DNA from: Aminivibrio sp.
Lineage (GTDB): Bacteria; Synergistota; Synergistia; Synergistales; Aminobacteriaceae
Direction: 5' to 3'
Length of the DNA: 49,182 bases
Assembly: GCA_050946755.1 (NCBI GenBank)
Contig: JBMNVK010000001.1
Span: 1 to 49,182, forward strand
Part shown: positions 1 to 49,182 of the stretch, in pieces
How the letters are laid out: each line of letters starts with the position of its first letter
How positions within the stretch are numbered: position 1 is the first letter of the stretch
Notes under the pieces: generated by a model
What the model was told of the DNA's origin: nothing
Seen by the model: the letters and a program-made list of their open reading frames with translations, nothing else
The model's database searches: none
Made by a program: the position numbers and the translations under genes

Positions 1-1097
1 TAAACGCCCTGTTATCCGGTGCAGATCTGGGCGGCGGTGGAGACATGGGCGGCGCTGGTGGTGATTTCTCACCGGAACAGGCCGGCGTTCTTGAGGAATT
101 TGCCGGAATATTCTCCTCCTCAACGTCCAGTGTTTATGGAATGCTTGCGGGGAAGGAGGTCTCCGCTGTCGTAGGAGAAAAATCCGTTATGACCCAGAAG
201 GATTTTGCCGCTCTTCCCGAAGATCCTTTTGCGTTCAGGGTAACCTGCGGCGGACTGGACGATGCCCCTCTGTCCTTCGTGATCACCGAAAAAGGCGCTC
301 TTACCCTGGCAGACCTGATGATGGGCGGAGAGGGCAAGGACCTGCCCGAGGAGGCGGGGGAGCTCTACCTTAACGCTGCTCAGGAAGGCCTGAGCCAGGT
401 GGTGGGCGCCGCTTTCACAAGCATGAGCGGTCTGCTGGGCGGCAAAAGACTCATGCCTGAGAATATTACATCTTCTCTTGAGTCGGATGAATGGCTGCCC
501 TTCCAGGACAGATCCCCTGACGACGAACTCTGGTCTGTCCCGGTGACTGTATCCATCGAAGATTTGGGTGACTTCCCCTTATGGATTGTCATGCCCCTTG
601 ACGTGGTGAAAAAGGTCGCAGACGAAGCAGCTAAGACCATTGCGGGCAAAGAGGCGGAAAAAGCCCCTGCCCCTGCTCAGGCTGCTGCTTCCGCGCCGCC
701 GCCTGCCCCCCGCCAGGGCCAGATTCCCCGGGACGAGGCTCCTGCAGCCTCCGCTGGCCACATCTATGAGCAGTCCTCTGTCGATGTTCGCCCCGCGGAG
801 TTCGTCCCGCTTATGCAAAAAGCCGCAGACGGTCATGGCGGTAGCAGACTCGACCTGGTAGCAGACATTCCTGTGCGGGTTACGGTGGAGTTGGGCAGGA
901 CCAGAAAAAACATCGCCGATATTTTAAGCATGACTCCCGGTTCCGTGATAGAATTGGACAAGATGGCCGGCGAACCTGTGGATATTCTTGTAAACGGCAA
1001 ACTGGTTGCCAAGGGCGAAGTAGTGGTTATAGATGAAAACTTCGGTGTGCGCATAACCGAGATAGTATCTTCCGCGGGAAGGATTCACTCCTTTTAG
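1..1097 (+). CDS. fliY: Flagellar motor switch protein FliY/FliN (5' end lies upstream of the window)
   Basis: Frame is open from base 3 (NALLSGADLGGGGDM...), upstream of the ORF-track ATG at 45. CheC-like segments are followed by a C-terminal SpoA/FliN domain (DIPVRVTVELGRT...GEVVVIDENFGVRITEI). Lies just before cheY. Confidence 0.9.
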   Translation, partial: NALLSGADLGGGGDMGGAGGDFSPEQAGVLEEFAGIFSSSTSSVYGMLAGKEVSAVVGEKSVMTQKDFAALPEDPFAFRVTCGGLDDAPLSFVITEKGALTLADLMMGGEGKDLPEEAGELYLNAAQEGLSQVVGAAFTSMSGLLGGKRLMPENITSSLESDEWLPFQDRSPDDELWSVPVTVSIEDLGDFPLWIVMPLDVVKKVADEAAKTIAGKEAEKAPAPAQAAASAPPPAPRQGQIPRDEAPAASAGHIYEQSSVDVRPAEFVPLMQKAADGHGGSRLDLVADIPVRVTVELGRTRKNIADILSMTPGSVIELDKMAGEPVDILVNGKLVAKGEVVVIDENFGVRITEIVSSAGRIHSF

Positions 1098-1145
1098 GAA
1101 GAGGCCCTGCCGGTCCAGCAATTACGGAGAGAGGGATGTGTAAGC

Positions 1146-1508
1146 ATGGGGAGGAAAGTTCTTATTGTCGACGATGCCGCCTTCATGAGGATGATGCTGA
1201 AAGACATCTTGACCAAGAACGACTTTGAGGTAGTGGGCGAAGCGGAAAATGGCAAAATAGCCGTGGCTTCCTATCAGAAGTTCAAACCCGATATCGTAAC
1301 CATGGATATTACCATGCCTGAGATGAACGGGATTGACGCAGTTAAGGCCATAAAGGCCATTGATGGGGACGCCAGGGTCGTGATGGTAAGCGCCATGGGC
1401 CAGCAGCCCATGGTCATAGAGGCTATCCAGGCAGGCGCTGCCGACTTTATTGTAAAACCTTTCCAGCCTGACAGAGTGGTGGAAGCTCTGAATAAAGCCC
1501 TGGGGTAG
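1146..1508 (+). CDS. cheY: Chemotaxis response regulator CheY
   Basis: Single receiver domain: VLIVDD, MDITMPEMNG, SAMGQ, FIVKPF. fliY-cheY-fliO synteny. Confidence 0.95.
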   Translation: MGRKVLIVDDAAFMRMMLKDILTKNDFEVVGEAENGKIAVASYQKFKPDIVTMDITMPEMNGIDAVKAIKAIDGDARVVMVSAMGQQPMVIEAIQAGAADFIVKPFQPDRVVEALNKALG

Positions 1509-1510
1509 AC

Positions 1511-1807
1511 ATGAGCGGCGCCAGTCCTTCCCTCACAGGATATCTGTTTCGGGTCGGTCTGGGCCTTGCTCTGTTATGTGCAGCAGGCTACGGGGCGGTT
1601 TTCTTCCATCGGAGAAGAGCGCCCCGGTCGGCAAAGGGGACTGTGGGCATTCTGACATCCCTGCCCCTCGGCAGGGATGTCCTGTTTATTGTCCGTCTGG
1701 GTCCCGATGTATTTGCCCTGACATCAGGAAGCTCTGGTACCAGGGTAATCTGCAGATGGCCTTATGAGGAGTGGAAGCGATGCAGCGATGAGGATTTCCC
1801 CCCGTAG
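1511..1807 (+). CDS. fliO: FliO/FliZ-like flagellar biosynthesis protein
   Basis: One N-terminal TM helix plus a short beta domain, in the fliO slot between cheY and fliP. Call is mostly positional. Confidence 0.65.
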   Translation: MSGASPSLTGYLFRVGLGLALLCAAGYGAVFFHRRRAPRSAKGTVGILTSLPLGRDVLFIVRLGPDVFALTSGSSGTRVICRWPYEEWKRCSDEDFPP

Positions 1808-2561
1808 GGGCATATTTTTAATAGTAGTTATGTTTCTCCTGGGTCAGACCGCTGCGGCCTATGCCCAGGACAGTGCCCCTTTTATACCCATACCGGCCCT
1901 GGAATTCGGAGTACGGATGGCGGAATCCCCCTCGGATGTAGCTGTAACTCTTCAGATACTGGCCCTTCTGACCATCCTCAGCCTGGCGCCGGCTATCATG
2001 CTGATGGTAACCTGTTTTACAAGGATCATGGTGGTCCTGGGCTTTGTGCAGAGGGCTATCGGTCTCCAGCAGACTCCCCCCAATCAGGTAATTGTGGGCC
2101 TCTCCCTGTTCCTTACCCTTTTCGTTATGGGGCCAACCTGGGGCAAGGTGTATGATGGCGCCCTGTCCCCCTATCTGGCGGGAAACATCACTTCTGTCCA
2201 GGCCTGGCAGGGTACCATCGGTCCTGTCCGGGAGTTTCTTTTTAAGTTCACCAGGCAGGAAGAGCTTTCTCTCATGGTATCCATGTCGGGCATGGAGCAG
2301 CCCGGGAACCATGACGATGTCCCCACAAGGGTCCTGCTTCCCGCCTTTATGCTTAGCGAGCTTAAGACGGCCTTTCAGATGGGAGTGGTAATCTTTATCC
2401 CCTTCATCGTTGTGGACATGGTAGTGGCCAGCGTTCTGATGGCCATGGGCATGATCATGCTTCCTCCCATGATGATCTCCCTGCCTTTTAAAGTGCTCCT
2501 GTTCGTCATGGCAGACGGCTGGAACCTGGTGGTTACCAGTCTGCTGAAGAGCTTCACGTAA
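1764..2561 (+). CDS. fliP: Flagellar export gate protein FliP
   Basis: LTILSLAPAI, QTPPNQVIVGLSLFLT, PAFMLSELKTAF, PFKVLLFVMADGW. The true start may be the ATG at 1788. Confidence 0.97.
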   Translation: MRSGSDAAMRISPRRGIFLIVVMFLLGQTAAAYAQDSAPFIPIPALEFGVRMAESPSDVAVTLQILALLTILSLAPAIMLMVTCFTRIMVVLGFVQRAIGLQQTPPNQVIVGLSLFLTLFVMGPTWGKVYDGALSPYLAGNITSVQAWQGTIGPVREFLFKFTRQEELSLMVSMSGMEQPGNHDDVPTRVLLPAFMLSELKTAFQMGVVIFIPFIVVDMVVASVLMAMGMIMLPPMMISLPFKVLLFVMADGWNLVVTSLLKSFT

Positions 2562-2576
2562 GGGGGGGACGACACC

Positions 2577-2846
2577 ATGTTTCCCATCAACATGAACGAT
2601 GTGCTTGGCGAAGCGGTCTGGATTGCTCTTACCACCGCCCTTCCCATTCTTTTCGTAGCCATGGCCATCGGCCTTGTCATAGGCATTCTGCAGACGGCCA
2701 CTTCCATCCAGGAACAAACTCTTATATTTATCCCTAAAATTGTGGCAGTCCTTGTCTCTCTCGTGGCTTTCGGCCCCTGGATGTTCGGCAGGGTGGGAGA
2801 TCTGGCCCGGCTGATCTTCGGCCAGCTTGACCGGTTTGTGAGATGA
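2577..2846 (+). CDS. fliQ: Flagellar export protein FliQ
   Basis: GLVIGILQTATSIQEQTLIFIPKI signature. Confidence 0.96.
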   Translation: MFPINMNDVLGEAVWIALTTALPILFVAMAIGLVIGILQTATSIQEQTLIFIPKIVAVLVSLVAFGPWMFGRVGDLARLIFGQLDRFVR

Positions 2847-3631
2847 CGCCGGAGCAGACCCGCTTTGTCGCCCTTCTTCTTTTCTACCTTCTTACGGCTC
2901 TGCGATTTACGGGGCTGATGTTTTCAGCCCCCGCCTTTATGGCGGGCGGAATGCCCCTTCCTCTCCGGTTCTGGTGCGCCTTCTTTCTGACTCTGGCATC
3001 GGTGGGCGCTATCTCTGATGCCCAGGTACCCCTTATTTTATTTGAGAGCTGGACATCTGTCTTTGTCCTTGGATTAAGAGAGTTTTTCATAGGCACGGCG
3101 ATAGGTTTCCTCGCTGCCCTCCCTCTCTATGCCCTCCAGATCTCCGGAGAGCTCATAGGAATCTCCATGGGTTTTGCCATGGTCAGCCTGATGGACCCCC
3201 TTAGCGAGACAAGAGCCTCCATAATAGGACAGCTTCAGTTCCTCGTAGGGCTGTGGTTTTTCTTCCGGTGGAACGGCCACCTCCTGATGACTCAGGCGGT
3301 GGTAGAAAGCCTGCGGCTCATTCCCCCCGGCAGGCTCGTCTTCTGGCCCCTGACAGACCTTAGTCTGGGAGCGTGGCTTCAGCAGGCCTTCGTACTGAGT
3401 CTCCGGTTTGTCCTGCCCTTTTACGGCGCCATAATGTTGGCGGACGTGGGTCTCGGCTTTCTGGCCCGCACTGTGCCTCAGATGAATATCTTCGTGCTGG
3501 GTCTGCCTCTTAAAATAGCTCTGGGATTTTTTGTCCTGATGATAGTACTGCCTGTGGCGGTGGAGATAATGGTGGAATACATGGAGACATACGTGGAATT
3601 TGCCCTCCGGGAGGCAACAGCATGGCGCTGA
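2843..3631 (+). CDS. fliR: Flagellar export protein FliR
   Basis: Polytopic membrane protein with LARTVPQMNIFVLGLPLKI motif, between fliQ and flhB. Confidence 0.95.
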   Translation: MTPEQTRFVALLLFYLLTALRFTGLMFSAPAFMAGGMPLPLRFWCAFFLTLASVGAISDAQVPLILFESWTSVFVLGLREFFIGTAIGFLAALPLYALQISGELIGISMGFAMVSLMDPLSETRASIIGQLQFLVGLWFFFRWNGHLLMTQAVVESLRLIPPGRLVFWPLTDLSLGAWLQQAFVLSLRFVLPFYGAIMLADVGLGFLARTVPQMNIFVLGLPLKIALGFFVLMIVLPVAVEIMVEYMETYVEFALREATAWR

Positions 3632-4773
3632 CCTTTGATCTCCAGTTTTTCTCAGAGGAAAGGACTGAGCCGGCCACTCCAAGAAAGAGGAGAAAAGAGC
3701 GGGAAGAGGGACGGGTAGCAAAAAGTCAGGATCTTGGCGCCGCCACCATAATTATGACAGGCCTCCTGGGCCTGCTGGTCTTCGGCCCCTTTCTGTTCTC
3801 CCGGGTCATGGCCTTTACCACGGATATTATTGCCCTAATGGGCGGGGAGTCTATCCACAGGGCAGGATGGCTGTACATGATAAGAAACGACACGGTCATT
3901 ACCATGCTTGCCCCCTGGCTTCCCATTGGCCTAGCCGCCGCCATAAGCGCCCTTATTGTCACCGTGTCCCAGGTCGGTTTTGTGGTAACCCCCAAGCCCC
4001 TCACTCCCAAAATGGACAGACTAAATCCCATATCCGGCCTTAAAAAAGTCCTGTCCCTGCGCTCCCTGGTGGAGCTGGTCAAGGGGCTTATGAAGGCGGC
4101 CCTACTGGGCTTTGTTATCTATTATTCCCTCCGCAATGAGACCCCTGAACTGGTAAGCGCCATCCGCTTTCCTCTTGAGGCGGGAGTTTCCAGGCTTCTG
4201 TGGAAGCTCCTGACCCTCAGCTTCCGGCTTGCATTCCTTCTCCTGGTCCTTGGGATTTTTGACTATGTGTATCAGAGGTGGGAGTTCGAACGTTCCATAA
4301 AGATGAGCAAGCAGGAGATCAAAGAGGAGTACAAGCAGATGGAGGGGGACCCCCAGATAAAGAGCAAGATAAGGCAAAAGCAGCGGGAGCTCGCCCGGAG
4401 CCGCATGATGTCCTCCGTGCCTAAGGCGGACGTGGTCATTACAAACCCTGTACGGCTTGCCGTGGCCCTGAAGTACGACAGAGAGGCCATGGAGGCTCCT
4501 GTTGTTACCGCCAAGGGAAGCGGGCATCTTGCCCGCAAAATAAGAAAGATCGCCGAAGAATCCGGCGTTCCGGTAGTTGAAAACAGGCCTCTGGCCAGAT
4601 CTTTATATGAGATCATGGAGATAGGCGAGGAAGTTCCTGAAGAATTTTATATGGCTGTGGCCGAGGTTTTGGCCTTTGTCTATAGCCTCAGACCTGAGAA
4701 AAAGGCGCCTCCTTCCGAGGAGAGAAGAGCAGAAGAACGGTCAGGGGCCCAACAAGCCGGAGTTTTCATGTAG
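3622..4773 (+). CDS. flhB: Flagellar export switch protein FlhB
   Basis: ERTEPATPRK, MSKQEIKEEYKQMEGDP, autocleavage region TNPVR, AKG. Confidence 0.97.
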   Translation: MALTFDLQFFSEERTEPATPRKRRKEREEGRVAKSQDLGAATIIMTGLLGLLVFGPFLFSRVMAFTTDIIALMGGESIHRAGWLYMIRNDTVITMLAPWLPIGLAAAISALIVTVSQVGFVVTPKPLTPKMDRLNPISGLKKVLSLRSLVELVKGLMKAALLGFVIYYSLRNETPELVSAIRFPLEAGVSRLLWKLLTLSFRLAFLLLVLGIFDYVYQRWEFERSIKMSKQEIKEEYKQMEGDPQIKSKIRQKQRELARSRMMSSVPKADVVITNPVRLAVALKYDREAMEAPVVTAKGSGHLARKIRKIAEESGVPVVENRPLARSLYEIMEIGEEVPEEFYMAVAEVLAFVYSLRPEKKAPPSEERRAEERSGAQQAGVFM

Positions 4774-4814
4774 AATAGAAAACATCAAAGGTTGCGGAGC
4801 AAGTCTCCGGAAGG

Positions 4815-6932
4815 GTGGCTGTCGTGGCTGAATCCACAAATACATCGGCTTTAAAGAAAATGCTCCATTATTCAGATATAGGCATGGCAGCGCTTGTGAT
4901 GCTCATTGTGGTGATGATGATCATCCCGCTGCCCACATGGCTTCTGGATATACTGCTTACTGTAAATATATCCCTCGGAGTGGTGGTCCTCCTGGCTACC
5001 TTCTATGCAGAGAGAGCTCTGGATCTGGCGGCATTTCCCACTATGCTCCTGATAGTAACTCTCTTCCGGCTTGCCCTGAACGTATCCACCACCAGGCTCA
5101 TACTGCTCGACGGCGATGCGGGCCAGGTAGTAAGCGCCTTCGGCAACTTCGTGGTGGGCGGCAACTACGTGGTGGGCGCAGTGGTCTTTCTCATCCTCGT
5201 AATTATTCAGTTTATCGTTATTACCAAGGGTTCCGAGCGGGTAGCGGAAGTAGCCGCCCGATTTACCCTGGATGCCATGCCGGGCAAGCAGATGGCCATC
5301 GATGCCGATCTTAACGCGGGCCTCATCGACGAGGCGGGCGCCAGAGAGCGGCGGCTGACCATTCAGAGGGAGGCCGACTTCTACGGCGCCATGGACGGCG
5401 CCTCCAAGTTCGTCAAGGGTGACGCTATCGCCGGTCTTATCATCACCATAATAAATATCATAGGCGGCCTCTCCATCGGAGTATTCCAGCGGGATCTCCC
5501 CCTTGAAAAGGCCCTGGGCATGTACAGCCTTCTGACCGTAGGCGACGGCCTGGTCTCCCAGATTCCCGCTCTTCTCTTCTCCACAGCAACGGGAGTTATA
5601 GTCACCAGGGCGGCGGGCCAGACCAACCTTGGAATGGATATCCTGACATCCCTCACCAACTACCCCCGTCCCCTCTTTATCGGAGCCGTCCTCCTGTTTG
5701 CGCTGGCTACGGTGCCCGGCCTTCCCACAGTTCCCTTTGTCCTCCTCGGAGCCCTGCTGATGCTGTTGGGGTACTGGGTCTACAGGGAGGGCAAGGTTCA
5801 GGAGGCTGCAGGGGTTGAAAGAGGTCCCGGGGACGGGCCCCTGCCCCCCGGCGGGCCAGGAGAGGGAGGGCCCCCTCCCGGCGCTCCCACATCCCCGGAG
5901 GATGTCATGCGCCTGCTTACGGTGGACCCCATGGAGGCAGAGATAGGCTATGCAATTATCCCCCTGGTGGACCCTGCCCAGGGAGGGGACATGCTCGACC
6001 GCATAGGCACCATAAGAAAGCAGATGGCTGTGGACCTTGGCCTTATCGTTCCCCCTATCCGCATAAGGGACAATATCCAGATTAAGCCCACCGAGTACGT
6101 GCTCCGGGTAAAGGGAGCGGAGACAGGCCGGGGAGAACTCCTTCCCGATCACTACCTGGCCATGAATACCGGCTCCGCGGAGGAGGAGCTCGTAGGAGTG
6201 CCCGCAGTGGAGCCCGCCTTCGGCCTTCCTGCCGTATGGATCTCCCCGGAGATGAGGGACAGGGCTGAGGGTCTGGGATACACCGTTGTGGATGCCCCAT
6301 CGGTACTGGCCACCCATCTGTCGGAAGTTATAAAGAAATACGGCGCCGACCTTATAACCAGACAGGAAGTACAGAAGCTTACCGATATGGTAAAGGAGGC
6401 GGCTCCGGCAGTGGTGGAGGAGATGATGGCCGCCCTCTCCCTGGGGGAGATTCAGAAGGTGCTTCAGAACCTTGTGAAGGAACAGGTCCCCATAAGAGAC
6501 CTCGTAAGCATCTTCGAGGCCCTGGCCGACTACGGCAAGGTCTCCCGGAGCGTCGACTTCCTGACGGAGCGGGTAAGAGAGTCTCTGGCAAGGCTTATAA
6601 CCCTCCGGGTTCAGGACGAAGAGGGCGCCATTACAGTGGCCACCCTATCCCCCAACTGGGAGCAGAGGGTCAAGGATGCTATGGAGGGAGACCTGCTGTC
6701 TGGCTGGCAGTTCAATATGGATCCGGCCCATGTGCAGAAGATGATGGGAGCAGTGGCAAAGGCGGCGGAGGACATGTCCATGAAGGGGCTTCTGCCCGTT
6801 CTGCTCGTGCACCCCGATGTCCGTCTTATTCTGAGACGTATTCTGGAGGGATCTTTGCCAAGTCTCTTTGTGTTATCCTATAATGAAATATCTCAGGGCG
6901 CTCAGCTGAAATCGGTGGGGATGGTGGAGTAA
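4815..6932 (+). CDS. flhA: Flagellar export protein FlhA
   Basis: RVAEVAARFTLDAMPGKQMAIDADL and FYGAMDGASKFVKGDAIAG. GTG start. Confidence 0.98.
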   Translation: MAVVAESTNTSALKKMLHYSDIGMAALVMLIVVMMIIPLPTWLLDILLTVNISLGVVVLLATFYAERALDLAAFPTMLLIVTLFRLALNVSTTRLILLDGDAGQVVSAFGNFVVGGNYVVGAVVFLILVIIQFIVITKGSERVAEVAARFTLDAMPGKQMAIDADLNAGLIDEAGARERRLTIQREADFYGAMDGASKFVKGDAIAGLIITIINIIGGLSIGVFQRDLPLEKALGMYSLLTVGDGLVSQIPALLFSTATGVIVTRAAGQTNLGMDILTSLTNYPRPLFIGAVLLFALATVPGLPTVPFVLLGALLMLLGYWVYREGKVQEAAGVERGPGDGPLPPGGPGEGGPPPGAPTSPEDVMRLLTVDPMEAEIGYAIIPLVDPAQGGDMLDRIGTIRKQMAVDLGLIVPPIRIRDNIQIKPTEYVLRVKGAETGRGELLPDHYLAMNTGSAEEELVGVPAVEPAFGLPAVWISPEMRDRAEGLGYTVVDAPSVLATHLSEVIKKYGADLITRQEVQKLTDMVKEAAPAVVEEMMAALSLGEIQKVLQNLVKEQVPIRDLVSIFEALADYGKVSRSVDFLTERVRESLARLITLRVQDEEGAITVATLSPNWEQRVKDAMEGDLLSGWQFNMDPAHVQKMMGAVAKAAEDMSMKGLLPVLLVHPDVRLILRRILEGSLPSLFVLSYNEISQGAQLKSVGMVE

Positions 6933-8360
6933 ATGGCGATCAAGGTGAAAAGGGGAACCCGGATTATTTTCGAGGCGGCCGACGATGCGGAAGCTCTCCG
7001 CATAGCGAGGGACCGTCTTGGCCCCGATGCCGTCATACTATCCTCACCCAGGGTCAAAACCGGAGGTTTTCTGGGACTTTTTCGAAAGACAGTACTCCAG
7101 GTAACCGCTGCGGTTCTGGAGGAGGAGGGCAGTACGGAGACTGACTCCGAAAAGCGGGAGAGGCTGGCGGCCTTTCAGAAGCTTCTTGAGCTGAAACAGG
7201 CCATGTCCTCTCCGGGAGAAGGGGTTACAGGGGGAGAGGCCTCCCTGCTGAACGGCACTGCCTTCACGGGAGGAAGTCCTGACTCCGCCGGCATATACAG
7301 CCCCCGGCCACAAAGGCCCCTGAGGGCTGAAGAAAGAAGGGACCAGTCTCCCGACGGGCTGGAGCTTTCCGTTCAGGGTCTTGCCCTTGCCTCTGAAAAA
7401 AGGGCGCCTACTGAGACCATCCTTCCCGGCCCGGAGCCTGAAAAGGAAGCTCCTCCGGAGGAGCCGGCCCAGCAGGCTGCCGGGGCGGAGCTCCAGGACG
7501 AGGTGAATGAAATAGCCAGAAGGCTTGATTTCGTCCTTAAGCGGCTTGAAAAGGAGCGTACCGACCCTGAGCCTCCCCCCACGCCTCAGGAGGACAGGGA
7601 TCTACTGTCACTCCTTCATGCCGCTGACGTAAACGAAAGTCATGCCCGCAGCCTGGTGGAAAGATACCGGGATCAGGGAGACGGACGCACCTTCTGTCAG
7701 TGGCTCGGAGAGATCCTTCCCGTGGCAGCCAGGGAGTCCTGGGAGGCCCTTGGAGGAAGAAAAATAATGCTCATCGGCCCTACCGGCGTGGGCAAGACCA
7801 CCACCATTGCCAAACTGGCGGCAATCCACTCCCTGTGGAAAAAGAAAAAAGTATTTCTGCTGACGGCCGATACATACAGGATAGCTGCCGTAAAACAGAT
7901 AGAAACCTACTCCAAGATTCTTGGAATACCCATGGACGTAATTGAGGACCCGAGGAGCATTGGTCCTGTCCTTGAAAAAAGCGCCCCTGCCGACCTGGTC
8001 CTTCTGGATACTGCGGGCCGCTCTCAAAGGGACGGCGCCCGGATCAAGGAGATGAAGGAGCTCTACATGGCCTTCCAGCCCGATGCTGTTCATCTGGTTC
8101 TTTCAGCCAATATGAAGTACAGGGACATGCTGGATGTAGTAAAGCGCATGGGGGTGATCCCTATTTCAAGGATAATATTCTCAAAGATCGATGAGACCAC
8201 TACTTATGGGGCGCTGGTCAACATTCTTCTTGACTTCGACCGCCCTCTTTCGTTCATAACCACCGGGCAGAATGTGCCGAACGACATAGAGGTAGCTTCA
8301 GGCTCCAGGCTGGCGAACATGCTCATGGGGGAAGAGAGGTCGGCCCGGAGTGGCGATTAG
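6933..8360 (+). CDS. flhF: SRP-family GTPase FlhF
   Basis: GPTGVGKTTTIAKLAA, DTYRIAA, DTAGRS, GQNVPNDI. Confidence 0.95.
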   Translation: MAIKVKRGTRIIFEAADDAEALRIARDRLGPDAVILSSPRVKTGGFLGLFRKTVLQVTAAVLEEEGSTETDSEKRERLAAFQKLLELKQAMSSPGEGVTGGEASLLNGTAFTGGSPDSAGIYSPRPQRPLRAEERRDQSPDGLELSVQGLALASEKRAPTETILPGPEPEKEAPPEEPAQQAAGAELQDEVNEIARRLDFVLKRLEKERTDPEPPPTPQEDRDLLSLLHAADVNESHARSLVERYRDQGDGRTFCQWLGEILPVAARESWEALGGRKIMLIGPTGVGKTTTIAKLAAIHSLWKKKKVFLLTADTYRIAAVKQIETYSKILGIPMDVIEDPRSIGPVLEKSAPADLVLLDTAGRSQRDGARIKEMKELYMAFQPDAVHLVLSANMKYRDMLDVVKRMGVIPISRIIFSKIDETTTYGALVNILLDFDRPLSFITTGQNVPNDIEVASGSRLANMLMGEERSARSGD

Positions 8361-9258
8361 GGATATTAATGACCAGGCCATGGATTTGCGCCGGATCGTG
8401 GACAGCAGCCGAAGGTCCCCGGCAATTATCTCGAGCCTTAAATCCATATCTGTCCTCAGCGGCAAAGGCGGGGTAGGCAAAAGCAACCTCTCCGTGAATC
8501 TGGCCCTTGCCATGGGCGCCAGGGGAAAAAGGATCATAATCCTTGATGCCGATATGGGCATGGCCAACGTGGATCTCCTCTGCGGTCTCTCCCCAAAGGT
8601 TAACCTGGCTCACATTCTCAGGGGCGAGAGCCGGCTTGAGGACACGCTTGTCTCCCTTGGCGGCAACGTATCGGTCCTGCCGGGAGGCCCGGGGATCAGA
8701 GAGCTTGCTGATCTTGACGAAGAGCTTCTCTCTGCCTTCATCGACAGCCTCTCAGTTCTTGAGGGCATGGCGGACGTGCTCCTCATCGACACAGGAGCAG
8801 GGATCAGCAGAAATATAATCTCTTTCGGCTCTGCCTCCGACGAGGTCCTGCTTGTGACAACGCCGGAGCCCACGTCCATAAGAGATGCCTACGGGGTGCT
8901 AAAAGCCCTGGCCCTGGCAACTGCAGGCAAGGTTGATGTGACTGTAGCCGTAAATATGACAACCTCCCGGGAAGAGGGTAAGGACGTTGCAGACAGAATA
9001 AGCGCCGCTGCCTCCCAATTTCTTGGCCTCATGCCCAGATACGGCGGCTCCATCCTAAGGGATGAATCGGTCTCCCTTGCAGTGCGACAGCGCAAGCCTC
9101 TGCTCCGGGCATTTCCGGACAGCGAGGCCTCAGCATGTGTAAAGGCCATGGCGGACCGACTCCTCGGACTTGAAGAAGATCAGCCCCCCCTAAGTCAGGG
9201 CAGAGGTATAAAATCCTTCTTTCTCAGGCTGGCCCGGAGTTTTGGGACAGGCAGATAG
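8350..9258 (+). CDS. flhG: MinD/ParA-family ATPase FlhG
   Basis: SGKGGVGKSN, DADMGMAN, DTGAGIS, TTPEPTS. Directly after flhF. Confidence 0.93.
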   Translation: MAIRDINDQAMDLRRIVDSSRRSPAIISSLKSISVLSGKGGVGKSNLSVNLALAMGARGKRIIILDADMGMANVDLLCGLSPKVNLAHILRGESRLEDTLVSLGGNVSVLPGGPGIRELADLDEELLSAFIDSLSVLEGMADVLLIDTGAGISRNIISFGSASDEVLLVTTPEPTSIRDAYGVLKALALATAGKVDVTVAVNMTTSREEGKDVADRISAAASQFLGLMPRYGGSILRDESVSLAVRQRKPLLRAFPDSEASACVKAMADRLLGLEEDQPPLSQGRGIKSFFLRLARSFGTGR

Positions 9259-9260
9259 CT

Positions 9261-9938
9261 ATGGACAGGCTAGGCATACAGGAGTTTCTGAATTTCCTTA
9301 ATCAAAAAATAGGCGCCAAAGCCCTCTTCTTCAACGAAGCCGGTCTTTACAAGGGCACCTATCCATCCAGAGTGGAGGATGTAAAAGGCGACATGGTAGC
9401 CTTCTCCCACCCTCTCCTCAAGGGGGCTCTTCTTCCTGTGCTAAGGGGAGTGGAGCTCAAGCTTAGGGTGGAGGCTGATGGTATGCTGTATCAGGGTATT
9501 GTGACCGTTATAAGAGGCGCTCCCCTGGACGGCATACCTATGCTTTGGGTAAGTCCCGTATCGGAGGCAGTGCGGGTCCAGCGACGTTATTTTGTGCGGG
9601 TTCCCTGCCTGCTGAAGACAGCCTTTTACCGCCTTGAAGGAAAAAGAGTAAAGCCTGACCAGGAAGAATGGATAACTGCCGTCTCAAGGGATATCAGCCT
9701 GGGGGGTGTAGCGGCCTCAGCCTACCGTTCCGATGGCTTCAGATTCACTGAACAGGACAGAGTTCTGATCCGGCTCCCTGTCCAGGATGAAGTTTTCTTT
9801 CTTACCGGAAGGCTTGTAAGAAAGTTTTTGAGAGAAGAGAACTGGGAGATGGGGTTCGCTTTTGATGCGGTTCCCGGCTTCGTGGAAAAGGTGCTCGGTG
9901 CGTTTATACGCAGACAGGAAATGGCCGGGCGACAATAA
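9261..9938 (+). CDS. YcgR/PilZ-domain c-di-GMP-binding flagellar brake protein
   Basis: PilZ motifs QRRYFVRV (RxxxR) and DISLGG (DxSxxG). Confidence 0.85.
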   Translation: MDRLGIQEFLNFLNQKIGAKALFFNEAGLYKGTYPSRVEDVKGDMVAFSHPLLKGALLPVLRGVELKLRVEADGMLYQGIVTVIRGAPLDGIPMLWVSPVSEAVRVQRRYFVRVPCLLKTAFYRLEGKRVKPDQEEWITAVSRDISLGGVAASAYRSDGFRFTEQDRVLIRLPVQDEVFFLTGRLVRKFLREENWEMGFAFDAVPGFVEKVLGAFIRRQEMAGRQ

Positions 9939-9967
9939 AACAAACAAATCATTTTGAAGGGATTGCC

Positions 9968-11047
9968 ATGACACAGTCGAGAATCAAAGTACTTGTAGTG
10001 GACGACTCGTCTTTTATGAGAAAAGTGTTGAGCGACATCCTGGGCGGGGATCCCCGCATTGAGGTAGTGGGAACGGCCAGGGACGGCGAGGATGCCCTGA
10101 GGAAAATTGCGGCCCTGTCCCCTGACGTTATAACCCTGGATGTGGAGATGCCCAGAAGGGATGGTCTGTCCACCCTTGAAGAGCTCATGAAAACAAATCC
10201 CATTCCTGTTATCATGGTGAGCAGCCTCACCCAGGAGGGAGCCCAGATAACCCTGCGGGCTCTTTCTGCGGGAGCGGTGGATTTTGTTGCCAAACCCTCG
10301 GGACATATATCCCTTAACATGAAAGATGTATCGGCGGAGCTTATTACAAAAGTTGTAGCGGCTAGCACGGCTATGGTGAGGGGCAGGAGAAAAAGAACCT
10401 CTTCCAGCCCGCCCCGCCCCGCTTTACCGGCAACGCCTCCTCCGGCAAGGACTCTGGCCTCAAGGATAGAGCGGCCGGAAATCCTTGCCATCGCTACTTC
10501 CACCGGAGGGCCCAGAGCTCTGCAGGAAGTCCTGACCAGCCTTCCCGGAGATTTTCCCGTTCCCATTGTCATAGTGCAGCATATGCCAAAAGACTTCACC
10601 CTGTCCTTCGCAAAACGGCTTGACAGTATGGCGGAGCTGGACGTAGCAGAAGGCGAGGAGGGAATGGAATTAAGGCCGGGACTGGCCGTTGTAGCTCCCG
10701 GAGGGTATCATATGATAGTAAAACGGAAAGAATTCGGAAAGTTGGTCTGCGGACTTTCCGATGCGCCTCCTCTTCTTTCGGTAAAACCGTCGGCCAATAT
10801 CACCTTTCTCAGCATTGCCGATGAACTCGGAGGCAGAGCTGTGGGAGTAATTCTCACGGGAATGGGGAAGGACGGTGCCGACGGCGCCGCCGCCCTTCGT
10901 TCCAAGGGCGCATGGATAATAGCAGAATCCCCTGAAACCTGCGTGGTCTACGGCATGCCCAAGGCTGCTGTAGATCTGGGAGTAGTGGATGAAATTCTGC
11001 CCCTTCAATCCATAGCGGGGGCAATGATTAAAAGCGTCAGAGCATAA
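9968..11047 (+). CDS. cheB: Chemotaxis methylesterase CheB
   Basis: Receiver domain plus ATSTGGP, VQHMP, LTGMGKDGA. Confidence 0.97.
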   Translation: MTQSRIKVLVVDDSSFMRKVLSDILGGDPRIEVVGTARDGEDALRKIAALSPDVITLDVEMPRRDGLSTLEELMKTNPIPVIMVSSLTQEGAQITLRALSAGAVDFVAKPSGHISLNMKDVSAELITKVVAASTAMVRGRRKRTSSSPPRPALPATPPPARTLASRIERPEILAIATSTGGPRALQEVLTSLPGDFPVPIVIVQHMPKDFTLSFAKRLDSMAELDVAEGEEGMELRPGLAVVAPGGYHMIVKRKEFGKLVCGLSDAPPLLSVKPSANITFLSIADELGGRAVGVILTGMGKDGADGAAALRSKGAWIIAESPETCVVYGMPKAAVDLGVVDEILPLQSIAGAMIKSVRA

Positions 11048-11078
11048 ACAGACTTTACAAAGCCGGAGATGATCAACC

Positions 11079-13127
11079 ATGACAAGTATGGATATGAGCC
11101 AGTACCTTGGGGCCTTTCTTGACGAGGCGGGAGACAATCTAAAACACCTGGACGACCTGATCCTTGCGGTGGAAAAAGACCCGTCGGATATGGAGAATAT
11201 AGCGGAGATATTCCGGTCAGCCCATACCCTTAAGGGAATGTCCTCCACCATGGGATTCGACAGGATGGCCTCCCTGACCCACGCCATGGAAGACATGCTG
11301 GATTCTGTGCGCCGGGGGACTTACGTCCTCAAGCCGGCGGACATGGACCTGCTGTTCAGATCCCTTGATACCCTACAGTCCATGGTTGACTCCATAAGAT
11401 CTTCAGAGGGCGAGGGAGAGGCGGAGATCGATTCCCTTGTGCAGTTTATGAGGGAAGCGGTGGAGGGGGATACCTCAGCGACCCCTTCCGCTGACGAAGC
11501 TGCCTCAGAGATCAGCGCCGACCTTACGGACCAGGAAAAATCATGGATCGACGAGGCCGCCGGACTCGGACTGAACGTCTATGGAATAAAAGTAGCCCTC
11601 TCTCCCGAGTGCCTTCTCAAGGCGGCAAGAGCTTACATGGTGGTCAGCCGTCTGGAAGAGCTGGGAGATATCATCAAGACGGATCCATCGATCGAGGCCC
11701 TTGAAAACGAGGAGTTCGACCTGGAATTCGAGGTAATTCTGGCGGCTTCCCAGCCCATGAACGATATAAAGAGCGAGGTTGAAAGAGTAAGCGAAGTAAA
11801 CTCTGTTGATATAAAACAGGTCGGCGACGAGGATCACCCTTCCGCCGGGGAGACAGCCGAGGGAGAGGTCGTCCCGGAAAAGACTGCCGGCCCCGCAGCC
11901 CCAGAAAAAGCTCCGACTGTGGGCGGAGCTCCGGCGGTCCAGCCTCTGAGGAGGCTTGAAACTGTTAAAAAGGCCTCCCAGACGGTCAGGGTGGATATCG
12001 GCAGGCTGGATAAACTGATGAACCTGGTGGGTGAGCTTGTAATCGGCCGCGCCCGCATCGAACGGCTTGTGCAGGAATCTCAGCTGAGGGAGTTTGATGA
12101 ACCTCTCTCCCAGCTCGGAAGGATCTCCGGCGAAATTCAGGAGCTTGTGACAAAACTGCGGATGGTGCCTGTATCCTTCATCTTTGAAAGATTTCCCAGG
12201 CTCGTTCGGGACCTCTCAAAGACCCTGGGCAAGGAAATTGAGCTGCTCATGGAAGGGCAGGAGACAGAGCTCGACAGGACTGTCATTGACGAGATAGGGG
12301 ACCCCATGGTCCACATAATCAGAAACTGCGTGGACCATGGAATCGAAACTACTAAAGAGCGAAAAGAAATAGGCAAGCCCGAGAAGGGGAAGATAAAAAT
12401 CTCCGCCTACCAGGAGGGCAGCGGTGTAATTATAGAGGTCACCGATGACGGCAAGGGCATCAATGCCGATAAGGTCAGAAGCAAGGCCCTCGCTAACGGA
12501 ATGATCACCGAGGAAGAGTCCGCCGCCATGTCCGATGACGAAGTGGTCAGCCTCATACTCCTTCCCGGCTTCAGCATGGCAGAAAAGGTGACCGACGTCT
12601 CCGGAAGGGGCGTTGGCATGGACGCCGTCAAGACAAAGGTGGAATCCCTGGGGGGACAGTTTGACGTCTCCACCGAGGTGGGGGTAGGAACGAGAGTCTT
12701 CGTGCGGCTGCCCCTCACCCTGGCCATAGTGCTCGCCCTGCTTATAAAAGTAGGAGATGAGACCTATGCAATTCCCCTTGAGAACGTGGAGGAGACAATT
12801 CTCGTGAAGAAGGAGAACGTCCGGACCGTCCACGGAGCTCCTGCCACCCTCCTGAGGGGAGAGGTGCTCACCCTATGCAGCCTTGCGGGATCCATAGGCG
12901 CTTCTACGACAAAAGAAGAGGAGAGCGACGAGTTTCCCGTGGTGGTGGTAAAGACGGGCAGGATCAGAGTGGGCTTCATAGTGGATGACCTTATAGGCCA
13001 GCAGGATATAGTAATAAAATCTCTGGGCCGTTTCCTCTCCAAGATCAGAGGCATTGCAGGCGCCACCATCCTTGGCGATGGCAATGTGGCCCTGATTCTC
13101 GACGTAGCCGGACTCTACGGCAGATAA
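11079..13127 (+). CDS. cheA: Chemotaxis histidine kinase CheA
   Basis: Hpt IFRSAHTLKG, HIIRNCVDHG, DDGKG, SGRGVGMD, C-terminal CheW-like domain. Confidence 0.98.
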   Translation: MTSMDMSQYLGAFLDEAGDNLKHLDDLILAVEKDPSDMENIAEIFRSAHTLKGMSSTMGFDRMASLTHAMEDMLDSVRRGTYVLKPADMDLLFRSLDTLQSMVDSIRSSEGEGEAEIDSLVQFMREAVEGDTSATPSADEAASEISADLTDQEKSWIDEAAGLGLNVYGIKVALSPECLLKAARAYMVVSRLEELGDIIKTDPSIEALENEEFDLEFEVILAASQPMNDIKSEVERVSEVNSVDIKQVGDEDHPSAGETAEGEVVPEKTAGPAAPEKAPTVGGAPAVQPLRRLETVKKASQTVRVDIGRLDKLMNLVGELVIGRARIERLVQESQLREFDEPLSQLGRISGEIQELVTKLRMVPVSFIFERFPRLVRDLSKTLGKEIELLMEGQETELDRTVIDEIGDPMVHIIRNCVDHGIETTKERKEIGKPEKGKIKISAYQEGSGVIIEVTDDGKGINADKVRSKALANGMITEEESAAMSDDEVVSLILLPGFSMAEKVTDVSGRGVGMDAVKTKVESLGGQFDVSTEVGVGTRVFVRLPLTLAIVLALLIKVGDETYAIPLENVEETILVKKENVRTVHGAPATLLRGEVLTLCSLAGSIGASTTKEEESDEFPVVVVKTGRIRVGFIVDDLIGQQDIVIKSLGRFLSKIRGIAGATILGDGNVALILDVAGLYGR

Positions 13128-13149
13128 AAAAGAAAGGAGCCGCCATTTC

Positions 13150-13779
13150 ATGGATCCGTCAAGCCTTAGCAATCTGCAGCTGGACGCCCTGCGGGAGCTG
13201 GGCAATATAGGGGCGGGCAATGCAGCCACGGCTTTGTCCGCAATGCTCTCCAGCTTCGTGGACATGGATGTGCCCAAGGCGGAGCCCGTGTCAATCTATG
13301 AGCTGGCCGGTCACTATGGTGATCCCCTTGAAATGGTGTCGGCGGTCTTTGTCCGGTCAGAAGGTGAATTTACATGCAGTCTGATCTTCATCCAGAGTGT
13401 GGAGGAAGGCGGCAGACTTGTGGACATGCTTATAAGCAGGCAGATGGAGGGGATGGACCCGGCCGCGGTATCTGAGGAGATGAGGAACAGCGCCCTCACG
13501 GAGCTGGGCAACATTATCCTGAGTTCTTTTCTGAATGCCATCAACATGCTGATAGGCGGCGCCCATTCCATCTCCGTCCCCGGCCTTGCCCATGATATGC
13601 TTGGCTCCATCCTGGATGTGGTGGCCTCTATCTACGGCCAGTTTGGCGAACATGCCCTTATCATTGACACCTCCCTAAGGATAGGCGGCGAAGAAGCAGG
13701 CAGCATCTCGGGAAAGGTGGCCATGCTGCCTGACCCCGGATCTTTTGAGATCCTGCTGAGAAAGCTGCAGGTGCTTTGA
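13150..13779 (+). CDS. cheC: Chemotaxis phosphatase CheC
   Basis: Two ExxN motifs (DALRELGNIGAGNAATALS; SALTELGNII). Upstream of cheD. Confidence 0.93.
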   Translation: MDPSSLSNLQLDALRELGNIGAGNAATALSAMLSSFVDMDVPKAEPVSIYELAGHYGDPLEMVSAVFVRSEGEFTCSLIFIQSVEEGGRLVDMLISRQMEGMDPAAVSEEMRNSALTELGNIILSSFLNAINMLIGGAHSISVPGLAHDMLGSILDVVASIYGQFGEHALIIDTSLRIGGEEAGSISGKVAMLPDPGSFEILLRKLQVL

Positions 13780-13782
13780 ATC

Positions 13783-14277
13783 ATGAGCAAGTCCCATCAC
13801 GTAGGGATGGCCGAACTGACGGTCATTGCCTCTCCGGACTCTCTTATTACCCTGGGCCTTGGCTCGTGCATCGGGCTTGTCATATACGATCAGGCAGCCA
13901 GGGTGGCGGGGATGGCCCATATAATGCTTCCGGACAGCAGGGGAGCAAAGGACAAGGCCCGGGAAAAGCCGGGCAAATTTGCGGACACGGCGATACCTGC
14001 CCTAATTGATCAGGTCTGCAGGAGGGGCGGAGTAAAATCCAGACTAAAGGCCAAGATGGCCGGAGGATCCCAGATGTTTGCCCTTCCGGGAGCCAAGATG
14101 GATTTTCTTGCCGTGGGCAGCAGAAATACCCAGGAGACCACCGAAATTCTCAAAACCCTGGGCATCTCACTGATTGCCTCCGACACAGGCGGCAACAAGG
14201 GCAGGACTATCGAGTTCTCTACCAGGACCTGGACCCTTTCGGTGAGAGTGCTGGGAAAGGGAACATCGGAGATCTGA
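13783..14277 (+). CDS. cheD: Chemoreceptor glutamine deamidase CheD
   Basis: TLGLGSCIG, GMAHIMLP, KFAD, AGGSQMF, DTGG. Confidence 0.96.
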   Translation: MSKSHHVGMAELTVIASPDSLITLGLGSCIGLVIYDQAARVAGMAHIMLPDSRGAKDKAREKPGKFADTAIPALIDQVCRRGGVKSRLKAKMAGGSQMFALPGAKMDFLAVGSRNTQETTEILKTLGISLIASDTGGNKGRTIEFSTRTWTLSVRVLGKGTSEI

Positions 14278-14304
14278 ATAAAATAAAAAACAACAGGAGG
14301 AGCC

Positions 14305-15453
14305 ATGGAACAGGAACGGAATGAGGTTTATGAAGACATGAGCGTTGAAACCGATCTCCTTTCTGCCCATGAGCCGGATGATCCTACACCGGATGGGGGA
14401 GACTCGGAAAAGGACAGAGAGAATCTTTCGCTGCTCGATGGCCTGCCTAAAGAGGCCTCCGATGAGCTTTGCGAAATATTCTCCTGCACTCCGGATACTC
14501 TGGGCGTTATTCTCCAGGGCACATCCGGCGACCCCGCCCAGATAATAGAGCTTGTAAAGACTTTAACCCCCGCCTATATAGCTGTCAAAATAAGATTTGA
14601 CGGCCGCAAAAGACAGGAGCTTGGGGGCGCCCTGTGTTTCGTTGCCCGGGGAAATTCGGGAGAAATACTGGATGAAAGCTTCTGGGTAAGCTCCAGAAGT
14701 CTGCCGGAGACCTTTGACATTCATGCGGGATGGGAAGCGGTGAGAAGCGCGATCCTGTCCATAGGGGGGGAGCCTGACAGAAGCCTTTACAGCCGGATGC
14801 TGAAGGGAGCAAAGGCAATCCTCACCCCGACGGCCATAAACAACCTCTTCAAATCCAGGGCCGCTAAGGACGAAATTCTCTCCTCTCTGGAAAAAAATTT
14901 CTCCTCCATAGTTCACTACGACCTTATCTTTGAGCTCAGTACAGAGACTTTCAACAGCATACGGCTTGAGACAGGCGGCATAAGCCTGTCTGAAAAAGCA
15001 CCAGAGGAGGAGCCCGAAAAAGAAGAAAAAGAGCAAGCTCCCCTGCCCTCCCTCGGCACAGTGCAGGTAGTCTGCAGGCCTGTACTTGATCCGGTGAAGG
15101 GCAAAGCCGTGTCTGATCTCCAAAAAGGAGACTATCTTGTGGTTGAGTTGGAAAAAACGGGAGGACTGGCAACCATCATCAATAAAATTGTCGAGAGGGC
15201 GGGAGAAAATACTGTCTTTCCCGTCATGTCTGTAGAAAGGCTCCAAAGCGGGCAGGCTCTGGTGAAGCTCCACATAAGCAATGGAATAGAAGGCATACTG
15301 AGGGTAAGCGCTGATCTTAAACTAAAAACTGGCTACGGCTGGAGCAGGGCAGCGGATGGAAAGAGCAGCCCCTTCCCGACGGGCAAAGTTCTGGCCGGGG
15401 CAATGGCCTTTCTGCTGTTGGCCATAATCCTATATTTTTTCATGGGTAGATAG
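14305..15453 (+). CDS. Hypothetical protein with C-terminal membrane anchor
   Basis: 382 aa ORF with strong RBS (AGGAGG). Acidic N-terminus and C-terminal hydrophobic helix. Between cheD and fliA. Confidence 0.75.
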   Translation: MEQERNEVYEDMSVETDLLSAHEPDDPTPDGGDSEKDRENLSLLDGLPKEASDELCEIFSCTPDTLGVILQGTSGDPAQIIELVKTLTPAYIAVKIRFDGRKRQELGGALCFVARGNSGEILDESFWVSSRSLPETFDIHAGWEAVRSAILSIGGEPDRSLYSRMLKGAKAILTPTAINNLFKSRAAKDEILSSLEKNFSSIVHYDLIFELSTETFNSIRLETGGISLSEKAPEEEPEKEEKEQAPLPSLGTVQVVCRPVLDPVKGKAVSDLQKGDYLVVELEKTGGLATIINKIVERAGENTVFPVMSVERLQSGQALVKLHISNGIEGILRVSADLKLKTGYGWSRAADGKSSPFPTGKVLAGAMAFLLLAIILYFFMGR

Positions 15454-15461
15454 GGCCCGTA

Positions 15462-16214
15462 ATGGCGCTTAAAAGATCCGACTCAGAGCTCTGGGAAGAA
15501 TACGCCCGTACCGGGAGCCCTCAGGCCAGGGAAAACATAGTCAAGAGGTATCTTCCCCTGGTGAAATATGTAACGGCCAGGATGGCCGTCTCTCCTCCCT
15601 CAGGCCTTGACTATGAAGACCTTCTCAGCTTCGGCGCCTTCGGCCTCCTGGACGCCATAGAGAGATTCGACCTCTCAAAGGGCTTCTCCTTCCAGACCTT
15701 TGCTGTCCCCAGGATAAGAGGGGCTATCCTCGACGAACTGAGAAAATTCGACTGGATCTCCAGAACAGGGCGGGAAAAGCTCCAGCGGCTGGGGAGGGCA
15801 ATGGATAAGGTCCTTCAGGAGACCAGCATAATCACCGATGATGTCCTAATGGAAATAATGGGAATGGACGAAAAGGAATACAGGGAGACCCTTGAACTCT
15901 CAAGCAGAAGTTATATCGTCTCCCTCGACGAAGTCCTTATTCTTGAGGACGGCGACGTAAGCCGGGAGGCTATAATACCGGACGAGGGAGCAAGCGCCAT
16001 AGACCTCCTGGAGGATGAAGACGAGACCTTGCGGGTGGCAGAGGCCCTGAAAAAACTTTCAGAAAGGGAGATGCAGGTCATATCTCTCTACTACTATGAG
16101 GGGCTGACTCTCAGGGAAATAGGAAAAATACTGGGAGTAACCGAATCAAGAGTCTCCCAGATCCACGGCAAAGCCCTGGCCTTGCTGAGAGGTGTTCTGG
16201 CGACAAAAAACTGA
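15462..16214 (+). CDS. fliA: Flagellar sigma factor sigma-28 (FliA/WhiG family)
   Basis: GLLDAIERFD, FAVPRIRGAILDELRKFDWISR, region 4 LTLREIGKILGVTESRVSQIH. Confidence 0.96.
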   Translation: MALKRSDSELWEEYARTGSPQARENIVKRYLPLVKYVTARMAVSPPSGLDYEDLLSFGAFGLLDAIERFDLSKGFSFQTFAVPRIRGAILDELRKFDWISRTGREKLQRLGRAMDKVLQETSIITDDVLMEIMGMDEKEYRETLELSSRSYIVSLDEVLILEDGDVSREAIIPDEGASAIDLLEDEDETLRVAEALKKLSEREMQVISLYYYEGLTLREIGKILGVTESRVSQIHGKALALLRGVLATKN

Positions 16215-16316
16215 AATTGAAACGGATATCTTTTAAACCGGCTCCGGACGGACCAGGAAGAGCTTAACCAACAGTTCATCCGTCAGGGAATTTACCGCCG
16301 GCAGGGAGGTTTAATA

Positions 16317-17912
16317 ATGGGAAACGAAAAATTAAGCCTTGAATATCGGGAAGACGGAGTGTACATTACCGCCTCTGACGGGGCGGACTACTCCATGTCC
16401 TCGGTGGTGGGCTATCTTAAGACCCAGGGCGTCGAGAACTACGACGGTGATTCAGTTACTGCCTTCGTATCCCAAAAGGATGGAGCTCCCGCAAAGATCG
16501 CCGAACGAGATCCCGAGCAGGAAAAAGATGCTGATCTGGAGGCAAAAGTTTCCTCTGACGGCATGAAGGCGGAGCTCTGGATAGACCCTCCCTTTGCCGG
16601 CAAGCCCTGGCCTGACCTCGAACAGATCCTGAATTTTCTTGCCTCCCAGGGCATTGTGGAAGGCATAAACAAAGATGCCATAGCCGGAATTTTAGCTGAA
16701 AAAAAAGGCAGAGAGTGGAATCTGATTGCCTCCGGAACTCCTGCCGCTGACGGCAAGGACGCCGACATAGACTACAAGGTCCAGTTCGGCAGCTCCAGAC
16801 CCATGGAGGAGGACGAGTCGGGCAGGGTGGACCTGAAAAGCCTTAGCTCCATCACCATAGTAATAAAAAATCAGCTGCTGGCGGAAAAAACCCCCCTTAC
16901 TGAAGGAGTGGACGGCATAACGGTCAAAGGTGCAGTAGTCAAGGCTAAAAAGGGCAGAGATGCCCATCTGCCGACGGGCGCCGGAACGGAGGCTTCAGAA
17001 GACGGGCTGCGGCTCCACTCCATCATAGACGGCAATCTTGTCCTCAAGGGAGGCAAACTCCACGTAGTGCCCGTGTTCGAGGTGGACGGAGACGTGGACT
17101 ACAGCGTCGGCAACATTGACTTCATCGGCTCCGTCATAGTAAACGGAGCTGTCAGAGAGGGCTTCAGCATACTCTCCTCCGGGGATATTGAAGTAAGGGG
17201 CGTTGTAGAGGGAGCCAGGCTGGAGAGCAAGGCGGACATCATCATCTCCGGCGGCATAAGGGGCATGAACAAGGCAGAGATTAAAGCCGAGGGAGACATA
17301 ACAGCCGGCTTTATCGACCAGGCCCACGTGAGAAGCGACAAAAGCATCAACGTGAACAACGCTGTGCTTCACAGCAACCTCGCCGCCCACGACACCATTA
17401 CCGTTCTCGGTGGACAGAAGGCCCAGGTGGCCGGCGGAAAAAGCCACGCCGGTTTGGAAGTAGTCTGCCTCACCCTTGGAAGTGAGATGGGGACCAAAAC
17501 GGAGGTTGTGGTAGGCGTCCTTCCCGAGCTTGCGGAGAGAAAGAAAAATCTTGTGGCCCTCCTGGCGGAGACGGAAGAAAAGGGAGAAAAAGTTGAGGTA
17601 AACCTCGCCTTTTTGAAAAAACTTGAGGGCTCCGGCCAGATAGATGACAATAAGCGGGCCCTCATGATCAACCTTACCAAGGCAAAATTTCAGCTCCAGA
17701 GCCAAATCAGCGAGGCCAAGAAAGAGCTGGAGCAGATTGAAAGTCAGATGGACAGCAGCAAAAACAAAGGACGGGTCAGGGTAAAGGGAGTATGCTACCC
17801 GGGAGTTACCGTAACCATCAGAGGAGTGACCTACATCGTTCGTGAAAAGCAGCAGTTCTGTTCCTTCATTTACGAAAACGGAGAGGTTAAGGTCATGCCC
17901 TTCGACCACTAG
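16317..17912 (+). CDS. FapA/DUF342 family flagellar assembly protein
   Basis: VDGDVDYSVGNIDFIGSV beta-helix repeats, LGSEMGTKTEV, coiled coil, YPGV. Follows fliA. Confidence 0.88.
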   Translation: MGNEKLSLEYREDGVYITASDGADYSMSSVVGYLKTQGVENYDGDSVTAFVSQKDGAPAKIAERDPEQEKDADLEAKVSSDGMKAELWIDPPFAGKPWPDLEQILNFLASQGIVEGINKDAIAGILAEKKGREWNLIASGTPAADGKDADIDYKVQFGSSRPMEEDESGRVDLKSLSSITIVIKNQLLAEKTPLTEGVDGITVKGAVVKAKKGRDAHLPTGAGTEASEDGLRLHSIIDGNLVLKGGKLHVVPVFEVDGDVDYSVGNIDFIGSVIVNGAVREGFSILSSGDIEVRGVVEGARLESKADIIISGGIRGMNKAEIKAEGDITAGFIDQAHVRSDKSINVNNAVLHSNLAAHDTITVLGGQKAQVAGGKSHAGLEVVCLTLGSEMGTKTEVVVGVLPELAERKKNLVALLAETEEKGEKVEVNLAFLKKLEGSGQIDDNKRALMINLTKAKFQLQSQISEAKKELEQIESQMDSSKNKGRVRVKGVCYPGVTVTIRGVTYIVREKQQFCSFIYENGEVKVMPFDH

Positions 17913-17933
17913 GGAAGAGGAAGGTGAACATCC

Positions 17934-18248
17934 GTGGTTAACCCTGTGAACATGCAGCTTTCCCACTGGAATCTTGAGCACACGGCCCAGCAGCTGAAGG
18001 ACCCGGCAGCGGCTGCCGCCCAGGCCGGATTGCAGGGTGAAGGGGCGGCCGCTGCGACTCATAGGGATGCCTCCGTTCAGCCTGCAGATCACTCCTCGGA
18101 GGAAGAGCGGATCGGGACGAGAAAAAAGAACGAGGAGAAGGAAAAGGAAGGCAAGGGAAGAAAGAGGAGCTTTTCAGGAAAAAGAGAAAGAGAGAAGAGG
18201 GACGAAAGAGAATCAGCTGAGGCAGGAGGCCTGGACTTCTATGCGTGA
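17934..18248 (+). CDS. Hypothetical small charged protein
   Basis: GTG start after AAGG. Q/A-rich then K/E/R-rich, ends GLDFYA. Co-oriented in the flagellar cluster. Confidence 0.65.
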   Translation: MVNPVNMQLSHWNLEHTAQQLKDPAAAAAQAGLQGEGAAAATHRDASVQPADHSSEEERIGTRKKNEEKEKEGKGRKRSFSGKREREKRDERESAEAGGLDFYA

Positions 18249-18819
18249 ACGGAACTCCTCAGGAGGGGTAAAGCACCTGGGCTACGCCCTTGTGGGCGGT
18301 ACGGAAGGCTCCTTCAGAGGAGCTGTGCTGGTAACGGATTTCAGGGGGATCCCCGCCGACTTCCGCTACACGGACCCCATTACTCCCTCCAGAATAGAAA
18401 AAATACTCTACGGCAACGCCCTTGACGCTTACATCAGGGGAGAACTCATCCTGGAGAGTCTCCTCGGTGCGGCAGAGGTCACGCCGGCACTGTGGATATG
18501 CAGAGAGGACGACCTCCTGGAACCTCTTTCCAAACTTTCAAAAAGCAAGGCGATCCTTATGGCTGCCACATCCCGAGCTCCCATGGATGCCACAGGAGAT
18601 ATTGAAAAACAGAACGCCCCCTGCACCTTCGACCTCCAGGCGGATGGCCTGAGCGCTCCCCTGCGCATAACTCTGCCTGAAGGCAAAAACAGAGAAGAAG
18701 AAGTCCGGTCGGTGGCGGATATCCTGGTGGAAGCAGCCTCTGTAATGGATCTAATGGAGCCCTTTTCGCGAATGACCAGGGCTCTGGCAGCCCTTGCAGA
18801 GGAAAAAGATGGGCATTGA
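18241..18819 (+). CDS. Hypothetical protein
   Basis: ATG at 18241 with GGAGG upstream, overlapping the previous gene. Globular-looking core (RGAVLVTDFRGIPADFRYTDP...LYG). Confidence 0.75.
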   Translation: MRERNSSGGVKHLGYALVGGTEGSFRGAVLVTDFRGIPADFRYTDPITPSRIEKILYGNALDAYIRGELILESLLGAAEVTPALWICREDDLLEPLSKLSKSKAILMAATSRAPMDATGDIEKQNAPCTFDLQADGLSAPLRITLPEGKNREEEVRSVADILVEAASVMDLMEPFSRMTRALAALAEEKDGH

Positions 18820-19444
18820 CCGCTTAAAAGAAAATCTGGCAAGATTGTTTCTGGGGCGGGTATTGACTCGCTCCCGGCCCCTTTCCATTGATGCCCCTGA
18901 ATTAAAGTCTGCAAAACGCAGAGTGGAGCACCATCCTCTGAGGGCTCCTGAAAGAGTGCTGGGAACCATGATGTTTGGGGCGACAATGGACTCCAGGGTT
19001 TTCGGAGGGGTTTTGCCCTCTGAAAAGACTGTTGAGGTAATAAGGCCGCAAACCCCGGTACTGAGGGCAAAAAAGCCTGCTGTCGCAGGTCGGCGGACAG
19101 GCTCATTTGCCAGGCCCGGCGTAAAAAAAGTAAATTTCATCCGGGTCCTGGCTAAAAAAGACCTTAAAAGAATAACAGGATTGCCTCAGGAGAGAGAAAG
19201 CAGGCTTCATTTCGCAAGAACAAGGCTGTCCCTAAGAGAGGGAGAGATTCCCCTTGCTCTCTTCTGGCCGCTGATACACGACAGTGTCATAAAAACTGTC
19301 CTCAATAGAGACAGGGGTACCCTTCTTATTTGGTATAATCCCTACAGCCGGGCTTTTTCACCGGAAGCTCTCCTGCTTGTCCGGCGTCTTGGGCCCGGGG
19401 GAGGAACAGAGTGGAGATGGACCGGATTAAAGATGCAAAGATAA
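18809..19444 (+). CDS. Hypothetical basic protein
   Basis: In-frame ATG at 18809 overlaps the previous stop. Fills the operon gap. Confidence 0.65.
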   Translation: MGIDRLKENLARLFLGRVLTRSRPLSIDAPELKSAKRRVEHHPLRAPERVLGTMMFGATMDSRVFGGVLPSEKTVEVIRPQTPVLRAKKPAVAGRRTGSFARPGVKKVNFIRVLAKKDLKRITGLPQERESRLHFARTRLSLREGEIPLALFWPLIHDSVIKTVLNRDRGTLLIWYNPYSRAFSPEALLLVRRLGPGGGTEWRWTGLKMQR

Positions 19445-19641
19445 ATCTGCGGAGGTGGTTTCTGCCGGAAACACAAAAGCAACACCATGTTTCTTGTTCT
19501 TGAAGACACAAAAAGCTGCTGCACGGCTCCACTTTGCCCGAAAAAATTTCGGGTCTGCCCCATTATCAAGGGCTGTACAGGCAGGGGTTTTGCAGCAAGC
19601 TCACAGAACCTGCAAAATATTCGCGGAGGGTAGAAATCCCC

Positions 19642-20082
19642 ATGGCAGATGAAAGAAAAATTGAAAACACCCCCGTTTCTCCCGGGGAGATAGTAACCTG
19701 CACAGTAGAACAGATAATGCCCTACGGAGCGTTTGTCCGGCTGAAAACCGGCCAGAGGGCCATGATACACATATCCGAGCTTTCCCAGAGTTTTGTCAAA
19801 AAGGTTGAGGATATCCTGTCCCTTAGCCAGGAAGTTCAGGCCAGAGTCATTAAAATCGATGAAAAAGGCAGAATAGACCTGTCCCTGAAGAGAATGGAGG
19901 ATCCCAGGCCTGCCCCTGCCCCGAGATCCCAGTCTTATAATGCGCCTCCGCCAGAGGACGGCAGAGACTCTTTCGAGAAGAAGATATCCAACTTCCTAAA
20001 GGTCAGCGAGGCCAAAATTGCCGACCTTAACAGCAAACTCAACAATCCAAGGGCGAAAAAGCGGGGCAGACCTTCGAGGTGA
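19642..20082 (+). CDS. S1 RNA-binding domain protein (YabR/GSP13-like)
   Basis: ATG at 19642 after GGAGG. YGAFVRL...MIHISELS...IDLSLK, followed by SFEKKISNFLKVSE. Confidence 0.9.
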   Translation: MADERKIENTPVSPGEIVTCTVEQIMPYGAFVRLKTGQRAMIHISELSQSFVKKVEDILSLSQEVQARVIKIDEKGRIDLSLKRMEDPRPAPAPRSQSYNAPPPEDGRDSFEKKISNFLKVSEAKIADLNSKLNNPRAKKRGRPSR

Positions 20083-20720
20083 GCAGTTTGAAGTCACGAA
20101 TAAAGAGGGGGCGGCATCGCCCCTCTTATTTTTGCCGGCCGCCCCAAAAAGGGGATCTGGCAGTAGTGATGGCCCAATCCCGGGGCCGCCGGTTTGATCC
20201 CGCCCTTATCCTCGGGGTGGCCGCGAGGTGCGGATTTGGCCTCCCCTCGGTCATAACCTGCCGCCCTCTGAGGCGGGGAGAGCCCTTTCCCACCACCTTC
20301 TGGCTCACCTGTCCTCACCTTGTAAAACTCTGCGGCTCCCTTGAGTCGGAGGGCGCCGTCGGCGAGCTCAACATGATGGCTCAAAGGGATCAGAGCGGAT
20401 GGTCCGCTTATAACCTGCTTCACGCCCAAATCCGCATCTCCCTGACAGAGCCTCCCGCGGCGAAGTTTTTACGAAAATTCCGCCGGTCACAGTGGGATGT
20501 ACTTCGCAAAGGGGGCGTTGGAGGCATTGATTACCGTGCCTCCCTTAAGGGAGGGGCAAAATGTCTGCACCTGCAGACGGCCTCGTGGCTTGCCCTGGGA
20601 TTTCACCCTGCTGCAACCTGCCTGGAGGATTCCCTCTCCCCCCTATACTGCAAAAATCCCCCTGAAGAATGCCTGAAAAATACCCCCAGAATAAAGGAGG
20701 CTCTCCATGTGGAAGGGTAG
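20079..20720 (+). CDS. DUF501 family protein
   Basis: PFPTTFWLTCP, LESEG, GVGG, KCLH motifs. Confidence 0.85.
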   Translation: MSSLKSRIKRGRHRPSYFCRPPQKGDLAVVMAQSRGRRFDPALILGVAARCGFGLPSVITCRPLRRGEPFPTTFWLTCPHLVKLCGSLESEGAVGELNMMAQRDQSGWSAYNLLHAQIRISLTEPPAAKFLRKFRRSQWDVLRKGGVGGIDYRASLKGGAKCLHLQTASWLALGFHPAATCLEDSLSPLYCKNPPEECLKNTPRIKEALHVEG

Positions 20721-22128
20721 ATTTGCCGAAGGTACTGCCCGTGTTGTACAGGAGTTCACCCAGTCCCTGGACCTTGACTGGGATCTTGCCCCCTACGATA
20801 TTGAGGGGAGCATTGTCCACGCCAGAATGCTGGCAGCTGTGGGCCTCATAGAGGCAGATGAGGCGGACAGGATTACGGAGGGCCTTAACAGAATAAAAGA
20901 TGAAATAGCTTCCGGTGACCTCCAACCCTCAGTTGAGCTTGAAGACGTGCACATGAACATAGAGAGTCGGCTTACGGAGCTCTTGGGCCCCCTGGGAGCA
21001 AAACTCCATACGGGGCGAAGCAGAAACGACCAGGTGGCTGTCACGCTGCGCCTCTTCCTCAGGGAGGGACTCCTACAAATCGGAGAAGCCATGGCTCTGC
21101 TGCTCGCTGCCCTCCTGGACAGGGCCCGCAGGCACACGGAGATAATCATCCCGGGCTACACTCACCTTCAGCAGGCCCAGCCCATATCCATGGGCCACTA
21201 CTGGATGGCCCACTTCGAAGCCTTTTCAAGGGACTGCAGCAGGCTGCTATTTGCCCTTGACTCCCTGGCAGAATGTCCTCTCGGTGCCGGAGCTCTTGCA
21301 GGCTCAACCCTACCCCTGGATCGTCACTTTTCTGCCCGTGCCCTGGGCTTTGACTCTCCCACAAAAAACAGCCTCGACACGGTAGCCCAGCGGGACTATA
21401 TGGCGGATTACCACTCCTTTGCATCCATGTTCGCCATACACTGCAGCAGAATGGCCGAGGACCTGATCATCTACGCATCCTCCGAATTCGGATGGCTCCT
21501 GCTTCCCGATGCCTTCTGCACCGGCTCAAGCATGATGCCTCAAAAGAAAAACCCCGATGTCCTTGAGCTGATCCGGGGCAAAACAGGACAGATTATCGCC
21601 CACCATACAGACCTTTTAGTCACTCTGAAGGGCCTTCCCCTGACCTACAATCGGGATCTGCAGGAGGATAAAAGAGGCCTCAAAGCTTCCCTGCGCACGG
21701 TGAAGCAGATTCTGTCTGTCCTCCCCTCCCTTATCTCAGCGGTGGAGGTGGATGAACAGAGGGCCGCCTCTTCCATGAAGGATGGCATCCTCCTGGCCAC
21801 CGATGTGGCGGAGTACCTGGTGCTGCAGGGAGTTCCCTTTAGGCAGGCTCATGAAAAGGTAGGAAAACTGGTTAAAGAATGCCTTGAAATAGAAAAAAGC
21901 CTCCTGGAGCTTGCACCTAATGAGTGGAAAGAGCTGCTTCCCGAGGCCGGAGAAGATCTGTTTAGCCGTCTTTCCCTCCGCTCTTCGGTGGAGGGGAGAA
22001 AAACAACAGGGGGCACGGCTTTTGATCAGGTTGCCATGCAGATAGAAAAGGGCCGGTCCTTTCTGGAAGATTTTGAAAAAACGGTCTTCCAGGGGAAAGA
22101 AAAGGCAAAAATAGGGAAAACACCCTGA
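20707..22128 (+). CDS. argH: Argininosuccinate lyase
   Basis: MWKGRF, LHTGRSRNDQVA, PGYTHLQQAQP, GSSMMPQKKNPD, YNRDLQEDK. Confidence 0.98.
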   Translation: MWKGRFAEGTARVVQEFTQSLDLDWDLAPYDIEGSIVHARMLAAVGLIEADEADRITEGLNRIKDEIASGDLQPSVELEDVHMNIESRLTELLGPLGAKLHTGRSRNDQVAVTLRLFLREGLLQIGEAMALLLAALLDRARRHTEIIIPGYTHLQQAQPISMGHYWMAHFEAFSRDCSRLLFALDSLAECPLGAGALAGSTLPLDRHFSARALGFDSPTKNSLDTVAQRDYMADYHSFASMFAIHCSRMAEDLIIYASSEFGWLLLPDAFCTGSSMMPQKKNPDVLELIRGKTGQIIAHHTDLLVTLKGLPLTYNRDLQEDKRGLKASLRTVKQILSVLPSLISAVEVDEQRAASSMKDGILLATDVAEYLVLQGVPFRQAHEKVGKLVKECLEIEKSLLELAPNEWKELLPEAGEDLFSRLSLRSSVEGRKTTGGTAFDQVAMQIEKGRSFLEDFEKTVFQGKEKAKIGKTP

Positions 22129-22174
22129 AAAACTCTTGAAATGGCCTCTAACATATAAAAATAATTCTAAAGCC

Positions 22175-22202
22175 TTGACTCCCGCTGTTTTTTGTGTAAA
22201 AT
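22175..22202 (+). promoter_or_regulatory. Sigma-70-type tRNA promoter, left copy
   Basis: TTGACT-16 bp-TAAAAT, ending 27 nt upstream of the tRNA fragment. Confidence 0.75.
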
Positions 22203-22229
22203 TAGCACTTGCGCACGCCGGAAAGAGTC

Positions 22230-22270
22230 GAGCCGTTAGCTCAGTCGGCAGAGCACCGGACTTTTAATCC
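22230..22270 (+). pseudogene. 5' half of tRNA-Lys(UUU), nt 1-41, truncated in the 3' strand of the anticodon stem
   Basis: GAGCCGTTAGCTCAGTCGGCAGAGCACCGGACTTTTAATCC, then unrelated sequence. No T-arm or acceptor 3' strand. Confidence 0.93.
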
Positions 22271-22371
22271 TTAAAGGAAAAATGAAATCTGTAAACCCTT
22301 GCAAATACTGCCTTTTCGGTTTTCAAGGTGCATTTTAAGCGCAACGGACTTGTTTTTACGGGGTTAACATT

Positions 22372-22408
22372 TGACGTCTCCTGACCAACCAGGGGGCGTC
22401 ATTTTTTT
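22372..22408 (+). terminator. Intrinsic terminator inside the element's left end
   Basis: TGACGTCTCCTG-ACCAAC-CAGGGGGCGTCA (12-bp stem with two G-U pairs) followed by T7. Confidence 0.8.
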
Positions 22409-22459
22409 ATGTCCGAACGGCTCCTGATGGAGGCGCCGCCGGGCATACTGTGAGCATAC

Positions 22460-23491
22460 TTATTGCCCCTTCTCTGGTGCGGGCTTTTCCCCCCACCATT
22501 CATCAAAGCCAACTAAAAAGGTTGTTGCCCCCTTCCGACCTTCCTTGACGGTCTTTCCTTCCCGGGCAGCTCGATCCCGCTTCCGCTTTTGTTCGGAAAA
22601 TCGGCGCAACATGTCACGGTGATAATGGTGTCCCTTGTATGGTCCGGTCTTTTTCCGCCACATTATTTTTTCCCCCGCGCTGTTTCGCTCTCTGCAGTAG
22701 ATCCCGGTCAATACGCACCGCCGTACTATTTCCTCCGCCGGTCCATCTCCAAAGAAGCTTTGCGACAATTGAAGCCAGACCGCTCCAAGGAGGCTAAGAG
22801 GCGTTAGGAGTGACTTGTAAATTCCATCCTGCATTTTGTGCGATACGGTCAGGGGAGCTTTCGCCATTCGCTCGTCCAAAAAAGCCCCTAAAAGCGCCTT
22901 GGCAATTAACTTTCTGGGGTCGGGTGTTTTTACAAGCAGGCGGATACTCCGAGACTCCCACTCATTGACGCGGACGTTCAAACACGCCATTCTCCCGTTA
23001 ACAGTCATAGGCAGCTCCTTGCCCATCTCGAAGTCCCCCCGAAGCTCCAGGAACCGCCGGACAATGGCAATTTCTTGCCGCCAGGTCGCGATCATCTCAA
23101 GGCTGATTCTGTAGGGTATGCCCTGCACGCAGACGGTATGCCGCAGGTTCCCGTATTTTCCCGCGAAACTCAAAATATCCGCGTCGGTTTTAAGACTCGC
23201 GAACTGCTGAAACAACGGCTCCTCACCGTTGAAGTAGGCATGCAAACAATTGACGGCTGAAGCTGGCGGTCCCTTGGGGAGCAGCAGCATAGGGCGTATC
23301 TTTTTAGCATCCTCCAGGGGCATGTCCTCAGCGAAGGGAAAGACCGGGAGCGTATCATCTGCCTTTCCGCCAAGGATGCGCCGAGTAGACACCTGCTCCC
23401 CCGCCTCGATCAGCTCGAAGCCCCCTTGATAAATCACGTTGAAAAACTCAGACTCCTGCGGAGCTTCAATAAAACCTTCCAGAGATTCCAT
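22460..23491 (-). CDS. Hypothetical element protein, possible DNA-binding regulator
   Basis: 343 aa ORF divergent from the HTH gene. The segment SLLGAVWLQL...IVRRCVLTGIYC is loosely reminiscent of CGNR/ABATE-type zinc-finger proteins. Basic C-terminus. Confidence 0.7.
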   Translation of the reverse strand: MESLEGFIEAPQESEFFNVIYQGGFELIEAGEQVSTRRILGGKADDTLPVFPFAEDMPLEDAKKIRPMLLLPKGPPASAVNCLHAYFNGEEPLFQQFASLKTDADILSFAGKYGNLRHTVCVQGIPYRISLEMIATWRQEIAIVRRFLELRGDFEMGKELPMTVNGRMACLNVRVNEWESRSIRLLVKTPDPRKLIAKALLGAFLDERMAKAPLTVSHKMQDGIYKSLLTPLSLLGAVWLQLSQSFFGDGPAEEIVRRCVLTGIYCRERNSAGEKIMWRKKTGPYKGHHYHRDMLRRFSEQKRKRDRAAREGKTVKEGRKGATTFLVGFDEWWGEKPAPEKGQ

Positions 23492-23695
23492 TCATGTTTC
23501 CCCCTAAAAAGATGACCACTTCACCCACCTGTGATTTTACATCCCAGCATCGGATAATTCAAGTACCACAAATAAATAAGCGCCGAGCTGCTCCGGACGC
23601 TAGAGCGGCAAGCCGGGAACCAGACCAGAACGGAGATATCCGACTCGTGTGACAACCGGAGCAGAAATAAAAAAATTAAATGGAGGTTTTTAAAA

Positions 23696-23929
23696 ATGAC
23701 GACTTTGATTCAGGCAGAACTCGAAAAACGGGATCGGAGTGTTCATTACATGCATAAGAAATTGGGCGGTAACAGGACGAGGGTATACGACGCTGCGCGG
23801 GGCTATGGCAGGGCAACGCTGCCTTTGAGGCAGAAAATAGCGGATTTTCTGGGTGTGCCTGTGGACGCGATTTTTAGCGAGGATGGATTTGCGCGGAAAG
23901 CAGTGTCACCCCCTAAAGCGGGAGATTGA
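23696..23929 (+). CDS. Small XRE/Cro-like HTH protein
   Basis: 77 aa with GGAGG RBS. Pattern SVHYMHKKLGGNRTRVY...RQKIADFLGVPVDAIF fits the XRE/Cro family. Confidence 0.75.
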   Translation: MTTLIQAELEKRDRSVHYMHKKLGGNRTRVYDAARGYGRATLPLRQKIADFLGVPVDAIFSEDGFARKAVSPPKAGD

Positions 23930-23942
23930 AGGAGGGACCACG

Positions 23943-24323
23943 ATGAAGCTGAAAGCGGGCGCAGTGTTGCGCATAGAAGCCGGAGACGAGAAGTTTTGCG
24001 TTGAGATCACAAAGGATGAGGTTTTTTTCCCAAGGGAGGAGGGCGGGATTTTCCGACTCGACAGCGATACTCGCGCGGTCCTTGTGGACGATACCGAAAT
24101 GAGCGTTCTGTCCGCTCTCGGGAAAGAGTTTTTCGGAATCGACCACAAGGCGGGCGGAGAAACCGCTGAGAGGCTGCGAATAAGGCGAGGCAACATTGAG
24201 GAATTTTTCAACGAAGATGGCTTTCCTATGAGAGGGCGATGGCTCGCGATTATCCCAGTTTGCATTTTCGAGCAGGTTTTTGCCGGTGAGATCAGATCCG
24301 AAAGGCTCCCGCCGTGGAAATAG
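23943..24323 (+). CDS. Hypothetical protein
   Basis: ATG at 23943 preceded by GGAGG (126 aa, MKLKAGAVLRIE...). Second gene of the rightward operon. Confidence 0.7.
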   Translation: MKLKAGAVLRIEAGDEKFCVEITKDEVFFPREEGGIFRLDSDTRAVLVDDTEMSVLSALGKEFFGIDHKAGGETAERLRIRRGNIEEFFNEDGFPMRGRWLAIIPVCIFEQVFAGEIRSERLPPWK

Positions 24324-24398
24324 AATAATGCCGCCCCTGGTTGCAGCCGGGAGCGGCAGGTTGCCCGGCGCGCGAACGCCGGAGAAAGGAAAATCCTC

Positions 24399-24488
24399 AT
24401 GAAAAAGTTTACCACGGAAATCATCTTTTGGGGCGCTATAGGTTTTCTTGTCGGTCTGGTTCCTTTCCTGGTGGGGATCACGCCATGA
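24399..24488 (+). CDS. 29-aa hydrophobic peptide (not in the ORF track)
   Basis: AAAGGA RBS. MKKFTTEIIFWGAIGFLVGLVPFLVGITP*. Stop overlaps the next ATG (ATGA). Confidence 0.55.
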   Translation: MKKFTTEIIFWGAIGFLVGLVPFLVGITP

Positions 24489-24973
24489 AGAAGGCTTTTC
24501 ATAACCACAAGGGCAAGGTATACGCCACGCTGGAAAACGGAGTTCTCCGGAAGAGCGAGCGCCAAAAAGATCGCCTGAAAGTCACCGGCGGCAGAGCTCA
24601 CGCCATTGATGCAGACCTTCTCTCCGAGGCTATTGGCGCGGGGGGACGGGTGCTCCAGATCCGCGAGAGGGGGCTTGCCGGCGAAGTGCGGATCTTCCAA
24701 ATCCAGCTTGAAGACATCCGCAGGTATGGACGGCGGTTGACTCTCGCCGGGGTTGCAAGGGTGACGGTCCCCCTGGAAAGATGCAAGCTCCTGCAAGGTC
24801 CGGAGGAGCCGTGGCGACTGCTTGCCAGGCAAGAGCACATCGAAGCCGAGGAACGGCGCGAGGAAACGGAGGCGGTCCAGGGGGATCAGCTGCAATTGTT
24901 CGAGATCTCCCCCTCGGAGATTCGCCAGGGTTACGAGCAGGGAACCTTTCCCCGCCAGAGGGCAGCGCCTTGA
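24485..24973 (+). CDS. Hypothetical phage-type protein
   Basis: ATG at 24485 (MKKAFHNHKGKVYATLENG...AHAIDADLL...), 162 aa, overlapping neighbours on both sides. Confidence 0.7.
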   Translation: MKKAFHNHKGKVYATLENGVLRKSERQKDRLKVTGGRAHAIDADLLSEAIGAGGRVLQIRERGLAGEVRIFQIQLEDIRRYGRRLTLAGVARVTVPLERCKLLQGPEEPWRLLARQEHIEAEERREETEAVQGDQLQLFEISPSEIRQGYEQGTFPRQRAAP

Positions 24974-25227
24974 AGATCGCCGAACTTATGCAGATTGCGG
25001 CGGGTCACTTCCCGGGTGACCAGGAGGCACTCGCCGACATTTTCCAGGCGGAGGTCGTCTGCTATGCTTGGCGATCCTTTGAAAAGGGCATGTCCTCCGC
25101 CGAGTGTTTGGGGGCTATCTGTGAAGAGCTCCCGCCGCTGACCGCAGAAGATGCCGCCGGGGTGCTGAGGTTGATCCTGCGGGAGTGGAAGATATTTTCT
25201 CTAGGAAAGCGTGGTGGTGGAGGGTGA
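24970..25227 (+). CDS. Hypothetical small helical protein
   Basis: TTG start overlapping the previous TGA. Stop overlaps the rep GTG (GTGA). 85 aa. Confidence 0.6.
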   Translation: MKIAELMQIAAGHFPGDQEALADIFQAEVVCYAWRSFEKGMSSAECLGAICEELPPLTAEDAAGVLRLILREWKIFSLGKRGGGG

Positions 25228-25982
25228 GTGATGATTGGTTCGCTTTGATACCGGCAGCCGTGTTTCTTGATCCTGACCTTAACGCTCATGAAAAATTGAC
25301 AGTATCTGTGCTCATTCTTCACCGGAATGCGGAGACCGGATGCAGTTTTCCGAGCATATCTCGAATGTCGAGGCTCGCTGGGTTGTCCGAAAAAACCGTT
25401 AAACGGGCGGTAGCCACACTTGAAAAGAAGGGCAAGGTTCTGGTGAAACGGAGGCTTTCTCCAAGTGGGGACTGGGACACTAATCTTTACTCATTGAGGG
25501 GGTGGGGTCTCACAGTCCCTACCTGGGGTCACACAGACCCTACCTCCGGTCAGGCAGACCCCAGGGTGGGGTCACACAGTCCCCAGGGGTGGGGTCTGAC
25601 AGACCCTCTAACATACCCATATAGACAAACCCAGAAACAAGAAAAGTCATCCCCTAAAAAGGGAGGTTCAAAGACTCTAAACCATAGGGGAAAAATTGAA
25701 GAGGCTTTCTCCATGTTCTGGCAGGTCTACCCTAAAAAACAGGGCAAGAGGGCGGCACTCGAAGAATTCAGCCGGCTGTTTCCCCTCGACCTTCCCGGCG
25801 AGACCCTAAATGCCAGGCTCCAAAACATCTGCGGGCAGGCTCTGCTTTATTCGGAATCGGTAGAGGGCACGGAGCCGAGATACATAAAAGCTCCGAAAAA
25901 TTGGCTCAAGGAATGCGATCCGGATGAAGCGGCGACCGTTGAGGTTGAAACCTGGGTCAGGGAGACGGAGGAGCCGCAATGA
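25224..25982 (+). CDS. Phage-type replication initiator (N-terminal wHTH, HTH_36/lambda O-like)
   Basis: FALIPAAVFLDPDLNAHEKL...SFPSISRMSRLAGLSEKTVKRAVATLEKKG...TNLYSL, internal iterons, and C-terminal FSMFWQVYPKKQGK...YIKAPKNWL. Likely GTG start at 25224. Confidence 0.85.
   Translation: MSDDWFALIPAAVFLDPDLNAHEKLTVSVLILHRNAETGCSFPSISRMSRLAGLSEKTVKRAVATLEKKGKVLVKRRLSPSGDWDTNLYSLRGWGLTVPTWGHTDPTSGQADPRVGSHSPQGWGLTDPLTYPYRQTQKQEKSSPKKGGSKTLNHRGKIEEAFSMFWQVYPKKQGKRAALEEFSRLFPLDLPGETLNARLQNICGQALLYSESVEGTEPRYIKAPKNWLKECDPDEAATVEVETWVRETEEPQ
25503..25606 (+). repeat. Five 17-bp iteron-like repeats (putative replication origin)
   Basis: TGGGGTCTCACAGTCCC, TGGGGTCACACAGACCC, TCCGGTCAGGCAGACCC, TGGGGTCACACAGTCCC, TGGGGTCTGACAGACCC at 25503/25524/25545/25567/25590, followed by an A-rich tract. 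Confidence 0.85.
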
Positions 25983-27337
25983 AACAGTTCTACGACTCCG
26001 CCGGCGCGCTCCGGATACTCAGGAACCTCGAAGCCTCTGACACGGAAGATGCCGCCGCGTTGAAGCTGGAGATCATCAAGTCGGAGGCTGAGACCCTGAT
26101 CCTCGAAAGATGCTTTACTCCTCTGGAGGCTTTAAGGGTTATGAGGGAGCTGAACGGCGCGACAAATCCCAGCATCCCGGACGCTGAAATATCAGAGGCA
26201 TTGACTGCCTTTCTGCATCACCGTTTGAGGGGGATGGACCGGGCGGACGCATTGCCCAAAACCGCAGAGACGATGTTTAGGGCGGCTGAGCAAGAAATCA
26301 AAATGCAGCGGGGGGCTGAGCCTGCGAAGCTGTATGTCCCCCTGCTTGACGAGGCGCTTCAAAGTGGGCTTTATCCGGGCTACGTCCTCGGGGTCACAGG
26401 GCATGAAGGCAGCCTGAAAAGCTCCCTCGCCCTCCATATAGCCGAAAAAAACACCTGGGAAAATCCGGCGGTCCGAACCTTGTTTGTCAGTTTGGATATG
26501 ACGGGGGAGATGTTAGCCTTCAGGCGGGTATCAAGATATTTGAACGTCCATGAGGCTACGGTCCGGGAGATGGCGCAGGCGGGAAGTCCTGACTACATTC
26601 AGGCGAAGGATGCGATTCGCAAGTGGGATGGCGGAAGGTTGTTTTTCGCCGGCGGTCCGATGACGCTGACGGGGCTTGTGGAGCAGGTGGGGATGACGCT
26701 GCCGAGTGTCGTTATTGTGGATTACATCAGCCTCCTGCAGGTGGAGGGCGAGGCGGACCAGTTCAAAGCCTTGAAAAAAGCCGTGGACGGGATACGAGAA
26801 CTCCGGGACCAAACGAAGGCAGTTTTTATTTTACTCTCGCAGATGTCCAGGGCATCCAAGACGGCGGCGAAGGCAGGGCAGACTGGGAGTCACGCCTTCG
26901 GCGGCTCGATCATTGAGCACCTTCTGGACGTGGAGATCGAGTTGATCATGGACGAACCTCTCGAAGAAGATGAACAGAGGCGGCTTGTTGCAACGGTCAC
27001 GAAGAACCGTTTCGGACAAGCGGGGGGCAGCTTTGAGGTGGAATATACGGGCATGAGCAAGCGCATCACGGGCAAGGCATGGAGGCTCAAACGAGAGAAG
27101 AAAGCGAAACCCGCCTTCGGCTCCCGGGAGAGTCTGTTTGATCTGCCGGACGCACCTACTGCGCCAAAGGAGGGCGACATTGAAACATGGCTGGAGCGGC
27201 ATCCTGAAATAAGGGATGAGCTTCTAGAGGAGGCGGAGAAAGCCTTCGATCCCCTACGTTATGACTCAGTGCTTCGAGGTCATGGCGCGGCAAAGATTCA
27301 AGGAGCACCAATAAAGGGGGGTGAGGAAAAATGGTAA
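25979..27337 (+). CDS. DnaB-like (SF4) replicative helicase
   Basis: Walker A GHEGSLKS, FVSLDM, Walker B VVIVDY, LLSQMSR, KNRFG. ATGA-coupled to the initiator gene. Confidence 0.85.
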   Translation: MKQFYDSAGALRILRNLEASDTEDAAALKLEIIKSEAETLILERCFTPLEALRVMRELNGATNPSIPDAEISEALTAFLHHRLRGMDRADALPKTAETMFRAAEQEIKMQRGAEPAKLYVPLLDEALQSGLYPGYVLGVTGHEGSLKSSLALHIAEKNTWENPAVRTLFVSLDMTGEMLAFRRVSRYLNVHEATVREMAQAGSPDYIQAKDAIRKWDGGRLFFAGGPMTLTGLVEQVGMTLPSVVIVDYISLLQVEGEADQFKALKKAVDGIRELRDQTKAVFILLSQMSRASKTAAKAGQTGSHAFGGSIIEHLLDVEIELIMDEPLEEDEQRRLVATVTKNRFGQAGGSFEVEYTGMSKRITGKAWRLKREKKAKPAFGSRESLFDLPDAPTAPKEGDIETWLERHPEIRDELLEEAEKAFDPLRYDSVLRGHGAAKIQGAPIKGGEEKW

Positions 27338-27567
27338 TTTCCATCAGCGAGTTCTACGCTTTGCGGCGAGATCTTAGCCTGAATTTTGCCGATGCGGCGC
27401 AAGCCCTTGGGGAGCGGCGGGCGGACGATCTGTCCCTAGGGTTGACCGAACTTACAACGGATGACCGCCGACGAATGAAAGACTACGCCGAGCAGCGGGA
27501 CGCTAAAATAGAACGGCTCCGGCAGGCAGAGCGAGACCGTATCCGTAATTTTTTCGGCGGAAGATGA
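27331..27567 (+). CDS. Hypothetical protein
   Basis: GAGG RBS, overlaps the helicase stop, followed by a terminator. Confidence 0.65.
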   Translation: MVISISEFYALRRDLSLNFADAAQALGERRADDLSLGLTELTTDDRRRMKDYAEQRDAKIERLRQAERDRIRNFFGGR

Positions 27568-27575
27568 TGATATTG

Positions 27576-27602
27576 CAGGGGGGATGCTTTCCCCCTGTTT
27601 TT
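27576..27602 (+). terminator. Intrinsic terminator closing the replication operon
   Basis: CAGGGGGGA-TGCT-TTCCCCCTG followed by T5. Confidence 0.75.
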
Positions 27603-27721
27603 GCGGGTGATGCGCCGTAGTCATTGCAATTGCCGAGGGTTGACGGAGCGCACCACCTCTCCGAACTAAAAGATGATAAAGTAAGGTGTGCTGATGAGCG
27701 TAAGCAGGGGGGAGAGTCAAA

Positions 27722-28195
27722 ATGACAACAAAAACCAAGAAACTCAAGGAGGGCGCCTTCTCCCCAAAGCAAGAAAAGGTTCTGGCGCTGCTTGTGGCGG
27801 GCAGTAGCCAGGTGGAGGCAGCACGGCTGAGCGGAACCGAACCGGCGACGGTTTCAAGGTGGATGCGAAACCTCGCCTTTAAGGGTGAGCTGCAGCGGCG
27901 GCGCGCCGAGGTGGTCGAGCTGATACGGTCCGACGTGGCGCAGGCTATACTGTGCGCACTTGAAGCGGTCCGGTCAGGGCTGGGCGATGAGGAAATTAGC
28001 GGAGCCGTGAGGCTTCAAACGGCATGCTCATTCCTGGGCAGGATGCTGCCGGGGCTTCTGCCCAAGGAGGAGGACTTCGAGGACATCTTGAAGCGCGAGA
28101 TTCGCGAGCGGGAGATGAGATCCGCTTTCCAACTGACGACCGCCGAGGGAATAATGAGCGAGGCAGAGCAGGAACTGAAGGAAAATGCCGAGTGA
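27722..28195 (+). CDS. HTH protein resembling the N-terminus of terminase small subunits
   Basis: FSPKQEKVLALLVAGSSQVEAARLSGTEPATVSRWMRNLAF...ELQRRR HTH, followed by amphipathic helices (AVRLQTACSFL). Confidence 0.65.
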   Translation: MTTKTKKLKEGAFSPKQEKVLALLVAGSSQVEAARLSGTEPATVSRWMRNLAFKGELQRRRAEVVELIRSDVAQAILCALEAVRSGLGDEEISGAVRLQTACSFLGRMLPGLLPKEEDFEDILKREIREREMRSAFQLTTAEGIMSEAEQELKENAE

Positions 28196-28614
28196 GCTTA
28201 GAGAGTCTCCAGGGGGTCGAATAGCGCCCTCTGAGCGCGTCCTTTTCCTGGGAGGGGTAGGAGGTCCATTGAACGCAGGTAGACGCGTCCAGGGTACCAT
28301 TTTGGGCACCCTGGGGAGCTTGGCGGCATACTCCATCCGGCAGAGGGTGGCAGATAGAAAAGGTACTTCCCAGCCTCAAGAAATCAGGGGTCGGATAGCG
28401 CGCGCCGATCCCCCGCACGAAAAATGAAAAAATCAGGTTTATATTTACTTTCAGGTACCAGAAAAAAACTTTAAATACCCTATAGGTACCATATCCGCCG
28501 GCATGCGGGTAGCATGCTGTTAGCATATGTCAGGGGGTGGGGTGACTGACGCCGTGGGGGGAAGATCAGCTCCGGGAATTTAGAAAATCTTGCCAGGATA
28601 AAATAGACCGGTTC

Positions 28615-28902
28615 ATGTCGCCCCTTGCGGAGAGGAAATTCCGCGCGTGGATTGAAGCCGTAACCGCTCCGCAGCCTACGGGTGAAAGGGTCATGCAGTC
28701 CCGGGGGAGCTTGCACGCCGAGAGATTTGTGGACGCGGTTTTAGCCTTTGAGGCAGAGCGAGCCGCACGGGTCAACGAGCTTCAAAGACAAATTGACCGG
28801 GTGGATGTCGCCCTTGAGATGGCAGAGCATTTCAGGACAGGGGGCGAAGCCTTGCGGTGGATTTGGGGTGATGAACCTGTCCCGGGCGAGGAGATACCCT
28901 AG
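28615..28902 (+). CDS. Hypothetical helical/coiled-coil protein
   Basis: 95 aa ORF converging on the 28930-28961 hairpin. No clear RBS. Confidence 0.5.
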   Translation: MSPLAERKFRAWIEAVTAPQPTGERVMQSRGSLHAERFVDAVLAFEAERAARVNELQRQIDRVDVALEMAEHFRTGGEALRWIWGDEPVPGEEIP

Positions 28903-28929
28903 GGGTTGAATCTCCGCCGGGAAGGGATG

Positions 28930-28961
28930 AAAAAAGCCCCTCCGGCAATACGGAAGGGCTT
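28930..28961 (-). terminator. Intrinsic terminator for the leftward small-gene operon
   Basis: Minus strand reads AAGCCCTTCCG-TATTGC-CGGAGGGGCTT then TTTT, 15 nt after the 56-aa ORF stop. Confidence 0.75.
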
Positions 28962-28975
28962 CTCCCTGCGGGGGC

Positions 28976-29146
28976 TTATAGCCGTTCAGCCTCCTCCAGG
29001 AAGGACAGGAAGTATTCCCGTCCTCGGGGTGTAACATGAACGGCATACCTCTCCCCTATGATTATCATGTCCTCTTTGATGAGCTGCCGGACCTTCTCAA
29101 GGTGGAGCCGGGTTAAAGCCAGAGTAGCCGCCTTTTCGTCAACCAT
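28976..29146 (-). CDS. 56-aa protein with winged-helix-like tail (not in the ORF track)
   Basis: GAGGAGG RBS. MVDEKAATLALTRLHLEKVRQLIKEDMIIIGERYAVHVTPRGREYFLSFLEEAERL*. Starts 2 nt after the upstream stop and ends just before a terminator. Confidence 0.65.
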   Translation of the reverse strand: MVDEKAATLALTRLHLEKVRQLIKEDMIIIGERYAVHVTPRGREYFLSFLEEAERL

Positions 29147-29148
29147 GG

Positions 29149-29463
29149 TTAAGCCTCCTCGATGAGGTCAGAAAAATATTCCTCGATGTCCTCCGGGGCA
29201 AGATGCTCCTGTGCCCAATTCAAAGCCTCCTCACGGCTCAACGGGATTATTCCCTCTCCCCCGCAGGTACCGCCGCCGTAGGCGGGGCGTCCGTAATGGC
29301 TGAGCGGTCCGCCTTCCCCGGCAAGAAAGAAATTCCCCCTGGGCGTCAGATATAATCCTTCGGAATAGTAGCGGAAATCTCCCCGGTAGACGTTCCCTCC
29401 TCCTTCGCCGATCAGGGCAGCCGTCTCCGTGTTGTAGATCTTCCCCTTGATGACTCTTTTCAT
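29149..29463 (-). CDS. Small phage-type hypothetical protein with an acidic C-terminus
   Basis: AGGAGG RBS. MKRVIKGKIYNTETA...LYLTPRGNFFLAGEGG...IIPLSREEALNWAQEH. The pattern is familiar to me from phage early-region proteins; function unknown. Confidence 0.8.
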   Translation of the reverse strand: MKRVIKGKIYNTETAALIGEGGGNVYRGDFRYYSEGLYLTPRGNFFLAGEGGPLSHYGRPAYGGGTCGGEGIIPLSREEALNWAQEHLAPEDIEEYFSDLIEEA

Positions 29464-29616
29464 TTTCTGCTCCTCCTTTTGGTGTGTCCTTCGCCCTTAC
29501 GGGTCGATGAGCGCCCCACAGAGGGGCGTAGCCTAACGCAGAGCACCCTAACTTTCCCAATTGGTACGAACCTATGCCTTGGTGTTAAATAATCGCTCCT
29601 GGGGCGTCCTGTGGCG

Positions 29617-30561
29617 TCACAGCCTCCTCATACGTTTATTTTTGGGCGTCACCTCCTCTCCCAGGATGGAGCGAATGACTCCCGCCTTATTGTGTCCCCG
29701 CCGGGTATCCTCATTTGTCAAATTGACATAATGCCGGGTCATTTGCATGGTGGAATGACCAAGGAGGGCTTGAACCGTGAAGGCGTCCGCTCCTCTCCGA
29801 AGAAGGAGGAGGGCGGCGGCATGGCGCAAAGAGTAGCTGGTAATGTCCAGTCCACACTTCTTGCCGTATTCCTTGATGCGCCGGGAATATTCCCTGACCG
29901 AAAAGGGGCGTCCGTCATAGGTGCAGAAAATGGGAACGTCTCCCCATGATGAGGGGCGAATGATTAGCAGTTTGTTTATCGCCGACACGGTGGGGGGTGA
30001 TATGGGTAGCGTCCTGGATGTTCTGGTTTTTGATACGGGGGCGCGGATCGTTACTCCTTCCTTCTCGGGGCGGTAGTCCTCCTGCATGAGCTGCAGCAAT
30101 TCGCCGGGGCGTATCCCCGTGTCCACTTGAAGCATCATGGCGGCATAGTCCCTAAGACCGGCATACGTCCTTTGATCCGGTTGTTCGAGTAGCCGGGCAA
30201 CCTCTTTTTCTTCCAGTTGAACGATCCTTCCCTGGGGGCGCCTTTTTGTTAGTCCCGCCAGGGGGTGACGGCTCCCACGAAAAAAGCCTTCGGCAATGAG
30301 CCAGTCCCAAAAAACTTTCAGGTAGGCGAAGCGGAGATTATAGGATGACGGGTTTTCGTAGGTGGCAAGAAATTCCATCGTCCTCTCCCTGGGGCGATCC
30401 AATGCGCCAGGATGACGGCGAAAGAATAATGAGAGGATGGCTTCATAGTCTCTTTGTGTACGCTGGGATATCCCTGAAGCCTTCTTGAAGTTGAGGAAAA
30501 GGGGTAAGACGTCCTCCGGTTGCAGGTCACGGTATTCCTTACGAATCGGCACGATGGACAT
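29617..30561 (-). CDS. int: Tyrosine recombinase/integrase
   Basis: DTGIRPGELL (catalytic R), SKTRTSR (K), YSLRH, LLGHSTMQMTRHY (H, Y). AGGAGG RBS. Adjacent to attR. Confidence 0.95.
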   Translation of the reverse strand: MSIVPIRKEYRDLQPEDVLPLFLNFKKASGISQRTQRDYEAILSLFFRRHPGALDRPRERTMEFLATYENPSSYNLRFAYLKVFWDWLIAEGFFRGSRHPLAGLTKRRPQGRIVQLEEKEVARLLEQPDQRTYAGLRDYAAMMLQVDTGIRPGELLQLMQEDYRPEKEGVTIRAPVSKTRTSRTLPISPPTVSAINKLLIIRPSSWGDVPIFCTYDGRPFSVREYSRRIKEYGKKCGLDITSYSLRHAAALLLLRRGADAFTVQALLGHSTMQMTRHYVNLTNEDTRRGHNKAGVIRSILGEEVTPKNKRMRRL

Positions 30562-30653
30562 TAAACATCAACCTCCTGGGGGTTTACAATTCCCGAAAAG
30601 GCGATATTTTTTAAGGGCACCGGACTATTTTCCTTTTTGCTGTGAAGGGTTAA

Positions 30654-31903
30654 GGAATCTCTGATCATGTATCATTTTCCGTAGCAACAGCAGATCTTTG
30701 ACAATAAAATCCGATTTCCGCTCTCTCTTAATCTAAATTATTGGCTAAAATAGACTTTTAACCGCCTTTTACCCTTTTTTACCCTCCTTGAGGCGGTTTT
30801 CCCAGTCTTTTAGCTGCATATGGACACAATCCACCCCTATATAGGGTTCATACTGTACAAGAGACGATCCCTGACCATGTAGATGTTCGCAAGGGCAAAC
30901 TGAACGTTAAGATAGGCGGAGTTCTTTGCAAGACCTCTGTAACGAACCTTGTTAAATCCGAATATGCGCTTGACCACCAGAAATATGTGCTCCACCCTGC
31001 TGCGGGTTCGGGATAATTCACGGTTCCGCTCAATCTCCTCTTCCGTCAGCTTTCTGTTTCTGCAGCCTCGCTTCTGCGTCAGATCAACGGCACAAGGAGC
31101 TCTACCTTTTATCTCCTTCGTTTTACCCATGTAGGCGGAGTCGCCGTAGACTTCAGTCTCGTTCCCCCTTAACAGGTCTCCTATAACCCTGGAGTCGTGG
31201 ACGTTGGCCGGGGTTGTGACCAGGGTGTGGACCGTCTTTGTGTCCCTGTCCACTCCTACGTGGGCCTTCATACCGAAGTAGTACTGGTTGCCCTTTTTTG
31301 TTGAGCGCATTTCGGGATCACGCTTATTTTCTGCGTTCTTTGTGGAGGAGGGGGCGGATATGATAGTGGCGTCCACTATGGTTCCCTTTGACAGCCTTAC
31401 GCCCCGCTCTTCAAGGTGGATGTTGACCTCTTCGAAGATCTTCTCGGCAAGGCCGTTGGACTCCAGGAGGTGGCGAAATTTGCAGATGGTGGTCTCATCC
31501 GGAACGGGTTCTTTCCCGAGGTCTATACCGACGAAACGTCGCATGGATTCCACGTCGTAGAGAATCTCCTCGGCCGCAGGGTCGCTCAAGGCGAACCAGT
31601 GCTGAAGAAAGTGGATTCTCAGCATTCTTTCCACCCCAACCGGGGGCCGTCCCCTGCCTTTTTTTGGGTAGAATGGTTCAATGAGTTCGCAGAGCCTCTT
31701 CCATGGAACGATCTTTTCCATGGAGTCGAGGAACTTCTCCCTTCGGGTGGGCTTTCTGTATTTTTCGAAGGGTTTAAGGTCTGCAAGAGTTCTCTGTCTA
31801 TTCATCGGTCACAACCTTCTCTTTGGGATAAGAGTGGAAACAGCTATTATGACAATATTATATGCCGAGTGAGACGCTTTAAGGCGACTTAATCAGAGAT
31901 TCC
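30654..31903 (-). mobile_element. IS5-family insertion sequence, 1250 bp
   Basis: Terminal inverted repeats GGAATCTCTGATCATGT / GGAATCTCTGATTAAGT (15/17). TTAA target duplication at 30650-30653 and 31904-31907. Confidence 0.95.
30837..31805 (-). CDS. IS5-family DDE transposase
   Basis: TRREKFL, GRPP, LQHWFALSDP, PDETTICKFR, IVDATII, FGMKAHVGVD, GDSAY, RSRVEHIF, VRYRGLAKN. ORF appears intact. Confidence 0.96.
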   Translation of the reverse strand: MNRQRTLADLKPFEKYRKPTRREKFLDSMEKIVPWKRLCELIEPFYPKKGRGRPPVGVERMLRIHFLQHWFALSDPAAEEILYDVESMRRFVGIDLGKEPVPDETTICKFRHLLESNGLAEKIFEEVNIHLEERGVRLSKGTIVDATIISAPSSTKNAENKRDPEMRSTKKGNQYYFGMKAHVGVDRDTKTVHTLVTTPANVHDSRVIGDLLRGNETEVYGDSAYMGKTKEIKGRAPCAVDLTQKRGCRNRKLTEEEIERNRELSRTRSRVEHIFLVVKRIFGFNKVRYRGLAKNSAYLNVQFALANIYMVRDRLLYSMNPI

Positions 31904-31937
31904 TTAAGAAAAGAATCTTTTTGTAAGGTAGGGAGTT

Positions 31938-32037
31938 AGCCTTGACTCCCGCTGTTTTTTGTGTAAAATTAGCACTTGCGCACGCCGGAAAGAGTCGAGC
32001 CGTTAGCTCAGTCGGCAGAGCACCGGACTTTTAATCC
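31938..32037 (+). repeat. attR: 100-bp direct repeat reconstituting the promoter and intact tRNA-Lys
   Basis: Identical to 22171-22270. Confidence 0.95.
31942..31969 (+). promoter_or_regulatory. Sigma-70-type promoter of the tRNA Lys-Glu-Thr operon, right copy
   Basis: TTGACT-16 bp-TAAAAT. Confidence 0.78.
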
Positions 32038-32072
32038 GGGTGTCGTGGGTTCGACTCCCACACGGCTCACCA
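31997..32072 (+). tRNA. tRNA-Lys (anticodon UUU)
   Basis: 76 nt. Acceptor GAGCCGT/ACGGCTC, anticodon arm CCGGA-CTTTTAA-TCCGG, GTTCGA T-loop, CCA end. Confidence 0.98.
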
Positions 32073-32079
32073 GCTTTGC

Positions 32080-32155
32080 GGTCCCATCGTCTAGTGGCCT
32101 AGGACACAGCCCTTTCAAGGCTGCGACACGGGTTCAAATCCCGTTGGGACCGCCA
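32080..32155 (+). tRNA. tRNA-Glu (anticodon UUC)
   Basis: 76 nt. GGTCCCA/TGGGACC, CAGCC-CTTTCAA-GGCTG, GTTCAA, CCA end. Confidence 0.98.
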
Positions 32156-32170
32156 TTTTTTTGTATATTG

Positions 32171-32246
32171 GCCGGTGTAGCTCAGTTGGCAGAGCAGCGC
32201 ACTCGTAATGCGCAGGTCTGCGGTTCGAGTCCGCACACCGGCTCCA
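32171..32246 (+). tRNA. tRNA-Thr (anticodon CGU)
   Basis: 76 nt. GCCGGTG/CACCGGC, GCGCA-CTCGTAA-TGCGC, GTTCGA, CCA end. Confidence 0.98.
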
Positions 32247-32253
32247 GAGATTG

Positions 32254-32292
32254 CAAGGGTTACCGGGATCAGGCGGGAGCCCTTGTTTTTTT
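32254..32292 (+). terminator. Probable terminator of the tRNA operon
   Basis: CAAGGG...CCCTTG hairpin followed by T7. Confidence 0.6.
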
Positions 32293-32314
32293 ATGTATTT
32301 AAGGGGGCCGATCG

Positions 32315-32548
32315 ATGAAAATAAGCTCTAAATACTATAACACCGTATTATCGTGCCTTGCTGCGGTAATCATTTCCGTTCCCATAGCTTTCGTAATGGT
32401 GGTCATCAACCTCGGGTTTGTTGCCGGTTTCATGCCCGCTTTTTTAAAGTCCGCGGCGGCGGGGGTAGCCATCTCCGTACCTCTGGCAAATGTTGGAATT
32501 CCCCTGGCCCAGAAAATCACCGATGGTCTTGTAGAAAAGAAAAATTAG
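32315..32548 (+). CDS. Small two-TM membrane protein (DUF2798-like)
   Basis: Two hydrophobic helices around NLGFVAGFMPAFLKS. GGGGG RBS. Confidence 0.7.
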   Translation: MKISSKYYNTVLSCLAAVIISVPIAFVMVVINLGFVAGFMPAFLKSAAAGVAISVPLANVGIPLAQKITDGLVEKKN

Positions 32549-32622
32549 CTTGCCTTCCGCTGTCTCATGAGTCTGCAGGCATTTGGAAGACATGAAGACA
32601 GGACATGGAAAGGAGGAAACCT

Positions 32623-33273
32623 GTGTCAAAAAAAAGAATTCTGTTTATTCGGCATGGAAAAACTGAGTGGAATGAACAGTCCCGGTTTCAGGGCATGACC
32701 GATATCCCCCTCGACGACGACGGCCGAAAGCAGGCCAGGCTGGTATCCGCCAGGCTGAAGAGCTGGGAGCCCCATGCAATCTTTTCAAGTCCCCTCTCAA
32801 GGGCCAGGGAGACTGCTGCGGAAATTGCAGCAGCTCATGAAGCCCTTGCCCTTGTACTGCTTGACGGACTGGCAGAAATGGGTTTTGGCGAGTGGGAAGG
32901 CCGTACCATCCGGGATGTCCTTGCAAAAGAAGAGGATGTCTTCAGAGAGTGGCGGAGATCTCCCTTCGAGGCCCCTCCTCCCGGAGGAGAGGTCTACCAG
33001 TCCGTGGAGCTAAGAGTAAGGGCCGCCCTTGACCGCATCATGTCTGCGGAAGGAGAGAGAGTGGTGGCAGTAAGCCACGGAGGGATCATCCGGGCTGCAC
33101 TGGCGCTGCTTTTCGACATCTCTCCCGCCGCTACCTGGAGGATGAAGATAGGCAACTGTTCCGTAACCGCCATCGATATGGACAACAGGGGAATCTCCCT
33201 GGCCTTTCTTAATGATTGCATACATACAGAACTCCCCGAGGAAGAGGCCGGGGGACTTAACTTCCCCGTTTAG
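32623..33273 (+). CDS. Histidine phosphatase family protein (PGM/CobC-like)
   Basis: RHGKTEWN, SSPLSRARETA, EMGFGEWEG, VSHGG. GTG at 32623 after AGGAGG. Confidence 0.92.
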   Translation: MSKKRILFIRHGKTEWNEQSRFQGMTDIPLDDDGRKQARLVSARLKSWEPHAIFSSPLSRARETAAEIAAAHEALALVLLDGLAEMGFGEWEGRTIRDVLAKEEDVFREWRRSPFEAPPPGGEVYQSVELRVRAALDRIMSAEGERVVAVSHGGIIRAALALLFDISPAATWRMKIGNCSVTAIDMDNRGISLAFLNDCIHTELPEEEAGGLNFPV

Positions 33274-33333
33274 ACATCTCTCCCTCTTACTGATACAATT
33301 ATCCAAGCTGCTTACGGGGGGAGGCTCATAGGC

Positions 33334-33960
33334 TTGCCGATAAATGGAATGGAAGACGAATGCCGCTATTCGGAAAGAGATAAAAAAACTCTGTCCCCCG
33401 AGAGGGAAAAAGAGTTGTGGGCCAGCCTAGCCCATTCCGGTGATGAGGATGCCAGGGATGAACTTATCATCTCCTACAGACCCCTGGTATTTTGGCTTGC
33501 GGGAAAGCTCAGGGTTCACCCCTCTTCTTTTCAGGACCTTATCCAGGAGGGCATGGTCGCTCTGATAGAGGCAGTGGACAGATTTGAGCCCGAACGGCAG
33601 CTTCGGTTCACCACTTACGCCTACTACAGAATCCGGGGCCGGATGGTAAACTTTCTTCAGAGAAGTGAACTTAAGGCCCCTATTCCGGTGGACGACGAAT
33701 ATCTTATGCCTGAGGATCCCTTCAACGCCGATGCCTTTGAGACGGTAATAGCCCTCACGGAGGAGATCGACCGGCTTACGGCGAGGGAGGGTGAGATAAT
33801 AAGGGCCCTTCTTATGGAGGGGCAGAACGTCCGGGAAATTGCCAGGCAGAAAAATATGGACATCAGCCACGTGTACAGGCTAAGGCGAAATGCAGTGGCC
33901 AAGCTGAAAAAATGGCTGAACCCTGGACAAATGCCACAAAAGAGGCCCGATGGGGGATAA
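33334..33960 (+). CDS. Alternative sigma-70 family RNA polymerase sigma factor
   Basis: Region 2 DLIQEGMVALIEAVDRFEPERQLRFTTYAYYRIRG and region 4 VREIARQKNMDISHVYRL. No region 1.1. Start may be the ATG at 33349. Confidence 0.88.
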   Translation: MPINGMEDECRYSERDKKTLSPEREKELWASLAHSGDEDARDELIISYRPLVFWLAGKLRVHPSSFQDLIQEGMVALIEAVDRFEPERQLRFTTYAYYRIRGRMVNFLQRSELKAPIPVDDEYLMPEDPFNADAFETVIALTEEIDRLTAREGEIIRALLMEGQNVREIARQKNMDISHVYRLRRNAVAKLKKWLNPGQMPQKRPDGG

Positions 33961-34001
33961 AGGTAATACAGAACCGACATCTCTCTCCGGGGGTAGCAAA
34001 A

Positions 34002-34604
34002 ATGGAAAAAAGAATCGCCAGAATAGCCAGGTGGCTTGATCGATGTGCCAGGGCCTGCAGCGCAAGATCGTGGCAGAGCGCCCTGATGGACATGGAATGC
34101 GCCAAGGCGGAGCTGGAGGAGGCCCGGAAGGATCTCTGGACCAGAGCAGCGGGCAGCCCCAGGGGTTTGCCCGCGACAAAACGGATCAGCCGGGTACTGA
34201 TGGCCTCCGTGCTTGGCCTGTTTCTGATCATGTCGGTGGCAGGACCCTTGGCGGTAGCTCCTGCAGACCGTGCGGAAAGAGCTTCAGCTTCGGCGGATAG
34301 CCCCTCTCTTGAGTGGGTATCCACTGACGAAAGAGCTCTGCTGACAGCTCTGAGAAAGAGCCTCAGCGATTCAAATCTCGCAAGGCTCTCCGCCAGACCT
34401 GAAAGCACATCAGGGGTTAATGCCGTCGCAGCAGTCGCGGAGGCGGCAAAGCCAAACTTAGGACAGCTAACGGGAGAGTCTGGCAGAAAAGTTCAGGCCC
34501 CTTCCCCTGGGGGCAAAGAGTTTGATACAATAATAAATCTGGTACAGATAGGGCAGAGGGCGCTCCGGGAAAAGGAGGCCGCCATTAGTTTTTATGCCCC
34601 TTAG
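34002..34604 (+). CDS. Hypothetical single-TM protein
   Basis: ATG at 34002. Helical N-terminus with three Cys, central TM helix (VLMASVLGLFLIMSVAGPLAV). Confidence 0.7.
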   Translation: MEKRIARIARWLDRCARACSARSWQSALMDMECAKAELEEARKDLWTRAAGSPRGLPATKRISRVLMASVLGLFLIMSVAGPLAVAPADRAERASASADSPSLEWVSTDERALLTALRKSLSDSNLARLSARPESTSGVNAVAAVAEAAKPNLGQLTGESGRKVQAPSPGGKEFDTIINLVQIGQRALREKEAAISFYAP

Positions 34605-34641
34605 GGAGGACTTCCCCAATTTCCGGAAGGAGAGATTGTAG

Positions 34642-36405
34642 GTGACCGAAAATCAGAAGAGAACTGGAATAGTCTTGGCGCTTCTCCTGGTGCTCACGTT
34701 TTTTTCCGGCGGGGCAGCATCTGCCGCCGATCCCCTGATAGCCATGCTCGATGTGGAAGGAAACGACCAGGTGGTGGACGAGCATATACTCGGCATAGTC
34801 GGCAGCCGGGTGGGAGAGCCTCTGAGCAGGGAGCAGCTCCAGTCAGACGTGGAGGCCATATACGGGCTTGGCTTCTTCTCCTTCGTGGATATTGACCTTC
34901 AGAGTATAGTTGGGGGCGTAGCGGTGACCTACCTGGTCACTGAAAACCCCGTGGTGGAGGCCGTAACCTTCACAGGGAACGCCATTTTTACGGATGAAGA
35001 GCTTATGAAGGTCGTCTTCACATCGCCGGGAAACGTATTTAACCGGGTGTTCTTCAGGCACGACCTTGACCGGATACAGGAAAAATACAGCAAAGCGGGC
35101 TACGTCATGGTCAAGATAGCCGACGTGCAGGTAGAGAGCGGCATTATTGAGGTTCAGATCGTAGAGCCGAGGGTAGGAGAAATTATCATCCAGGGCAACC
35201 GGAAGACCAAGACCAGGGTAATCGAACGGGAGCTCAAGCTCAAAAAAGGAGACCCCTTTAACGCCACCATCCTAAGACACTCCATTAACCGCCTCCAGTC
35301 AAAGGGCTTTTTCGAGGACGTGAGCATAGGATTCGAGCCCGGCGAGGACCCGGATGAGACTGACATCATCCTCACCGTCAGCGAGGCTAAAACAGGTAGA
35401 ATCGGTCTGTCCATAAGCCACGGCACGGAAAGCGGCTGGTCCGGTGGTTTAACCTATACGGATACTAACTGGAGGGGCCTCGGTCATATCGGTGAAGTAG
35501 GTTTTGAGACGGGTGACAACGAGCAGTACTGGATCTCCTACACAGAGCCTTACATGGACTCAAAATATTATGCATGGAAGGTTGGCTTCGGGAAACGCAA
35601 GTGGGAGGATCGTTACTACTACCGCCGGGGCGTAAAGCTGCTGCGCTATGACGACGAGCTTAAAAACATCTACATGGGGGCGGGCAGAAAGTTTGGCCGG
35701 GATGAAAAGTACAGCTGGTTTCTAACCCTGGACTGGCGGGAGGTGGATGCCTATAACTTCCGGGAGAAGAACCCCAAGTTCCCCAATGCAGAGGACGAGC
35801 TTACCCGGGGCAAGATATTTTCGGTTCTCGGCACCGTCACCAGAAACAACACCGACCCCTATCTCAGCTACTCAAAGGGAGACATCATAGATCTTAACGT
35901 TGAGCACGCCTTCGAGGCCCTGGGAGGCGAATACAGCTTCACAAAATACTGGATTCAGGCCAGATACTATGCGCCTATCAAGGGCTTGGGCGACCTCTTT
36001 GGTACCCGTCTCGGCGACGAGGACAACCCTGCAATTTTCGCTGCCCGGATCAGAGCCGGCTTCTCATCGGGGGATATACCCACCGCAAGCCTCTACTCCC
36101 TTGGCGGAGCAAATACCCTCAGGGGCTACGACTCGGGAGAGTACGAGGGTACGGAGATGTTCCTCGCCAACTTTGAAGTACGGATTCCTGTGGAAAGGGC
36201 CTTCGGCCTGGTCATCTTCTACGATGCGGGCAATGCCTGGAACAGCCCCTGGGATAGCAACGGAGGCTCCTTCAGCCTTTCAGACCTCCACGACTCCTGG
36301 GGTCTGGGCGTAAGGGTAAAGACCCCCCTGGGCAACTTCCGCCTTGACCATGCCACCGGCGAAAGAGAATCCAGGACCCACTTCGGCTTCGGGGAACTTT
36401 TCTAG
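34642..36405 (+). CDS. bamA: Omp85/BamA-family outer membrane assembly factor
   Basis: Signal peptide, POTRA repeats (VEGN, FTGN, IQGNRKTK), LGGANTLRGY, FYDAGNAW, GLGVRVKTPLG, C-terminal F. Confidence 0.9.
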   Translation: MTENQKRTGIVLALLLVLTFFSGGAASAADPLIAMLDVEGNDQVVDEHILGIVGSRVGEPLSREQLQSDVEAIYGLGFFSFVDIDLQSIVGGVAVTYLVTENPVVEAVTFTGNAIFTDEELMKVVFTSPGNVFNRVFFRHDLDRIQEKYSKAGYVMVKIADVQVESGIIEVQIVEPRVGEIIIQGNRKTKTRVIERELKLKKGDPFNATILRHSINRLQSKGFFEDVSIGFEPGEDPDETDIILTVSEAKTGRIGLSISHGTESGWSGGLTYTDTNWRGLGHIGEVGFETGDNEQYWISYTEPYMDSKYYAWKVGFGKRKWEDRYYYRRGVKLLRYDDELKNIYMGAGRKFGRDEKYSWFLTLDWREVDAYNFREKNPKFPNAEDELTRGKIFSVLGTVTRNNTDPYLSYSKGDIIDLNVEHAFEALGGEYSFTKYWIQARYYAPIKGLGDLFGTRLGDEDNPAIFAARIRAGFSSGDIPTASLYSLGGANTLRGYDSGEYEGTEMFLANFEVRIPVERAFGLVIFYDAGNAWNSPWDSNGGSFSLSDLHDSWGLGVRVKTPLGNFRLDHATGERESRTHFGFGELF

Positions 36406-36425
36406 GGAGCGGAGGGAATAACGAA

Positions 36426-37691
36426 GTGTCCCTATGGGGGCATGGGATCAAATTAATAAAATCCGGGAGGGCTGTGGCGGTGCTGCTGATCGCCGCAGCC
36501 CTCGCTTTTCCTGCTTCTCTTGAGGCATCTGTTGTAACGGAGGGTTTGCCCCGGTGGCTTAGGACCCCGGTAGAAAGAAGCGCCTCCTCCGTATGGGCTG
36601 AGATACGCAGTTACGGCGCTACTGCCCGGAAAAGCTTAAGGCTCATGGCCCTTGTGGCGGGAAGGCTATTCTCCGGCTACTCAGTTACAGACGTTTCCCC
36701 AAGGGGGGAAAATATAGTCCTTTCTCTGACCCCTGAGGGGAGGACGCCATGGCAGGCGGAGGTCATTTCTCCCCACCTGTCCCATCCGGCGGACCAGTGG
36801 TTTTCAGAAAACGCATCAGGTCTGCAGGAGAAAATCATGGCTATAATCCGGGATCTGCCTATGGACGCCCTGTCCTGGGCAGACATCCCCCTCAAGGATG
36901 AAATAGAATCTTTGTGCGCCCCCCTGCTTCCCGGGTGGATTCCGTCTCTTCTGGTGAGGCTCGATGGCGATGTGCCCGTTCTGCGAATCTCCTTCGCTCC
37001 GGGGCCCCCTTTTGTGCTGGCCGTGGTCCCCAGAGTTACGTCAGCTACTCTGCCTGTAATGCTCCGGGCAGACCTGAACGAGAATATCCTGAGAGCCCTT
37101 GCCCCTGTGGTGGGGCTGCCCATCAAGTGGGCTGAGTTCAACAGAGAAAAAGTGGAGGCTCTTGCGGCCCGGTCTCTGGAGCGGACAAAGATTGTGGAAA
37201 ATACCCGATCCGCCGTGGAGGTAACCTTCAACCCTGATCAGCTGTCCGCTGTAGAGGCGGAAGTGGAAAGCCCGAAATACTCCCTGAGGGCCTGGGTAGC
37301 GGCCTACGCCGGATCTGACGCAAGATATCCTGAAATAGGCCTCCACATGGGCAGAAAGTTCATGCCCTTTTCCGGGTGGGACATGGAGCTTTACGGCGAA
37401 TGGATTCTGTCCGCCAACGACTTCAGCCTTGAAAGCCGGTGGGGAGTTCGCTGGAGCCCCTGGAAGGGCATAATGGCCGGAGCTGAGCAGGCCTTCCCCG
37501 GCAACGAAACCTGGTATCGTCTTTGGCTTGAGGGAGGAGAGCGGGCCCCCTACCTCTGGTGGCGCATTAGCGAAAGAGGCTGGCATCACCTGGGGGCCGG
37601 TTACCGCATTAACCGGAGAGTATCCCTCGAGATCCACTACGACGGCAGAGAAGAAGACAAGATCAGCCTCAAGGCCATAAGCGACCTGTAA
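36426..37691 (+). CDS. Hypothetical exported protein with beta-rich C-terminus
   Basis: Signal-peptide-like N-terminus (AVAVLLIAAALAFPASLEA). C-terminal third has alternating aromatic/Gly beta strands. Between bamA and lpxD. Confidence 0.75.
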   Translation: MSLWGHGIKLIKSGRAVAVLLIAAALAFPASLEASVVTEGLPRWLRTPVERSASSVWAEIRSYGATARKSLRLMALVAGRLFSGYSVTDVSPRGENIVLSLTPEGRTPWQAEVISPHLSHPADQWFSENASGLQEKIMAIIRDLPMDALSWADIPLKDEIESLCAPLLPGWIPSLLVRLDGDVPVLRISFAPGPPFVLAVVPRVTSATLPVMLRADLNENILRALAPVVGLPIKWAEFNREKVEALAARSLERTKIVENTRSAVEVTFNPDQLSAVEAEVESPKYSLRAWVAAYAGSDARYPEIGLHMGRKFMPFSGWDMELYGEWILSANDFSLESRWGVRWSPWKGIMAGAEQAFPGNETWYRLWLEGGERAPYLWWRISERGWHHLGAGYRINRRVSLEIHYDGREEDKISLKAISDL

Positions 37692-37721
37692 CTAAAAAAG
37701 CATATAAACGGAGCGGGTAAA

Positions 37722-38771
37722 ATGACTGCAACTTTAAATTCCAAACTGACCTTAGGCGCCATTGCCAAACACCTCGGCGGCAAAGTAGAAGGGGATCCTC
37801 TTGCGGAGGTAAAGGGACCCGCATCGCCGGCGGGAGCCCTCGAAGGCTATATCTGTGTTGTATGGGAGGAGGCGGACTTCGGCCTGCTTAAACCGGGCGT
37901 CTTCGTCGTTGCCTCGGAAAAGGCCTTCAAATCCCATCCCGGTCTTGAAGGGATATCCGTTGAAGATCCCAGGGCGGCCTTCCCCGAGCTGCTGACCCTC
38001 TTTGCCGCTTCGCGGTCAAAGCAGGGAATTCACCCTGCGGCGGTGGTCTCCCCGGAGGCCCGGATCTCGCCCCTTGCCTGGATAGGGCCCCTCTGCGTAG
38101 TTGAGGAGGGGGCTGTCATCGAAGAGGGAGTTCAGCTCAGGGCCAATGTCTTCATCGGTACTGACTGCCATATCGGAGCAGGAACAATAGTGGAGCCGGG
38201 AGCCGTTCTTCTGGAGCGGGTCCGTACGGGGAAAAAATGCCTCATTCACAGCGGAGCCATCCTGGGGTGCGATGGCTTCGGCATCCTTCCTCCGACCGAT
38301 GGAACCCCCCCTGTAAAAATCCCCCAGCTTGGAGGAGTGATTCTGGGGGATGGAGTGGAGATCGGAGCCTGCTCCACCGTGGACAGGGGGACTCTTGATG
38401 ATACAGTGGTGGGCAGCTTTACCAAAGTGGACGACCATGTCCACATAGCCCACAATGCCCTGATAGGCCAAAACTGCATTCTGGTAGCCATGACGGGCAT
38501 CGCCGGCAGCGCTGTGCTGGAGGACAACGTGACCATGGCTGCCCGGAGCGGCGTCAGGGACCATACAAAAATAGGCAGGGGTTCCACCGTTGCCGCCTAT
38601 GGAGGCGTTACAAAGGACACTCCCCCGGGATCAGTGGTCTCCGGCTTTCCGGCAAGGGATCACCGGGAGAACTTCAGAGTCCAGGCCGCTCAGCAGCGGC
38701 TGCCGGAGCTCCTCCAGAGAGTCAGAAGACTCGAGCAGACGGCAGAAAAACAGAAAAAGGATGAGGGTTAG
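37722..38771 (+). CDS. lpxD: UDP-3-O-acylglucosamine N-acyltransferase LpxD
   Basis: Hexapeptide repeats, [37 protein letters not shown]. Confidence 0.96.
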
Positions 38772-39622
38772 TGAATTCCTTCAGGAGGCTTGACCAGGAG
38801 ATAAGCTTCACGGGAAGGGGTCTCCACACGGGTGAGGACTGCCGGGTGATTCTGTCCCCTGCAGAAGAGGGAGAGGGGGTACTTCTGGAAGGGAGGCAGA
38901 ATGTCCTGTTCCCGGTAGAGGAGTGCTCCTTCTCTGGGACGGGCCGGGGCACGGAGGTCTTCCTACCGGACGGCTCATCCCTTAAAACTCCGGAGCACCT
39001 CTTTGCTGCCCTGGCGGGCCTTGGGGTATGGTCCGTCCGAATCGGCCTTCAGGGTCCGGAAGTTCCTGCCTTGGACGGATGTTCTGATCTCTTTTCAAAT
39101 TTAATCAGGGCCAACTCCACCCCCCTGGATGGAGCTCAAAAAAAAGTTGAGCCTCTGGCTCTCTCCTATCCTGTCCTGGTGGAGAACAGGGAGAGAAAAG
39201 CCCTTCTGGCCGCCTTTCCGTCTCACAGCCTTGCCATCTCCTACGTCATTGACTACGAAGGCACGGCCATAGGCACTCAGGCGGCAGACTTCAGCGCCTC
39301 TGAGGACGACTTCTCTTCCATGGTGGCCCCTGCCCGTACCTTCGCCCTTGAGTCGGAGGTCAGGGCCCTTATGGACAGAGGCCTTGCCAGGGGCGGTACC
39401 GCGAGCAACGCCCTGGTGGTGGGGGAAAGCTCCGTATCGGCCTCCGGAGGACTTCGCTTCAAGGATGAATTCGTCCGTCACAAAATACTTGACCTTCTTG
39501 GGGATCTTTACCTCCTGGGCCGGCCTCTGAAGGCCCGGATAATCGGCCTTAGGTCCGGCCACGATCTTCACTGCCGGCTGGTGGAAAGGCTTCTTTCCGC
39601 ACCCGGCGTAAAAAAACTATAG
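38771..39622 (+). CDS. lpxC: UDP-3-O-acyl-GlcNAc deacetylase LpxC
   Basis: GRGLHTG, TPEHLFAAL, EVPALDG, APARTF, RHKILDLLGD, GH. ORF-track start used; the exact start is uncertain. Confidence 0.95.
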   Translation: MNSFRRLDQEISFTGRGLHTGEDCRVILSPAEEGEGVLLEGRQNVLFPVEECSFSGTGRGTEVFLPDGSSLKTPEHLFAALAGLGVWSVRIGLQGPEVPALDGCSDLFSNLIRANSTPLDGAQKKVEPLALSYPVLVENRERKALLAAFPSHSLAISYVIDYEGTAIGTQAADFSASEDDFSSMVAPARTFALESEVRALMDRGLARGGTASNALVVGESSVSASGGLRFKDEFVRHKILDLLGDLYLLGRPLKARIIGLRSGHDLHCRLVERLLSAPGVKKL

Positions 39623-39638
39623 CAAAGGAGAAATATCC

Positions 39639-40073
39639 ATGCGCGACATCCAGGAAATCATGAAATTTCTTCCCCACAGATACCCTTTTCTGCTGGTAGA
39701 CAGAATCCTAGAGCTGGAAGAAGAGCGGGTTGTGGGAGTAAAAAATGTCACCTTCAACGAGCCCTTCTTTCAGGGGCATTTTCCAGGAGAACCGGTAATG
39801 CCCGGAGTTCTGGTCCTGGAGGCCATGGGCCAGGTGGCGGCCATGATGATGTCCACCCGTCCGGGAAGCGAAAACCTCATAACCTTCCTCACGGGAGTGG
39901 AAAAGGCCCGATTCCGCAGGCCCGTAAAGCCGGGAGACCAGCTTATAACCACCGCTGAAATGATCAGGCTCCGGGGCAAAATAGGCAAGGTCCGCACTGT
40001 GGGCCGGGTGGACGACGCCGTGGCTGCCGAGGCGGAGTTCAGCTTTGTGGCCGCTGAAACCCTAAGGGAATGA
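39639..40073 (+). CDS. fabZ: 3-hydroxyacyl-ACP dehydratase FabZ
   Basis: LPHRYPFLLVDRI, NEPFFQGHFP, MPGVLVLEAMGQ. Confidence 0.98.
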   Translation: MRDIQEIMKFLPHRYPFLLVDRILELEEERVVGVKNVTFNEPFFQGHFPGEPVMPGVLVLEAMGQVAAMMMSTRPGSENLITFLTGVEKARFRRPVKPGDQLITTAEMIRLRGKIGKVRTVGRVDDAVAAEAEFSFVAAETLRE

Positions 40074-40888
40074 CCTCCGTCCATCCCACGGCCATTGTCT
40101 CCTCCCGGGCCGAGCTGGGAGAGGGAGTGACCATAGGCCCCTACTGCATTGTGGCCGATCATGTAAAAATCGGCCGCGGGACCGTCCTGGCCTCCTTTGT
40201 AACCCTTCTGGACTATGTGGAAGTAGGGCCTGAGTGCCTCATAACCCAGAACGCCGTCCTCGGAGGGGAGCCCCAGGACTTCTCCTTCGGAGGGGAGGAA
40301 TCCTGGGTCCGGATAGGAAAAGGCGTGACTATAAGAGAGAACGTCACCATTCACAGAGGAGTGGGAGAGGGGACGGCCACCATCGTGGGAGACGGATGCT
40401 ACCTCATGGAGGGAGTCCATATCGGCCACAACGTCGTCCTTGGACAAGATGTGATCATGGCCAACAAGGTGGGCATGGCGGGCTTTTCCGCGGCAGGGGA
40501 CGGCTCCGTCTTCGGCGGAATGGCCGGAGTTCACCAGTTTGTCCGGGTGGGCAAGCTCTGCATGGTCGGCGGCCTCTCGAAAATTGTCAAGGACATCCCG
40601 CCATTCCTTACCGTCGACGGCCATCCCGGGGTTATCTACGGCCTCAACAAGGTGGGAATGAGGCGGGCCGGATACGACGGCGCCGCCAGAACAACAGTGA
40701 AAAATTGCTACGACAGGCTTTTCCGGAGGGACCTCCCCTTCAGGAAAGCCCTCCAGGAGCTGGCATCCTCGGAGGAGGGCCGGGGCGACGTTACCCGGGA
40801 GATCATAGAATTCTGCACCGGCTCCAGCCGGGGCGTCGCCCTCTGGCACAACCGCCGGAGACAGGGAGAGGAGGGGGCCGATGATTAA
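40070..40888 (+). CDS. lpxA: UDP-GlcNAc acyltransferase LpxA
   Basis: VHPTAIV, GGEPQD, IRENVTIHRG, HIGHN, VHQFVRVG, GLNKVGMRRAG. Confidence 0.96.
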   Translation: MTSVHPTAIVSSRAELGEGVTIGPYCIVADHVKIGRGTVLASFVTLLDYVEVGPECLITQNAVLGGEPQDFSFGGEESWVRIGKGVTIRENVTIHRGVGEGTATIVGDGCYLMEGVHIGHNVVLGQDVIMANKVGMAGFSAAGDGSVFGGMAGVHQFVRVGKLCMVGGLSKIVKDIPPFLTVDGHPGVIYGLNKVGMRRAGYDGAARTTVKNCYDRLFRRDLPFRKALQELASSEEGRGDVTREIIEFCTGSSRGVALWHNRRRQGEEGADD

Positions 40889-41357
40889 GCTGCTGGTACT
40901 GGACGTGGACGGAACCCTCACCGACGGCGGGATCTACATGGACGGCCGGGGGGGCGAATACAAAAGATTCGACGTAAAGGACGGCATGGGGATTGTCATG
41001 CTTATGAAGGCAGGCGTAGAGGTGGCCTTCATAAGCGGCCGGTACTCTGCCGCCACGGAGCAGAGAGCCCGCAATCTCGGCGTGGGCCGGGTCCATAACG
41101 GCGTTAAAGAAAAACTTCCCCTGCTGTCGGCTATGGCGGAGGAGCTGGGCATAGCCCTGGAGCAGGTCGCCTTCATGGGGGACGACATCAACGACGCTGA
41201 GTGCCTTCAGGCGGCAGGCCTCGCCATCGCCCCGGCGGACGCCGTCAAACCGGCGCTGGCTCTGGCAGACTATATTACTGACGCACCGGCAGGGAGAGGG
41301 GCCGTCCGGGATGCGGCGGAACACATCCTGGGGCTGAACGGAGGAAAAGGGAGTTGA
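40881..41357 (+). CDS. kdsC: KDO 8-phosphate phosphatase (HAD family)
   Basis: LDVDGTLTDG, FDVKDGMG, ISGR, MGDDIND, GRGAVRD. Confidence 0.92.
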   Translation: MIKLLVLDVDGTLTDGGIYMDGRGGEYKRFDVKDGMGIVMLMKAGVEVAFISGRYSAATEQRARNLGVGRVHNGVKEKLPLLSAMAEELGIALEQVAFMGDDINDAECLQAAGLAIAPADAVKPALALADYITDAPAGRGAVRDAAEHILGLNGGKGS

Positions 41358-42463
41358 GCCGCAGGGGAACATCCTTCGGCCTCCTAGACCGGTACATCCT
41401 GAAGGAGCTCTCCGGCTCCTTCATGTTTGGGGTTACGGCCTTCACCATAGTATTCGTCGCGGGAGACCTGCTGTTTGAGGCGGCAAGCCTCATGATTGAG
41501 AAGGGCATCTCCTTCTCGGTGGTGGCCCGGCTGTTTGTCTACCGTCTTCCCGAGGTAGTGGCCCTCACCCTGCCCATGGCAAGTCTTCTGTCATCGCTGC
41601 TGACCTTCAGCAGGCTCTCCACCAACAGCGAACTTGTGGCCCTGAAGGCGGCGGGCATACCCTTTCACAGAATTCTCCGGCCCGTCTTTCTGGCCTCCAT
41701 CCTTGTAGGCATAGGGGCACTTGTGGGCAACGAGACCATTGTCCCCGTATCCAACAGGGCCGCAGAGAACCTCATGAAATACGAAATCATGAGGGAGAAG
41801 CCCTCAGTCCTCAAGGAGAAAGTGTTTTTGCGGGAGGAGAGCGGAGGAGTGCTCCACCGGGTGATCTACCTGGATGAACTCAAGGCCAGGGAAGGTACCA
41901 TGAGGGACGTAATAATCCAGGAATTTGAAAAGGGGCGGCTGAACCGCATCTCCCTGGCGGATCGAGGGATATGGAGCGACGGCGAGTGGTGGCTCCTTGA
42001 CGGACAGGTATTTGAGGTCACCAGGGAGGGCCGGGTCAACCCCCTGCTCCGGTTTGAGCGCCAAAAGCTAAAGCTTGACCTGACCCCTGCCCAGGTGGAG
42101 AAAGCATCCCGCAAGCCGTCGGAGATGAGCTCCGTGGAGCTGGTGGCACAGATAGCCCTTCTGTCAAAGGAGGGGGCCAATCTCGCCCCCCTCAAAGTCA
42201 TGCTCCACCTTCGCATGGCCCTTCCCTGGGCCAGCGTGGTGCTGGCAGTACTGGGGGCAAGCCTGGGAGTCCGGTCCAACAGGGCCGGGCCGGGCATTGG
42301 CTTCGGCCTCAGCGTCCTCATAGTGTTTGCCTACTACGTCACCATGTCCTTCAGCAGGGCCCTCGGCGAGGCAGGCTACCTCTTTCCCCTGATAGCCGCC
42401 TGGATTCCCAACGTGATCTTCCTGCTCATAGGAGGCTTCTTCGCCCGCAGGGCCAACAACTAA
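41354..42463 (+). CDS. LPS export permease LptF/LptG family
   Basis: LDRYILKE, RLSTNSELVALKAAGI, periplasmic beta domain, AAWIPN. Confidence 0.92.
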   Translation: MSRRGTSFGLLDRYILKELSGSFMFGVTAFTIVFVAGDLLFEAASLMIEKGISFSVVARLFVYRLPEVVALTLPMASLLSSLLTFSRLSTNSELVALKAAGIPFHRILRPVFLASILVGIGALVGNETIVPVSNRAAENLMKYEIMREKPSVLKEKVFLREESGGVLHRVIYLDELKAREGTMRDVIIQEFEKGRLNRISLADRGIWSDGEWWLLDGQVFEVTREGRVNPLLRFERQKLKLDLTPAQVEKASRKPSEMSSVELVAQIALLSKEGANLAPLKVMLHLRMALPWASVVLAVLGASLGVRSNRAGPGIGFGLSVLIVFAYYVTMSFSRALGEAGYLFPLIAAWIPNVIFLLIGGFFARRANN

Positions 42464-42484
42464 CCAGCGGAAAGGAATGATCCC

Positions 42485-43324
42485 ATGGACTCTAACATGC
42501 CGCCGGCAGCCCTTATAGCCGGCGACGGCGCCCTGCCCGGAGAGGTTGCCCGCCGCATGGCGGGCGCGGGAATTGATGTTACCGTCTACTCCTTCACTCC
42601 GGACGACGGAGGCAGATTTTCCCATCTGCCCGAAGACAAAATTCTGTCCCTCCCGGACCTGCCGGGAGCAGAAGGCAGCCTCTCCCTGCAGGCCTTTGCG
42701 GCCGATCTGGCGGCCCGGGGCATTAAAAGGGCGGGCATGGCAGGTCTTATCCCCAAAATGGCGATATACAGCTCCGCCCTGGACGGATCCCTCAGGGGGC
42801 TGCTCACGGGAGGGGAAAACGACGACCACGCCCTTCTTGGTCGTATAGCGGCGGCCCTTGAAACAATAGGCATTGCGGTATACAACTACGCTGACTACAT
42901 AGGGGATAGTTTGGCTGCGGAGGGCGTCATCGCCGGAAGGGTATTTAGCGAAGACGAGAAGCAGGATATCAGCTACGGCAAAAAAATCCTGTCCGCCACT
43001 CTCCCCCTCTCCTTCGGCCAGGCGGTCGTTATTGCCCGGGGCGCCGTGGTGGCCATAGAAGCCATGGAGGGCACCGACAGAATGGTCCGCAGGGCGGGAG
43101 ACCTCCTTAACGGGGCGGCGGGCGTCCTGGTAAAGATGATGCGGGCAGACCAGGATTTCCGGTACGACATCCCCACTGTAGGCCCCCATACCCTAAGGGA
43201 GATGGCAAAGGCTGGGCTCACCGCCCTGGCCCTTGAGGCGGGCCGGGTGATCATAGTGGACCGGGAGGAGTTTCTGCCTCTGGCAGAAGAGCTCTCCATT
43301 GCCGTAGAGGGAATCTTGCCGTGA
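42485..43324 (+). CDS. lpxI: UDP-2,3-diacylglucosamine pyrophosphatase LpxI
   Basis: LIAGDGALP, FGQAVVI, AIEAMEGTD, QDFRYDIPTVG. Confidence 0.92.
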   Translation: MDSNMPPAALIAGDGALPGEVARRMAGAGIDVTVYSFTPDDGGRFSHLPEDKILSLPDLPGAEGSLSLQAFAADLAARGIKRAGMAGLIPKMAIYSSALDGSLRGLLTGGENDDHALLGRIAAALETIGIAVYNYADYIGDSLAAEGVIAGRVFSEDEKQDISYGKKILSATLPLSFGQAVVIARGAVVAIEAMEGTDRMVRRAGDLLNGAAGVLVKMMRADQDFRYDIPTVGPHTLREMAKAGLTALALEAGRVIIVDREEFLPLAEELSIAVEGILP

Positions 43325-44439
43325 CGGGAGCAGGGGGGGGAATTTTCTTCAGCTGCGGTGAAGTCTCCGGCGACGTATATGCCGCCATTCTGGGTACGGC
43401 CCTTCGAAAAAGAGGCTTCGGCGGCCCCTTTTTCGGAATGGGCGGCCCTCAGTCTGAGGAGGCGGGAGCCGAAATTGTAAAGGACTCCCGGGAGCTTCAC
43501 CTCATGGGGATCTCCGATGTGGTCCCCGCCATCCCCCGCCTGCTGAAATTAAAACGGGAGCTCATGGAGCTCATCCTGGCCCGCGGCCCCGGCGCTGTAG
43601 TCCTCATAGACAGCCCCGACTTTCACCTCCCCCTGGCCGAAGGGCTCAGAAAAAAGGGCTGGAAGGGGCCTGTAATCAGCCTCGTCCCCCCTACCGTATG
43701 GGCCTGGCGGTCAGGCAGGGCAAAAACATTGCGCCGATGCTTCGACCTCTGCCTTCCCCTTTTTAAATTTGAGCACGACTATCTTAGGAGCAGGGCCGTA
43801 AACTCCGCCTGGCGGGGTCATCCGATGGTGGACGAGTTCAGAGCTTCCTCTCCCAGCCCCGCTGAAAAAATAATAGCCCTCCTTCCCGGAAGCCGGCGGT
43901 CAGAAGTATTCCGCCTCCTCCCTCCCCTCAGGGAGTGCGCCGCCCTTCTGAGGGAAAGAGGATACAGTCCCGTCTTCTCCATAGCCCCGGGAATGCCCGC
44001 TGATCTCAGGAAGAGCCTCAGGGACGAGCTGGGGGAGAATGCTGTCTGGGAGGGCAGGGGCAGGGACCTCATGGCCTCCTCCCTGGCCGTAGCGGGGGCA
44101 AGCGGCACCGCTGCTGTGGAGGCTATGATGCTCGGCAAATATATGGCCGTGCTCTACAAAGGAGGTTTTCTCTCCTGGCTGGCCTGGAAAACCCTGGTGA
44201 AAACGCCCCATATCTCCATCCCCAACCTACTGGCGGGGGAGGAGATCTATCCCGAATTAATCCAGGGGAGAGCGAGGGGAGAAAACGTCTTCAGCGCCCT
44301 TATGGCCTACCTGGAGGATCAGCCCTTCCGGACCCGGATCAGCCAACTGCTGGCCCGGGCAAAGGGGGCCATGGGCCAGGGCGGGACGGCGGACTTCTGG
44401 GCGGAACAGATCATGGAGCTGAGGGAGAGGGCAGGGTGA
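43321..44439 (+). CDS. lpxB: Lipid-A-disaccharide synthase LpxB
   Basis: CGEVSGD, IDSPDFH, PPTVWAWR, GHP, LLPGSRRSEV, ASGTA, PELIQ. Confidence 0.95.
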   Translation: MTGAGGGIFFSCGEVSGDVYAAILGTALRKRGFGGPFFGMGGPQSEEAGAEIVKDSRELHLMGISDVVPAIPRLLKLKRELMELILARGPGAVVLIDSPDFHLPLAEGLRKKGWKGPVISLVPPTVWAWRSGRAKTLRRCFDLCLPLFKFEHDYLRSRAVNSAWRGHPMVDEFRASSPSPAEKIIALLPGSRRSEVFRLLPPLRECAALLRERGYSPVFSIAPGMPADLRKSLRDELGENAVWEGRGRDLMASSLAVAGASGTAAVEAMMLGKYMAVLYKGGFLSWLAWKTLVKTPHISIPNLLAGEEIYPELIQGRARGENVFSALMAYLEDQPFRTRISQLLARAKGAMGQGGTADFWAEQIMELRERAG

Positions 44440-45533
44440 ACCCTGTCCTGATATTGACCAACGGGCCCGGAGAGCTCTGGGACTGGGCAAGGCCCGTGAT
44501 AAAGGAGCTTAAGCGAAGAGGCCGAAATGTCTCCCTGCTGCTCCTGCCCTGTCAGTTTGCTTCAGGGGAGGAACGCAGAGTAGCTGAAAGCCTGCCCCTT
44601 GACGAACTGCAGGGGCCCACATCCCTGGTGAAAACCCTTAAAAATGTCCTGTCCATGGGCAAAGAGGCGGGAGCTGTCCTCCAGCTTGGAGGCGATCTCG
44701 CCTGGGGCCGGATGGCGGCCCGGGCTGGACGGTCGCCCCTTTTGTGCTATGCTTACGGAAAAAAGAAGGGAATGGCACGGTGCGACCGCTTATTCACCGC
44801 CTTCCCCTCCATGGCTGAAGCTATGGGAGCAGGAGCGGAAGTTGTGGGCGACCTGGTGAGGGATTCGCTGGGAGGCGCCCCCGGAGAGATGGCTTCAGGG
44901 GACAAAAAAACAGCCCTTTTCTTCCCCGGCAGCCGAGCAGCCATAAGAGAATTTGCCATGCCTTTTCTTAAGGAGATGCTCCCTCTGCTAAGGGCGGAGG
45001 CGCCGGACTGGGAGTTTAAAATAGCCCTCTCCCCTTTCTCCCCGGAGGACGAGGGAGAAAAGTGGCGGGAGGCGGGCTTTGCCTCTCTCCCGCGTGATGT
45101 GGCCCTTGACGGGGTATCCTTCGCCGTAACCCAGCCCGGGACCAACACTCTTGAACTCATGCACCGGGGGATACCCTTCTCCGTCCTGGTCCCCTTTGCA
45201 TCGGTTAGAAATATCCCCCTGTCCGGCCTGGCGGGCATAGTGGCTTCCCTTCCCGGGGCAGGCCCGGCTCTTAAAGAGTTCTGCCTTCGCCGCCGGGGGG
45301 CCCGGCCCGGCCTTCTTGCCTGGCCGAACCGCATCGCAGGGTGGATGGTAGCCCCGGAGCTGGTGGGGGACTTCACCCCCCGTGAAGCGGCAGAAGCGCT
45401 TCTTGTATGGCTCAGAGACAGCCCCCGAAGACAGACTCTCGGAGCGGACCTCAGGCAGATAGCGGCTCTGGCTCCCGGAGGGGGAGCCTCAAGAATCGCC
45501 GACGAAATAGAAAGGATGGCCGGCCGGCAATGA
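44436..45533 (+). CDS. LpxB-like GT-B glycosyltransferase
   Basis: LTNGPGE, FPGSR, PGTNTLE, AWPN, PEL motifs parallel LpxB. Confidence 0.75.
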   Translation: MNPVLILTNGPGELWDWARPVIKELKRRGRNVSLLLLPCQFASGEERRVAESLPLDELQGPTSLVKTLKNVLSMGKEAGAVLQLGGDLAWGRMAARAGRSPLLCYAYGKKKGMARCDRLFTAFPSMAEAMGAGAEVVGDLVRDSLGGAPGEMASGDKKTALFFPGSRAAIREFAMPFLKEMLPLLRAEAPDWEFKIALSPFSPEDEGEKWREAGFASLPRDVALDGVSFAVTQPGTNTLELMHRGIPFSVLVPFASVRNIPLSGLAGIVASLPGAGPALKEFCLRRRGARPGLLAWPNRIAGWMVAPELVGDFTPREAAEALLVWLRDSPRRQTLGADLRQIAALAPGGGASRIADEIERMAGRQ

Positions 45534-47293
45534 CAGACAGAGCGGGCACAGAAAAGAAAAGATCTATCTTTGCCAGACTTGCGGCGAGCGCCAGACCTTA
45601 CCGGAGGCGCTTCTTCGCCGCCATTCTCTGCATGATCGCGGCCTCCGCCTGCAATGTAGTCCCCCCCTGGCTTTTAAAAAACGTGGTAGACGATGTGCTT
45701 ATTGACAAAAACCTGGTAATGCTCAACATTCTGCCCTTTCTTCTGGTGGTCCTGTTTGCCGGCAAGGGCATAGCCTCCTATGGCCATCAATATCTCATGA
45801 ACTGGGTGGGCCAGAATGTGGTAATGGACCTCCGCCTGCAGCTCTACGACCACCTTCAGCGCATGTCCTTGCGCTACCTTCACGGCAGCCGGCTGGGGGA
45901 GATCATGTCCCGCATAACGAACGACGTCACCATTCTGCAGAACCTGGTCACCTCCGTAGTGGTAAACCTGGTGGTGCAGGCCGTCACCTTCCTGGGGATG
46001 GTGGGATTTCTCCTGTACATAAACTGGAAGCTCACCCTCATCACCTTCGCCATTTTGCCCCTCACAGTCCTTATCCTTGACAGAGCGGCAAAAAAACTCC
46101 GCACCGTGGGGCACGTCATCCAGAGCGAGCTGGCCGCTCTTTCTGCGGTAGTTCAGGAGGCCTTTGCCGCGGTGCGCATCGTCCGTTCCTTTGCCGCTGA
46201 AGATCTGGAGCTTGGCCGCTTCCGCAAAAGCAACCGGGAGAATTTCAGGGCAGTGATGCACGGGGTGCAGGCTCAGTCCGCCCTTGCTGCCATCATTGAG
46301 CTGGTCCTGATAGCCGCCCTTGCCCTTATCCTATGGCTCGGCGGACGGGAAGTAGTGGGAGGGGGCCAGACTCCGGGGGAGCTTATTGCCTTCCTTGGAT
46401 ACCTGGGATTCCTGGTGCAGCCCATCCGGGTCTTCACCTCTGTGGTGGGCTCCATGCAGCTGGGCCTTGCCGCGGCAGACCGGATCTTTTCCCTGCTGGA
46501 CATCCCTGCGGAGACCCGCTCGCCGGATAACCCCGTGCCCCTGGGGGTGCTGGAGGGCCGCATAACCTTCAGGGACGTCACCTTCTCCTATAAGGCGGGG
46601 CAGCCCGTTCTTAACAACATATACCTTGACATTGCGCCGGGGGAGAGGGTTGCCCTCGTGGGCCCCACCGGCTCCGGCAAGTCCACCCTGGCGGACCTGA
46701 TTCCCCGCTTTTACGATCCCGACAGCGGTACGGTGCTGGTGGACGGGACAGACGTGCGCAGGGCCGACACGGCGGAGCTCAGGAGGCAGATAGGCATCGT
46801 CCCTCAGGAGTCCCTTCTTATGAAGGGCACCATTGCCTTCAACATCTCCTACGGGCTGCCCGACCTCTCCATGGATCAGATCAGGGAGGCGGCTGAAACC
46901 GCGGGCATCCTGGCCTTCATTGAATCCCTTCCCGACGGCTTTAATACGGAAGTAGGGGAGCGGGGAGTCACCCTCAGCGGCGGCCAGAGACAGAGAATCG
47001 CCATCGCCAGGGCCATTGTCAGAAACCCCAGAATCCTGATCCTCGATGAGGCCACTTCGTCCCTCGACCTTGAAGTGGAAAAACAGGTGCAGGAGGCCAT
47101 GAGCAGCGCCATGAAGGGGCGCACCTCCCTGGTGATAGCCCACAGGCTGTCCACCATAAGAAACTCCGACAGAATCATAGTCCTGGACGGGGGAAGGATC
47201 ATAGAGCAGGGCTGCCACCGGGAGCTCATTGCCGGCGGCGGCATGTACCGCAGGCTCCATAATCTGCAGTTTGCCGGGGAGGCGAAGGCATGA
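45530..47293 (+). CDS. msbA: MsbA-like ABC exporter (lipid A flippase)
   Basis: ATG at 45530 (ATGA overlap). TM domain plus GPTGSGKST, LSGGQRQRIAIARA, ILILDEATS, IAHRLST. Located between lpxB and lpxK. Confidence 0.9.
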   Translation: MTDRAGTEKKRSIFARLAASARPYRRRFFAAILCMIAASACNVVPPWLLKNVVDDVLIDKNLVMLNILPFLLVVLFAGKGIASYGHQYLMNWVGQNVVMDLRLQLYDHLQRMSLRYLHGSRLGEIMSRITNDVTILQNLVTSVVVNLVVQAVTFLGMVGFLLYINWKLTLITFAILPLTVLILDRAAKKLRTVGHVIQSELAALSAVVQEAFAAVRIVRSFAAEDLELGRFRKSNRENFRAVMHGVQAQSALAAIIELVLIAALALILWLGGREVVGGGQTPGELIAFLGYLGFLVQPIRVFTSVVGSMQLGLAAADRIFSLLDIPAETRSPDNPVPLGVLEGRITFRDVTFSYKAGQPVLNNIYLDIAPGERVALVGPTGSGKSTLADLIPRFYDPDSGTVLVDGTDVRRADTAELRRQIGIVPQESLLMKGTIAFNISYGLPDLSMDQIREAAETAGILAFIESLPDGFNTEVGERGVTLSGGQRQRIAIARAIVRNPRILILDEATSSLDLEVEKQVQEAMSSAMKGRTSLVIAHRLSTIRNSDRIIVLDGGRIIEQGCHRELIAGGGMYRRLHNLQFAGEAKA

Positions 47294-49182
47294 GGACTCT
47301 TATCCCGGGCATGAGCCTTCTTAAAAGCTACCTTGCCTTTGCCAGGGGGGAATCGGGGCCGGGCCTTTGGGCCGCCACTTACCCCTTTGGCCTGACCGCA
47401 AGAGGCGTTGTCTCCCTGCGGAACTTTGCCTACAATCACGGCATAATGCCCCCGGTGGAGCCCTCCCTTCCCGTGATTAGCGTTGGCAATATAACCCTTG
47501 GAGGGACGAACAAGACCCCCTTTGTGGAGATGCTCTGCCGAATGCTTCAGGAGACAGGCCTTTCGGTGGGCATAGTCAGCCGGGGCTACGGCGGCAAGAC
47601 AGCGGACCCGGTGGTAATCTCCTCCGATTCCTTTACGGGCAACGACGGCTTCAGTCCAAGGGATATATCATCCCTAAGGAGCCTGGTGGGGGATGAACCC
47701 CTGCTGCTGGCCTCCCGGCTTCCCGGCGTCCCGGTGGCCGTCTCCAAGGACAGGCTGCGGGATATAGAGGCCCTGTCGGACTGCAATGTGGATGTGATAG
47801 TGGCGGACGATGCCTTCCAGCACAGGCGCATGGCCCGGGACGCCGACATCGTCCTTGTGGACGCCTGCTGTCCCTTTGGAAACGGCTGGGTGGCCCCTGC
47901 CGGCATCCTCAGAGAACCTCCTGCAGAGCTCTCCCGGGCGTCTCTGGTGGTGATCACCAAGTCAGATCAGGTTGCCCCTGAAAGACTGCAGAAACTGGCC
48001 TCAGAGATAGGCCGGCATACGCCGGAGGAGAAAATCTTCTACTCAAGGCTCTCAGTGCCCAACTGGCGCAAATGGGAGGGCCGGTGGTGCGGCGAAAAAT
48101 GCCCCCCGCCCCGTACGGTCCTTGCCTTCTCCGCCATCGGTAGCCCCGAGAGCTTCAGGAGGACTCTGGAGCAGCAGGGGGTTAAAATAATAAAAGAACA
48201 CCGCTTTAAAGACCATCACCGGTACGCCGCCGCCGACATGGAGGCCCTTGAGCGGGCCTTCGCTGATTGCGGAGCTGAGGCCATGGTCTGCACTGAAAAG
48301 GACATCTACAACCTCCCCGCTGGATGGAAGCCCTCCCGGGAGATCCTGGTACCCCTTATATCCACAGGCCTGGACGATGAAGACCGATTCAAAAAAGCCC
48401 TCGCCGCACTTCTTCAGCCTAAAATAGTTGTTGCCTCCAACGGCTACGGCGAGGACTCCATGGGCGCCCTGCTGGCGAGGAAGCTGCGGGAGCGGTATCC
48501 CGGCGCGGCCGTTTCGTCCTTCCCCATTGTGGGCAAGGGAGAGCACTACGCTAAGGAAGGCATTCCCGTGGACTCCGTCCCCGAGGACTCTCCCAGCGGC
48601 GGCGTAATAAAATACCGTTTTTCTGACCTCTGGAAGGACCTCCGCTCCGGCCTGCTGCGCTCCATTGCCCGGCAGATAGGGGCATGGAAAAAACTGAGGG
48701 GGACAATTCGCACCCCCCTCTGTGTGGGAGACGTCTACTTGCTCCTTCACGCCCTCTGGGGCCAGGGGCAGCTTCCCGTACTGGTGGCCACGGCCAAAAC
48801 CGTCTACCTAAGCGGTCACTGGCGTCTGGAGCGGTTCATAATAAAGCACAGAAGCCGCATGGCCTGGACGAGGGATAAAGAGACCGCAGAAGAGCTTCTG
48901 CGGTCCGGCGCCGCCGCCCGGTTTGACGGAAACCCCATAATGGACCTCACCTGTGATAATACTATCAGGCCCATCTCCTGGGGAGGAGAAAAAGACTTCA
49001 GCGTACTGCTCCTTCCCGGCAGCCGCCGGAGGGCCTATGAGGACATCAGGCTTCTGCTGGATGCGGCAGAGCTGCTGAACAGCGCCATACCCTGCTCCTA
49101 TCTTATGGTCATAGCCCCCACCCTGAACATGGACGAGCTTCTGGCCTCCTGCAGGGGATGGACCTCCTTTGATGAAGGGGAG
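47290..49182 (+). CDS. lpxK: Tetraacyldisaccharide 4'-kinase LpxK fused to a C-terminal LpxB-related GT-B domain (runs off the window; absent from the ORF track)
   Basis: ATG at 47290. PVISVGNITLGGTNKTP, SRGYGG, GDEPLLL, DDAFQH, GILRE. Same frame continues at 48421 with KIVVASNGYGED and later LLLPGSR. No stop before the window end. Confidence 0.88.
   Translation, partial: MRTLIPGMSLLKSYLAFARGESGPGLWAATYPFGLTARGVVSLRNFAYNHGIMPPVEPSLPVISVGNITLGGTNKTPFVEMLCRMLQETGLSVGIVSRGYGGKTADPVVISSDSFTGNDGFSPRDISSLRSLVGDEPLLLASRLPGVPVAVSKDRLRDIEALSDCNVDVIVADDAFQHRRMARDADIVLVDACCPFGNGWVAPAGILREPPAELSRASLVVITKSDQVAPERLQKLASEIGRHTPEEKIFYSRLSVPNWRKWEGRWCGEKCPPPRTVLAFSAIGSPESFRRTLEQQGVKIIKEHRFKDHHRYAAADMEALERAFADCGAEAMVCTEKDIYNLPAGWKPSREILVPLISTGLDDEDRFKKALAALLQPKIVVASNGYGEDSMGALLARKLRERYPGAAVSSFPIVGKGEHYAKEGIPVDSVPEDSPSGGVIKYRFSDLWKDLRSGLLRSIARQIGAWKKLRGTIRTPLCVGDVYLLLHALWGQGQLPVLVATAKTVYLSGHWRLERFIIKHRSRMAWTRDKETAEELLRSGAAARFDGNPIMDLTCDNTIRPISWGGEKDFSVLLLPGSRRRAYEDIRLLLDAAELLNSAIPCSYLMVIAPTLNMDELLASCRGWTSFDEGE

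Follow-up and report, generated by a model that had tools for sequence, protein, structure and literature searches.

The window analysed here, a stretch of 49,182 nt from Aminivibrio sp., carries an integrated element (8.5 kb when free of its IS) that is likely to work as a SaPI-type phage satellite, a reading to which we give a probability of about 65%. After excision such an element would use its own helicase to replicate from iterons that lie within rep, and a helper phage would package it via a predicted small terminase. It combines genes for integration and replication with a likely packaging gene and no recognised virus-shell genes, and therefore probably spreads by hijacking a phage. 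Since its working would be that of SaPI-type PICIs or tycheposons it is regarded as a variant and not as a new class. The element is one of 20 repeat-bounded tRNA islands (5.6-16.8 kb) found in the Synergistota, and the distinctive trait of this family is a promoter-carrying 5' att site, not the replicon.

Gene content of the element

The first-pass annotation had described a 9767-bp unit, 8513 bp without an IS5 and its target site duplication, with a tyrosine integrase, a divergent regulator pair, a lambda-O-like initiator with internal iterons, a DnaB-like helicase and a TerS-like protein, and had reported structural, lysis and conjugation genes as missing. All of these points held up (Table 1). 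The unit is bounded by a 100-bp direct repeat that is 100% identical between its two copies, which are spaced 9767 bp apart, and subtraction of the 1254 bp of IS5 and duplicated TTAA leaves 8513 bp. No match to capsid, portal, TerL, tail, lysis, relaxase or T4SS genes was obtained at E<=0.1 among the ORFs scanned (16 against Pfam and 15 against PHROGs, with the 29-aa ORF left out of both), and the same collections gave no primase and no recognised AlpA, MerR or classic Stl regulator. The claim that failed was that of a structured non-coding region beside terS. The gap at 28196-28614 folds no better than shuffled sequences (z -0.65 on the plus strand and -1.61 on the minus strand), so that a structured RNA was rejected there, and an Rfam scan returned only tRNAs and their antisense, with nothing in this gap.

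Table 1. Features of the element and its target site (positions in the window; L numbers are loci used for comparison)
Feature	Position	Strand	Details
attL	22171..22270	+	-35 TTGACT at 22175, -10 TAAAAT ending at 22202, then 5' 41 nt of tRNA-Lys
Intrinsic-terminator-like hairpin with T run	22372..22408	+	12-bp stem; region z -3.1
CGNR/ABATE/DUF6076-like protein, 343 aa	22460..23491	-	homologues in L035, L118
Cro-like HTH, 77 aa	23696..23929	+	divergent from 343-aa gene; phrog_769 0.0017, HTH_3 0.033 (weak)
126-aa protein, function unassigned	23943..24323	+	homologue in L038/L064 at 1e-5
Hydrophobic peptide ORF, 29 aa	24399..24488	+	sequence only
ORF162, family hallmark protein, 162 aa	24485..24973	+	just upstream of replicon; 15-member alignment
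85-aa protein coupled to rep	24970..25227	+	homologues in L055, L056, L061, L038/L064
Lambda-O-like replication initiator Rep	25224..25982	+	HTH_36 2.4e-10; phrog_270 1.6e-24; start uncertain, 25185 or 25224
Iterons, GGGGTGGGGTC-type, inside rep	25499..25607	+	about 4-5 copies, about 22-nt spacing, then A-rich tract
DnaB-like SF4 helicase	25979..27337	+	PF03796 (DnaB_C) 1.5e-12; phrog_19 6e-21; Walker A variant GHEGSLKS; 39 homologues
78-aa protein	27331..27567	+	no homologue among the loci compared
ORF157, likely small terminase, phBC6A51/2AO9 type	27722..28195	+	
Non-coding gap after terS	28196..28614	.	candidate packaging site by position only
Conserved 95-aa protein	28615..28902	+	homologues in L035, L055, L122
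56-aa protein	28976..29146	-	homologue in L038/L064 at 7e-10
Conserved 104-aa protein	29149..29463	-	homologues in L035, L055 at about 1e-33 to 1e-31
Tyrosine integrase, 314 aa	29617..30561	-	SAM-like + catalytic domain; inward from attR; PF00589 2e-29
Copy of tRNA anticodon-arm 5' strand	30615..30626	+	11/12 match; 53 nt upstream of int
IS5-family element	30654..31903	-	transposase 30837-31805; TTAA duplicated at 30650-30653 and 31904-31907
attR	31938..32037	+	promoter (-35 at 31942, -10 ending 31969) + 5' half of rebuilt tRNA-Lys
Host tRNA-Lys(TTT), tRNA-Glu(TTC), tRNA-Thr(CGT) cluster	31997..32246	+	

The 343-aa protein occupies the Stl position and is a candidate repressor. It has no Pfam or PHROG match, and its look-alikes in the atlas, the CGNR zinc finger and DUF6076, are a lead only; from their position it and the Cro-like HTH protein would form the switch that keeps the element quiescent. 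The hallmark protein ORF162 was modelled with a pLDDT of 90, and its fold resembles the fusellovirus nuclease D212 (Z 6.5, rmsd 3.4, 88 residues aligned) and Hjc (Z 5.3). With Z scores in this middling range a PD-(D/E)XK nuclease-like fold is predicted as a lead from the model; its family had no PHROG or PDB sequence match and no atlas feature match.

Lambda O and P22 are the model for the proposed initiation of replication. Rep would bind its internal iterons, the predicted replication origin, and load the adjacent DnaB, and theta replication would be finished by host primase and polymerase; the protein families are clear and the mechanism is argued by analogy. Repeats with other sequences are found at the same position of rep in L055, L056, L061, L064 and L039.

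ORF157 scores weakly when searched alone, with phrog_3218 at 9e-5 and a sigma factor as the best PHROG match at 2e-5. The best-ranked PDB fold for it is 2AO9 (E 0.04, with no PDB Foldseek match at E<=0.001), described in the portion of PMC7672466 available to us as a putative nonameric TerS. The family is more informative. In a phage collection of 50,697 records ORF157 was matched in 13, comprising 12 streptococcal satellites and one unannotated 6.3-kb record, and hhalign gave 98% over 101 columns against the streptococcal satellite gene. In the IMG/VR prophage contigs L193-L195 the family profile also matches the second gene upstream of TerL and portal (E 4e-11 to 9e-11). These homologues together with the 2AO9-type fold give good support to a likely small terminase, as judged from homology, which would pair with the TerL of a helper and cause packaging to begin at a site within the island. 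A full HMMER search recovered 364 clusters and a word-index search ORF157 itself only; comparison of the relatives with PDB profiles gave weak KorA and HipB HTH matches only, and the homologue in L164 adjoins a second, broken Terminase_2 gene.

The IS5 is a recent insertion, as a contig of run X4, from a different sample, lacks precisely these 1254 bp and so represents an allele without the IS. Lying near attR, it may hamper this particular copy.

The att sites and the tRNA target

The repeat that bounds the element joins the promoter of tRNA-Lys to the first 41 nt of this tRNA, a feature overlooked in the first-pass annotation. In congeneric genomes the site is unoccupied, and the tRNA-Lys-Glu-Thr cluster runs uninterrupted after argH in G002, G005, G006 and G009. 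It is likely that attL is the original host copy of promoter and 5' tRNA and that the promoter and 5' tRNA half at attR were supplied by the element. The anatomy of the two ends is plain, and the tyrosine integrase would place its crossover in the anticodon loop; in that case the tRNA-Lys-Glu-Thr unit at attR would be rebuilt with a promoter and 5' half brought in by the element. The displaced host promoter at attL would then fire into the terminator-like hairpin, which is predicted to block read-through from this orphaned promoter.

The short copy of the anticodon arm upstream of int is predicted from its sequence to be an extra Int binding site. A tRNA-matched half-site upstream of int was present in 10 of 12 elements at p<0.01, which supports recognition of the anticodon arm by the integrase. 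Repeats of the 5' type, made up of the host tRNA promoter region (28-85 nt) and the tRNA 5' half, bound 12 of the 20 elements and involve seven tRNA types. Displacement of a tRNA 5' fragment upstream is itself an already-known configuration and occurs in Islander, whose available account records 5' tDNA fragments in 159 of 3919 islands (4%) as against 12/20 here (PMC4383910).

A family with exchangeable modules

The first-pass annotation had proposed that the O+DnaB replicon fits no described family and that the element is a compact satellite and not a decayed prophage, and it had suggested a search for related tRNA islands. Related islands brought the number of repeat-bounded elements, this one included, to 20, and the second proposal is supported by them. 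The first was not borne out. L035, the closest sister (integrase 70% identical), has a PrimPol and a D5-type primase-helicase in the same slot, and Rep+DnaB occurs in 4/20 bounded elements and PICI-type primase-helicases in 11/20; O+DnaB was rejected as a family marker on this count. Furthermore, streptococcal satellites have a homologue of this TerS in their late zone, and the part of the tycheposon description consulted lists a DnaB profile and TerS. The replicon serves poorly for detecting satellites, since Rep+DnaB, Rep alone, PrimPol+D5 and a Toprim primase-helicase all occur within a single integrase lineage.

The slot after the replicon varies similarly. TerS was recognised in 6 of the 20 bounded elements, which is a lower bound since the scans covered part of the ORFs only and the PHROG scan did not extend to L135 and L138. 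Three unrelated types occupy this slot, namely Terminase_2/phrog_51 (L055, L122), phrog_57 (L139) and the type described above (L118, L142), and TerS was also found in the partial elements L061, L116, L140 (twice) and L115. That this slot has several times acquired a TerS of another type speaks for selection on packaging. Replicon and TerS are exchangeable modules within the family. In place of a TerS some members have metabolic or defence cargo, among it glycine/betaine reductase, TRAP transporters, radical-SAM genes, AIPR and RloB.

A far wider reading is possible and is put forward tentatively, as we think it rather doubtful in its entirety. These would be undescribed, phylum-wide satellites that seize tRNA genes from the 5' side and keep a host-exact promoter copy refreshed, with the host tRNA operon left on an element-borne promoter. 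They may retarget to at least seven tRNAs via a co-evolving integrase site that mimics the anticodon arm and draw on four kinds of replicon and three of small terminase, and the nuclease-fold hallmark protein may attack helper DNA. No satellite family in the Synergistota with a promoter-carrying 5' att was found described in the literature searched.

Known satellites and competing explanations

The closest likeness is to the PICIs of the SaPI type. By the sections of PMC10085698 at hand the element shares with them a size near the 9.5-kb median, an integrase with att sites, divergent regulators and a replication module followed by TerS, and an inward-pointing int is given as a PICI trait in the available part of PMC10111431. 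Tail, holin and portal were unmatched in the ORFs scanned (Pfam, PHROGs), and the primase-type replicons of its sisters are a further likeness, whereas this copy has Rep-O and DnaB without a primase, a CGNR/ABATE-like left regulator in place of a recognised AlpA, MerR or Stl, and an att site that lies upstream of int and carries a tRNA promoter. It also has no capsid-modifying gene, which the same sections of PMC10085698 treat as optional and missing in SaPI-type variants. As to the small terminase of PICIs, ORF157 qualifies by homology and context only. The main text of PMC10085698 contains no match for 'Synerg'. Streptococcal satellite prophages (Javan479/519 and others) are of similar size and have the homologous TerS-like gene downstream of the helicase, but they possess their own integrase (388 aa) and helicase, and searches of the phage collection with Rep, DnaB and Int found no other genes in common.

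Prochlorococcus tycheposons, as far as the consulted part of their description goes (bioRxiv 10.1101/2020.12.28.424599), have tRNA-targeting integrases, swapped replication modules that include a DnaB helicase profile, and both TerS-bearing and cargo-bearing members. The resemblance is in layout only; the host phylum differs and the promoter-carrying att does not appear in that part. Pfam and PHROGs gave no match to Psu, Delta, Sid, epsilon or alpha primase-helicase of P4-like satellites, nor to TerL, portal, capsid or head-tail connectors of cf-PICIs. The relaxase and T4SS of ICEs and IMEs were likewise unmatched, and the host of PLEs is Vibrio, not a member of the Synergistota.

The cargo-bearing members and the 14/20 bounded elements without a recognised TerS raise the question of whether the island is a dedicated satellite at all. 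It could be an integrative element that excises and replicates on its own and is carried along passively (generalized transduction, vesicles or DNA uptake) in the manner of cargo tycheposons, with ORF157 a regulator or occasional passenger; one ORF157 homologue does lie on a plasmid-like contig (L166), and the accessible part of PMC13376191 reports that S. thermophilus satellites can move by competence. We consider this unlikely, given the three unrelated TerS types in one slot, the relatives of ORF157 in streptococcal satellites and upstream of TerL in prophages, and an element that itself has no recognisable cargo. Mobilisation in trans by a conjugative helper via a cryptic oriT appears very improbable. 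Distant Rep+DnaB relatives (L041, L043) adjoin ORFs that look by eye MobC-, relaxase- and ParA-like, but no relaxase or T4SS family was matched in the element or in 60 sister proteins (Pfam) and the late slot is held by TerS.

Origin of the island by deletion from a prophage, with early region and terS retained, is largely refuted by the family and is scarcely credible. Scans of proteins from the 20 elements turned up no capsid, portal, TerL or relaxase gene, and a decayed prophage is unlikely for this reason; both att sites are perfect, every ORF is intact, and dN was below dS in 16/16 gene pairs. Several families share this compact layout at different tRNAs, with a fixed slot for swapped replicons, and near-identical pieces of the island are present in other samples. 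In favour of a remnant, the Rep+DnaB module (30-36% identical) is found in larger prophage-like contigs such as L046/L111, L051 and L113, integrase relatives (37-43% identity) occur in larger IMG/VR contigs including ones of 36-62 kb, and the sister L132, whose boundary is unsure, has a tape-measure-like gene.

A phage satellite remains the favoured reading, although the plasmid-like contig L166, the broken Terminase_2 gene in L164, the weak scores of ORF157 alone and the lack of a recognised AlpA or classic Stl count against it, as do the next two results. Four terminase/capsid Pfam families were unmatched in the 95%-complete genome, so that it yielded no resident helper. In the likely source run the contig depth is even (about 7-8 on the island and 8.7 on the flank), with no sign of amplification. 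The attP joint was absent from the assembled contigs of two runs, which is uninformative as the 100-bp repeat breaks such contigs. DnaB, Int and ORF162, each used as a single query against IMG/VR, gave no match, which does not imply absence from particles, and alignment scans found distant relatives only (26-37% identity for DnaB and 30-43% for Int).

If the reading is true, these would be the first candidate phage satellites for the Synergistota, none having been found in the literature searched. Promoter-carrying 5' att sites, rare elsewhere on the available Islander figures and dominant here, would offer a natural series on the retargeting of tyrosine integrases between tRNAs and a way to study how attP stays matched to the host. 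Genetic tools for this phylum are few, and the integrases of the family are candidates for genome insertion in it as well. Synergistota are amino-acid fermenters of anaerobic digesters and guts, and the host of the island is an anaerobic-digester bacterium.

Boundaries and gene content of the island

The island lies in a 2.2 Mb, 95%-complete genome, of which the window is contig C1, with argH on one side and a tRNA-Lys-Glu-Thr cluster on the other. A perfect 100-bp direct repeat encloses 9767 bp, and the same position was an empty site in 4/4 congeneric genomes examined. Of this length, 1254 bp belong to an IS5 with its TTAA duplication. A contig from an independent sequencing run (X4) omits exactly these 1254 bp (depth 4; short side of the joint 64 letters), so the IS5 arrived recently, and without it the element measures 8513 bp. 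Both sizes proposed in the first-pass annotation were borne out by the repeat and this joint. Pieces of the island at 99-100% identity were present in runs X2, X4, X5 and X6, and contig depth gave no sign of its amplification. The IS5 contig was ~four- to six-fold deeper than the island contigs in X2, X4 and X5, which is consistent with several IS5 copies in those communities.

The tyrosine integrase (PF00589, 2e-29), lambda-O-like Rep (HTH_36; phrog_270 at 1.6e-24) and DnaB-like helicase (DnaB_C, 1.5e-12) proposed earlier were confirmed by profile matches. The iterons inside rep were also confirmed, and five relatives have different repeats at the equivalent place. Pfam and PHROGs scans of the island's proteins gave no match to structural, lysis or conjugation families at E<=0.1, in agreement with their claimed absence. 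The structured region said to follow terS did not hold up, its structure being no greater than in shuffles. Similarity of the left regulator to CGNR-zinc-finger/ABATE/DUF6076 proteins is a lead only.

Coordinates of the island's features and of loci in related contigs
Feature	Sequence	Coordinates	Strand
Island	window	22171-32037	
attL	window	22171-22270	
ORF162, hallmark protein	window	24485-24973	+
ORF157, TerS-like	window	27722-28195	+
Tyrosine integrase (int)	window	29617-30561	-
IS5	window	30654-31903	
attR	window	31938-32037	
Element at tRNA-SeC	L035	7401-16033	
Element at tRNA-SeC	L120	1446-9165	
Element at tRNA-Gly	L105	186-13792	
Tape-measure-like gene	L132	1288-4017	
Defence-type cargo	L142	2864-7131	
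Pelotomaculum locus	L181	176-5055	

A family of islands with exchangeable replicons

Integrase matches at E<=1e-55 occurred in 34/268 genomes of the phylum. Neighbourhoods were fetched for 36 of the 58 listed matches, long contigs being preferred, and 20 regions around helicase or DNA matches and 60 helicase loci were added. The search for related tRNA islands suggested earlier thereby yielded 20 elements bounded by direct repeats, the window element included, of 5.6-16.8 kb; L145 and L132 were excluded (repeats weak or unsure), L055 has a more distant integrase, and L128 and L129 are closely related. In 16/16 gene pairs dN was below dS, with dS near saturation. The window element is a real, intact member of this Synergistota family of PICI-like islands.

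The O+DnaB replicon had been offered as the distinguishing mark of the element, but it proved to be a swappable module: Rep+DnaB was found in only 4 of the 20, a primase-type replicon in 11 and Rep alone in one, with two unrecognised and two having none. Marine satellites are described as likewise variable in replicon (PMC9618062). The position directly upstream of the replicon is taken, in 15 elements that were aligned and whatever the replicon type, by ORF162, a novel protein family whose confident model resembles PD-(D/E)XK nucleases with a middling Z of 6.5. Recognised small terminases (TerS), of three unrelated types, occur in at least 6/20 elements, a lower bound because the scans took only 68, 142 and 60 proteins from the analysis's own gene calls, and also in four partial elements (L061, L115, L116, L140). 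No TerL, portal, capsid or relaxase was found in the same protein sets.

Cargo was varied. The metabolic cargo of a 13.5-kb member (L105) includes glycine/betaine reductase genes (GRDB, component B), L142 has AIPR, AbiEii-like AAA and RloB genes adjoining the integrase, and L126 and L135 carry radical-SAM gene pairs, possibly peptide-modification clusters. The excluded 15-kb L132, of unsure boundary, has a solitary tape-measure-like gene.

Attachment repeats spanning the tRNA promoter and 5' part

In the window element the repeat opens 4 nt ahead of the -35 box of the tRNA promoter and extends to just beyond the anticodon loop; a terminator-like hairpin follows attL. This 5' form, with 28-85 nt of upstream sequence plus the tRNA 5' part, was found in 12/20 elements (at tRNA-Lys, SeC, Gly, Thr, Gln, Leu and Arg), the whole tRNA being duplicated in four, the usual 3' form present in three and no tRNA called in one; these counts carry no p-value, the elements being kin and not independent. 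In Islander, 5' fragments are listed for 159/3919 islands (PMC4383910). L035 and L120 are inserted in the single selenocysteine tRNA gene, with the promoter region carried along.

A 12-nt copy of the sequence preceding the target anticodon, varying with the tRNA targeted, lies 38-81 nt upstream of int in 10/12 5'-form elements (p<0.01 against shuffles); it was not significant in L035 and L118. This points to recognition of the anticodon arm by the integrase, and the promoter would therefore be supplied by the element. Both copies of the window element's repeat have the same sequence, from which congeners depart at 4, 9, 20 and 21 positions, and the element's copy thus appears to track host sequence. 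The promoter-carrying 5' att is more distinctive than the O+DnaB replicon.

Satellite interpretation and reach of the design

The claimed TerS-like protein, ORF157, was supported. Its single-sequence TerS score is weak, and among its homologues one is on a plasmid-like contig and another beside a second, broken TerS. Against this, 6/7 aligned family members matched TerS phrog_3218, and the top PDB match of its structure model (pLDDT 75) was 2AO9 (E 0.04), which PMC7672466 presents as a nonameric putative TerS. Of 50,697 phage records, 13 contained a match: 12 were streptococcal satellites, and the other was a 6.3-kb record that lacks annotation. The Javan479 homologue is encoded downstream of the helicase (hhalign 98%, 101 columns). 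A profile built from 124 relatives of 100-200 aa, out of 150 listed, matched a gene in the IMG/VR contigs L193-L195 that precedes TerL and portal by two positions. ORF157 is thus likely a TerS.

The best reading of the window element, to which we give a probability of about 0.65 on anatomy and homologies, is a SaPI-type satellite. Repression would be followed by excision, replication by Rep/DnaB and TerS-directed packaging by a helper phage; no helper was found in this 95%-complete genome with four terminase/capsid families searched. Set against the PICI definition as given in PMC10085698, the element has the integrase, the putative TerS and the absence of forbidden genes, but lacks the capsid gene. 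Where that definition asks for a regulator and a replicase, it carries the possibly CGNR-like left regulator and Rep+DnaB. It would work like a PICI, though it is not filed as a member. At family level the closest parallel is with the tycheposons (bioRxiv 2020.12.28.424599). Literature searches, at the level of their result listings, turned up no account of comparable Synergistota elements, and the family is apparently undescribed.

Integrases at >=50% identity were found in Synergistota only (8/20 loci). A Pelotomaculum contig (L181) shares the layout of int, TerS-like gene, Rep and ORF162, so the design extends to Bacillota, which suggests exchange between digester phyla. A 13.5-kb IMG/VR contig (L190) couples a related integrase at tRNA-Leu with genes for a major head protein, TerL and portal, and may be a capsid-forming satellite. 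Rep+DnaB regions of 10-14 kb form a second cluster (L080, L083, L085-L088, L092, L097, L098, L100), which contains an XRE pair, RusA, exonuclease and endolysin/amidase, with no head genes among the scanned proteins of L087 and L083; this cluster may represent a further type of satellite or else a defective prophage that has been conserved. Distant Rep+DnaB relatives in L041 and L043 adjoin ORFs that by eye resemble MobC, relaxase and ParA, and the replicon may serve mobilisable elements too.

What the first reader, a model, noticed from the sequence alone, without database searches (positions are those of the whole stretch)
22171..22270. Reverse-logic tRNA integration: the element duplicates the promoter plus the 5' half of tRNA-Lys
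Seen: the exact 100-bp direct repeat begins 4 bp before the -35 box (TTGACT-16-TAAAAT) and ends just after the anticodon loop. The intact tRNA is at the downstream end, and a 5' half is orphaned upstream. Established: most tRNA-targeting islands carry the 3' portion of the gene and leave a 3' fragment at the distal end. Inference: the target is the first gene of a Lys-Glu-Thr operon, so 3'-type integration would separate Glu and Thr from their promoter. This element instead carries a host promoter in attP and keeps the whole operon expressed.
Basis: partly seen in the sequence, partly recalled or inferred. Interest (0 to 1): 0.8.

Follow-up and report, generated by a model that had tools for sequence, protein, structure and literature searches.

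The report
Island carrying a swappable tRNA-promoter cassette
A 9.8-kb mobile element sits inside a lysine tRNA gene the rarer way round, duplicating the promoter-like sequence and front half of the gene so that three tRNA genes likely stay expressed; this polarity is already known, but here it is a habit of a whole integrase family whose attachment arms carry short copies of the target sequence that likely guide the enzyme.

Summary
Observation confirmed. An exact 100-bp repeat (22171-22270 = 31938-32037; promoter-like site, leader, tRNA-Lys nt 1-41) bounds a 9,767-bp satellite-like element, with the intact Lys-Glu-Thr cluster downstream. It is not the assembler's 126-127-bp overlap. Island-free relatives have one copy after argH, and five other genomes show the same split.

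The polarity is known (Zhao & Williams 2002; 159 of 3,919 Islander islands), and this scan noted it earlier on other DNA. The operon explanation holds only as a benefit. The mode is a trait of this Synergistota integrase clade: 28 of 30 closest relatives with a tRNA match face an intact 5' end, over 8 tRNA types, mostly single genes. One relative uses it at the last gene of a cluster.

Not found in my searches: the integrase lacks an arm-binding domain, and both att arms carry an 11-nt copy of the target's anticodon half-site. These copies co-vary with the target and sit at fixed or roughly 11-bp-stepped distances. The promoter/5'-half segment is exchanged on target switches and often matches the current host exactly. 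An IS5 likely traps this copy. Verdict: new variant of a known kind.

The parts
20707..22128 (+). host argH (argininosuccinate lyase), left flank
   Evidence: Pfam Lyase_1 + ASL_C2; precedes a single Lys-Glu-Thr cluster in 10 of 29 relatives' argH loci
22171..22270 (+). left identity block: host promoter-like site, leader and orphan 5' half of tRNA-Lys (nt 1-41)
22175..22202 (+). sigma-70-like promoter TTGACT-16-TAAAAT, host copy; predicted now to read only the orphan half
   Evidence: 10 of 12; conserved in island-free relatives
22261..22267 (+). anticodon loop, predicted strand-exchange region of the left junction
   Evidence: inferred: mapped blocks of relatives overlap here, and far-arm sites keep their distance from U33 rather than from the block end
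22340..22350 (+). far-arm copy of the target half-site (9 of 11 match), 77 nt from U33; predicted accessory integrase site
   Evidence: 75-77 nt in 10 of 17 mapped elements, 98 nt in 3
22372..22408 (+). element-borne terminator-like hairpin + T run; predicted to stop the orphaned host promoter
   Evidence: (19 of 20 far arms against 3 of 40 shuffles)
22460..23491 (-). 343-aa ORF, no family hit; homologues at the same end of 3 of 17 related elements
23696..23929 (+). 77-aa helix-turn-helix-like ORF (weak repressor hit), possible regulator or excisionase
   Evidence: PHROG 769, E 0.0017; role inferred
25185..25982 (+). phage-type replication initiator with short repeats at 25499-25607 (possible origin)
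   Evidence: Pfam HTH_36, PHROG 270 E 7e-25; repeats
25979..27337 (+). DnaB-like helicase
   Evidence: Pfam DnaB_C, PHROG 19
27722..28195 (+). HTH protein with weak terminase-small-subunit and sigma-factor similarity
   Evidence: PHROG 3282 E 2e-5, PHROG 3218 E 9e-5
29617..30561 (-). 314-aa tyrosine integrase, core-binding + catalytic domains only (no N-terminal arm-binding domain), transcribed away from the tRNAs
   Evidence: Pfam PF00589 and weak PF02899 from residue 27; closest solved structures are XerA/XerD; below all Xer cut-offs
30616..30626 (+). integrase-side copy of the target half-site (10 of 11 match), 54 nt upstream of the int start; predicted accessory site
30650..31907 (-). IS5-family element with TTAA target duplication (transposase 30837-31805), inserted between the accessory site and the right att block
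   Evidence: NCBIfam NF033581 over cut-off; inverted repeats; ends
31938..32037 (+). right identity block: inferred element-borne promoter copy, leader and 5' half, fused to the host 3' half
31997..32246 (+). intact tRNA-Lys(ttt), tRNA-Glu(ttc), tRNA-Thr(cgt) cluster

Best explanation
A 9.8-kb satellite-like element is integrated in the tRNA-Lys(ttt) gene, likely by crossover in the anticodon loop, and its attachment site carries a copy of the host's promoter-like sequence and tRNA 5' half that rebuilds the gene and would keep Lys, Glu and Thr transcribed. SHOWN: the repeat, the gene content, single-copy empty sites in relatives, the same split in five other genomes, the divergent integrase, half-site copies in both arms and a terminator-like hairpin behind the orphan half. 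INFERRED: (1) the arm-less integrase binds the core half-site (tRNA nt 23-33) and, through the same core-binding domain, the two accessory copies, forming a phased looped complex; (2) the stretch between the integrase-side copy and the crossover is an exchangeable cassette, replaced by a promoter plus 5' half whenever the element moves to a new tRNA; (3) once integrated, the element copy is converted toward the host's sequence; (4) the 5' mode is inherited with this integrase clade and opens first-in-cluster tRNAs as targets, rather than having evolved for them; (5) the IS5 adds 1,254 bp between the accessory site and the crossover and likely blocks excision of this copy.
For: Empty sites: 10 of 29 relatives' argH loci show one promoter-Lys-Glu-Thr copy. 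Same-site elements with both junctions: G060, G030, G146, G050, G027, and metagenome locus L175. Clade habit: of 30 non-redundant loci with integrase >=55% identical and a tRNA match upstream, 30 are divergent, 28 start at tRNA nt 1 and 2 are 3' fragments; 8 tRNA types; 24 of the 28 have a promoter-like site >=8/12. Accessory copies, integrase side: mean match 9.64/11 to own target, 8.12 to permuted targets (0 of 10,000 permutations), 6.51 in shuffled arms, n=28; with one locus per distinct half-site, n=14, 8.99 against 7.39. Far arm: 9.06 against 7.49, n=17, at 75-77 nt in 10 and 98 nt in 3. Integrase-side spacing clusters at steps of about 11 bp (n=20 de-duplicated, R 0.59, p 0.001-0.003); the window gives 149 with the IS removed. 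Cassette exchange: three integrases 93-96% identical target Leu, Lys and SeC; in 9 pairs with different targets, arm identity is 0.77-0.89 up to the end of the accessory site and 0.42-0.58 after it, against 0.55 for random 60-mers. Host matching: both window copies differ from the sister species at the same 4 of 100 positions; two species of one genus (G030, G146) have near-identical element arms, yet each element copy matches its own host's promoter spacer exactly.
Against: No binding, recombination or transcription was measured. No contig or read was seen to span the whole 100-bp block in public runs. Loci are related, so the permutation and periodicity p-values overstate; the best period (11.2-11.4) is above 10.5, and two values (117, 141) are off phase. 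Four of 17 far arms have the best match elsewhere (42, 56, 101, 110 nt). Some accessory copies lag their target (L078 and L193, 8 of 11). Five of 28 mapped divergent elements use a 3' or whole-gene block, and 36 of 108 loci of the wider family are in the ordinary tandem orientation, so the habit is not absolute. Two close relatives with full upstream sequence (L176, L203) show no tRNA. The 57 nt between the IS-free accessory site and the block show no evident likeness to the present host's upstream DNA (by eye), so how the cassette is captured is not shown.
Confidence: 0.72

Rival explanations
1. The reverse polarity evolved because the target is the first gene of an operon.
For: All 9 mapped first-of-cluster targets with downstream tRNAs in view (Lys x6, Gly, Thr, Val) are 5' mode. 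The -35 box lies inside the block in 11 of 11 first-or-probably-first targets against 6 of 11 single genes (Fisher p 0.035; 4 of the 5 exceptions are related Arg-cct elements). A 3'-mode member of the close clade sits at a last gene (L099).
Against: 11 of 23 mapped 5'-mode elements are at single genes. G009 uses the 5' mode at the last gene of Ser-Arg. G047 shows a Lys 3' fragment before Glu, one junction only. Near-identical integrases sit at cluster heads and at single genes.
Confidence: 0.12
2. The half-site copies are not parts of the recombination complex: the integrase-side copy is an autoregulatory operator or a scar of an older core left when the cassette was captured by aberrant excision.
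For: The integrase-side copy lies at a nearly fixed 50-55 nt from the int start codon, and arm conservation stops right behind it, as an operator or an old crossover would give.
Against: A second copy in the far arm, about 7 kb from int in the integrated window, also co-varies with the target and keeps a fixed distance from the anticodon. Spacing to the anticodon is stepped. A neutral scar should not track the current target (L077/L097, L172). The roles are not exclusive.
Confidence: 0.25
3. The 100-bp block is the homology through which the element entered by RecA-type recombination or a crossover near the promoter, with no anticodon-specific event.
For: The block is perfect and long enough for homologous recombination; block ends in relatives vary (upstream 28 to about 115 nt, downstream nt 39-67).
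Against: The mapped blocks share the D-stem/anticodon region (L137 only after allowing a 1-nt insertion); G009 has a block with 1 nt of upstream identity; accessory sites are in register with U33; an intact integrase lies beside the site.
Confidence: 0.05
4. Assembly artefact (an overlap joined twice).
For: The length is exactly 100 bp; no public contig was seen to span the block.
Against: Assembly overlaps here are mostly 126-127 bp; the boundaries make biological sense; five other genomes have blocks of 88-157 bp at the same tRNA.
Confidence: 0.02

Closest known systems
Islands with a 5' tDNA fragment (Islander, PMC4383910: 159 of 3,919; parts 1-2 of 3 read). First case: Zhao & Williams 2002, J Bacteriol 184:859 (title seen in reference lists; text not held; content recalled)
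   Same: Tyrosine integrase, tRNA target, displaced 5' fragment upstream, intact gene downstream, anticodon-centred site.
   Different: Here the mode is the majority in one Synergistota integrase clade over many tRNAs. The carried promoter is often an exact copy of the current host's, and both arms hold target-matched half-site copies. None of this is in the Islander text I read; its database entries were not seen.
pTN3-type archaeal integrases (PMC8371274, PMC5495485; passages read)
   Same: The att site is the 5' half of a tRNA gene, and the rebuilt tRNA is separated from its original promoter.
   Different: There att lies inside the integrase gene, which is split, and the tRNA uses the integrase promoter. 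Here int stays whole, points away, and a host-type tRNA promoter is carried.
dusA-associated integrases (PMC4482086; passages read)
   Same: The island supplies a new 5' end and promoter-like region for the target.
   Different: Protein-coding target, with a replacement of new sequence rather than an exact host copy. One distant member of the present family does the equivalent at a metG-like gene (L134, 191-bp block).
'Simple' arm-less tyrosine recombinases, Xer-like and Brujita type (PMC8138268 passages; Lunt & Hatfull 2016, title seen, content recalled)
   Same: Core-binding plus catalytic domain only. From memory, Brujita attP needs an extra integrase site displaced from the crossover.
   Different: Two extra sites, one per arm, 75-170 nt away, that mirror the tRNA target and change with it. 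Subgroup membership was not tested.
Phage satellites / PICI-like elements (PMC10111431; passages read)
   Same: About 6-17 kb, integrase at one end, regulator-like ORFs, a replication module (initiator + helicase or primase), a TerS-like gene in some, no capsid or conjugation genes detected.
   Different: No helper phage identified; TerS and regulator hits are weak; AlpA not detected.
tRNA-dependent lysogeny (PMC10865867; abstract, introduction and start of results read)
   Same: The element compensates for breaking an essential tRNA gene.
   Different: There a short core leaves the gene broken and a separate phage tRNA complements it. Here the gene is rebuilt at the junction.

Membership tests
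tDNA island with 5' fragment (Islander criteria) | tRNA gene plus a terminal fragment of it in the same orientation, 5' fragment upstream | tested here: met
tDNA island with 5' fragment (Islander criteria) | PF00589 integrase inside the interval, not Xer or integron type | tested here: met
   PF00589 E 2e-29; far below the XerC, XerD, XerA, XerS and integron cut-offs
tDNA island with 5' fragment (Islander criteria) | length 2-200 kb; fragment outside protein domains | tested here: met
   9,767 bp; block lies between argH (ends 22128) and the first island ORF
tDNA island with 5' fragment (Islander criteria) | uninterrupted attB in relatives | tested here: met
   10 of 29 argH loci; closest one 96/100 identical over the block; no empty site from the same species was obtained
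tDNA island with 5' fragment (Islander criteria) | excision or circular attP form | tested here: inconclusive
   no such joint among contigs of 4 runs; contigs drop rare forms
pTN3/SSV-type suicidal integrase | att inside int; gene split on integration | tested here: not met
   int is a whole 314-aa ORF, 1.4 kb (123 bp without the IS) from the block
Simple (arm-less) tyrosine recombinase | core-binding and catalytic domains, no N-terminal arm-binding domain | tested here: met
   XerA-like match starts at residue 14-22; no structure was predicted
Simple (arm-less) tyrosine recombinase | named subgroup (IntBrujita, IntKX, Xer and others) | not testable with these tools
   the subgroup HMMs of PMC8138268 are not among the libraries
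PICI / phage satellite | integrase, regulator and replication module, no virion structural genes, under about 20 kb | tested here: met
   relatives (49 ORFs from 7 elements)
PICI / phage satellite | packaging-hijack genes (TerS, capsid remodelling) | tested here: inconclusive
   TerS-like E 9e-5 only; E 2e-10 in relative L098
PICI / phage satellite | induction and packaging by a helper phage | not testable with these tools
   needs culture

The most novel reading that the evidence does not exclude
Synergistota satellites use an arm-less integrase with a modular attP: two target-mimic core-type sites, one per arm and helically phased, act in place of arm sites and frame an exchangeable promoter + tRNA-5'-half cassette. 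The cassette is swapped at each target switch and rewritten to the current host's sequence, letting near-identical integrases hop between tRNA genes, including first genes of essential clusters, and giving a sequence-readable record of each enzyme's specificity.
Probability: 0.45. Interest if true: 0.72.

Novelty: new variant of a known kind. Interest (0 to 1): 0.5.

Why it matters
How integrases change target sites is an old question that is rarely caught in the act. Here integrases 93-96% identical sit at three different tRNAs with different promoter cassettes, and each element carries a copy of its target half-site in its own arms. That makes specificity change directly testable with small plasmids, and it suggests how an integrase without an arm-binding domain could tell attP from attB. 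The rebuilt Lys, Glu and Thr genes, the only copies found in this assembly, would run from element-derived DNA. The polarity itself is not new.

Tried and rejected
Viral contig scans: no match for the single integrase; with a close alignment, 12 loci, best 40% identity, not analysed further. Annotated phages: best hit 35% (Moorella phage MTATph1), with a tRNA-Phe in tandem, so not this geometry. A broad alignment was too diverged for the genome scan; the single-protein scan gave 9 loci, and its Synergistota hits were already in hand. Sequencing runs: no RNA holder listed, which is no evidence on expression. Contigs of 4 runs showed no attP or empty-site joint and cannot phase a 100-bp repeat; raw-read support for the junctions remains open. 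Phylum-wide motif search: 12 of 196 matching genomes (268 searched) had 2 or more Lys anticodon-arm copies. Six are 5'-mode islands including this one, G014 breaks at the block end, four are uninformative contig-end overlaps (G108, G167, G179, G190) and G247 has a second whole gene; the pattern cannot see short 3' fragments. The integrase tree is only the quick version: divergent and tandem labels need at least 4-5 changes, so a single origin of the 5' mode in the wider family is not shown. My first idea that 30616-30626 is a decayed tRNA remnant was dropped. The orphan transcript does not fold better than shuffles beyond its terminator (z -1.9). Rfam found no family for the 111-bp non-tRNA block of L105. 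Williams 2002 and Zhao & Williams 2002 are not held. The protein atlas was unreachable, so spread outside Synergistota is not settled. Ten literature searches turned up no description of this family or of target-matched accessory sites. Subscription papers, all supplements and the Islander/TIGER databases were not seen and may list these elements.

Full report
OBSERVATION. The window holds one long direct repeat, 100 of 100 bases identical at 22171-22270 and 31938-32037. It begins 4 nt before a TTGACT-16-TAAAAT promoter-like site, includes a 59-nt upstream stretch and ends at nt 41 of tRNA-Lys(ttt), 3 nt past the anticodon loop. The intact gene follows the right copy, then Glu(ttc) and Thr(cgt). 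These are the only such genes ARAGORN finds in the assembly, which is 95% complete. Contig-end overlaps in this assembly are mostly 126-127 bp, so 100 bp is not the assembler's overlap. Public contigs cross both left boundaries by 30 nt but none was seen to span the block, and the best run may be the source sample.

THE ELEMENT. The 9,767 bp carry a weak repressor-like HTH, a phage-type replication initiator, a DnaB-like helicase, a weak TerS-like ORF, several ORFs without family hits and a 314-aa tyrosine integrase. No capsid or conjugation gene was detected. Six of seven related elements scanned also carry a primase or helicase, so these look like phage satellites; no helper was identified. 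The integrase has only core-binding and catalytic domains and is closest to XerA/XerD among solved structures, yet scores far below the Xer cut-offs. An IS5-family element with a TTAA duplication (30650-31907) lies between int and the right block. Named homologues and record titles point to Synergistota.

EMPTY AND OCCUPIED SITES. Of 29 relatives' argH loci, 10 show a single promoter-Lys-Glu-Thr cluster, 2 show promoter plus 5' half ending at the same base as here, and 17 have no tRNA within the flank. Both junctions of a 5'-mode element at this tRNA were found in five other genomes: G060 on one contig (145-bp block), and G030, G146, G050 and G027 on two contigs each (88, 94, 157 and 123 bp). 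A metagenome contig, L175, adds one more. Where the integrase was seen, it is only 35-61% identical to the window's, so the site was likely occupied more than once.

A CLADE HABIT, NOT AN OPERON ADAPTATION. The integrase has matches in 49 of 268 genomes of the phylum. Among 30 non-redundant loci at 55% identity or more with a tRNA match upstream, all 30 have int pointing away from the tRNA. Of these, 28 have an intact 5' end and 2 a 3' fragment, across 8 tRNA types. Loci with under 150 nt upstream or no tRNA match were left out; two of these (L176, L203) have full upstream sequence and no tRNA. In the wider family, 36 of 108 loci are in the ordinary tandem orientation, and the quick tree needs at least 4-5 label changes.

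Among 28 divergent elements with both junctions mapped, 23 are 5' mode and 5 carry a 3' or whole-gene block (my tally). The 23 are: 9 at the first gene of a cluster with the downstream genes in view, 2 probably so, 11 at single genes and 1 at a last gene. That last case, G009, has intact Ser(gct) then the 5' half of Arg(acg) on one contig. Its intact Arg lies beside an integrase 71% identical over the 99 residues held, behind a promoter-like site unlike the host's. G047 shows the converse, a Lys 3' fragment directly before Glu, with the other end missing. But cluster position does not explain the polarity.

WHAT IS KNOWN. Islander lists 159 of 3,919 islands with a 5' fragment (parts 1-2 of 3 read). 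Reviews call the mode rare in bacteria and cite Williams 2002 and Zhao & Williams 2002 (passages; the originals were not held). pTN3-type archaeal integrases use the 5' half but split their own gene. dusA islands replace a protein gene's 5' end and promoter. Earlier notes of this scan report the same polarity in other genomes (unchecked); one gave me the Zhao & Williams citation.

WHAT APPEARS NEW. (1) Target-matched half-site copies. At 50-55 nt upstream of the int start, close relatives carry an 11-nt copy of tRNA nt 23-33. The mean match is 9.64 of 11 to the own target, 8.12 to permuted targets (0 of 10,000) and 6.51 in shuffled arms (n=28). With one locus per distinct half-site it is 8.99 against 7.39 (n=14). 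A second copy lies in the far arm: 9.06 against 7.49, n=17, at 75-77 nt from U33 in 10 and at 98 nt in 3, and elsewhere in 4. Its distance follows the anticodon even where the identity block runs on to nt 53-67, which places the crossover at the loop. In the window the copies are at 30616-30626 and 22340-22350.

(2) Stepped spacing. Integrase-side distances cluster near 125, 136, 148, 158 and 170 nt (n=20, R 0.59, p 0.001-0.003, best period 11.2). Relatedness inflates this, and 117 and 141 are off phase. (3) Cassette exchange. Integrases 93-96% identical target Leu(caa), Lys(ttt) and SeC. In 9 pairs with different targets, arm identity is 0.77-0.89 up to the end of the copy and 0.42-0.58, random level, after it. 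(4) Host matching. Both window copies share four differences from the sister species. G030 and G146 have near-identical arms but each matches its own host's promoter spacer. Other elements keep a few mismatches, mostly at the upstream end of the block (92-98%), as expected for a copy carried from another host. (5) Insulation. A hairpin plus T run follows the orphan half in 19 of 20 far arms against 3 of 40 shuffles.

MECHANISM, with status. Shown: the anatomy above. Inferred: the integrase cuts around the anticodon loop. Lacking an arm-binding domain, it likely uses its core-binding domain on the two copies to build a phased loop. The half-site on the element side of the crossover is a poor match (by eye), which would make such help necessary; from memory, Brujita integrase needs a displaced extra site in a similar way. 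Integration leaves the host promoter on a terminated orphan half and puts Lys-Glu-Thr behind the element's copy. Recombination between the two copies then erases differences. How a new cassette is first captured is not shown; aberrant excision from a secondary site is a recalled model, untested here. The IS adds 1,254 bp to a 149-nt spacing and likely immobilises this copy. An operator or scar role for the integrase-side copy remains a rival at about 0.25.

VERDICT. Real feature, known polarity, clade-wide habit with an att architecture that I did not find described in ten literature searches (subscription papers, supplements and island databases not seen). New variant of a known kind; interest 0.5. 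Nothing here was tested by experiment.

Noticed in passing
L134:3045 region (G172:C1, about 1761200-1773900): A distant member of the integrase family uses the same logic on a protein gene: a 191-bp exact block covering a promoter-like region and the first codons of a metG-like gene (identified by eye from its N-terminal motif), 12.6-kb element.
   Followed up: partly
L105:2790-2900 and 18913-19023 (G132): A 111-bp, 99%-identical block beside the integrase bounds a 16-kb element in a structured-looking non-coding stretch with no Rfam match; possibly an unannotated RNA gene as target.
   Followed up: partly
L116 / L090 (G025:C199): An element in the middle of an Ala-Pro-Gly-Arg cluster duplicates almost the whole tRNA-Gly and has an extended -10-like site in its arm, which could drive the displaced tRNA-Arg.
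   Followed up: no
L172, 110-165 nt upstream of int: The promoter-like site before tRNA-Arg(acg) is followed by about 12 nt resembling the 5' end of tRNA-Gln, and the integrase is sister to a Gln-targeting one: a possible relic of the previous target.
   Followed up: partly
L062:17895-18276 (G002): A second promoter/5'-half copy with its own accessory site lies just beyond the far block at tRNA-SeC, suggesting a tandem or relic element; an assembly gap (N run) lies between.
   Followed up: no
window 22294-22318 and 30593-30616: An imperfect inverted pair (CCCTT...CTTTTCGG in the far arm, its reverse complement just before the integrase-side copy); a CCTTGCAAAYAC-like motif recurs in the arms of many relatives and may be a further protein-binding site.
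   Followed up: no
L135, L136, L138, L140: A more distant integrase group in tandem orientation duplicates entire tRNA-Val or tRNA-Thr genes rather than half of them.
   Followed up: no
L003-L007, downstream of argH: Several same-genus genomes carry arrays of REP-like GTCATCC repeats between argH and the tRNA promoter, where assemblies often break; absent in the window.
   Followed up: no
window 30650-31907: The IS5 has no second copy in this assembly, but in run X2 it forms its own 1,253-bp contig at about four times the depth of the island, so it is probably multi-copy in that community.
   Followed up: partly
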